Shown here: positions 1-39,946 of the stretch, piece by piece
How positions within the stretch are numbered: position 1 is the first letter of the stretch
Layout of the letters: each line of letters opens with the position of its first letter
Source of the DNA: a virus
Taxonomy: Duplodnaviria; Caudoviricetes
DNA: 39,946 nucleotides
Reading direction: 5' to 3' (one strand)
IMG/VR virus record: IMGVR_UViG_3300030376_003169
Span: 1-39,946 of that record
Made by a program: the position numbers and the translations under genes
Notes under the pieces: model-generated
What the model saw: only the letters and a program-made list of their open reading frames with translations
Databases searched by the model: none
Told to the model about the DNA's origin: nothing

Positions 1-965
1 CCTGAAGAACCTGCTCTACCAATAGAAACTAGCTCATTAGTAGAAGATTTGACAAATAACCTTGCTCCATCTGCTGTAACATTTACATCACCTGCAAAAG
101 TAGAGCCTGTACCTTTTGTTACTACTAACTCACTATTAGCAAGGTCTACAGATGAGCCTGTTCCTGAATAATTAATATGTAAAGTTGCTCTGTTTGAATC
201 AGCATAACCATCTGCATTGTAAAAATTTAATTCATTAGTGCTTTCTAATACTAAAGAGTAGTCGCTACCTGTAATTGGTCTTAATCCACCATCAACTGAT
301 AATTTCATTTTACCTGAACCTGCATTTGAAAGGTCAAAAACTTTAGTAGAGCTTGTGCTTGTTGATAATCTTATTGTACTTGTATCAGGAAATGTAAATT
401 TATAATCAGCCACACCTGCATCTGTAAGTGTTAATGCTGAATCAGTAGTAGAGCTTGTTGATGAGCTAATTGTTCCTGATGTAGTTAATGAAGTCAGAGT
501 ACCTACTGAAGTAAGAGAACTATTAACTACTGTGCTTTTTAAGGTTGTGCCTGATAATACGTTAGCATCTGCTGTTACAGCACTTTGATTTATATAGCTA
601 AATGTACCATCTCCATCTGTAGATAATAATTGTCCACTTGTTCCATCTCCACTTACTGCCAACTCATCTGCTGTTATGCTGTTATTTTCAACGTATGATG
701 ATTGACCCATCAAGACACCATAGAAGTCAGCACCACTAGCTGGAGCACCAGTAAATGTAATAGTAGAGCCACTCACACTATATGCGTCAGGGGCTTGTTG
801 TACTACACCATCAATGGCAATTAATAAATTTTGTACGTTAGGTGTAATGTTGACCCCACCAACTTGCAGGGTAAAGGCTGTGTTGCTTCCATTAAAGGTT
901 GATGCAATATCGTCTACAAGAGCAAAGCTACCAGCGTTAGTTACATTATAACCTATATAAGGCAT
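1..965 (-). CDS. Tail fibre, N-terminal part (continues across the window junction into 38845..39946)
   Basis: Not in the ORF track. Read manually from ATG at 965: MPYIGYNVTNAGSFALVDDIASTFNGSNTAFTLQVGG...IDGVVQQAPDAYSVSGSTITFTGAPASG, a typical fibre anchor. Contains TSVGTLT. Same frame at position 1 (only parts were translated). Confidence 0.85.
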   Translation of the reverse strand, partial: MPYIGYNVTNAGSFALVDDIASTFNGSNTAFTLQVGGVNITPNVQNLLIAIDGVVQQAPDAYSVSGSTITFTGAPASGADFYGVLMGQSSYVENNSITADELAVSGDGTSGQLLSTDGDGTFSYINQSAVTADANVLSGTTLKSTVVNSSLTSVGTLTSLTTSGTISSSTSSTTDSALTLTDAGVADYKFTFPDTSTIRLSTSTSSTKVFDLSNAGSGKMKLSVDGGLRPITGSDYSLVLESTNELNFYNADGYADSNRATLHINYSGTGSSVDLANSELVVTKGTGSTFAGDVNVTADGARLFVKSSTNELVSIGRAGSS

Positions 966-1141
966 TACTTACCTACTTTCTTCATAGCTAGATCGTGAGC
1001 CTGTTTAAAGGACTTACCGTTACGCATAACTCCAACCATATATTTCATATGTGATTGACTATGGTGCACTGAATGTTTTTTCATTGTAGCCTTTTGTTTT
1101 GGAGTTAAACCCTCCATACTTACCATCTTTGCTTTAGCCAT
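965..1141 (-). CDS. Small basic, His-rich hypothetical protein (58 aa)
   Basis: Manual translation MAKAKMVSMEGLTPKQKATMKKHSVHHSQSHMKYMVGVMRNGKSFKQAHDLAMKKVGK; fills the gap exactly with TAATG overlaps on both sides. Confidence 0.8.
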   Translation of the reverse strand: MAKAKMVSMEGLTPKQKATMKKHSVHHSQSHMKYMVGVMRNGKSFKQAHDLAMKKVGK

Positions 1142-2487
1142 TAATTTTTCTCCAATGCTGTTACTTTTGATGATAGTTCTTGTATTTTTTTGAGCATTGG
1201 AATGATTAACTGTCTATACTCAACTCCTGCTAATACTTTATTTTCATCTTCGTCTATATCATAAAAAACAAAATCCTTATTGACTTTTTCTACTTCATCA
1301 GCAATTAAACCATATTCAATACTACCATCTTTTGTTTTTCCATAAGTTCCATCTTGTTTAATATTTCTTCTATAAAAACTAACAGGATTTAAATCGCTTA
1401 ACCATGTTACATCAGATAATGATTTTATATCCATTTTATGTTCACGAACAGAAGATACATAACCTAAATCACCACCATCACCAATATATAAATCTCTATT
1501 AGTAGCTCCCACAGTTCTTCCATAAACACTTTGAAAAGCAATCTCACCACCATTTGTAATAGACATTTGCTCATTACCACCACCATCTATAAATCTAAAT
1601 CTATCTGTAGTTCCTCCGTAACCAATAGTAAAAGCATTAGAGTTATTACCAAACATCATAGAGCAAAAAGAAGTTGTATTATTTCCATTTGTTGCATTTC
1701 TTTTTAATTGAAGCATTCTATCAGCACTAGCGTAAGCAGAAGCTCCATCAGTAATATAAAGTCTATCGCCATTACCACTACTTCCTATTGAAACATTCCC
1801 ATCAGAGTGAATAGTCATAGCTAGATTAGCAAAAGGAGTTGCATCTTTATCTGATGAATATCTAAAATCTAAATTTCCGTGAGCAGAATAATTTGAAGCT
1901 ATACCCCAATTTCTTCCACTTGTATTAGATGCGTTAGCAGTTAAAAGAGTAACACTTGATACACCATCAGATGCATCACCTCTAATACCTAAAGTTTGAT
2001 ATTGGTGGTCAGTCATTGTTTGGTTGCCAAGCATTACGTCACCAGCAGGTGTGATACGGGCTCTTTCAAGACCTGAAGTAGAAAACTGCATAATATTACC
2101 ATCGAACATTTTAATCATACAATGTGGTACATTATCATTTCCACCATTTGCTAAAACTAAATCTCCAGCAGTATTAGAAATCCAAGTTTCTCTTGTATCA
2201 GAACCATCTTTTAATCGTATTGATGGAGTTGTATGTGCGTCTGAATTGCCTTTTATAACTAATAATGCATCCATAGACGTTTCGCCAATACCTACTTTAT
2301 TTTCTGAAGCATCCACAAACAGCGTGTTAGAATCAAAGTTCACATCACCACTAACAGTCAATCCTGTGAGAGTACCTACTGAAGTAATTCCTGTCTGTGC
2401 CCCTGTAACAGTTATAGCGTCTGCTACTTTTGCGTCAGTTACGCTGTTATCTGCTAATCCGTTTGTTTTAATTTTTGTTAATGCCAT
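1141..2487 (-). CDS. Tail fibre/spike with C-terminal intramolecular chaperone (peptidase S74-like)
   Basis: G/N/T-rich fibre repeats (GNVSIG, ERARI); C-terminal SSVREHKMDI...LNPVSF...GLIADEV...KKIQEL pattern. Confidence 0.85.
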   Translation of the reverse strand: MALTKIKTNGLADNSVTDAKVADAITVTGAQTGITSVGTLTGLTVSGDVNFDSNTLFVDASENKVGIGETSMDALLVIKGNSDAHTTPSIRLKDGSDTRETWISNTAGDLVLANGGNDNVPHCMIKMFDGNIMQFSTSGLERARITPAGDVMLGNQTMTDHQYQTLGIRGDASDGVSSVTLLTANASNTSGRNWGIASNYSAHGNLDFRYSSDKDATPFANLAMTIHSDGNVSIGSSGNGDRLYITDGASAYASADRMLQLKRNATNGNNTTSFCSMMFGNNSNAFTIGYGGTTDRFRFIDGGGNEQMSITNGGEIAFQSVYGRTVGATNRDLYIGDGGDLGYVSSVREHKMDIKSLSDVTWLSDLNPVSFYRRNIKQDGTYGKTKDGSIEYGLIADEVEKVNKDFVFYDIDEDENKVLAGVEYRQLIIPMLKKIQELSSKVTALEKN

Positions 2488-4352
2488 TACGATGCTCGTC
2501 TTCCTAAAATTTGTATATAAGAATTAGCTGAAAAGTTTCCTGTACTAGCATTTATTCTAAACCCAGTATATCTATCAGGATTTAAATTAGTATTGTATCT
2601 AAAATGAGAATCTTGTCTTGAGTAAGACTCGCTAGTGTTATACCCTACTAGAGTTCCGTAACCATAAGGTCTATAAACATCACCCCTGTCTGTATTTGAG
2701 CCACTAATTGTTGGAGTAGTTACGTTAAAAATCTTTAATTCTCCATGAACACCACCTGCAAGGTCATCCCAAGCATTATGAAATATAGTATGTGTACTAT
2801 TTCCTGCTTCTGCTACATTAGTTATAGTAGTTGAACTTGAAGTAACTATATGTGTATTTCCATTATACTCAGAATTACTTGCTTGACTGCCATCTCCATC
2901 TAAAAGAAATCTTATCCAAATATCAGCACCTTCGGTCTCAACACCTATATGCCCTATAACAATTTTAAACATTGTATAATCATTAGAAAAACAATTTACA
3001 CTTCTTATAAAATCTGAACTATTGTCAGCTAATCTAATTGTTTCTATAAGTTCGTATTCGCCTGGAACTTGAACTTGACCACTTTTTTTAATTTCAAAAG
3101 CTGTAGCATCATTAAAAGATGCTTTAAATAATGAAGAACCTGATGCGTGTCCTTTACTGCCCCTATTACCATCATTTCTAACTTGTAAAATAGCATCAGA
3201 TGTAGTGTAGTTATCACCTAGTGCAAAATATCCCATTCCCCCACCACTAGCTATTGTTCCACCTGTAGTTGATTTAACTACTAAATTCCAATTATCTGCA
3301 TTTGTAGCATTAATTGCACCTGCACCTGATTGTAGAGTACCTCCTGTACTACATCTTAATCCAATAACCTCAGAGTTTCTATTCTTTCCTATGTTTACAC
3401 CATCAATACCAAGTATCATTAACTCTGCACCACTTGGTGAATAACCTGCAAACGTACCAAAATAACCACCATAAGGAGATGCTTCATTACCTAGTTTAAA
3501 TATAGATACATTATTGTCAGTAAAGAATCTTATTAAACCACCACCTCTATAAGATGATGTTACGCTAGAACTGTATGCTTGTTGTCCACCACTACCACCT
3601 GCTGTTTCAAAATAATTTGATGTTTTTGCATAACCTCCAACAGAGACATTTCCTGATGGCTGTAATGCTCCTACAGTTTGTACAGTTCCATCTCCCTCTA
3701 CAGTTAATGCTTCAACGTAACTTCCACTAGATAGAGTTGATATTGTAAAATGTCCATTAGTTTTAGATTGCAATCTCCACCTGTCTGCATTATCATCAGC
3801 TTGGTCGGCAGTCATATAAAGGCTTGATACACCACCTTCACCACCAACTATATTTAAAAATGATTCTCCACTTGTACCTACTTTAAAATTAAACCAACCT
3901 TCAGTATCGCTTGAGCTAAGACTATAGTCTTGACCACTTCCAATATAAACATTTCCCACATCTGTTGCCCAAATACTTGCATCTTGGTCTGCACCTAATA
4001 CTAATGCTTTATCGTCTGCATCAATTAATATATGACCTGATGTAGTTAAACCTGTAAGAGTGCCTACTGAGGTAATGTTTCCTTGAGATGCTGTGGCGAG
4101 TGTACCAGTAATATCTCCACTAAATGTGGCAGTACCACCTACAGTAAGTTTATGAGAACCTGATACAGCAGTACCAAGTCCAAGTGATCCCATTTGAAAT
4201 CCAGTGCCATCATCATCTATCTTGGTTGCAGTTATTGCGTCACTAGCAATATCAGCCGTAGCTATAGTAGCGTCTTGGATTTCGGTGGTTGTAATTACAT
4301 CTTGCCCTACGACTAGAGCAACGTCGGCTGGAGCGTTACCGTAATAAGCCAT
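2487..4352 (-). CDS. Tail fibre / receptor-binding protein
   Basis: MAYYGNAPA start, short I.T..I.D repeats, TSVGTLTGLT joint, G/S-rich beta region and a globular-looking C-terminus. Confidence 0.75.
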   Translation of the reverse strand: MAYYGNAPADVALVVGQDVITTTEIQDATIATADIASDAITATKIDDDGTGFQMGSLGLGTAVSGSHKLTVGGTATFSGDITGTLATASQGNITSVGTLTGLTTSGHILIDADDKALVLGADQDASIWATDVGNVYIGSGQDYSLSSSDTEGWFNFKVGTSGESFLNIVGGEGGVSSLYMTADQADDNADRWRLQSKTNGHFTISTLSSGSYVEALTVEGDGTVQTVGALQPSGNVSVGGYAKTSNYFETAGGSGGQQAYSSSVTSSYRGGGLIRFFTDNNVSIFKLGNEASPYGGYFGTFAGYSPSGAELMILGIDGVNIGKNRNSEVIGLRCSTGGTLQSGAGAINATNADNWNLVVKSTTGGTIASGGGMGYFALGDNYTTSDAILQVRNDGNRGSKGHASGSSLFKASFNDATAFEIKKSGQVQVPGEYELIETIRLADNSSDFIRSVNCFSNDYTMFKIVIGHIGVETEGADIWIRFLLDGDGSQASNSEYNGNTHIVTSSSTTITNVAEAGNSTHTIFHNAWDDLAGGVHGELKIFNVTTPTISGSNTDRGDVYRPYGYGTLVGYNTSESYSRQDSHFRYNTNLNPDRYTGFRINASTGNFSANSYIQILGRRAS

Positions 4353-4693
4353 TAGGTCATCTCCATAATAGAGACAATAATGTCTACAGAAGAACCAGCA
4401 CTAGCCTTAGCCTTTATGGCATCACTAGCTTGTAAAACTAATTTGTTCCCCTGCATAATCTCGAGTGTACCTCCTGATGGTATTGGTAATCCTTTGCCTA
4501 AATAAACATTGGCATTGGTTTCTGTGTCGCTAGTATCTGACACAATTTGCACGTCTACTGTCTTACTACTCGCAGAAGTGTTAGCAATAGAAATGCCAAG
4601 AACTACTGTATCTGTAGAAGATGGAGTTGTATATACAGTTGCAAGTGAAGTGGTTAGGTTTGCTTTGGTTTTAAGTTTAAAATTATTTGGCAT
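4352..4693 (-). CDS. Small tail fibre-associated structural protein
   Basis: Beta-rich 113 aa (VYTTP...LGISIAN...KLVLQASDAIKA) coupled to fibre genes. Confidence 0.65.
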   Translation of the reverse strand: MPNNFKLKTKANLTTSLATVYTTPSSTDTVVLGISIANTSASSKTVDVQIVSDTSDTETNANVYLGKGLPIPSGGTLEIMQGNKLVLQASDAIKAKASAGSSVDIIVSIMEMT

Positions 4694-4917
4694 TATCCAA
4701 GTCCAATACTTAGGGCTACTGCTTCATCAATAGCCGTTTGTTTTGCCTCATCAGATTCTACAAAGTATTTTAAGTTGCCTGAAGAGTCTTTAAAATATAA
4801 TTTTTTATCTGCTGTATTAATTGCAATCTCACCAGCAACTAATGTAGTACCTCCACTAATAGGTGGGGTATCTCCAGCAGTGCTACTTTTTTTTAGCTGA
4901 AGAGTATTACTAGCCAT
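4693..4917 (-). CDS. Short fibre adaptor, Mtd N-terminal-like domain
   Basis: LQLKKSS...P...L.AGEIAINTADKKLYFKD motif. Confidence 0.65.
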   Translation of the reverse strand: MASNTLQLKKSSTAGDTPPISGGTTLVAGEIAINTADKKLYFKDSSGNLKYFVESDEAKQTAIDEAVALSIGLG

Positions 4918-5814
4918 TTAGAATGTTCCACATTCAATCGTAGCGTCAGTTATTGCTGTGGCTTTAATTGAAGCAAACTCTGCATTACCTACAGAACCAC
5001 TGAACACTTCAGATGTGTTAGTCGCATCAGGAATGTATCTAAAGACATTATCAGTATCATCCATTCCAAAGAATCCAACCTTAGCAGAGCTACCGTTGTG
5101 CCATTTAAATTCTATCCCTCTATCCTTATCGTCATTTGTGCCGTTACCATCTCCACCCATTGTAAAGATAGGGTCATCAATAGTTACTGTAGTTGAGTTT
5201 ACTGTGGTAGTTGTGCCATCTACTTGCAAGTTACCAGTTACAGTAACATTACCAGTAAGTGTAGGATTAGATACTACTCCAACTGTGACTGTACCATTAT
5301 TTTCAGATACGTCAGTCTCGTTAGCTACACCAGCAAAAGTAAGAGTGCTACCTAGTGCTATAGCTGAGTTATTAGAGCCGTCACTAACAGTTACGCTAGA
5401 GTTAGCTAATTTTGCATTTGCAATACTTCCAGCCAACATAGCATTTGTAACACCACTAGCCTTTACTCGTATTGCGTCACTATTAGTCTCTATAGAACTA
5501 TCATCTACGTTCACACTTAATACACCACTAGAGTGTCCTAAGCCGTCCCCTGCTGTCGTTGATGCTATTGCTATAGTAACTCTGTTATCAGCGTCACCAC
5601 TAGATACAGTTTTTGTAATACCATTTCCAGCAATAATATCTTTAAGAGTAGATAAATGAAATGGATTGGTTGTTCCATTGCTGTCAGTCTGTCTACCGAC
5701 AAATAATTTTTGATTGTCATTCGACCAAGCTAACTCTCCATATGCTAACGATGAAGGGTCAGAATCACTATCGTAAGATGATGAGCGTTTGACTTGTAAG
5801 ATATTTGATGCCAT
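4918..5814 (-). CDS. Tail fibre with Mtd N-terminal-like domain
   Basis: LQVKRSS...LAYGELAWSNDNQKLFVG; GNLQVDGTTTTVNSTTVTIDD and DRGIEF fibre motifs. Confidence 0.75.
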   Translation of the reverse strand: MASNILQVKRSSSYDSDSDPSSLAYGELAWSNDNQKLFVGRQTDSNGTTNPFHLSTLKDIIAGNGITKTVSSGDADNRVTIAIASTTAGDGLGHSSGVLSVNVDDSSIETNSDAIRVKASGVTNAMLAGSIANAKLANSSVTVSDGSNNSAIALGSTLTFAGVANETDVSENNGTVTVGVVSNPTLTGNVTVTGNLQVDGTTTTVNSTTVTIDDPIFTMGGDGNGTNDDKDRGIEFKWHNGSSAKVGFFGMDDTDNVFRYIPDATNTSEVFSGSVGNAEFASIKATAITDATIECGTF

Positions 5815-5824
5815 ATTTTAACCT

Positions 5825-6163
5825 TTATGAAAAAGTTCCCCCGTCTATTGTTTTTTGATCAAGTGCCTGAGATGCACTTACTGTTACTACTGCACTACTG
5901 TCGCCAAATGCACGTCCAGTTAATTTGTTTATATCAACGGCAGTTGCAGTTACTGTTGTTCCAGCTAATTTTAATCCATTACTTCCGTTATGCCCGTTTA
6001 CATTTACGTCAGTTGTACTAATCTGTAAAGCAGATTGCACACCTTCACCATCCTCTATTGGTTTTAAAGTAGCTTCTAAACCTTCATTTGTATTTGCTTC
6101 GGTATGAACAGTAAGCAAATCTTTATAGGTTAATGCTGGAGTTTTACTGGTTAAACCTGCCAT
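5825..6163 (-). CDS. Putative tail accessory protein
   Basis: T/G-rich; ends IDGGTFS, similar to the IECGTF end of its neighbour. Confidence 0.55.
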   Translation of the reverse strand: MAGLTSKTPALTYKDLLTVHTEANTNEGLEATLKPIEDGEGVQSALQISTTDVNVNGHNGSNGLKLAGTTVTATAVDINKLTGRAFGDSSAVVTVSASQALDQKTIDGGTFS

Positions 6164-6198
6164 AGTGTTACAAATCTCTTAATTTTCATATGTTTAAA

Positions 6199-9100
6199 CT
6201 ATTTATTCCGTTGTGCTTTAAGACGTTTTTCTAATTTTACAGTACCTGCACTAGGTGACATAAGTGGTGCATACTCTTTTATAATCTCTGCAAACTCACT
6301 ATCTTTATCCATCCAGTATAGATGTTTACCAAATACAGGTATATGTCTTACCCAATTAGCACCACGCTTTTTAAAATCTCTCCAAGCATACTTAGCTGGT
6401 TCTCTTGTATTTTTATATTTATCCAATCGTTTATGTAGAAACCTTAAATCGGATACAGGGTCATCTACATAATCAAAAGGTGGTACAAGCATTTTTAAAA
6501 TAGCTTGTGAAGGTTTGCTGTTAATAAAATTATAATAATGATATCTGGACACACCAGCCAGTTTTAATAAATTTGACCAGACTAATTCGTTTATAGGTGT
6601 TTTTCTACCAGCCATCCAATCTTTAATTGTATCTGCCCCTGCCTCAGCCATAGCTAATACTGTTCCAAGCATTACCATATTCATCATAGCAGAAGCGTGT
6701 TTGCCTTCTTTTTTTAGCATATTTGTTTCGTTAACAAAAACATCAAACCTTTTTAGCATAAATGTTTTTAGCATATAAAACACTCTACCATTAGGGTGTT
6801 GCATATATCCTATAGGCACTTCACTTTTAGCTACAGGTTGTACATCTAATAATTCACTGTAAGCTAATAATTCTGTTAACTCAGTACGTTTACCAGAAGC
6901 TAGATCGTTTATAAGTTGTTGAGATTCAGATTGGCTAAACTTTCGATTTATTCTTCTTTGTAAATCACGAGTTAATTTATTGTTGCGACCACGTACAATC
7001 TGACTTGCACCTTTTTCATATTTTTTCATACTGGTGTTAATAAAGGTTTCTTTACCTACCCTATCCATTGTAGATAGTCCAGAAAGCCTAAATACCCATG
7101 TCATAGCTCGTTGAAGTGATGTTTGATTATCACTAAGCTCTTGAAGTATTCTATTGTCAACACCTAGCTGTTTTAATTTGTATTTGTTTAATCGTGTTAA
7201 ACTTTTAAACATTTCGCTAATTACTCGTGTATATGTAGAAGGTCGCAATAAACCTATAGCACTACCTTTTGCAGAACGATACACAGATACGCCCAAGTCT
7301 CCAAGCTGTGTAACTGCACTAAAAACACTACCCATTGTAGATATGTAACCAACATTGCGAACACCAGCTACAAAAGAATTCATTGTCTGGTCGTTGTAGT
7401 ACGCTTCTAATATTGTACGCACTCTTTCGACCTCATCCCTGTTTAGCTTAAAATCGCTTTCTAAATCTATAAGCATTGAACCTATTTGGTCTTGTAGACC
7501 TACATATGGCAATCCCGTTCTAAGCTGTTCCTCTTTTCGTTTTACTTCCATTGCCTGTATTGCTTTAGGCGTATTCCTGCTTTCAAATACCAAAAGATTG
7601 TTTTGCTCGTTTTGTTCGAACTGACCAATCTTATTATCGTATATACCTACGCCTTTTATTCGTGTATTCTTTGGAAACTTTCTAAAAGAAAATCTGTTTG
7701 GTCTTCCACCCATAAATTGTGCCGTAGCAATCATTTGAGACATACCATTAGCATACATAGCTAAGCTATTATGTGGCTCATCGTAGAATCTTAATTGATC
7801 TACTGTTAGCTTGTCAATTTTTCTCGTCTTGCTCCAGTCAGCAGTATTGCTCAATAATCCTTTTTTATCTCTTAATAAAGCGTTTGCAATAGCTACCTTT
7901 TCTTCGTCAGTTAAATCTCTTCCTCTATATTCTCTAGCACTTGCAAAGGCTTCTTCTAATTTGCTACGTCTGGATGTCGCAGTCTGACCACTTACATATT
8001 TATAGAAAGCTCTGTGGTCTACCACTGTTCTTGGAAAATGATTTTCAATATGACCCATATCTATCCCCACAGCCATAGCTTGTTCGTGTAATGCCTCGTG
8101 TGAACGGACAAACTCTCTATATTGGTTAATACGTCTTTTTGTTTTTAAGATAGATTCTACTGTCGCTGTATCTCCATTATATAGTGCAAGTTTTAACGCC
8201 ACGTATTCTGCTTTAGCTCTACGAGTCCTAGCTTTTTTCTGCATACGTCTTAATGTCTTGCCAAATGGTTTTACAGCTACCAGATATTTATCTAATATAT
8301 CAAAGGCTCTTTTCTGGGAACGTCTAAGTCTTTCAGTTATTTTAGGATTTATGCGATTAAGCTGGGACGATATAGTCCTAAAATAGTCTCTAAATTGTTT
8401 TACAGCGTTAACCTTAGCATCACGTTTAGCATTACGTCTTTCTTGTCTAGTAACTTTTTTGTTAAATGCTTTAGCATATTCTTTCTCATTAATACCACGT
8501 AAACTAAATAACGAGTCTTGATTAGGGTCTTCTTGATTCAGTGATTCTATTAGCTCTTGCTTTTGCTTTTTTACGTCCCGTCTTTGCGATTGCAAATCTT
8601 TACGTAATGTTTCGTAAACGTCTGTTTCTTTGGCGTTTGTTTCTTCTGCTATTTTTTTAGCTTCTTCACTTAAACTTTTTGTGTCTTCAAGTTGTGCAGT
8701 TATACTAGATATTTGATTATCAAGAGCATCTACTTCATTTTTAGTTGTTTCGTCAGCATCTTCGGGTAGTCGAGCCGTATCTTTTCTTAACTGCTTTAAA
8801 ATAGATGAAGGTCTATCCTTCATTCCATCGACCTTTTCTAAGGTCATTGACAAGTTGAGACCTATCTTTTGATCGTCACCTTCAATAGCATTTTCGTTAT
8901 AAAGATATGTAAATATATCGTCTTCATGCTTATTGGTCATCCAATCGTATTTTTTACGATAGCCACCAACAAGACTTGCAGTGCTTACTATACGTTTAAA
9001 TCCACTGGTATTTTCGTAATTATCTTTAAACTTACCTTTTGAGTCTAAAAATGATAAGTTATACAAAGACTTTGCTTTACCTACAGAAATTGAAGGCAAG

Positions 9101-11688
9101 TCTTTATTTATTTGTACAAATGAGTCACCACGATCAAATCTTCTTCTTACAACACTAGCATTTTCAAATGTAGTTTGCTCTGTTCTTGCTAAATTACCTA
9201 TCTCAGAATAATCTCTAGCTTGTTCTAGGGTAGTGCCTTCTGGCAATATCTTGTATGTAGCATTATCTACTCTACCTTTAATAACGCCTAACTGTCTATG
9301 ATGTCCACTGACTACATACAGTTTGCTGTCTTTAGGGTCTTTCCATAGTATTGGTTCGTCCCACTTAACTGGGTCAAAATTACCAGCAATATCATCAATC
9401 ATCTGCTGATTATACTCTTCACGAGGTTGAAATTTATTTTCGTCTATAACAATAGAATTTGTATTTAGCTCTTCTACCTGTAGACCTTTTGCTTCTTTAG
9501 TTTTAGTTGGCTTTTCTTCAACTGCGACAGGTTCAGAAGTAGGTTCAGGTGTTGGGGTAGGTTCAGCTTCTACTACTGGCTCTGGTTCTGCTACAGGTTC
9601 TGGAGTAGGTTCAGCCTCTACTACTGGCTCATCCATTATAATAGGTTCGGTTGGTATAATGCCATCAACTAGGTTCGAGCCATCATCTAATTGCATTTCT
9701 CCCAAAACACCTTTAGTTATATTTTCAGGGAGTTTTGCATAAGAGGGCAAAGAGGTTTCAATAAATCCCATTTCATTCATAAATGATTTACTAAACAGCT
9801 CTGCCCCATTATACGCAAGAGTCTCATTGTTTAATTGAGCCTCGTTTACAACACCCTCTATCCACAGGTCGATATCACTCGCAAGTTCTGGATTAACTTC
9901 TCCAACTCTTGTGTAGATAGCCTCTGCTGTATCTTCAAGGAAATCGGCTTGGGTTGCGTCTTCTCCAAGTACAATACGTCTAGTTCCATCCCCAAATTCG
10001 TAGTTCTGTGCTGGGATTGAGAATCTATATCTATTGACTCCATCATCGACATAGCCTGTTTCTCCTTTCTTAATTAAATCTTCTTTTCTTGTTTCTGGGT
10101 TGTATTGAGCTTGACGCACCTCTTCTTCTGTAAATACATCTACGACTGGAGCATCTGTAAAGCCTATATTTATTTGCCCTTTATATTTGCTTAAATTGTC
10201 TACTCTTCTTTTCTGATCTTCTTGTGTTTTATTTACAGGTTGTTGTTCTTGGTCTAGCCTAGCACTCGATATGTCTTGAACAAGAGGGTCATTATCAGGT
10301 ACTTCAATAGTATTTCCATTGTCAAACGTCAGTCTGACTGTACCTGCTACCCCACCTGTACCAATCTCGACTATACTTTCTGCTACGATTGCTGGTACGT
10401 TAAATACTTCACCTTCTTCAGGGTCTAGTGCAACTGCTTGACCTACAAATTCTCCAGTACCACCAAGCCCAGCTTGTTCTAAAATTTCTTTTCCTACAGC
10501 AGTAATGCCTTTAGTAAGACCCATACCTCTAGCCATTTTAAGGTGTCTACCAGCTACGCCTCCACTTAATGCGTCAACCACAGCTACAGGTACACCTTTT
10601 TCCAGTGCTTCTCGTTTTGCTTTAGCATTTATTTCTGGGTTAGTAAATGCCTCTACTAATTCATCAGGGTCTTTAACATTAACTCCTTGTTGACTAAAAG
10701 AGTTTAAAATCTCACTAGACCATTCTATTCCTAATGATGCAATACCACTAGCAGTTGCGATTGGCAACCAAGCTGGTGCTCCTACTATCGCAGTAGCGAT
10801 GCCAAGAGGCAAACCAACAGCAAAACCTACTGGTAAAAATTGTACAAAACTTTCTATAGTTAACTGAGTCGCAACAGCAATAGGGTCAGCTTTCATTTCT
10901 TTTAATGTTTGACCGAAATCGTTATCAGGTCTCATAGCCCGTTCAAAAGTTTCTGAGGCAGGTTTATCTTCTAAGCCTGACTGCTCTATTGCTATTTGCT
11001 TAACTCTTTCTTCAGGGTCGATACCAAGCTGATACCCTAGAACATTGGTCATGGTTTTTAAATTACCATAGCCTCTTAAAAACGCATTTTTTGAACCTTC
11101 AACTTCATCTTGAGATATGTCTAATGAAGTCATTACATCGCTTTTAAACTGATCGTAATCAAATTTTTGAACAGATGCTTTAACTTTAGATATTTGGTCT
11201 CTAATACCATCTGCACTATACAGCCCAGTTTCTATTAGCTTATCTACTTCTTTTTCTTGTTCTGGAAATTCAGCGTGTAACTCTTCTTTTCTTTTTAAAA
11301 GATTATTGCGATTATCGCTTCTTTCGATTGCACCTGCCCAGTCTTGTTGACTTTTGTTTTGCTTTATCATAGACGCATAATTTTGAACTGTAGGGCTTGT
11401 CTCTGGTAATCCAGTATATATAGATGCAAACTTCATACTATCTCCACCAGACCTTTCCCAGATATTGTCTATAATAAAATTAGATGCCTGAGTTCCCGTT
11501 TCAGGGTTATCGTAGTATGCAGTAAATAAATTAGGATTGTCGGGAAGTGGGTCTCCTCTTTGAGCACCATACCTTTCCTCTAGTTCAGGTGTCCATATAT
11601 GAGCACCATAGTTATTATGCCTTTGAGAGCGTGGGCTTGTTTCAAAGGTGTTTATAACTTTATATAGAAATCCATTCTTGTCAGTCAT
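6199..11688 (-). CDS. Large ejection / internal virion protein (polyvalent) with lysozyme-like N-terminus and ParB-like domain
   Basis: 1829 aa at the ejection-protein position; RHNNYG motif near N-terminus; hydrophobic G/A segments; PE-rich linker; FQPR...PILW...YVVSGHHR ParB/Srx-like motif; helical basic C-terminal half. Confidence 0.75.
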   Translation of the reverse strand: MTDKNGFLYKVINTFETSPRSQRHNNYGAHIWTPELEERYGAQRGDPLPDNPNLFTAYYDNPETGTQASNFIIDNIWERSGGDSMKFASIYTGLPETSPTVQNYASMIKQNKSQQDWAGAIERSDNRNNLLKRKEELHAEFPEQEKEVDKLIETGLYSADGIRDQISKVKASVQKFDYDQFKSDVMTSLDISQDEVEGSKNAFLRGYGNLKTMTNVLGYQLGIDPEERVKQIAIEQSGLEDKPASETFERAMRPDNDFGQTLKEMKADPIAVATQLTIESFVQFLPVGFAVGLPLGIATAIVGAPAWLPIATASGIASLGIEWSSEILNSFSQQGVNVKDPDELVEAFTNPEINAKAKREALEKGVPVAVVDALSGGVAGRHLKMARGMGLTKGITAVGKEILEQAGLGGTGEFVGQAVALDPEEGEVFNVPAIVAESIVEIGTGGVAGTVRLTFDNGNTIEVPDNDPLVQDISSARLDQEQQPVNKTQEDQKRRVDNLSKYKGQINIGFTDAPVVDVFTEEEVRQAQYNPETRKEDLIKKGETGYVDDGVNRYRFSIPAQNYEFGDGTRRIVLGEDATQADFLEDTAEAIYTRVGEVNPELASDIDLWIEGVVNEAQLNNETLAYNGAELFSKSFMNEMGFIETSLPSYAKLPENITKGVLGEMQLDDGSNLVDGIIPTEPIIMDEPVVEAEPTPEPVAEPEPVVEAEPTPTPEPTSEPVAVEEKPTKTKEAKGLQVEELNTNSIVIDENKFQPREEYNQQMIDDIAGNFDPVKWDEPILWKDPKDSKLYVVSGHHRQLGVIKGRVDNATYKILPEGTTLEQARDYSEIGNLARTEQTTFENASVVRRRFDRGDSFVQINKDLPSISVGKAKSLYNLSFLDSKGKFKDNYENTSGFKRIVSTASLVGGYRKKYDWMTNKHEDDIFTYLYNENAIEGDDQKIGLNLSMTLEKVDGMKDRPSSILKQLRKDTARLPEDADETTKNEVDALDNQISSITAQLEDTKSLSEEAKKIAEETNAKETDVYETLRKDLQSQRRDVKKQKQELIESLNQEDPNQDSLFSLRGINEKEYAKAFNKKVTRQERRNAKRDAKVNAVKQFRDYFRTISSQLNRINPKITERLRRSQKRAFDILDKYLVAVKPFGKTLRRMQKKARTRRAKAEYVALKLALYNGDTATVESILKTKRRINQYREFVRSHEALHEQAMAVGIDMGHIENHFPRTVVDHRAFYKYVSGQTATSRRSKLEEAFASAREYRGRDLTDEEKVAIANALLRDKKGLLSNTADWSKTRKIDKLTVDQLRFYDEPHNSLAMYANGMSQMIATAQFMGGRPNRFSFRKFPKNTRIKGVGIYDNKIGQFEQNEQNNLLVFESRNTPKAIQAMEVKRKEEQLRTGLPYVGLQDQIGSMLIDLESDFKLNRDEVERVRTILEAYYNDQTMNSFVAGVRNVGYISTMGSVFSAVTQLGDLGVSVYRSAKGSAIGLLRPSTYTRVISEMFKSLTRLNKYKLKQLGVDNRILQELSDNQTSLQRAMTWVFRLSGLSTMDRVGKETFINTSMKKYEKGASQIVRGRNNKLTRDLQRRINRKFSQSESQQLINDLASGKRTELTELLAYSELLDVQPVAKSEVPIGYMQHPNGRVFYMLKTFMLKRFDVFVNETNMLKKEGKHASAMMNMVMLGTVLAMAEAGADTIKDWMAGRKTPINELVWSNLLKLAGVSRYHYYNFINSKPSQAILKMLVPPFDYVDDPVSDLRFLHKRLDKYKNTREPAKYAWRDFKKRGANWVRHIPVFGKHLYWMDKDSEFAEIIKEYAPLMSPSAGTVKLEKRLKAQRNK
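9557..9630. repeat. 26-bp direct repeat (48-bp period) encoding EPVVEAEPT linker
   Basis: GTAGGTTCAGC(T/C)TCTACTACTGGCTC at 9557-9582 and 9605-9630. Confidence 0.9.
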
Positions 11689-13031
11689 TACTTAAATGAG
11701 CCGAATTTTTTATAATCTCTTGGAGTAATAGTTCCTGTTTCAATTTGTGAAAGTTGATTTCTAATATCTTTAGCAAACTGTGACAATACTTTATTTCTAG
11801 CACCCTTTAAGGCTGATTTTTTTACAATACCTTTTCCTTTGCCCTGTCCACCTGCACTTTGTATTCTAGGAGAACTACCTGTTATCATTCTTGTAACCAT
11901 ATCAAGTGGTGGTAATTCTGGTGGTGGAGCTGGTGGTTTATTAAATAATACTGATGCTGTATTTGGGCTAGGCTTTGCTATACTATCTTGATAATTCTGC
12001 ATGGCTTCTTGTGCTTTTTTGTTATCTGCTTTAGCACTAGCAACAAATGATCTATCCATTGCTTCTTTACGAGCGTTAGCACGAGCGTTAGCTAATTGTG
12101 TTTGAGCATCTTGGTTTGCATCAGCCATACTTGGTAAAGCAAGTCTAGGGGCGTCCGTTTGTTTTGATTTACCAAAACCCATATTTCTGCCCCAAAAGTT
12201 TTGCTTACGCTTGAGTTTTATATCTATAATGTTTTGTATTTCTCTTCTTTTATTGTCTCTTTCAAATGCTTTTTTTCTATAGCTATCATCAGCAATATTA
12301 GCCTTATCCCTATCAGACATATTAGGTGGTGGTTTGCCTTTTTGAGAAAAACTATCTTGATAGGCTTTTTCTGTCTCAGGTGTTCCAGCGAAAGTTTGAG
12401 GCTTTTTAGTTTCTAAGCTTTTATTGTAAGCTATTTCAGTAGGGTTGTTAGGGTCTATTGCTGGTTTAGATAGCTTGTCATCGGTAATCTGTGATTTAAT
12501 TGCACCTCCACCTACAGTCTTGTCTACACTCATATTAGTTCCTGCAACGGCATTACTATTTGTAGGTTGTAGTATATCTCTACCTGCATCACCTACCTCT
12601 TTAATTTCAGCAGGTGCTTTATCTTTACCTGAAAAACCAGAAGCTATATTTTTTACAAACTTTTTGCCTATATTCCCGACCTTTTTTGTTATACTTTGTT
12701 TTTCTGGTTCTTCTTGATAACCTGTAGTTTCTAAAGGATTTAAACCTGCTCTTACACTAGCTTCATTATATCTAGTGTTATCATTTAATGCTTTATTGTA
12801 CATAGCTTCGGTAAGGTCTGCCACGTACTGAACTCCCTGATTATCTGTTCTATATTCTTTATACTTACCATCTTTATCTATAAAAACATCTCGAAAAGGT
12901 GTTTGACGCATAGTTTTGTAAGCATTATTAGTGTTTTTTAGTTCGTTAGCTTGTTCTTGCTCTAATAACACCTGTAGAGGTGTTTTGCTTGAGCTACCCT
13001 GTAATCTTTTTGTGCCAAATTGATACGCCAT
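11688..13031 (-). CDS. Putative internal virion / ejection protein
   Basis: K/Q/A-rich, low-complexity, directly upstream of the large ejection gene. Confidence 0.55.
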   Translation of the reverse strand: MAYQFGTKRLQGSSSKTPLQVLLEQEQANELKNTNNAYKTMRQTPFRDVFIDKDGKYKEYRTDNQGVQYVADLTEAMYNKALNDNTRYNEASVRAGLNPLETTGYQEEPEKQSITKKVGNIGKKFVKNIASGFSGKDKAPAEIKEVGDAGRDILQPTNSNAVAGTNMSVDKTVGGGAIKSQITDDKLSKPAIDPNNPTEIAYNKSLETKKPQTFAGTPETEKAYQDSFSQKGKPPPNMSDRDKANIADDSYRKKAFERDNKRREIQNIIDIKLKRKQNFWGRNMGFGKSKQTDAPRLALPSMADANQDAQTQLANARANARKEAMDRSFVASAKADNKKAQEAMQNYQDSIAKPSPNTASVLFNKPPAPPPELPPLDMVTRMITGSSPRIQSAGGQGKGKGIVKKSALKGARNKVLSQFAKDIRNQLSQIETGTITPRDYKKFGSFK

Positions 13032-13528
13032 TAGTCTACCTTATTTCCTGTCGATGCTTTATTGTTCTTTTTTTTCAGCCAATCTGTCAACAACATACCT
13101 CCCTGACCAAACGCTCCACCTACCAAATCAGCCATGCCTTGTCTTTGTGCACCAGCTCTGCCAAGTCTAAAGTCTGCTAAGTCTTGAGCGTTTGCCATAT
13201 CTTGCTGAATTTGCATATTAGATAATTGTGAAGCTCTATTGGCGATTGATTTATTTTTTTCTAAGTCAACCTGTAAACCTGCCTGTGTTCCAATAATACT
13301 ATTGCCCAAGCCTTGTGATTGTAAATTACCTACAACGCCTTGTTTAGCTAACTCAGCCCTATCAGCCTCTAACCCAGAGGCATCACTTAACTGCCTTCTC
13401 ATATCAGCTTTTGACAAGCCTCTGCTTTTTAAAAATCTTTCATATGAATCTTCTGCCTTGTTTCCGACAAAAGCATCCATAAATGGCGATACTAAGGGTG
13501 CGACTCCTGTTAATATTTTACCTAACAT
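13031..13528 (-). CDS. Putative DNA pilot / small ejection protein
   Basis: G/A/Q-rich, hydrophobic N-terminus, SQGLGNSII motif; first of a small-medium-large gene trio. Confidence 0.6.
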   Translation of the reverse strand: MLGKILTGVAPLVSPFMDAFVGNKAEDSYERFLKSRGLSKADMRRQLSDASGLEADRAELAKQGVVGNLQSQGLGNSIIGTQAGLQVDLEKNKSIANRASQLSNMQIQQDMANAQDLADFRLGRAGAQRQGMADLVGGAFGQGGMLLTDWLKKKNNKASTGNKVD

Positions 13529-13530
13529 AC

Positions 13531-13773
13531 TTATCCTACTTTAGTTGCTGTTATATAATACAATACACCATCACGATCTCTTATATACAAACGACCTTCG
13601 TCATTTGCTGGGTCTGCTGGTGCTAATTGAGAGGCTGTTAAGCTAGTAAACTTAAAATCTCCCATTCCTAAATCTTCTTTTGTTACAGCTTTGTTGTCAA
13701 ATGCAATGCTGTTTTGCTTATTGTCAACTTCGCTTTGTATTTTTCTTTCAGTGCCAAATTTCTTTTTAGCCAT
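13531..13773 (-). CDS. Small tail-associated protein
   Basis: P...EGRLYIRDRDGVLYY resembles fibre-docking motifs; position after nozzle module. Confidence 0.5.
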   Translation of the reverse strand: MAKKKFGTERKIQSEVDNKQNSIAFDNKAVTKEDLGMGDFKFTSLTASQLAPADPANDEGRLYIRDRDGVLYYITATKVG

Positions 13774-14125
13774 CTACTTCAACCTCCAATTTGCCTATTT
13801 CTATGTTTGTCGCACTTGTAGAAGCAGTTGATACTTCTACCATTATGCTATTAGCTCTGCGTCCCACAGCAAGGCTTTTGTATTTATCTCCACTACTACT
13901 GTTGGCACTCATTTGTCCAGTAGGTGAACTCCATATTGCAGACGAACTATCTCCGTTTGCATAAATCTTGGCAGTGATGACTTCAGAGCTTAAATAACGT
14001 GCGTTTAAACGTCTAATGGTTGTATTACGTGACATATCAGTAAGAGGTATCCAACCAGTCTTACGTTTCGTTGTAAATTGCTCCCCATCAGCACCACCTA
14101 AGTGATATATTGTAGAATTTGCCAT
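13766..14125 (-). CDS. Stand-alone nozzle C-terminal-like beta domain
   Basis: TIYHL...F...KTGWI...TIRRLN..YLS...IEIGKLEVEVDG aligns by eye with the C-terminus of 14125..15339. Confidence 0.6.
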   Translation of the reverse strand: MANSTIYHLGGADGEQFTTKRKTGWIPLTDMSRNTTIRRLNARYLSSEVITAKIYANGDSSSAIWSSPTGQMSANSSSGDKYKSLAVGRRANSIMVEVSTASTSATNIEIGKLEVEVDG

Positions 14126-15339
14126 TAATCATCTACCTCTATTTCAATTTTTTCAATACGCACGTTCTCATTTGAAGATTGAGTAGTCTCAATCGAGATT
14201 AGAAAATACTTAACCCTTGTAGCTAACCTAATACTATCGTGAGTAGCCGTTTGAGATGATGGTAGTATTTTTGTAGCAAAAGGTGTACTGTAATCATCAT
14301 CTTTAAATATTTTAAGCGTAACATCACTATCACTTAAATAATCAAGGTTTACACGTCTAATTATTGTGTTATTACTTAAATTATTAGGCATTATCCAGCC
14401 TGTCCTGTATATAGCTTGAAATGCCTCATCTGTACCACCAGCGTTTAATTCATATACGTTTCCAGATTTTTGTATAGACTTTACCCAAGTATCTGTGACG
14501 CTCATTTCTTCATTAATAAGCCTCAAATGACCATCTGAGTCTGTATCAGATGTACCCAAACCTTCTTCTATTGTGCGTGAAAAAAGCCAAACTCTTGCGA
14601 CAGACGAGTCTGTATCGCTTGAAGCTAAAGTCTCGGCAAAAGTTTTAAATTTTTTCCAAAGCCTACTTACCTTAGAATCACTATCTGACATAACTAAACC
14701 CTCGGCTAGTGTTCGTATTTTAATCCAATTTCTAGTTGCTTTAGAATCAGTGTCAGATGGATTTAACACTTCTGCTAATGATCTAATCTTTTTCCACTGG
14801 CGAGTTTGTTTAGATGATGTATCTGAAGCAGTCATTCCTTCAGCTATAGTTCTTATAAATGACCACGTTCTTGATACCTTAGAGTCTGTATCAGACGAAG
14901 TTAGGGTTTCAGCTAAGGTTCTAACGTGCTTCCATATTCCAGTTGTTTTAGTGGGGGTATCGCTTTTATTTATAACCTCAGCTAATGTTCTTGATATTGT
15001 TGCACCAGTAATCGATATTGCATTGTTACTTCTATCTTTAACATTTGAATCATTTACTTTGCGTACCCAAATATATATGCTTGAGCCTGATAAAGATGAT
15101 GGTACGTTCCAAACATAGGGATGCGTATTATAGTTTGTAACAATATTATTAGATGTAGAAAAAGTAGTAGACGTTGTATAATATAAATCTACGTTATCTG
15201 TAAAATTAGTCTTTGTCCATTGGATTGTAATGTTTTGAGTATGTTGAAATGAACCTGAGTTTGGTGCATTAAGAACAATGCTTTGAGGCTCTTGTATTGT
15301 AAACTGTTGACTGGTTGCAGTTACATTATTTATAGCCAT
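14125..15339 (-). CDS. Ig-like domain + 23-aa repeat stalk + nozzle C-terminal-like domain
   Basis: ITIQW...VDLYY...YVWNVP Ig-like (Kre9/KNH-type) motif; RTLAE....SDTDSK..R.W repeats; YRTGWI...IIRRVNLDYLS...IEIEVDD C-terminus. Confidence 0.7.
   Translation of the reverse strand: MAINNVTATSQQFTIQEPQSIVLNAPNSGSFQHTQNITIQWTKTNFTDNVDLYYTTSTTFSTSNNIVTNYNTHPYVWNVPSSLSGSSIYIWVRKVNDSNVKDRSNNAISITGATISRTLAEVINKSDTPTKTTGIWKHVRTLAETLTSSDTDSKVSRTWSFIRTIAEGMTASDTSSKQTRQWKKIRSLAEVLNPSDTDSKATRNWIKIRTLAEGLVMSDSDSKVSRLWKKFKTFAETLASSDTDSSVARVWLFSRTIEEGLGTSDTDSDGHLRLINEEMSVTDTWVKSIQKSGNVYELNAGGTDEAFQAIYRTGWIMPNNLSNNTIIRRVNLDYLSDSDVTLKIFKDDDYSTPFATKILPSSQTATHDSIRLATRVKYFLISIETTQSSNENVRIEKIEIEVDD
14530..14991 (-). 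repeat. Coding tandem repeat, 69-nt (23-aa) period, six full units and one partial
   Basis: Units begin RTLAE, RTLAE, RTIAE, RSLAE, RTLAE, KTFAE, RTIEE; first codon at 14991 and seventh at 14577 (6 x 69). Confidence 0.92.
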
Positions 15340-15617
15340 TAAGGACTACCCCCACCCCCATCGTCGTGAGTGGTGTGTACCTGTATTGTATAATTTGTAT
15401 CTGCAACAATACTTTCAGGTATTGTCCAGCTATAGTTAGTTAAAGCACCATTTAAATTTGATACAATAGTGGTTACAAAATTTGTTCCACGATAAAGATA
15501 TAATGCAGAAACACCCCACGTTCCAGAAGAAGGTGTTCTTGACCAAGTTATATTTACAGTAGTTTCTTTATCAAATACAGAACTACTGGTAGGATTTCCA
15601 AATGTTATCGATGCCAT
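15339..15617 (-). CDS. Ig-like (Kre9/KNH-type) single-domain protein
   Basis: VNITW...LYLYRG...YSWTIPESI....YTIQV motif. Confidence 0.7.
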   Translation of the reverse strand: MASITFGNPTSSSVFDKETTVNITWSRTPSSGTWGVSALYLYRGTNFVTTIVSNLNGALTNYSWTIPESIVADTNYTIQVHTTHDDGGGGSP

Positions 15618-15620
15618 TCA

Positions 15621-16202
15621 TTAGCTCACTTCTATCGTCCACGTTATATCAATAATATCATTTAGTGCTGGTTGTATTCTATCGCTTGATGTAAGCGTAC
15701 AAGAAGCAAAAGGTGTGTCAAAGACCTCTAAATTTGAGGCTAAACTCATACCTAATTTAAATTCTGTAATATAATTACTTGTACTTTCCATAGATGATAT
15801 ATTTGCTTCAAAGTCACTGTTAACCCATTGTGCCTGGGCTTTCCATCGTGCTTTTGTAGATGAGGCTTCATCTTCTGTTTGATTGTATTTAAATAGCAAT
15901 GTGGTGTCCGTTTCAGAGTCACCACCTTGTCCAGTATATGAACCTAAAGAAACTGGCAAGTTTATAGCTATAATTCCAGACTGACCAATAACAGCATTAT
16001 TATCGTTACCACCTGATGTATATGAAGCAAATCCAAAGTTAGGATTTAAATATATACCAGCCGTTCCTGAAGTGTCGTCAAAGTGACCAATAATTTTTGA
16101 GATAAGACCAGTTGAGCTAGTATCTATAGCATTTCTTTTTACGACTTGCTGTACAACTCCTTCGTTTGGTCTTATGACTTTTAAATCAAATATTCCTACC
16201 AT
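15621..16202 (-). CDS. Tail collar/fibre-type beta-sandwich protein, paralog 2
   Basis: G.F.L...NAI...ITEFKL...NDIIDITWTIEVS pattern shared with 16211..16750. Confidence 0.55.
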   Translation of the reverse strand: MVGIFDLKVIRPNEGVVQQVVKRNAIDTSSTGLISKIIGHFDDTSGTAGIYLNPNFGFASYTSGGNDNNAVIGQSGIIAINLPVSLGSYTGQGGDSETDTTLLFKYNQTEDEASSTKARWKAQAQWVNSDFEANISSMESTSNYITEFKLGMSLASNLEVFDTPFASCTLTSSDRIQPALNDIIDITWTIEVS

Positions 16203-16210
16203 AACATATC

Positions 16211-16750
16211 CTATGAAATACTGGTTGAGCCTTTTACGGCTTGTATAACCCAGCTTATTGTTAATTGATCTCCATTACCTATAGTTGTGCTTGACCAGTT
16301 TGAACCACTAGCTATATCTAGTCCATAATTATTGTTACTACCACTTAGCTTATTTCTTTTTATATAAATAGCAGAGATTGTATAGCTTTGAGTTGCACGA
16401 ACGATTCCAGTAAATGTTATACTAAATCCATTGGTAATAGATGTAGGAGAACCTAATGTAGTTTGAGCACCCACATAATATGAACCACCCGTATTTAAAA
16501 CAATGCCACCTGTACCTGTGGACGGAACTGTCAGGCTACTTGTGTTAGACCCTTGCCCACTTCCATCATTACTATGCAATGCACCACCCATTCTCCAAAT
16601 CTTAGAAGCATCATCACTTACCATTGCGTCTACAATCGTTTGCTTATAAAGAGCTTCTATTGCATTGTCTTGTTCAAAATTTTCAGTTGTTCCGTCTGCT
16701 CTTAATATTTCAGCAGACCACTTACCAGTTATTCCTATACTATCTAACAT
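16211..16750 (-). CDS. Tail collar/fibre-type beta-sandwich protein, paralog 1
   Basis: GKWSAEI...QDNAI...GDQLTISWVIQ pattern. Confidence 0.55.
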   Translation of the reverse strand: MLDSIGITGKWSAEILRADGTTENFEQDNAIEALYKQTIVDAMVSDDASKIWRMGGALHSNDGSGQGSNTSSLTVPSTGTGGIVLNTGGSYYVGAQTTLGSPTSITNGFSITFTGIVRATQSYTISAIYIKRNKLSGSNNNYGLDIASGSNWSSTTIGNGDQLTISWVIQAVKGSTSIS

Positions 16751-16752
16751 AC

Positions 16753-18816
16753 TTAACTTTCATTGTGAGTTGTATAAACTTTTAAATCTGCATCTATAGA
16801 TAAAAGGTCTACGGATTTTGCTGAAGCAAATGTTAATTTATTCCAAGACTCTTGTCCACTTGCAATTTTTAAATAATCTAAGGCATAAATCTTTGTACCA
16901 TCGCTACCAAATCTAAATAACACTCTATTTTTTAAAGGGTCATAGATGCCTATTGTTTGATTTAGGTTTGTTGAGCCTGTATATATATCTTTAATTGCAG
17001 TTGTAACTGGAGCACTACTCATCCCTGCACCTGTCATATAAATATTATCTGTACCTGCAAAGAACAAATATTGTCCAGCTTCTACAATACTATTTCTTGC
17101 TATACATCCGATATTTGCATCAGCTTCTCGTAGTGAGTAACTAGCTGGGTTACCAGAAGGAGCAAATAATTGATATACACCTCTTTCCATTAAAACAACT
17201 AGATTGTCGTTTAATCTTCGCATCCCCATTATCTCACCACCTTGTGAGTCTTTAATTTGTATGAAATTAGACACAGGTAAAATGTCTGGCTGATTTATTG
17301 GACTAAATATTATAAAGTCATCGTGCTTTTCAGCTTCATCATCAGGATCTAAATTTACATTTCCAGCAAAAAACCTTCCGTTTACAAAAGCACCATGCTT
17401 ATAATTAACTTTATTTTTTGTGGTAGTTAAAGGATGTGTCCTATCGTTTGTAAGACCATTGTCTACTACGTGTATTTTAAATTGATTTCCTGACAATGAC
17501 TCAAATCTATATCCATTGGTCATTTCTGCTATAGTAACATTGCTTCCTAGTGCAGTACTGTCAGCATTTAATTCTATAGCCCTGCCAAGACTTTTTGTTA
17601 CTGTTAAAAACTGAGTACCTATCTTTTGTATCCAGCCAATTTTTTCACCTACTGAAAAATTCCAATTATTTGATGTTCGTGTATCGTATACCATATTTTT
17701 ACCAAATCGTACACCATTAACACTTACACCACCAGAGGTTTGTTGAGAACCATTACCATCAAGATATGTACCTTGAATAGATATGCTAACATCCCAACCA
17801 TTAGAACTCACATTACTCGGTAAATAAATAACATTGTCTGTAAAATGGTCAGAGTCACTACCACTTACTCCATGACCTTTTAAATCTTTAGAAACACCAC
17901 CTATATTTACACTTACAACTCCTTGCGATTTGTCGCCTGATGTTACACTAGCATATACTGTGGAAATGGCATTAGATATTCCTCCTGCGTGTGCGTACGC
18001 TATATTGCCTATTCTTGACGTGCTGTTTCCAGCAGTCTTATCAGTTGAAGTTGATTTAGTAGATAAGTTTATAGACTTTACGAGTCTATATACAGGTGTC
18101 AAAGTATCGTCTGCACTAAAATGCCTGTACACATTAGCACCAGTAATTCTTGGGTTATAATCGTCTGTATCTACAGTAATAGAAAACTCTATTGAGTCAT
18201 CGTTTCCAGATACAGCTTGTTTTATAAATTGATCTTGGAGTTGAACTTCCTGATTTCCGTCAAACACAGGAACAACTTTATAATAGTATGTACCTGTGGC
18301 TAAAGAACCTGTAGCAGTACCTTCTTTATTTAGCGACCAAGTTGTTGGATATGAAGGACTTGCAGAATCATACTTTAAAGCATCGTGCGTATATCCACCA
18401 AAAAAGAATTCTCTATCAATGTACTGCAAAAAGCCAACATTTTGGTCATGTCCGTTTGCAAAACGTAAGCTATTAGCCATAGGTATTATTTGTATGTCTG
18501 AAGGTGGGTTAGATGAAAAAGTGTGCAATACAGCTTTATTAGAAAAATCTTTATTAAACTTTATGATTTCATTGCTTTGGTCTTCAAAGCCAATCCAATT
18601 AGCACCTCCAGTTAAATTACTGTCTACCCAATAAAATAATTGAGTAAGGTGCGTACCATTTAAAGTTCCTTTAGACTCCAGACCTTTTCTTTTGATTAAT
18701 TTCCCTAAGACATCTACATCAAAATTTTCAGTCTCAGATGTGGCGTTTGGTGGTATATCTTCAGGGTCGACGTTTGTTAATAGTCCACCATCGAATATTG
18801 GTATCTCTATTATCAT
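16753..18816 (-). CDS. Tail nozzle / stabilization protein (P22 gp10- or T7 gp12-like), apparently lacking its C-terminal domain
   Basis: FDGGL...P.DIP...ENFD...G.L.KRKG start; GRFFAGN, IIFS..NQPD, IGCIARNSI propeller motifs; GTYYYKVV insertion domain. Confidence 0.8.
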   Translation of the reverse strand: MIIEIPIFDGGLLTNVDPEDIPPNATSETENFDVDVLGKLIKRKGLESKGTLNGTHLTQLFYWVDSNLTGGANWIGFEDQSNEIIKFNKDFSNKAVLHTFSSNPPSDIQIIPMANSLRFANGHDQNVGFLQYIDREFFFGGYTHDALKYDSASPSYPTTWSLNKEGTATGSLATGTYYYKVVPVFDGNQEVQLQDQFIKQAVSGNDDSIEFSITVDTDDYNPRITGANVYRHFSADDTLTPVYRLVKSINLSTKSTSTDKTAGNSTSRIGNIAYAHAGGISNAISTVYASVTSGDKSQGVVSVNIGGVSKDLKGHGVSGSDSDHFTDNVIYLPSNVSSNGWDVSISIQGTYLDGNGSQQTSGGVSVNGVRFGKNMVYDTRTSNNWNFSVGEKIGWIQKIGTQFLTVTKSLGRAIELNADSTALGSNVTIAEMTNGYRFESLSGNQFKIHVVDNGLTNDRTHPLTTTKNKVNYKHGAFVNGRFFAGNVNLDPDDEAEKHDDFIIFSPINQPDILPVSNFIQIKDSQGGEIMGMRRLNDNLVVLMERGVYQLFAPSGNPASYSLREADANIGCIARNSIVEAGQYLFFAGTDNIYMTGAGMSSAPVTTAIKDIYTGSTNLNQTIGIYDPLKNRVLFRFGSDGTKIYALDYLKIASGQESWNKLTFASAKSVDLLSIDADLKVYTTHNES

Positions 18817-19736
18817 AAAACATCTTGGACTTGACCAGAGCCATAACTCTGTCGACTTTGATATTGACCCTTAACAATGTCTCTGTTCCGATTATATCTA
18901 CTCATATGCCTATCAGATAAATCATATCTACCTATGTCTTCATATAGCATTGCTTTTATATAATCTATAAGCATAGGATGGTATGCTTGTAAAATTGATG
19001 GACTGTCTCCAGCCTTAGCAAAACTATATGCTAATCCACTGGTTGTTGCTCTTGCACCTAGACCTATTGTGTCCCAATTTGATAATAAATTATTCCAAGT
19101 ATTTTGTTCTTGTAGATTCATAGCCTGTTCTTCGTCAAGTTGAACAATTTGCTCATTGGCTTGGAACGTGCCAGATACATTGGAAACAACTAAAGTACCA
19201 GTTTTATTATCATTTATATCTTCTTCTATAGTTGCTGTAGCATTTGAGGTCATGCCTTGCACTTCCTTGCCAACTTGCCAATATCCAGATAATAGATTAG
19301 TATAATTTATTCGTTTATAAGCAGTAGCACTATCTTCCAGATTATTTACAGTCGCTACGTAATTAAAAAGCAACCTACCTACAGTTTGTGGGGAAGGGTA
19401 CAAACAAAGGTTGTTGCCTTTTATTTCATAATATTCTGGTGTACCGACTCTGTATGTGCCATCTGAATTTCTTCTGGCAAACATTTTGTGTTCAGGATAA
19501 ATCCTAACAACACGATTGCGAAACTCAATGTAACTAGCAAGTTCAATAAAGTCATCAGGTAGCTCAATTTCTCTATCATCTTTATCTATATATACGCCAC
19601 GAGTCCTCTCGTACGATTTTGTATGATAAGCAAAGTCTTGTTGAGCTTCTTCGCCATATTTTTTGGCTTTAACTTTTGTTTCATCGCTAGGCTCAAAAGG
19701 AACACTAGCTCGGTCTACGATCTGTGACCAAAGCAT
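18813..19736 (-). CDS. Head-tail adaptor/ring protein with inserted beta domain
   Basis: EAQ, ELPDDF, GTPEYY, LYPSP and YHPMLIDY adaptor motifs. Confidence 0.75.
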   Translation of the reverse strand: MLWSQIVDRASVPFEPSDETKVKAKKYGEEAQQDFAYHTKSYERTRGVYIDKDDREIELPDDFIELASYIEFRNRVVRIYPEHKMFARRNSDGTYRVGTPEYYEIKGNNLCLYPSPQTVGRLLFNYVATVNNLEDSATAYKRINYTNLLSGYWQVGKEVQGMTSNATATIEEDINDNKTGTLVVSNVSGTFQANEQIVQLDEEQAMNLQEQNTWNNLLSNWDTIGLGARATTSGLAYSFAKAGDSPSILQAYHPMLIDYIKAMLYEDIGRYDLSDRHMSRYNRNRDIVKGQYQSRQSYGSGQVQDVL

Positions 19737-20470
19737 TATGCTCTACCCTGCGTACCAATTCCTTTTGGTTTTTCTACCTGATACCTATCATTTAGTGCTT
19801 TTATTAAATTAATTGCATTTGTATAAGCTACTCCAGCTCTGTCAGGTTTATTATCCATTTTCCATAGCTGTGATTCTGCAAAGTCTAATATTACTTCGTG
19901 CAAAGATACATTCATCTCACATTCAGTAGAAAGCGTTCCACTTGTATATTCCGTTGGATTTTTTACATACCAAACATCTAACGCTTTTACTGCATCTGTG
20001 CCAGTTAAAGGTTCGACATAAATTGCATCTTGAAATACGTAGGCTACAGGATTACTTCCTGAACCAGCTAAATATGAATTTTCTAATCTTTTAACGTCTT
20101 GTGGTTCAATCATATTTGCAAAACCTAAAGACACTAAAGCGAAGTCAGACCCACCAGTTGTACCAGTAGATTTGTACGCCTTCACAGCAACCACTCCACC
20201 ACGTATAGGATCAATATTTAAATCACTAGCACTGCTACCTGTAAAGTTAGATTTACCTGACGCTACTCCGTTAGCAGTTACGCCTCCACCAGCCGTAGAA
20301 GTTGCTAAATCAATGCTTTGTAATTCTGTTAAATATGCGTTATCTATAAGACTTACGACAGTACGCTGTGCAATATTAATTGCTTTAATTTTTGTCGCTT
20401 GGGTAAATGATGCTTGATCAGGGTCTTCCAACCTTAGTCCGAGCATATCTACCATTTCAGTTCCAGTCAT
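19736..20470 (-). CDS. Head-tail adaptor/ring protein
   Basis: INIAQ, PVAY...IYVEP, WYVKNP and LHEVILDFA motifs; follows capsid genes. Confidence 0.75.
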   Translation of the reverse strand: MTGTEMVDMLGLRLEDPDQASFTQATKIKAINIAQRTVVSLIDNAYLTELQSIDLATSTAGGGVTANGVASGKSNFTGSSASDLNIDPIRGGVVAVKAYKSTGTTGGSDFALVSLGFANMIEPQDVKRLENSYLAGSGSNPVAYVFQDAIYVEPLTGTDAVKALDVWYVKNPTEYTSGTLSTECEMNVSLHEVILDFAESQLWKMDNKPDRAGVAYTNAINLIKALNDRYQVEKPKGIGTQGRA

Positions 20471-20491
20471 TTTTTCCCTTTATTGTGTAAA

Positions 20492-20515
20492 GTGGGGCGT
20501 AATTAAACACCCCAC
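20492..20515 (-). terminator. Hairpin after capsid genes (probable leaky terminator or mRNA stabiliser)
   Basis: Minus strand GTGGGGTGT-TTAATT-ACGCCCCAC followed by only TTT. Confidence 0.65.
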
Positions 20516-20528
20516 ATTTACGGTTTAA

Positions 20529-20759
20529 CTAACTAGCTCTAGTTACTTTTTTCCATGTACCAGTTGCTACAGTACAAACATACATGTCTGCACCATTAAC
20601 ATCAACACAGATAGAGCCTTTAACTGCTGAGTGAGCAGGTACTCCACTGCCAGTGTAGATATCTACACCACCAATAGAAGTCTTAACGAACCCACCAGCG
20701 TCTTTTTCTGTTACCATTCCGACAGTTTTCTTGTCAGAACTTGCTTGTGTTATTGCCAT
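20529..20759 (-). CDS. Putative capsid decoration / head fibre protein
   Basis: GSGVP...AVKGS...MYVC...GTWKKV motif, AGGAG SD, directly after the major capsid gene. Confidence 0.6.
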   Translation of the reverse strand: MAITQASSDKKTVGMVTEKDAGGFVKTSIGGVDIYTGSGVPAHSAVKGSICVDVNGADMYVCTVATGTWKKVTRAS

Positions 20760-20771
20760 TATTTTCTCCTA

Positions 20772-21746
20772 TTAATAAGCAGATGGAAGCCCTGTTATCT
20801 TACCCATATAGCGAGGAGCAGAACAGGTTAATGCTCCAAGCCATAGAATCTTCGCTACCCTAGCATCTTGATTAAGAGGCTTTTGATAAGGTTCAAAGCT
20901 GAAGTTTCTCTTTCTGTGATGTCTAAACTGCAAATAGTTCTCGTTTAAGAAGAACATCATACCAGCAGGACAATGGTCGTCAGCAAACACAGGAATATCA
21001 CGGAATGTTAAATTCCTAAATCCAGCGTCAGCTTCAGAACCAGCAGATGCACCAAAACGCTTTTGAGCAACCAATGATTCCTCATAAGCATCTAAAATAA
21101 CTGGAGTTGTTACAATCATTGTAGGTCTTTGACCATCAATGGTTAATGAACTCACAGCTTTTCTTAGGTGATCTTGAATAAAGTTAGCGTTACCATCCGT
21201 TACAATATTTGCATAGGTTGGTGTACCAGAAACAGCATCAATGTACCCACCTTGAAACCAAGAGTAAGTACCCCTGTCTATTCCACCAAGCGTTCCACTA
21301 GCTTTAATAATATGCTGTAAACCCACAAATTCGTCACCAGAACCAGTTTGTGTGCCATACAGCGTTGTGCCAAACGTATCTTTCATAGATTTTTCAGCGT
21401 TCTTAACTTTTGCCTCTAGCAAGTCAATTACTCTTTCTGCACCATCATTTAAAGCTTCTTCACGACCAGATATAGAAATGGTAGCATACATTTGCTTCCA
21501 ATCATAACTTGCATCTGTGAATACTTCAGTTGGAGCAGTATCCATAACGTCATAGCCGTTATAGAATCCAGCACTTGTGCTTTTGCCATATTCAACAGGT
21601 TGTAAAACCTTGTTACCACTGGCACTAGCTTTTGACTTCCTCAAGAGGCGATGTGTCAAGACATTACTTTCAAAGATATTATCTACCATTAAAGGAATGT
21701 ATTTATCCTTCGTCAAAGCAGATAAATTATCATAGTTTAAAGACAT
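20772..21746 (-). CDS. Major capsid protein
   Basis: DNIF, G..F.GL..I, GGIDR..Y.W, GF..L.F and FLNENYL motifs; portal-scaffold-capsid order. Confidence 0.92.
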   Translation of the reverse strand: MSLNYDNLSALTKDKYIPLMVDNIFESNVLTHRLLRKSKASASGNKVLQPVEYGKSTSAGFYNGYDVMDTAPTEVFTDASYDWKQMYATISISGREEALNDGAERVIDLLEAKVKNAEKSMKDTFGTTLYGTQTGSGDEFVGLQHIIKASGTLGGIDRGTYSWFQGGYIDAVSGTPTYANIVTDGNANFIQDHLRKAVSSLTIDGQRPTMIVTTPVILDAYEESLVAQKRFGASAGSEADAGFRNLTFRDIPVFADDHCPAGMMFFLNENYLQFRHHRKRNFSFEPYQKPLNQDARVAKILWLGALTCSAPRYMGKITGLPSAY

Positions 21747-21770
21747 TTGTCTTTCCCCCTATTAGATTAT

Positions 21771-22688
21771 TTATTCAAATAGCTGATAATCACTTAAAGC
21801 AACATTCCTTGCATGGTCATAATCAGGAGATTTTTCTACAGTTGGACTGTGGTCTCCTTTTTTATTACTATCCACTTCAGGTATAGCCTTTAGTTCATCA
21901 GCTTCTTTTAACTTCTTCATCGCCTTCATCATTGCAGATTCTTCAGTAGCTCTAGCTTGAGCAAGAGTAAAAGCGTCTTCTAAGTCGGCAATATTCCGAT
22001 CTACGGCAATATCTAACACCTCTGATATTGCATCGCTATCATCTTTAAGCTCTGGGTGTGTAAGTACAAGTTGATTTATCTCTTGTGCAACTTGCTCTTT
22101 AAGTTGCATATTTTGTACCTGAGCTTCTAGTTCACTGACCCTACTATCATCCTGATTTTCCACAGGTGGTGTTGGCTCAGCTTCTTGACTTTCTTCTGCA
22201 TATTCTGAAAACTTTACATCCGACTCTTTAAAAAACTCATGGTCTTCACCAAGTAAGTCTTTCATAGTTTCTACAACTTCATCATCCTTCATCACACCAT
22301 TGATTCGGTCGAACTCAGCTTTTAAAGCCTTTTCTTGACTAGCAATTTCTTGAGCTTTTTGAGTATTGCTCTTTTGCCAATCGGCTTTATTACTAGAGTC
22401 TTTTATAAACTCTTGTAGCTGTTCAGTTGTATAGGTTTGTCCATCTATTTCGATTTCAGTAAAATCAATTACTTCAGGACTACCATCATCTGTAGGTACA
22501 GTTTCTTGAGAATTTTCAAGTTGCTCAGTTTCCTGAGTCTTTACTGGTTCTTCAGTCGTTGCCTCACTGCTGGTTTCACTTTCCGTTTCAGTTAGCTGTT
22601 GCTCCCCCTCATTGGGTGTAAACAGGGAGTCAGCTACTTCATTGTCTATTGAGACTCCGTAAGTGCCTCCTTCTATGTTCTCACTCAT
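21771..22688 (-). CDS. Capsid scaffolding protein
   Basis: Very acidic, coiled-coil; IEIDG...TQKAQEIA motif; AGGAG SD. Confidence 0.8.
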   Translation of the reverse strand: MSENIEGGTYGVSIDNEVADSLFTPNEGEQQLTETESETSSEATTEEPVKTQETEQLENSQETVPTDDGSPEVIDFTEIEIDGQTYTTEQLQEFIKDSSNKADWQKSNTQKAQEIASQEKALKAEFDRINGVMKDDEVVETMKDLLGEDHEFFKESDVKFSEYAEESQEAEPTPPVENQDDSRVSELEAQVQNMQLKEQVAQEINQLVLTHPELKDDSDAISEVLDIAVDRNIADLEDAFTLAQARATEESAMMKAMKKLKEADELKAIPEVDSNKKGDHSPTVEKSPDYDHARNVALSDYQLFE

Positions 22689-22767
22689 AGTTTTATTTTC
22701 TCCTAAATTGTAAGAACTGTACTAATTAAATTTCTTATTAAACATATCTTTAAAATAGTAAAAGCGT

Positions 22768-24528
22768 TTATCTTTGCACTTGGTCTACAAGTTCAGGGTT
22801 ATTGATTAACGCTTCATACATTTCGTCTTCATTGCCACCTACTTGGTCTGGGGTCATAGGCTGGTCTTGTTCTTCCTTTTGTTTTCTAATATGCTCTAAC
22901 AATCTTTCTTTAGACGGCATTTCCATATTATCAACAATATACTCAGGGTCAGTTATGATGCCAAGTTGGGCAAGTTGAAGTATTTTATTCTCTAAAAATG
23001 TTCTGTTCTCAGGTAACATGCTTCCAGTTTTAGCCCGTACCATCAAATCTACATCTTTAAACATTACTCCAATCATATCTCGAGCTTCTCGCAATCCATC
23101 ATTACCTACAAAATTTACTCGTAGCACTTTGTTGCCTAAGTTTTTAAACATAGCGACCCACATAGTCCCTAAAGTTGTGATAGCTTGATCTAAGGTTCGT
23201 GATTTAAAATCTATTTTTGTTGTACTTGCTTGTCTGTATATCTGTGCTTGTACACCACTTGTTACATTAGATGCCTCTTTACCTTGTGTTGCTTTATTAA
23301 CTCCACTTACTGTTTCAAAAACGTCAGCAAGAAGTTGATAAAAGTTGAACACATAAGATGGCATACTAGGAGGATTTTGCATTTGTACGTTACCAGCACC
23401 TTTTTTTCGTATAACTTGTGCAGGTTTATTCGTTATTTGGTTCTCTACTCCAGTAGATTCATCTACAATCCACATAGGATTAGCAGTTAAATGTATGTTA
23501 TCCATTACTTGAGATGATATTCTGTCCATTGCAAGGTTTAAAGATTTTAATCTTTTTGGTTCTGGTTTTCCCCAAAAAGAATGAGGTGAGCCAGTATTTT
23601 TAATATTAATAAACGGAAAAGGGTGGGGACAGTGATTCTTTTTATTATAGAACGGGTACTTTGTTTTTCCGTCATAAAGTAATACTCCATTACTAATAAT
23701 TACCTGCCTTACACCATTTGGGTATTTAAATTTTTTCTCTTCTTTGCCGTCTTCAGTATAGGTGTACTCTTTAGACGGGTCTCTCATATAGCACTCAATA
23801 ACTAATGATCGAGGCTCTAGGTCTTCCATAGCTTTGCCATAGCTATCATAATAATTTGTTTCCTGACCTTTTGTATCTGTAACCTGTATTTTTTCATCAC
23901 CAAAATTTGATGTTCCAATTTTAGTAGCTGAATATTTATCAAGGTTAGCCATAGGTTTTACATGCTCACCATTTTCGAAACGCTCTTTTATTTCATATAT
24001 TGGCATAGCTGAAGCAAGGCATACCCATTCAGCGTTCTCTAGTTTAGTCGCAGAAGGATTTACGTAAAAATTAAAAGGGTCTATAATATCACAATCAGGC
24101 ATATCGTCTATATTATTCCAGCTAGTTTTAAGAATACCAGTCCCATACACAAGATAATCCAATAAAAATTCTGGAATCATATTTTGCATATCTCGTATTT
24201 GCCACAATTCATCCATAAACGATTGTAAGGTATCTGCTACATTTGCTCCTTCATTACTTCCTGAAACTGACATAATGTCAATTTTAGGTGGTCGTGAAGT
24301 CAATATAGGAATCATGGTATCAATAGCTGAGGCAATTAGGTCTACTGTAATTTGATTTTTAAACTGGGGCATATTCATACCTTCCCAGTGATTGCCTTGA
24401 TATAAACCTTCAGCCTCTCTCCATAGCTTAGTCACCTCTGCTCGAGCTGTTCTTGCCATCTGAAACATATTTTCTGTACGCTTGATTACTTCACTTTGTT
24501 GAGGTGTTGGATTGTATTTTTCTAACAT
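22768..24528 (-). CDS. Portal protein
   Basis: YQGNHW, YGTGILK, FYVNPSA, ETVSGV...QG and TSGV motifs; 586 aa after terminase. Confidence 0.92.
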   Translation of the reverse strand: MLEKYNPTPQQSEVIKRTENMFQMARTARAEVTKLWREAEGLYQGNHWEGMNMPQFKNQITVDLIASAIDTMIPILTSRPPKIDIMSVSGSNEGANVADTLQSFMDELWQIRDMQNMIPEFLLDYLVYGTGILKTSWNNIDDMPDCDIIDPFNFYVNPSATKLENAEWVCLASAMPIYEIKERFENGEHVKPMANLDKYSATKIGTSNFGDEKIQVTDTKGQETNYYDSYGKAMEDLEPRSLVIECYMRDPSKEYTYTEDGKEEKKFKYPNGVRQVIISNGVLLYDGKTKYPFYNKKNHCPHPFPFINIKNTGSPHSFWGKPEPKRLKSLNLAMDRISSQVMDNIHLTANPMWIVDESTGVENQITNKPAQVIRKKGAGNVQMQNPPSMPSYVFNFYQLLADVFETVSGVNKATQGKEASNVTSGVQAQIYRQASTTKIDFKSRTLDQAITTLGTMWVAMFKNLGNKVLRVNFVGNDGLREARDMIGVMFKDVDLMVRAKTGSMLPENRTFLENKILQLAQLGIITDPEYIVDNMEMPSKERLLEHIRKQKEEQDQPMTPDQVGGNEDEMYEALINNPELVDQVQR

Positions 24529-24710
24529 TTTGTTCCTATTGGATAATAATTTGGGTCAGTTTTCATGTCTAAGAATTGTGTTGCTATACCTGCTACAGCC
24601 ATTTCGTATTCTCTCATAGACGCATCATCTAGCTCTACTTCAGAAGCATCATTAGTAGGTAATGCTATTTCATATTGTCCGTCTTCATCAAACAAAACAA
24701 TAGTAATCAA
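24522..24710 (-). CDS. Small acidic hypothetical protein
   Basis: Fills the gap between terminase and portal with short overlaps; TTG start. Confidence 0.55.
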   Translation of the reverse strand: MITIVLFDEDGQYEIALPTNDASEVELDDASMREYEMAVAGIATQFLDMKTDPNYYPIGTKC

Positions 24711-26086
24711 TTCCTTACTCCGTCTATGTTGCTCTCCATTGCTAATAATTTTTCTAGCTCCCTTTGTAAGAACGGCTTGGTTGTTTCCTTACTTGGTCTA
24801 CCTAAATACATTAAATTGTATCTAAGAGCATCAGCAAGGTGGTCTTCCTGAGTCGTATCTAAATCTTCTGGACGTTTTTCTGAATGAACTAACATTGGCA
24901 GAGTCCTAATAAGATTTTTACAATTAGAGAAAAATTTAATACGTGGCTCAGGTTTATCCGAATCATTCCATTCTAAATACTCCCTTACGACGTTCCAGCC
25001 GTTAACTCTGTCATTATTTGCTCTATTCACAGGTACACCATCCGTTGTCATAATTTCAGCTATACTCATGTGCGATGGCATAGCATTTGACCAGTTATTA
25101 GTATTTTGTGGGTTTCTTATCCACATAGCAGGGTCGGCTAATGTATTTTGATATTTCTCATCCCCACTTAACTCTAAAATCTTTGCTGTATGGTAAGACA
25201 GGGGTTGTTGTTTCTCATAATGCTCACGATATACATAAGCATTGCCATCAAAGTCTACAGCCGTCCAAATCGTTGCAAAATAATTTGCAAATCCGTAGTC
25301 TATTGATCTATAACGATACCAGTCTTTGGGTATCTTGAAGGGTTTACAAACGTGTTTTTCGTAGCGAAATTTGTTAAAATACTGTCCACTAAAGACATCC
25401 CAGTCGCCATCGAGCCAAGCTCTTCGCAATTCTTCTGGTAAACCTTCTAAATGCTTTACGTAATTAGGGTCAGCTTCCATTAGCGTAGGATTATCATATA
25501 CTTGAGATGGAATAAAAATACGACTTTGGCTAGTAACGGGGTCTATATATTCTTTATTTCTAGCGACATCTACCCATCTTTGTTTTACCCATTGGTGACC
25601 TACACCACCGGGATTTGTTGTACAAAATACTTGTGGTTCGAGTTCTTTTATGGTGGAGCGACAAGTAGATATAAGTCGTAAATAATTTTCTTCAGTAGGT
25701 ATAATAGTTAACTCTTCTATCAGTATCTTATGGTATTCGTGACCAAGATACTTATAAGTAGCATCACTATCGGCTAAGTGACCCGTTCTAATCTTAGCTC
25801 CACTAGGAAACCTAAATTCGGCTGGATTGCCTGTTACCTTAACACCCAAACTGGTATAAAATATTTTTGCTCTGTCAATCCAATCACGGAGGTCGTCATA
25901 ATTTCTACGAATAACTAATCCTCTATAGCTAGGGTTATTTAAATAGGTGGGTTCTATCATCCAAGCTATACCAGCACTCGTTTTTCCACCACCTCTGCTA
26001 CCTCCAAAGAGAATTTCTTTTGCTGTTTGCTGTAAAGCTCTAGTCTGTGCACCTTTATGGGGTTGCCATAGTATTTTTTCAGGCAT
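24707..26086 (-). CDS. terL: Terminase large subunit
   Basis: GGSRGGGKT Walker A, ILIEE Walker B, TTNPGG, IDYG and DHLADALRY nuclease motifs. Confidence 0.96.
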   Translation of the reverse strand: MPEKILWQPHKGAQTRALQQTAKEILFGGSRGGGKTSAGIAWMIEPTYLNNPSYRGLVIRRNYDDLRDWIDRAKIFYTSLGVKVTGNPAEFRFPSGAKIRTGHLADSDATYKYLGHEYHKILIEELTIIPTEENYLRLISTCRSTIKELEPQVFCTTNPGGVGHQWVKQRWVDVARNKEYIDPVTSQSRIFIPSQVYDNPTLMEADPNYVKHLEGLPEELRRAWLDGDWDVFSGQYFNKFRYEKHVCKPFKIPKDWYRYRSIDYGFANYFATIWTAVDFDGNAYVYREHYEKQQPLSYHTAKILELSGDEKYQNTLADPAMWIRNPQNTNNWSNAMPSHMSIAEIMTTDGVPVNRANNDRVNGWNVVREYLEWNDSDKPEPRIKFFSNCKNLIRTLPMLVHSEKRPEDLDTTQEDHLADALRYNLMYLGRPSKETTKPFLQRELEKLLAMESNIDGVRN

Positions 26087-26346
26087 TAACTACAGCGACA
26101 TTTCCATTTGCGTAACGATTTATTTACCCTTGAGTTGGGGTCGTTAGCAGTTGCTCTTCCAGTGCGTTTCTTTTTCATACCACACATACGAGCACAAAAA
26201 GATTTTTTTCTGGATTTACGGTCACCAGTAGGATTGGATTCAGTAACGGGGGGCTTAAGTGTACCTTTTGTATAACTTGCCCTACCTTTAGCATTAAGTC
26301 CTCCAGAAGGAGACTTTCCTTCTTTTCTAGTCCAAGCCTGAGCCAT
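26086..26346 (-). CDS. Small basic phage protein (DUF6321-like)
   Basis: AWTRKEGK..SGGLNAKGRAS...KSFCARM motif recalled from aquatic phage proteins. Confidence 0.7.
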   Translation of the reverse strand: MAQAWTRKEGKSPSGGLNAKGRASYTKGTLKPPVTESNPTGDRKSRKKSFCARMCGMKKKRTGRATANDPNSRVNKSLRKWKCRCS

Positions 26347-26498
26347 TATACCATCTTAACTTTCTTTTTCTTTTTGACTGCAAAGCCACCCTTTTTCTTT
26401 CTCATTTTTTCATAAGTTTTAGGGTCTACGGTTGAATTAGTTTTTGAACGACTTGTTCCTGCTCTTCTTCTTTTGTTTATGTTTTCATATAAGCTCAT
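26346..26498 (-). CDS. Small highly basic protein (50 aa)
   Basis: Manual translation MSLYENINKRRRAGTSRSKTNSTVDPKTYEKMRKKKGGFAVKKKKKVKMV; tiles exactly between neighbours. Confidence 0.75.
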   Translation of the reverse strand: MSLYENINKRRRAGTSRSKTNSTVDPKTYEKMRKKKGGFAVKKKKKVKMV

Positions 26499-26837
26499 TT
26501 ATGCCTCTGCTGATATATCTTTTATTACCTCCTCGGCAACCTTATCAACTTCTGTAGGTGCTTGGGGGGTGGGTCGGTTAATCTTTTTCTCAGGCAATAC
26601 AATAACGCCTTGAGATATTTCACCCTTCACATCCATTTCTACTGATTTAAGATGTGGGGCAATACGATCTATAAGTGTGGTAATAGCTTTAAACTGGTTG
26701 GGGTCACCATCAGTCATAGCTGTATCAAATATTTTTTGTAATAATGCTGGAGTTTGAGGGTGGTTGCGTATCCATTCTCCCCAAGACTTAGCTAGGTTTT
26801 TCTTTGTGTTTTTCATTTGCAATATTCCCTGTGGCAA
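26499..26837 (-). CDS. Putative terminase small subunit
   Basis: First late gene; helical core KAITTLIDR followed by a beta tail GVIVLPEK. Start uncertain. Confidence 0.55.
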   Translation of the reverse strand: MPQGILQMKNTKKNLAKSWGEWIRNHPQTPALLQKIFDTAMTDGDPNQFKAITTLIDRIAPHLKSVEMDVKGEISQGVIVLPEKKINRPTPQAPTEVDKVAEEVIKDISAEA

Positions 26838-26968
26838 TTACTTAACTAAGCTGTCAAGACGACAAAGTACCCGACAACGGCTAGGGGGGTCAAACACAAT
26901 AAAAATAAAAAAAAAGCAATTTTTACTGGGGTTTGCACTGACAAAATTAATTTTATAGAGGATAAAGC

Positions 26969-26985
26969 GAGGGTTTTTAACCCTC
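26969..26985. other. Inverted repeat in the late/early divergent intergenic region
   Basis: GAGGGTT-TTT-AACCCTC. Confidence 0.6.
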
Positions 26986-27164
26986 ACACCCTTAATTTAA
27001 TAGCCAACTTTCCACCCATCGACACTATTTTAATTTTTGAAATGAAAATAATGTGCCTTGATTGGGTGAATAATACCTTCATTAATACTTCAAAACTAGC
27101 ACAATCATAAAACTTTTTTACCGACGACAAACACAATTTATTTTACATTATTTTAAAATATTAC

Positions 27165-27194
27165 TTGCACATTTGTCACACTTGTGACTATACT
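27165..27194 (+). promoter_or_regulatory. Sigma70-like early promoter with palindromic operator in the spacer
   Basis: TTGCAC-18 bp-TATACT, AT-rich upstream, GTCACA-CT-TGTGAC palindrome at 27175-27188. Confidence 0.75.
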
Positions 27195-27241
27195 CTAGAG
27201 CCAACAACGGCACACAAAACAAAAATAGAAAGAAGTTTATT

Positions 27242-27619
27242 ATGAGCAAACGATTTTTAAATTTAGAAGAAATAACTTTTAAAGATGATGAGCTAAAATC
27301 ATACATCAAAGGATCATTGGAAGAATGGAAAGAAAACGGAACTTTAACCGAGGAATTTATAGAAGATTTACACTTTCATTTATTTAATGAAGATTATTAT
27401 ATAATAGGAACTTACAAAGCAAAAGAATGGCTCAAAGGTTATACTTTTGACGTCATCGAGTATATAAAAGAATATGAGCAATTCAACTTCGGAGAGTGTA
27501 ACACCAACCTAAGCTGTCCAGAAGCCGTTGTAAATATGTTCGCATATATCAGAGGTGAAGAGCTTCTTTCTACTTCTGTAAGGTACGAATTTGACCACCT
27601 TTTAGAGCCTACAGCTTAA
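27242..27619 (+). CDS. Acidic early protein, candidate Ocr-like DNA mimic
   Basis: First early gene; E/D-rich; DLH..LFNEDYYIIGTY.AKEWL...YE..NFGE motif. Confidence 0.55.
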   Translation: MSKRFLNLEEITFKDDELKSYIKGSLEEWKENGTLTEEFIEDLHFHLFNEDYYIIGTYKAKEWLKGYTFDVIEYIKEYEQFNFGECNTNLSCPEAVVNMFAYIRGEELLSTSVRYEFDHLLEPTA

Positions 27620-27621
27620 AA

Positions 27622-27804
27622 ATGGATAAACAATACGCAGTCTGTCAAGCGATGCCTTTCTTGATTATCAAGGAAGGCTTGACTTGGTTTGAAGCCTTCG
27701 AGCTTAAAAAGAAAATGAACGAAGAAAAAGAAGGTTTGCCAATATACCAAGTAACCAAGATACCAATTAAAGAACAACAACCACTATTCAAGGGAATTTA
27801 TTAA
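27622..27804 (+). CDS. Hypothetical early protein
   Basis: Tiles tightly in the early operon. Confidence 0.65.
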   Translation: MDKQYAVCQAMPFLIIKEGLTWFEAFELKKKMNEEKEGLPIYQVTKIPIKEQQPLFKGIY

Positions 27805-28023
27805 ATGTCTGCTCAAATTGTAATGGATGAACGAAAAAGAATCTACGACTCATCCTATGGTTCTTTTGGCGTGTTTGTAAGGGTTTTAGGTGGATATAAA
27901 TACTATAACGCTTGGTTAAAAAATCTAATGATTAAAGCCCAATTAAGGAAGGCAGAAGACGTAGGAAGAAACGACCCTTGCCCCTGTGGAAGTGGCAAGA
28001 AGTTTAAAAAATGCTGTATGTAG
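27805..28023 (+). CDS. SEC-C motif protein
   Basis: C-terminal [19 protein letters not shown]. Confidence 0.9.
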
Positions 28024-28029
28024 ACAATC

Positions 28030-28071
28030 AGCCTAAAAGGTTTCTGGGAGGTTCGATTCCTCCCGTAGGCT
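28030..28071 (+). ncRNA. tRNA-like minihelix (acceptor-like stem plus T-arm, no D or anticodon arm)
   Basis: AGCCTA...GGGAGG-TTCGATT-CCTCCC-G-TAGGCT in an intergenic gap. Confidence 0.7.
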
Positions 28072-28113
28072 CTACGACAATTAAGTCGTAACACAAAAAG
28101 AACAGGAAATAAT

Positions 28114-28326
28114 ATGAAAAAGACTAAAGAAGTCGATTTGACGATGAATTGGAACACAGGTATGAAATATTTATTAGTAGCTATTGAAAGCCACGCTAAA
28201 AAATCATATTTCGAAACTAATTCCAACGGAGAGTCTGCGAAAGATGTAGTTCGTGGTATGCTAACACAATGTGCAAAAATAGCTGATATAGGCGTTACTA
28301 CTTTAAAAGAAAAGGGTTCACAATGA
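28114..28326 (+). CDS. Hypothetical early protein
   Basis: AGGA SD; ATGA overlap with next gene. Confidence 0.7.
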   Translation: MKKTKEVDLTMNWNTGMKYLLVAIESHAKKSYFETNSNGESAKDVVRGMLTQCAKIADIGVTTLKEKGSQ

Positions 28327-28649
28327 GTTATGATTATGAAAATGCTTATGATGAAACAAGAAAAGAACTTTTAAGACTACGCAACATCATAAGAGAGCAA
28401 GAGCAAGAAATAAAAGATTTACGCTCTGATTTAAACGATATGATTAACGATGACCCAACGATTGAAGGAACTATAAATCTTCATGAATTAGGATTTTCAG
28501 ATTGTGGTGTGGATAGTTGGAATTTTATTAGTGATGAAAATTATGGATGCGAAGGAACTGAAGTTTGGGAAGACCCAAAGACCAAAAAAAGATATAATGT
28601 TGAATGGGATAAGATTAGACATATCAAAAATGCTGAGGAGGTGAAATAA
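28323..28649 (+). CDS. Acidic early protein with N-terminal coiled coil
   Basis: Coupled to neighbours; heptad N-terminus. Confidence 0.7.
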   Translation: MSYDYENAYDETRKELLRLRNIIREQEQEIKDLRSDLNDMINDDPTIEGTINLHELGFSDCGVDSWNFISDENYGCEGTEVWEDPKTKKRYNVEWDKIRHIKNAEEVK

Positions 28650-28843
28650 TGTGTGGACAATGCCCTAAATGTAAATCCTTAGACTTGGATTATGGAGGAA
28701 TGAATTTTGTTGATGGTGAGCAGATGTATTACAATTTCACCTGTAACCATTGTGGAGCAGAGGGAAAAGAATGGTATATAGCAAAGTTTGTTGAAACACA
28801 ATTAAATGAAATGATCAAAATTAATAAATGGGAGATGAGATAA
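28649..28843 (+). CDS. Zinc-ribbon protein
   Basis: CPKC...CNHC; GAGGAGGTG SD. Confidence 0.8.
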   Translation: MCGQCPKCKSLDLDYGGMNFVDGEQMYYNFTCNHCGAEGKEWYIAKFVETQLNEMIKINKWEMR

Positions 28844-29091
28844 TGGCTGATTTAGTAAAGAAAAGCACAACTAATTTTGTAGTACCTGTAAGAGGACACG
28901 ACAACGCAAGGTCTGAATTAGTTTTACCTAAAGAAATAATGGAAGAAGTAGGTTGGGAAGATGGCGATGAAGTTATTTTTATCCAAACTGAAACCTATAT
29001 AAATCCAAGTTCAAATTCATTAGTTGTTTTAGGTTGGGACATTCTCAGAAAATCTGATAGTGATTTATTAGAAGAAAGTGAGGTGGAGTGA
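28843..29091 (+). CDS. AbrB/MazE/SpoVT-like DNA-binding protein
   Basis: LVLPKEIMEEVGWEDGDEVIF motif; start moved to the TAATG-coupled ATG at 28843. Confidence 0.7.
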   Translation: MADLVKKSTTNFVVPVRGHDNARSELVLPKEIMEEVGWEDGDEVIFIQTETYINPSSNSLVVLGWDILRKSDSDLLEESEVE

Positions 29092-29773
29092 TGCGATATA
29101 TAGTAAAAGAAGATGATGGTTATAATTGGGCAAGGTGGATTGTAAATGCTAACTCAGAAATAGACTTGATTGATTGGTATGATGAGAATGGATTGGATGA
29201 GGATAACGCTGAATTAATTGACCATACCTCAAATATGCCAAATAGTGGAAAGCTACAAATAGAAGGAATTGAAGAAAAAAAGATCACATTAGAGCGTATT
29301 AAGAATATCAGTAAAGATATTATTCGAGATGATGCTTGGGTAAATGATAGTCATTCGAGGGCAGAACATTGTGGAGTCAAAGATGGGCTTGAACGCTTAA
29401 TACGACACTTAGAAGAAACAAAAGAAAGTGAGGTGTAGTGATGAGGATAGACTTATTAAAAGCTGTTGTTACAAGATTAAGAAATACAGCAGATGAACTT
29501 AGTTTTGACTACGATAAGCTAGTAAATGATTGGATTTTTAGTGTTGAGGTTGAATATCAAAAATACTATGGATTAAAAGAGGATGATTGGGGTTTTGTAG
29601 AAAATGATGAAGATGTTCTGGATGATATTTTACAATGCGATACTTGTAAAGTACATGGTTCTTTTTATGGCGATGACTTACCTCAGCTTTATTCAATGAT
29701 TGATTGGGAAGATGGTATGTATTGCGATGATTGTATTCCAGAATGGTGGGCAGAAAAACTAGAAAGTGAGGTG
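29072..29773 (+). repeat. Three copies of junction motif AGAAAGTGAGGTG
   Basis: At 29073-29085, 29423-29435 and 29761-29773; the first two extend to 22 bp with one mismatch. Confidence 0.9.
29088..29438 (+). CDS. Acidic hypothetical early protein
   Basis: GAGGTG SD; ends ESEV. Confidence 0.75.
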   Translation: MMRYIVKEDDGYNWARWIVNANSEIDLIDWYDENGLDEDNAELIDHTSNMPNSGKLQIEGIEEKKITLERIKNISKDIIRDDAWVNDSHSRAEHCGVKDGLERLIRHLEETKESEV

Positions 29774-29782
29774 TCGAAATGA
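29438..29782 (+). CDS. Very acidic early protein with CxxC...CxxC
   Basis: CDTC and CDDC; GAGGTG SD; ends ESEVSK. Confidence 0.75.
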   Translation: MMRIDLLKAVVTRLRNTADELSFDYDKLVNDWIFSVEVEYQKYYGLKEDDWGFVENDEDVLDDILQCDTCKVHGSFYGDDLPQLYSMIDWEDGMYCDDCIPEWWAEKLESEVSK

Positions 29783-30012
29783 CACTAGATGAATTAAAGA
29801 CAGGACTGATAAGAGGCATAACTGAAAAGATGACGATTAAAGAGCTATTGTTTCACGCTAGTTCGCATCTATGGTTTCAATTAGAAAAAGCAGATGAGAA
29901 TACAATACTAGCTAGATGCAATGATGAAGGACTCGATCATATGACACAAGAATATAATTTTAATAAGAGGAAGGAGGAAGGAAATGCCACCAAGAGTAGC
30001 ACCAAAAAGTAA
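29779..30012 (+). CDS. Hypothetical early protein
   Basis: GAGGTG SD, ATGA overlap. Confidence 0.7.
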   Translation: MTLDELKTGLIRGITEKMTIKELLFHASSHLWFQLEKADENTILARCNDEGLDHMTQEYNFNKRKEEGNATKSSTKK

Positions 30013-30181
30013 AACGATACGAGTTTGTATTAATAAGCCAACAGAAGATAATCTTAAAGTAAGAGCAGTTCAGATAGGAGTACCTAAAGAAGTCCTTGTA
30101 GGACACATATTGGAAAGTTGGTGTGCAAAAGCTCACACTCAGTCAGATGAATTTAGGCAAGTAAAAGATTCTCTGGCTTAA
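29984..30181 (+). CDS. Ribbon-helix-helix-like DNA-binding protein
   Basis: KTIRVCI strand followed by two helices (LKVRAVQIGV, KEVLVGHIL); AAGGAGG SD. Confidence 0.6.
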   Translation: MPPRVAPKSKTIRVCINKPTEDNLKVRAVQIGVPKEVLVGHILESWCAKAHTQSDEFRQVKDSLA

Positions 30182-30200
30182 TAAGTTACTACCTTAAAAC

Positions 30201-30237
30201 AAAAACCCTCTAAGGATATTCCCTAGAGGGTTTTTTT
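30201..30237. terminator. Bidirectional intrinsic terminator between convergent operons
   Basis: AAAAACCCTCTA-loop-TAGAGGGTTTTTTT. Confidence 0.85.
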
Positions 30238-30352
30238 ATATCTACTAAATCTGTGCCAACCTAAATCGCCAAACCTAGTGATTACCACAGACCATTACAT
30301 CACTTTTTTTGATTACGCAGATAAATTTTACGCATACGTTGTAAGGCTACCT

Positions 30353-30601
30353 TTAATTCTTCTGGCGAACAATAGATATAACCTTCCTTACGTAATGCGT
30401 CATCACGGACAACGCTCTCCACACACCCCATTGCATCCTTGATGCTAATTTTAGATTGAGCAATCGCAATACGTTCAATGCAGTCCCACCAAGATTTCTC
30501 ATTACTATAATCAATCTTAAAATCAAACGGGTCTCGTACTTTTCTGGAGTACGCTGAGTCTTTTTTAAAGACTGTTTTTTTCCGTCGTAATAAACTTTCA
30601 T
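30353..30601 (-). CDS. Small basic protein resembling a serine-recombinase 'Recombinase' DNA-binding domain
   Basis: ATGA-coupled to the upstream stop; I..MR..G.T......LN......G.W...SV pattern. A competing open frame exists (30300..30644). Confidence 0.45.
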   Translation of the reverse strand: MKVYYDGKKQSLKKTQRTPEKYETRLILRLIIVMRNLGGTALNVLRLLNLKLASRMQWGVWRALSVMTHYVRKVISIVRQKN

Positions 30602-31092
30602 TTTTTCCATTCATCTTTAAGTAGCGTATTAAATATTGCTCCATAATTAGTTATGTCAACTGCTGTATCTACCAGACTTTCATTATTAGGACTTTGGTCT
30701 TTATCTAATATGTTTAAAAGTCTTTGAATCTTATCGTTTAAGCGTATTGCTACACCCAGCAAGGCGAGTTTTTTATTACCACCTAGACTTACATTACCTA
30801 AACCATAATCCATTTGTTTTTGGGCGAATAAGCTAAATGAAGAATTCAGATGATCTTTGATACTATTCATTAAAGTAGGGTATTCGTTCATCATAAACTC
30901 AACTACCTGAGCCTCTTTATTTTTAATTTCTTCTGGTGAATTGTCTTTCGCATTTTTCTTCATGGTTTTTTTGCTCCTTTCCATATTTAGGAAAATTGGG
31001 ATATAGCTCTCCATAGACTTCATCATATACGTATCCACACTTGCCACACCATACGAGATGCTTGTCTCCCAAGTTTTTGTCATAATTAACAT
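30598..31092 (-). CDS. DUF1599 / nucleotide-modification-associated domain protein
   Basis: KQMDYG...IRLNDKIQRL...NESLVDTAVDITNYG; true start probably near 30963. Confidence 0.8.
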   Translation of the reverse strand: MLIMTKTWETSISYGVASVDTYMMKSMESYIPIFLNMERSKKTMKKNAKDNSPEEIKNKEAQVVEFMMNEYPTLMNSIKDHLNSSFSLFAQKQMDYGLGNVSLGGNKKLALLGVAIRLNDKIQRLLNILDKDQSPNNESLVDTAVDITNYGAIFNTLLKDEWKK

Positions 31093-31198
31093 TAGCAGAG
31101 CCTTCTGGCTTTACCTCTTGAACTACACTCTTGTCCATTTGGTCTATTACCCATTGGATGCTTTCTTTTTTCTTCCACTTTGCTCTTTTACCATCCAT
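30923..31198 (-). CDS. Hypothetical protein with CxxC
   Basis: WCGKC motif; start uncertain. Confidence 0.5.
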   Translation of the reverse strand: MDGKRAKWKKKESIQWVIDQMDKSVVQEVKPEGSANVNYDKNLGDKHLVWCGKCGYVYDEVYGELYPNFPKYGKEQKNHEEKCERQFTRRN

Positions 31199-31347
31199 AA
31201 TTGTATCTCTATACTTTTTAGTCTTTCCACAAGTCTATCAATAGGCAACCCTCTCATTGCCTTGTTCAGTATCATCTTCTTATACGTACTCATTATATAG
31301 GTAAGATTGCTTTCTAGTGTGTTAAGTCTCCTGTCCTTCCCTTTCAT
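31147..31347 (-). CDS. Hypothetical protein
   Basis: AGGAG upstream; tiles the operon. Confidence 0.55.
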   Translation of the reverse strand: MKGKDRRLNTLESNLTYIMSTYKKMILNKAMRGLPIDRLVERLKSIEIQLWMVKEQSGRKKKASNG

Positions 31348-31534
31348 CTTCTACTCCTATTAATAGCAAATCAGTTTGTATTAGATTTGCTAGTTTGTAA
31401 TGTTCTTCTTTTACTATACTAGGATACTTGTAGCCGTATTTTTCAAATATCTGCAAGGCAAGAAGCAAAACTTCTAATCCTTCCTTCGACACTTTATAAT
31501 CAGCCATCACTACTCCCTTCTTTTTGTTTCTCAA
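31322..31534 (-). CDS. Hypothetical protein
   Basis: Tiles the operon; GGGAG precedes an internal start at MADYK. Confidence 0.55.
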   Translation of the reverse strand: MRNKKKGVVMADYKVSKEGLEVLLLALQIFEKYGYKYPSIVKEEHYKLANLIQTDLLLIGVEDEREGQET

Positions 31535-31925
31535 TAAGTTTTTTTACTCTTTCACGCTCTTTAGCTTCAAAATCTTTGTTAATCTTTCTAGTCCTCTTGT
31601 TTGCATATTGATCCTTTACAAACAATATTTGCTCTAAAGAAAAATGTTGATTAAGCAACCAAATAGAACGAAACGGATGACTATCTACCCATAGATGACA
31701 GCCACTACATAAAGCCAAACAATTATACTCGTTCCAACGTGTAGGAACATGACCCCGTCCATATCCTATATGACAACAATGCAATTTTCTGGATTGTTTA
31801 CTATCATTCTTATCAAATGATTTATTGCATTTTGGGTGCTGACACTTCCAACCAGCTCTATCTCTGATGTATTTACTAAATAAATTATCTGTCCATGTTC
31901 TCTTTATTTTTGTTTTGAAATACAT
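31500..31925 (-). CDS. NinG/HNH-like nuclease
   Basis: FSKYIRDR...C....C...HCCH...TRW...N...LCSGCH. Confidence 0.8.
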   Translation of the reverse strand: MYFKTKIKRTWTDNLFSKYIRDRAGWKCQHPKCNKSFDKNDSKQSRKLHCCHIGYGRGHVPTRWNEYNCLALCSGCHLWVDSHPFRSIWLLNQHFSLEQILFVKDQYANKRTRKINKDFEAKERERVKKLIEKQKEGSSDG

Positions 31926-31928
31926 GTA

Positions 31929-32183
31929 TTATTTTCCCATGTTTTTAATTTCAGACATTGTTTTATCTATGCGTTGTTGTAGATTTTGAATAACAGATTG
32001 GTTTTCATTGCCCAGCTTCATCCTGAGAACCTTAGCCTGTAATCTTCTTAAGTGCTTCTCTAAGTTCTTTAGCTCCCAGTCCTGATGTATTTTGTCCACC
32101 TGTTCTTGCGTCAGCCCTTTTACTTTTACTGTTTCCGTTTCTGTTGCCATTACCCTTCTCGCTTTCCTTGTGTAGCTTTTCAT
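31929..32183 (-). CDS. Hypothetical coiled-coil protein
   Basis: Helical; likely start at 32150; overlaps upstream gene tail. Confidence 0.5.
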   Translation of the reverse strand: MKSYTRKARRVMATETETVKVKGLTQEQVDKIHQDWELKNLEKHLRRLQAKVLRMKLGNENQSVIQNLQQRIDKTMSEIKNMGK

Positions 32184-32652
32184 TAAATTCTATTTGAAGT
32201 TGTGATACAAGCTGAGGATAGTTTGTACCCTCCCTTACCTCTTTGAATTGTAACTCATTAAATTGTTCAAAGTATTTAGGGTAGCTTTTAGGTAGGTCTT
32301 GACCAGCACTACACTTACACGCATACATCTCTGTATTGTAATAGACGACACGCTTGTCTTGTTTAGGACTTAACATTCTAGGGACATAGCCAACGCCTCC
32401 ACAAAAATAGCAATCATCATAAGACTTTAATTGTGACTGCTCTTTATTTATAAGACCCATACTATTAATGATTCCCCATAATTGTTTGATCGTTGGGAAT
32501 CTGTCTTCATCGTCTCTAACGTGTTTAAATAGCTTATAAGATTTATCGCTACCTAGCTTATCAAATATCTTTAAGTATTCATCAAATTGTGCATCCATTG
32601 GTCTCTTACCATGAACTGCAAACATTGTGGTTAATATGTCTTCGTTATTCAT
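32032..32652 (-). CDS. Putative helicase loader / replication partner with zinc finger
   Basis: RFPTIKQL motif then CYFCGGVG...ACKC; ATGA-coupled to the initiator gene. Confidence 0.6.
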   Translation of the reverse strand: MNNEDILTTMFAVHGKRPMDAQFDEYLKIFDKLGSDKSYKLFKHVRDDEDRFPTIKQLWGIINSMGLINKEQSQLKSYDDCYFCGGVGYVPRMLSPKQDKRVVYYNTEMYACKCSAGQDLPKSYPKYFEQFNELQFKEVREGTNYPQLVSQLQIEFNEKLHKESEKGNGNRNGNSKSKRADARTGGQNTSGLGAKELREALKKITG

Positions 32653-33383
32653 TTTAATCTAAAGCCCTCGTTCCTTAGTTTTGGTTCTTCTGGTGGTATG
32701 GATTTCCATCGCTCCTCACTCAGCCACGCATAACTTGTCTTAATAAATTGAGGTTCTACACGCTGAACGAAAAGCTCCATAGCTTCTTGAATGGTACTCA
32801 CGCTTTCCTTTTGTGTCGCCTTAATCCAATTCTTCTTAGTCCTTGTTTTATTGATTCTCCTAATTGGGGGGATGGTATTCCAAAACTTTACAAAGTCTTC
32901 TATTTCCTTATCCTTAATTACCGTTTCAGAAGATTCGCTTATATGTTTATTATCTTCTTTATTATCTTTCTTTAGTATTCCTTTAGTGGTTTCGCTAATA
33001 GGGGTATTAACGGTTTCGCTAAGACCCTCTAAGCGATTTCGCAAAGCAGGGGTAGGGGTAATTAATCGTTTCGTGATTTGCTTAGTTACTTTATCACGGT
33101 CTATGTGTATGTTTAAATACTTCATCTTTTTAAGATTGTTAAGATGAACGCTTACACGAGTTGGATGAATACCTAATATTTCACCTATGTAATGATTGGT
33201 GGCAATACAAGGCTTATCGCTACTAAGATTTAATACCATACTGACAATAATCTTTTGATGGAGCGTTAAATCATCAATCATAAATACAGCCTTAGGTATC
33301 CATACACCTTTAAACACTTCAGGAATCATTTTCTTCCTTTGCATCTTCATCTGCCCATTTGGAATAAAATTCGGCAGTAGCAT
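32649..33383 (-). CDS. Replication initiator (winged HTH, lambda O-like organisation)
   Basis: FKGVWIP, ATNHYIGEILG...V...L..L HTH; FVKFW and WLSEERW C-domain; internal iterons. True start probably 33329-33350. Confidence 0.8.
   Translation of the reverse strand: MLLPNFIPNGQMKMQRKKMIPEVFKGVWIPKAVFMIDDLTLHQKIIVSMVLNLSSDKPCIATNHYIGEILGIHPTRVSVHLNNLKKMKYLNIHIDRDKVTKQITKRLITPTPALRNRLEGLSETVNTPISETTKGILKKDNKEDNKHISESSETVIKDKEIEDFVKFWNTIPPIRRINKTRTKKNWIKATQKESVSTIQEAMELFVQRVEPQFIKTSYAWLSEERWKSIPPEEPKLRNEGFRLK
32946..33077. repeat. Iteron-like repeats plus AT-rich tandem, candidate replication origin
   Basis: GGTTTCGCTAA at 32988 and 33012, GATTTCGCAAA at 33035, CGTTTCGTGAT at 33067; TTTATTATCTT twice from 32946. 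Confidence 0.65.
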
Positions 33384-33504
33384 TACACTTACTACATAGA
33401 AGCAATGCTATCACACCATCCCCTTCTTCATCTTCAATGCCATATTCCTCAAAGGTATGATCGTTTTGCCAAATCATATCTTCTCCACAAAACCAGCAAT
33501 TCAT
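33319..33504 (-). CDS. Small acidic zinc-finger protein
   Basis: CWFC...CSKC. Confidence 0.75.
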   Translation of the reverse strand: MNCWFCGEDMIWQNDHTFEEYGIEDEEGDGVIALLLCSKCNATAEFYSKWADEDAKEENDS

Positions 33505-33953
33505 ACGTACTCTTCAACCTTCCAAGTCTTGCCCTCTTTTTGAATAAGCTCTTTAGGTACAAGGTAGGCTCTTTTTTGAACTGTATCTCCATTGCCAACA
33601 AACCTGACCTGATTGATACCCGTAATTAAAATAATATTTTTTATTTGATCTGGAGTAATCCAGCAGTAATCCTTACCATCATTAAAGACCCAGAAATCAG
33701 CAGTAGTTGTTGAGATGCCACTAGGCTTACCATAGTGATAAGTTTCTACAACAAAGTTTCCAGTATAATTTGATTTTTTATCGGTCTTGAGCTCGACCTT
33801 AGAGTCAATATCAGGTAAGTAGAAATCAAACTCTTTAAATGCTCCCTCAATTTTTATTGTGTGAGGATAGCGATGTTTTAACAATTTGAGGAAGGTTTCT
33901 TCCTCTTTTAATCCTATTTTTAATTGACTTTCGAAGCTAGGCTTGGTTTCCAT
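33501..33953 (-). CDS. PD-(D/E)XK-fold nuclease-like protein
   Basis: FDF...VELKTD...TGNFVVE...SGISTTTADFW. Confidence 0.7.
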   Translation of the reverse strand: METKPSFESQLKIGLKEEETFLKLLKHRYPHTIKIEGAFKEFDFYLPDIDSKVELKTDKKSNYTGNFVVETYHYGKPSGISTTTADFWVFNDGKDYCWITPDQIKNIILITGINQVRFVGNGDTVQKRAYLVPKELIQKEGKTWKVEEYV

Positions 33954-34137
33954 CGGCTTTTTTGGCTTGTTTTTGTTGCCGTTTCCAGCGTTTTATGGCT
34001 ATGTGTTTTTTTCTACGCTCTTGCTTTCGAGCTTTCGCTTTGCGATTAACTAAGACATACGAGAGCCTGTGATAATAAAAATCAGTACAGCTCTCATTAT
34101 TTTTTACAGAACCCTCGTACAGTCTATAGTGATTCAC
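33937..34137 (-). CDS. Basic hypothetical protein
   Basis: TAGTG coupling; K/R-rich C-terminus. Confidence 0.55.
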   Translation of the reverse strand: MNHYRLYEGSVKNNESCTDFYYHRLSYVLVNRKAKARKQERRKKHIAIKRWKRQQKQAKKADGNQA

Positions 34138-34358
34138 TAGAAAGGCAATCCTTCGTCTTCTTGACCTTGCTTTGCTTGAGGTTCACTAACCTTCATGCTC
34201 ATGTAAGGCTTTCCTTCCTTAGACTTTGTTTTCCAACCAGCTACGTTCCACTTTTTACCATCTAGGGTAAAAGTACCTGTCATATCAGGGGCTTTATCGT
34301 TTCCTTTTTTATCGTTAGGGAACAATGAGCCTGTTTTTTCTTTTTGTTCATAAGCCAT
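34137..34358 (-). CDS. Small ssDNA-binding-like protein (DUF736-like)
   Basis: GSLF.N......PD.TG...AGW...SKEGKPYMS and acidic DEGLPF tail. Confidence 0.75.
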   Translation of the reverse strand: MAYEQKEKTGSLFPNDKKGNDKAPDMTGTFTLDGKKWNVAGWKTKSKEGKPYMSMKVSEPQAKQGQEDEGLPF

Positions 34359-35170
34359 TATTTAGCTCCTTTACTTAGTTTAAAAATTTTTCTTGGTTCA
34401 AATCTTTTTGCATTAGCCCATCTACCCTTCTTACCATATATATTTAAACCCAAGTGAAGTATTCTTTTCCAATCTTCACTAAGCTCCCAACTAACCTCAG
34501 ACATTTTGTAAGTAGGTTTTCTCCTGTATCCACTTTTAATGTATAGTGTGTATAATTTTTTAATCTTGTTCTTGGGAAACATATAATTGTGTAGCATACC
34601 ATAGGCTACCAACTGATATTCGTGACTACCTACCTCTGTACCTGTTTTTATATCTAATATACTTGGCTCTCCATTGATCCTTCCAATAAAGTCTACAGTC
34701 CCAGCATAAGGCACTTTACTGTCAAATAGTTGTAGCTCAGTATCCCACGTCAATACCTTGTTGTCACTATACCATTGACAAAAGCTCTCAAGATACAGCC
34801 GAATTGTGCGTTCAACGGCGTAGTAACCACCACCTTCTTTAATATCTGACTCATTGAGGAATCGTTGAATACCTTCAGATATACCATCAGAGTTAACTTC
34901 TTTACCATTGAGTAAATCTTCGCACATTATATGTACGGCTGTACCAAGATGAGCTTTATAATCCCTTATCCAATCACTAAATCGACCATTGTTTTTCAAC
35001 CAAAAGTCAAAATTTGCACCCTTATTGAGTACCAGACCGAGGATTGTGGTCACGCTAAGTGCAAGGAATGGATAGTCACTGTCGTCATTTGGGTCTTTAT
35101 AGGCTCGACCCAACGGGGTATTTAGACGAACTGTGTTTGGGAAATAATTAGTTATATACTTAGGAGGCAA
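34358..35170 (-). CDS. PD-(D/E)XK (Cas4/RecB-like) exonuclease
   Basis: SVTTIL, GTAVH, YAGTVD, LDIKTG, QLVAY. Confidence 0.88.
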   Translation of the reverse strand: MPPKYITNYFPNTVRLNTPLGRAYKDPNDDSDYPFLALSVTTILGLVLNKGANFDFWLKNNGRFSDWIRDYKAHLGTAVHIMCEDLLNGKEVNSDGISEGIQRFLNESDIKEGGGYYAVERTIRLYLESFCQWYSDNKVLTWDTELQLFDSKVPYAGTVDFIGRINGEPSILDIKTGTEVGSHEYQLVAYGMLHNYMFPKNKIKKLYTLYIKSGYRRKPTYKMSEVSWELSEDWKRILHLGLNIYGKKGRWANAKRFEPRKIFKLSKGAK

Positions 35171-35360
35171 TTTTCAATCCATCTATAAAATGAGTTAGGT
35201 CATCTTGATGGATTCTATAGCCACCATTATTAGGCAGTCTATGGGCAATTAATTGTTTTAATGCTATGTAAGAACGAATTGTTTTAGGTGTAGTTTGTAG
35301 TATTTTAGCTACTTCATTGACCTTATAAAATATTACTTGTGTATTATTTGATTTCCGCAT
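35160..35360 (-). CDS. Excisionase-like (MerR-type) HTH protein
   Basis: YKVNEVAKILQTTPKTIRSYI...L.A...GGYRI...L; divergent from the integrase. Confidence 0.85.
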   Translation of the reverse strand: MRKSNNTQVIFYKVNEVAKILQTTPKTIRSYIALKQLIAHRLPNNGGYRIHQDDLTHFIDGLKIAS

Positions 35361-35401
35361 TACATTATATCCGTTGAATACCTTTATGATATGTTAATAT
35401 G

Positions 35402-35436
35402 AAACTAACACTATTACAAAAATATCACAAGTGTTA
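35402..35436 (-). promoter_or_regulatory. Candidate leftward promoter and operator for the xis/replication operon
   Basis: Minus strand TTGTGA-17 bp-TAGTTT; TCACAAGTGT at 35425-35434; TAACACT/AGTGTTA inverted repeat. Confidence 0.5.
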
Positions 35437-35458
35437 TTTTTAAAATTGGAGAGATTTA

Positions 35459-36460
35459 ATGACATTGTTTAAAAAGAAAGGTCGACTAAACTGGTATTAT
35501 GAGAAACGGGGCTACATAAAGCAAACATCCTTATATACTTCAGACAAAAGAAAAGCGACGATGATTGCGCACGAATTTGATGAAATGGTGTTGCGAATGA
35601 AAAACGGACTAATGACCCCTGAAGAATTTAATCTACGCAAAACAAAAAAGATTAAAATAGATGAGGTTTATAAGAAGTTTTACGATCTAAATATTAAAAA
35701 ATATGCAGACAACAAAAGAAAAACTCGGTACACCACATCTAAGCTAAAGCCTTTTGTAGAAAAATATAAGAACAAGACCTTAATAGAGTTTAATTATGAG
35801 ATGGCTTGTGAGTACAGAGAATATCTCTTAAGCAAGAATGGAAAAAGATATACTACAAAAACTGCAAACAATCATTTAAGTGTAATCAAGATGATGTTTG
35901 AGTGGGCTGTAAATTCAAAGTATATCGCTAACAATCCATTTAAAGTAAATGGATTCCTCCCTTCCACTAAGCCTAAAAATCCAAGAAAACCAATTCCTGT
36001 AGAACATATTGTTGACGCTATTGCTGTGACTAAAAACGAATCTGATAAAATATATTGGACAGTATTATTACACACAGGATTAAGAAGGCACGATGCTGGT
36101 ACACTTACACCAGATGATGTTGAGCGTGGTATCTTTCAAAAGAAATCAGGAGAATACAGAGCAATATTTGTCACAGATGAATTGAAGCGATTGGGTGATA
36201 AAATATATAATGCTATGCCTACAAAAAGAAAGCAACAAGATAGTTTAGAGCGTTTTCAAGCTATTATAATGGAAAGACACGGCTATAAAACAGATTTTCA
36301 TAGTATCAGGCACACTGTATTCACGATGCTTGTGAACAATGGATTCGATGAAAACCAAGTTGGCAAGATATTAGGTACGGAAAGCTCAGTCGGTACATAC
36401 GCAAAAACTGACATTAATAGAGCAACCCAAACCATAAACAAATTGATCGCTGAGTCATAG
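35459..36460 (+). CDS. int: Tyrosine integrase
   Basis: SAM-like core-binding region, HTGLRR, K, FHSIRHT, LG...Y; GGAG SD. Confidence 0.92.
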   Translation: MTLFKKKGRLNWYYEKRGYIKQTSLYTSDKRKATMIAHEFDEMVLRMKNGLMTPEEFNLRKTKKIKIDEVYKKFYDLNIKKYADNKRKTRYTTSKLKPFVEKYKNKTLIEFNYEMACEYREYLLSKNGKRYTTKTANNHLSVIKMMFEWAVNSKYIANNPFKVNGFLPSTKPKNPRKPIPVEHIVDAIAVTKNESDKIYWTVLLHTGLRRHDAGTLTPDDVERGIFQKKSGEYRAIFVTDELKRLGDKIYNAMPTKRKQQDSLERFQAIIMERHGYKTDFHSIRHTVFTMLVNNGFDENQVGKILGTESSVGTYAKTDINRATQTINKLIAES

Positions 36461-36610
36461 GTGCGAGGGTAAAGGTGCGAGGGTTTTAGTCAGTACTATG
36501 TCAGTAAATAGTCAGTTGACAAAACTCGATACTTTTCTCCGATTTACTGACCGTATTTTAAGTCAGTTTTTCTGGATAGTGAAACAGTTAATATTTTACT
36601 ATTGGCTGAC
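36459..36610. other. attP-like region
   Basis: AGGTGCGAGGGT twice; GTCAGT three times at 11-bp period plus further direct and inverted copies; imperfect inverted repeat ATAGTGAAA...TTTTACTAT at 36576-36602. Confidence 0.65.
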
Positions 36611-36633
36611 GTTCTGCACTTGTGGAAACACAA

Positions 36634-36657
36634 AGCCCCCTGATTTCTCAGAGGGCT
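36634..36657 (-). terminator. Hairpin between convergent int and lysis genes
   Basis: AGCCC-c-CTGA-tttc-TCAG-a-GGGCT; TTTGTGTTT follows on the minus strand. Confidence 0.6.
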
Positions 36658-36716
36658 CAAAAACAGAAAATAGTTCACAAGAGTGAATGTATTTCCTTAT
36701 CCTTAGATCAAAATTA

Positions 36717-37115
36717 CTAAATTAATTCAAAATGAACAAGGTCTTTAAAGGTTTCTGTACCTTTTGTTTTACCTTTAATCCCAAAGAGCTTATCATTATC
36801 CCAATCATTTCCCCACCTGAGCTTAACTCCCATCATATGAGCGTAAGCAAACATCATACCTGCTAAGTAATTAAACCTAGCTAAGTTCTCCCAGTCTACT
36901 GGATATGGTGCGATATCGATAGCACGACCTTCAAGATGTTTTGACTTTAGTGTCTTTGACTTACCTTCCTTCACATATTTCTTTTGTGTTTCGAGGTCTC
37001 TTTTACCTTCTATAACCGTGATATCAAAATCTTTTACTACAGCGTGGCACAGCGTTACTAATCTTGGGTCAACGCCTTCCAATCTGGATAATGATCGTTT
37101 ACCAAGTTTAGCCAT
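36717..37115 (-). CDS. Endolysin, M15-family L-Ala-D-Glu peptidase
   Basis: EGKR...Q, SKHLEGRAID, RWG..W, D..HFEL. Confidence 0.92.
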   Translation of the reverse strand: MAKLGKRSLSRLEGVDPRLVTLCHAVVKDFDITVIEGKRDLETQKKYVKEGKSKTLKSKHLEGRAIDIAPYPVDWENLARFNYLAGMMFAYAHMMGVKLRWGNDWDNDKLFGIKGKTKGTETFKDLVHFELI

Positions 37116-37270
37116 TAAAAATTAGATTCTATAAATGGCTTTACTTCGTCATGCCATATTTTGTCGTCGTCCTTAGAGCGAGATGTTTTAACTGCCCAGT
37201 CACCTACCATTATTAATAAGCCTTTCATGCCGTGCTTACGAACTAATCTCTGAATTAATCTTTTAAACAT
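37115..37270 (-). CDS. Small lysis-region protein (51 aa)
   Basis: Manual translation MFKRLIQRLVRKHGMKGLLIMVGDWAVKTSRSKDDDKIWHDEVKPFIESNF; TAATG coupled to the endolysin. Confidence 0.7.
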   Translation of the reverse strand: MFKRLIQRLVRKHGMKGLLIMVGDWAVKTSRSKDDDKIWHDEVKPFIESNF

Positions 37271-37439
37271 TCTTTGCCTTTCCAAAGTTTGCACCCATAA
37301 AATTCACAAACTTAACCATCTTTTCAACAATCATGTTGTCAGCTTTATTAGGTGTCATAGTTGCAATTATACTGAACCCACCAACAATACTTGTTATTGC
37401 TGATATAATCATTGTCCAATTTTCCATAATAAAATCCAT
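37263..37439 (-). CDS. Holin-like membrane protein (58 aa)
   Basis: Manual translation MDFIMENWTMIISAITSIVGGFSIIATMTPNKADNMIVEKMVKFVNFMGANFGKAKNV. Confidence 0.7.
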   Translation of the reverse strand: MDFIMENWTMIISAITSIVGGFSIIATMTPNKADNMIVEKMVKFVNFMGANFGKAKNV

Positions 37440-37442
37440 TAG

Positions 37443-37760
37443 TTATCCTTTTCCATTAAGTCTTGAGATTACTCCCTTAATAAATTGTATCTCATCTCCT
37501 AGATCATTCATCTCTGAGACGATTGAGTCTCTGTGACTGCTAGATTTATCTTCCTGTCTTCCTATTCTATCAATTAATTTTATTATAATAGATTCGACAT
37601 TATTAGCAGTTTTTTCTATTTTCCCCAAATGTACTCTTATTTCGTCTAAGTCTTCATTTTGAGATTTTTGTGAAGACATTAGGTTTAAAATCATGTACCC
37701 AAACAGTACAGCCACTAAACCTGCCATACCTAGTTGAAGGTATGCTTCAATTAAATCCAT
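37443..37760 (-). CDS. Holin-like protein (N-terminal TM plus coiled coil)
   Basis: LGMAGLVAVLFGYMIL hydrophobic helix; lysis cluster. Confidence 0.65.
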   Translation of the reverse strand: MDLIEAYLQLGMAGLVAVLFGYMILNLMSSQKSQNEDLDEIRVHLGKIEKTANNVESIIIKLIDRIGRQEDKSSSHRDSIVSEMNDLGDEIQFIKGVISRLNGKG

Positions 37761-37871
37761 TTATTTTTTCTTTTTTTTGTATTTTTTTAACATGTCAGAC
37801 ATTTCTTTACGCATTTTTCTTTTATTGGAATAGCTTTTTAAAGAATAGCCTGTATTCTTTTTATAATTCAT
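37761..37871 (-). CDS. Tiny Lys-rich protein (36 aa)
   Basis: Manual translation MNYKKNTGYSLKSYSNKRKMRKEMSDMLKKYKKKKK; stop abuts the next ATG. Confidence 0.45.
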   Translation of the reverse strand: MNYKKNTGYSLKSYSNKRKMRKEMSDMLKKYKKKKK

Positions 37872-37902
37872 GTTTTAAATTGTGATAAGATTGACGTTTA
37901 AA

Positions 37903-38142
37903 CTATGGAAAGAGTCTTCGTGCAACCTCTGAAACTGCAAGGATTGAGCTAAGAAAAACCCCGAAAGCCTTAGCCCATACCTTTGCAGTATTTACTTCTT
38001 CCCTTAACTCTCCTACCTCTGCTTCTAGTATTTCTATCATATGAAAGTCTGTACGGAGCAAATGTACTTCAGTCCATATTTTTGAACGATATTCAACTAG
38101 GTCGCTAGGTACTGGAGGAATATCAAGAGAAGAGCGTGACAT
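37903..38142 (-). CDS. Coiled-coil protein with C-terminal TM segment
   Basis: Heptads then AFGVFLSSILAV. Confidence 0.6.
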   Translation of the reverse strand: MSRSSLDIPPVPSDLVEYRSKIWTEVHLLRTDFHMIEILEAEVGELREEVNTAKVWAKAFGVFLSSILAVSEVARRLFP

Positions 38143-38288
38143 TATTTCTTCTTATCGTCTTTTTTAGGTTCTTTTTCATCGGCTATCTGCTGTTCAAGTA
38201 ATGCAATAGCTCCAGTAATTTGATGAAAATTAACTTCTGCTTGACGTTGTTGCTCTTTTAATTGAGACATTCTTTCTTCAAGTGTCAT
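38142..38288 (-). CDS. Small coiled-coil protein (48 aa)
   Basis: Manual translation MTLEERMSQLKEQQRQAEVNFHQITGAIALLEQQIADEKEPKKDDKKK; AAGGA SD. Confidence 0.7.
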   Translation of the reverse strand: MTLEERMSQLKEQQRQAEVNFHQITGAIALLEQQIADEKEPKKDDKKK

Positions 38289-38313
38289 TTTAGGGTTTCC
38301 TTTTAGTTACAGC

Positions 38314-38598
38314 CTATTCCTTGTCAGGCTTAGGCTTGGGTTTTGGTTTTTTATTAATAACTATTTCTTTTCTATATACAGGCTTAATAAACTGGTCTGT
38401 CTGCCAGTACCTGTAATCATTAGTGTTCCAACCAATAGCTAATGAATTAGGATAGTATCTGTATCCTTGAAAATCTGATCTATATACTTTAACTACTTGT
38501 GTGCTATCAGTATATGTAATTATTTGTGCAGGAACAGGTTCTCCTACGTCTCCACTAATAATGTATCCAAAGAAAAGACCTACAATAAATTCAATCAT
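38314..38598 (-). CDS. Membrane-anchored hypothetical protein
   Basis: Hydrophobic N-terminus, KP-repeat tail. Confidence 0.6.
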   Translation of the reverse strand: MIEFIVGLFFGYIISGDVGEPVPAQIITYTDSTQVVKVYRSDFQGYRYYPNSLAIGWNTNDYRYWQTDQFIKPVYRKEIVINKKPKPKPKPDKE

Positions 38599-38855
38599 TA
38601 ATTACTACCATTGTTAATTCTTTGAGCATCTATATAAAATTTATTGTAAATACCTAAACTATCTGCTTCCCACACAACTTTACGCATCAAACTATCTAAC
38701 TCAAACATTTCTTGTGATAGTTCTTCTCGTGTCTTACCTATGTAATAGTCTTGACAACTAAAGATGCTTACCATAAATGCTAAGACAAATCCAAGTATTA
38801 CAAATCCGTGAAGAATTTTTGAGAAATCTGCAAATTCGTTTAATTTACGCTTCAA
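38598..38855 (-). CDS. Putative lipoprotein (spanin-like)
   Basis: Basic N-terminus, hydrophobic stretch, IFSC lipobox-like motif. Confidence 0.55.
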   Translation of the reverse strand: MKRKLNEFADFSKILHGFVILGFVLAFMVSIFSCQDYYIGKTREELSQEMFELDSLMRKVVWEADSLGIYNKFYIDAQRINNGSN

Positions 38856-39946
38856 GTGCTTCTATCCTTGCTCTTAGTTCATTGTTTTGTGATGATAGTT
38901 CCTGAACTGCTTTAGTTAAATGTGCAACTATACCACTTGTATTAATAGATTTACCAAAGTTATTAAAACCTTTATCTTCATCTTCAATTACATCACCAAC
39001 TCTACCACTTGGATAATCTGTATTAAAATCTTCACCCTCAACATCATTTGGTAATAATTTTTCTACCTCTTGTGCGATAAATCCTGAATTACTACCTTTC
39101 TTTTTATTCTTCCAATCAAATGTTACTGGATTGAGTTTATTTATAATAGAAAGACCACTATCTATTGTTTTAATATTTTCTTTTAAACCAATATCTGAAG
39201 TATCATTAAAATCACCAGAAATAACCTGTGAAGTGCTTACACTATATACACCTGCACTATCATCATTATCATATAAAACATAAACTCCATTAGCTACATA
39301 GATTTCATAGTCAGCAGTTCCTCCAGATGAATTTGTTTCTTGATATCTTAAAAATGGTACACCAGTTGTATCTATGTGTATCCCTTTAGTAGCTCCTGTG
39401 CCAGAAGAATCTCCATTTTCAATACCAAGGACTCCACTCGTTTTAAGCGTAACTTGTTGTGTACCATTAGCATAAAACCTTAAATCACCACCACTACCAC
39501 TTGATGCTACACCTGTTTGCCCAGTGCCAAGAGCAGTACCTTGAAATTCTATACCTTGTTGTGAAACTATTACCCCACTAGATTTTATACGTAGTCTTTC
39601 ACCATTAGCACTTCCATTATTTGTGCTGAATCTTATATCACCTTGATTTGAGCCTAAACTATTAGATTGTATTCTTGCTAATTCAACTGTATGGTCAAGG
39701 AACATTATTAGTCCATTTATACCACTAGAATTAAATGAATGACCTTGCATCTCTAAAATAGAATAATTGTTAGCACCTGCGTTATCAGTTGAGCTTATTG
39801 TAAGAACACCTCTTTCAGAACTCCATCCACCAACACTAGGACTAGTTGTATGAACCCCTACGTTGCCACCATTAAAATAAGAATCTCCTGCTGTGTGTAA
39901 TGCAATCGTATTAGTACCAGAATGGTTTTTCATACGAATATAGCCT
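38845..39946 (-). CDS. Tail fibre, C-terminal part with peptidase S74-like chaperone
   Basis: Frame open to the window edge; SDIGLKENI...LNPVTFDWK...GFIAQEVE...KAVQEL. Confidence 0.88.
   Translation of the reverse strand, partial: GYIRMKNHSGTNTIALHTAGDSYFNGGNVGVHTTSPSVGGWSSERGVLTISSTDNAGANNYSILEMQGHSFNSSGINGLIMFLDHTVELARIQSNSLGSNQGDIRFSTNNGSANGERLRIKSSGVIVSQQGIEFQGTALGTGQTGVASSGSGGDLRFYANGTQQVTLKTSGVLGIENGDSSGTGATKGIHIDTTGVPFLRYQETNSSGGTADYEIYVANGVYVLYDNDDSAGVYSVSTSQVISGDFNDTSDIGLKENIKTIDSGLSIINKLNPVTFDWKNKKKGSNSGFIAQEVEKLLPNDVEGEDFNTDYPSGRVGDVIEDEDKGFNNFGKSINTSGIVAHLTKAVQELSSQNNELRARIEALEA

Follow-up and report, generated by a model that had tools for sequence, protein, structure and literature searches.

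In the window, i.e. the whole 39,946-nucleotide stretch of viral DNA that was analyzed, a 687-aa protein is, by its modelled fold and gene position, a podophage nozzle, but not a single complete chain. This nozzle base lacks one strand of the last propeller blade and the C-terminal half of the platform, and it is almost certainly completed in trans. We propose that two separately encoded versions of the missing piece serve it, one fused to a rope-like protein (C1) and one bare (C2), both of which are likely to plug into the base.

The nozzle base and its gene neighborhood

All ORFs of the window are read from the minus strand and lie at the positions given in the original prediction. Genes for terminase, portal, major capsid and an SU10-type adaptor are located upstream of the nozzle gene; the segment 18813..20470 (minus strand) encodes the adaptor, a 307-aa protein matched by Pfam SU10_adaptor, and a 244-aa protein without any family match, which in some loci has profile matches in common with the adaptor family and is possibly, on these sequence grounds, a second adaptor. 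The nozzle base gene (16753..18816, minus strand) encodes 687 aa and ends with DLKVYTTHNES directly before its stop codon, and three genes for proteins of 179, 193 and 92 aa lie between it and the rope gene, both as originally noted. Scans of the window for promoters and terminators returned matches at chance level only.

The 687-aa protein matches PHROG 3287 (virion structural protein, E 1.8e-18); searches of PDB chain sequences with the nozzle and three family profiles yielded chance matches only. The best Foldseek matches of its model are the nozzle/muzzle proteins of A4, SU10 and crAss001, and VIA-align superimposes it on solved nozzles with Z of 22-26 for the best, and of 19-26 over single-chain nozzles and hubs. 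Its architecture comprises platform-N strands and a beta-propeller with inserted tip domains; residues 1-40 have low pLDDT when the chain is folded alone. Residue 687 of the model falls at position 396 of 512 in Pa223 and at 358 of 471 in P22, and the solved nozzles run about 110-125 residues past the equivalent point (VIA-align), so that the protein models as a nozzle shortened by this length and not as a complete one. The same end point is shared by 27 homologs (P0004-P0030), and a contig from a second sample covers positions 16452-16823 with zero differences; the stop of the base is thus not an assembly error. By analogy with the solved relatives we assume that the nozzle forms a hexamer in the virion.

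Two C-terminal pieces and the composition of the ring

C1 (14125..14463, minus strand) constitutes the last ~112 residues of the rope protein and comprises the blade strand and the platform-C segment, and C2 (P0002; 13766..14125, minus strand; 119 aa) is its bare counterpart. The claim that this domain occurs twice downstream of the nozzle gene, once bare and once following an Ig domain and a stalk in a single protein, holds: C1 and C2 are 35% identical across 115 aa (E 1e-18) and share the motif by which they had been recognized, and scanning the window in six frames reveals a single platform-N segment versus exactly two copies of the C domain. Both align with the C-termini of unsplit nozzles, with 30-40% identity for C1 (to P0031-P0037) and 38-47% for C2 (BLAST); Pfam and PHROG scans of the C2 family detected no significant family.

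Complex prediction, which covered the nozzle base with C1, gave a score of 0.83 versus 0.00 for the best of three controls. Of 157 solved pairs, 116 attain the mark applied to this score, against 2 of 215 mismatched ones, figures that hold only roughly here, and the pass may reflect likeness to solved unsplit nozzles. Contact agreement between the runs is at least 94%, and the partner pLDDT is at least 82. In the model, residues 295-297 of the rope protein sit between residues 680-683 and 46-48 of the nozzle; the first strand of C1 is thereby predicted to enter the last propeller blade, slotting between the last hairpin and the N-terminal strand of the base, while the platform of C1 would pair with the N-terminal strands of the base and complete the nozzle in trans. 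Together with the VIA-align end point, this model supports the original proposal that the gene was cut within the last blade. The further proposal, that either partner can complete the base, is strengthened for C1 by the complex model; for C2 it is backed by natural two-gene nozzles, which are distinguished from fused ones by nothing but a patch of ~30-40 nt (adjacent-split L105 versus fused L103 and L060).

The survey of synteny suggested with the original prediction identified a complete rope gene in 50 loci (29 distinct), with C2 directly after C1 in all 50, and cassette genes in none of the 68 loci with unsplit (fused) nozzles. Five loci carry a split nozzle with a lone bare C gene, fused relatives tolerate insertions of 120-320 aa at the same loop, and no relative was found among GenBank phages or GTDB genome contigs; L044 was excluded as frameshifted. 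One loop is seen in four states (fused, adjacent-split, inserted and cassette); some of the phages concerned are near-identical except at this loop, and the states constitute a natural series for the origin of split nozzles like that of Pseudomonas podophage A1002, discussed below. In quick trees a single cassette clade was not rejected (p-AU 0.56), and a single clade of cassette and adjacent-split loci was (p-AU 1e-73); our analysis suggests that the nozzle split evolved more than once.

C1 forms one clade (SH-aLRT 96) separate from C2, from which it follows that the duplication is old and that both copies have been kept, and C2 groups with some of the fused and adjacent-split copies (SH-aLRT 83). 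Residues conserved among fused nozzles are retained in both pieces within the predicted base interface (E305, G314, W315, I395, E399) as well as outside it (R328, R329, N331, Y334, S336, R375); E394, common in fused nozzles, is lost in C1. This loss, the clustering of C2 and its higher identity to fused C-termini would all be in line with an arrangement in which each of the six subunits is completed by C2, while C1, re-purposed, anchors the rope at the adaptor ring or the outside of the platform. We regard such an arrangement as quite improbable, as C1 has retained the blade strand and the base-interface residues, it is modelled in the blade slot, the platform-N strands it needs come only from the base, and in A1002 it is the rope-fused half that acts as the completer (PMC13730344, available to us in part).

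We infer instead that the hexameric ring would combine rope-bearing (C1) and bare (C2) subunits and would carry fewer than six chain-like fibers, a composition supported by the fact that the window offers its two C pieces a single platform-N donor. Both pieces probably occur in mature virions, and we lean slightly towards their sharing one mixed hexamer, which would break the symmetry of the ring. An unlikely alternative is that they are sorted into separate particles, with rings made entirely of C1 (six ropes, as in A1002) or entirely of C2 (rope-free), i.e. two virion morphs from one genome. Rope-free nozzles do occur in fused and adjacent-split relatives, and in the model of A1002, with C6 imposed, each of the six subunits bears a rope (available part of PMC13730344), which makes six ropes feasible in that phage and gives no indication that a bare filler is required. 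The two classes also differ specifically, including a reciprocal charge swap (D/E...R/K in 14 of 28 C1, R...E in 19 of 25 C2), which would favor unmixed rings if the charge pair faced a neighboring subunit. The same swap is, however, also found inside individual fused chains (2 of 41), and the named base-interface residues do not include D333, which fits an intramolecular charge pair. Moreover, the genes for C1 and C2 are adjacent, with a one-base overlap of the C2 start codon and the C1 stop, so a single cell should produce both pieces, and no sorting factor was found.

Two further explanations dispense with C2 as a separate part of the virion. C2 could be a temporary placeholder that holds the fold of the base until it is displaced by rope-loaded C1, leaving six C1 in the mature particle; the strict co-occurrence of C1 and C2 and the poor order of the base N-terminus when folded alone agree with this, but an insert of ~70 aa in 16 of 25 distinct C2 relatives and the conservation of non-interface residues are as for an exposed part of the virion, and a strand enclosed by two others of the blade would presumably be slow to swap, so we give this role little credence. 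Alternatively, splicing or hopping could join the base and C2 at the level of RNA or translation, the cassette then being an intervening element. Their end and start do give a spacing close to that of a fused nozzle, but the interval holds four conserved structural ORFs, neither the DNA past the base stop nor the distance to the following gene is constant among loci, with no conserved junction visible, and C2 has its own start codon, making such joining extremely improbable. No joints were detected in contigs of three DNA runs, which are uninformative on expression or splicing.

The six subunits of podophage nozzles are treated as identical. Should two alternative caps share one ring, gene dosage or the choice of partner could determine fiber number and tail symmetry in place of an extra collar, and the mixture would be invisible in C6-averaged maps. 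The scheme also provides a testable assignment for five unannotated genes common to a group of uncultured marine phages.

The rope, the Ig pair and the fiber paralogs

A rope/fiber role of the cassette is very probable. The rope protein (P0003; 14125..15339, minus strand; 404 aa) starts with an N-terminal part (15004..15339, minus strand) in which alignment and profile matches indicate an extra SxxFTI strand and a complete Ig-like domain, followed by the rope segment (14464..15003, minus strand) with about 7-8 repeats of ~23 aa each, as read from the sequence, and finally by C1. The commonest Trp spacing across ropes, whose lengths vary from 178 to 631 aa, is 23, and no tandem repeat is present in the DNA of the rope segment. 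By extension from A1002 and GP4, the 23-aa repeats would make up an extended rope, to which the 179- and 193-aa paralogs would bind as dimers by beta-augmentation, likely with one dimer per repeat, and the Ig pair would cap the rope. Pfam and PHROG scans of the fiber and rope families detected no significant family. An LRR-like reading of the rope, proposed by structure rows of the Atlas, was rejected, since the model is of low confidence and there was no usable feature match.

Fiber-subunit paralog A (16211..16750, minus strand; 179 aa), found in cassette loci only, is related to paralog B (15621..16202, minus strand; 193 aa) with a profile-profile probability of 99.3 (E 5e-20). The nearest named Atlas cluster of paralog A is Gp80 (PF23140; score 0.92, 18% of members). 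VIA-align ranks GP4 fiber I (8jou_a) third, with Z 5.1, rmsd 4.3 and 105 of 136 residues aligned, a match that is weak alone, and also gives a weak fold match to Sf14 (9c39_K, Z 4.2). A Foldseek search with the 179-aa model retrieved nothing from the PDB at E<=0.001, and 28 viral proteins, mostly uncharacterized, from BFVD at the same threshold. Although these fold matches of the model are weak, paralog A is likely a dimer similar to GP4 gp80 and to whiskers, threading on the rope.

The Ig-like gene (15339..15617, minus strand) encodes a 92-aa domain without its last strand: the Pfam Kre9_KNH match covers profile positions 1-79 of 94, and the family ends before the last-strand columns in 30 of 30 members. 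This gene and the N-terminal SxxFxI strand of the rope protein are both present in 42 of 50 loci and both missing in 8. A first profile test placed none of 24 rope N-terminal peptides on the last-strand columns of the 92-aa Ig; with a second Ig profile, built from nine distant members, 8 of 24 peptides fell there, which was their commonest position, versus 0 of 24 controls. These data partially support the view that the rope protein's N-terminal strand likely completes the 92-aa Ig domain.

Comparison with known systems

The original prediction regarded the arrangement as an undescribed system, a claim that cannot be upheld in this form. A split nozzle has already been solved in A1002, consisting of the base gp42 and the nozzle-rope protein gp39, with fiber dimers of gp41 and gp40, eleven of which dock on a fiber-dock domain with a main stretch of 226 residues (available part of PMC13730344). 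The A1002 entries 26FB, 44NY and 44NX were absent from the matches obtained with the PDB copy used here (releases to April 2026). Judged from that part of the report, a split nozzle with a rope and two fiber genes is not categorically new. As in A1002, the truncated base would be completed in trans by a C piece that follows an Ig domain and a rope, genes for two paralogs (~150-190 aa) lie between base and rope in the same gene order, with paralog B in the place of gp40, and each unit takes up a similar length of rope (~20 aa for one dimer in A1002, 23-aa repeats here). KPP25, from the genus of A1002, has ORFs of 398, 171, 147 and 620 aa in that order. The cut site differs, as gp39 contributes five propeller strands and C1 only one in our model; unlike A1002, the present cassette has an extra split Ig gene, and no tail-tube gene was recognized next to it. 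The cassette proteins show no profile similarity to KPP25 ORF005-007 (rope and fibers, the latter being ORF006 and ORF007), ORF008 gives a weak N-terminal profile match only (E 0.002), and no bare second completer was found in 50 of the 64 kb of KPP25. The different cut site and the lack of a sequence link to KPP25 argue against common descent with the Kochitakasuvirus module, so the system is probably A1002-like in its working, with a separate origin of the split.

Pa223 gp59, P22 gp10, the SU10 nozzle, the crAss001 muzzle and T7 gp12 have the same fold, but in one chain. In Pa223 gp59 the platform is formed by residues 2-46 and 403-512, and fibers attach via the loop FAL 354-387 (bioRxiv 10.1101/2025.06.11.659172, available in part), just upstream of the end point of the base gene (equivalent to 396). 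A rope-plus-dimer fiber is likewise found in GP4, where fiber I consists of a separate rope protein with gp80 dimers on it, and in the whiskers of Bas63 and Sf14, yet these ropes are suspended from a collar instead of the nozzle; in GP4 the fibers of this kind number five and are directed to the capsid (PMC12609058, available in part). As a more doubtful extension, the ring could be a programmed hetero-hexamer with a fixed number of ropes (3+3 alternating, or 5+1 matching a five-fold vertex like the five fibers of GP4), the last-blade hairpin could be a recurrent hotspot of fission and insertion for appendage swaps, and the donor-strand trick could be repeated at the Ig tip of the rope.

So far as our searches reach, only the second, bare completer is novel: no nozzle with two alternative C-terminal genes was found in the literature searched, with most subscription papers outside its scope. 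A precedent for the mixed ring is the distal tail ring of Nocturne116, in which two paralogs are arranged 3+3 (available part of PMC13595954), although there the components are distal tail proteins of a siphophage and whole subunits, not alternative halves of a split subunit.

Organization of the locus and the truncated nozzle base

The terminase, portal, capsid and adaptor genes lie on the minus strand of the ~40 kb phage window, and the sequencing runs that contain the window are for the most part marine or seawater metagenomes. After the adaptor, on the minus strand, follow genes for proteins of 687, 179, 193, 92, 404 and 119 aa. The 687-aa nozzle protein (the "base") stops after ...YTTHNES, as originally observed; this stop is common to 27 homologs, and a contig from another sample spans it with zero differences. 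Joining of the base and a C-terminal piece at the RNA level is extremely improbable. The C-terminal domain described at the outset does occur twice downstream, once bare and once fused: C2, the 119-aa protein, shares 35% identity (E 1e-18) with C1, the C-terminal ~112 residues of the 404-aa rope protein (gene at 14125-15339), and the three intervening genes are those of 179, 193 and 92 aa.

The AlphaFold model of the base (mean pLDDT 82.9; residues 1-28 and 33-40 below 50) has Foldseek matches to the nozzles of A4 and SU10 and to the crAss001 muzzle, and VIA-align gives Z of 22-26 against podophage nozzles. Its residue 687 corresponds to position 396 of 512 in Pa223, 358 of 471 in P22, 394 of 521 in VP1 and 1237 of 1361 in crAss001; ~110-125 residues are therefore missing. 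In Pa223, an adaptor-binding domain is formed by the C-terminal tail and the N-terminal 46 residues (bioRxiv 10.1101/2025.06.11.659172). The missing tail is present in unsplit relatives (P0031-P0037), where it is 38-47% identical to C2 and 30-40% to C1, which confirms the predicted kinship of both domains with unsplit nozzle C-termini.

Elsewhere the window encodes an integrase (35459-36460), a replication initiator (32649-33383), an endolysin (36717-37115) and a separate tail-fiber-like protein (38845-39933); thus, the phage is likely temperate, with conventional fiber genes in addition to the rope cassette. In a probable ejection protein of 1829 aa (6199-11688), one stretch is rich in proline and glutamate, and residues 738-803 give a weak ParB-like hit (E 6e-4).

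Conservation of the split and predicted completion of the base

We surveyed 162 loci (L001-L161 and the window), taken as the best 80 per scan and therefore leaning to close relatives. A complete rope-C1 gene is present in 50 loci, with C2 next to it in all 50 (29 distinct at 95%); in 30 others the cassette begins and the contig then ends. Fused nozzles occur in 68 loci, none of which carries cassette genes (45 of them with at least 1.5 kb of downstream sequence), adjacent splits in 5, and 9 loci give no information, among them L044, which was excluded for a frameshift. Rope- and C2-alignment scans yielded 51 new locus identifiers, and the 13 inspected added three cassette contigs, each with both C1 and C2. 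The nozzle split with its two C-terminal pieces is real and conserved. Many of the fused-nozzle loci (within L060-L161) carry an adaptor-like gene on the downstream side of the nozzle, not the upstream side.

C1 (residues 283-404), the less certain of the two copies as to competence, was chosen for complex prediction with the base. The score was 0.83 against 0.00 for the best control, with contacts agreeing in at least 94% and partner pLDDT of at least 82; the score mark is met by 116 of 157 solved pairs and 2 of 215 mismatched pairs, counts that hold only roughly for the alignments made in this analysis. In the model, C1 residues 295-297 lie between base residues 680-683 and 46-48 and close the last blade, while 308-312 and 393-395 pair with base residues 27-32 and 39-42. 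Since the two halves of a split gene often score well through resemblance to solved chains, the model shows that C1 fits the last-blade slot rather than that it binds there; anchoring of C1 elsewhere is, in our estimate, distinctly unlikely. For the bare piece, natural splits into two adjacent nozzle genes at this same loop (L105, L116, L143, L147, L156, L200) suggest that completion in trans would be feasible. The split L105 and the fused L103 and L060 are nearly identical except in ~30-40 nt where the two parts meet; compared with L103, L060 and L109, L105:1070-1160 illustrates near-identical phages that are fused or split by this patch only. The proposed completion by either partner is supported by a modeled fit for C1 and by natural splits for the bare piece.

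In a tree from 109 columns, and hence of limited resolution, C1 sequences form a single clade (28 rows, SH-aLRT 96), and C2 sequences lie apart from this clade, divided between two groups close to some of the fused and adjacent-split copies. Identity averages 0.48 inside either class and 0.37 between them, and a reciprocal charge pair distinguishes the two. Both retain residues conserved in fused nozzles, in and out of the predicted base interface, as expected if both sit at the nozzle position; that C2 is a mere placeholder we regard as improbable. The window contains one platform-N segment to serve both. On balance, we slightly favor a base that is capped by either piece: a C1 cap would bring a dimer-decorated rope, a C2 cap would leave the position bare or with a small insert, and each tail would consequently carry fewer than six ropes, in keeping with the symmetry breaking originally proposed. 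Two virion morphs are a rather unlikely alternative. An insert of ~70 aa (motif ...GDxIKIxxEIMK...VQRGMRGT) was found in the C2 of L003 (L003:12695-13267) and in 15 other distinct C2 relatives; it is present in most C2 copies and lost from the sub-lineage of the window. The C2 of L043 (L043:10021-10989) has 322 aa.

Among 182 homologous proteins classified by the layout of the two nozzle parts, 13 fused nozzles contain over 40 additional residues between the parts. In six of the 13 (P0045, P0114, P0120, P0131, P0135 and P0141) the in-frame insert measures 120-320 aa and lies exactly at the split loop, and five nozzles devoid of the C piece (P0038, P0100, P0117, P0119, P0130) extend C-terminally from it by 300-600 aa with Gly/Asp/Ser-rich linkers. 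Such additions make it likely that the loop is exposed and forms a hotspot. The P0045 insert resembles a repeat propeller.

Domains of the rope cassette

The 179- and 193-aa proteins are paralogs. The nearest named Atlas cluster of the former is the Gp80 family (0.92, 18% of members), and the fold of its model weakly resembles those of GP4 fiber I (Z 5.1, rmsd 4.3, 105 aligned) and an Sf14 neck chain (Z 4.2); two larger phage tail proteins scored above both (Z 6.4 and 6.2), and Z below 8 is not decisive on its own. Top BFVD matches of this model include several proteins of filamentous archaeal viruses (AFV2 ORF338, SIFV gp53-like) and haloarchaeal tailed viruses, so the fold may be widespread.

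The rope is built of repeats of ~23 residues, and its length ranges between 178 and 631 aa across loci. In all 30 family members examined, the 92-aa Ig protein (gene at 15339-15617) ends short of its last strand, and the rope protein has an extra SxxFxI strand at its N-terminus; of 50 loci, 42 have both the Ig gene and this strand, and 8 have neither. Two profile tests addressed direct placement of the strand at the last Ig strand; the first gave a negative result and the second partial support. Judged from the sequences, the exact co-occurrence and the missing strand make a second, putative donor-strand split likely.

Comparison with known systems

Our search of open-access papers retrieved no nozzle with two alternative caps. 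The distal tail proteins of Nocturne116 are described as two paralogs in a 3+3 ring (PMC13595954), and five rope fibers of GP4 extend towards the capsid (PMC12609058). The closest parallel is Pseudomonas phage A1002, where the nozzle base gp42 is completed by gp39, comprising Ig, rope, propeller-C and platform-C, and the rope carries 11 dimers of gp40/gp41, akin to GP4 gp80 (PMC13730344). In KPP25, a phage of the A1002 genus, the four genes stand in the order of the window; no second C copy was found within 50 of its 64 kb. The rope protein contributes five propeller strands in A1002 versus one, as modeled, in the window, and no profile similarity of the cassette to KPP25 rope or fiber proteins was found; hence, the cassette is probably not descended from an A1002/KPP25 module. 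The original proposal of an undescribed system is not borne out: given the shared domain make-up and gene order, the nozzle system of the window would work like the split nozzle with rope of A1002.
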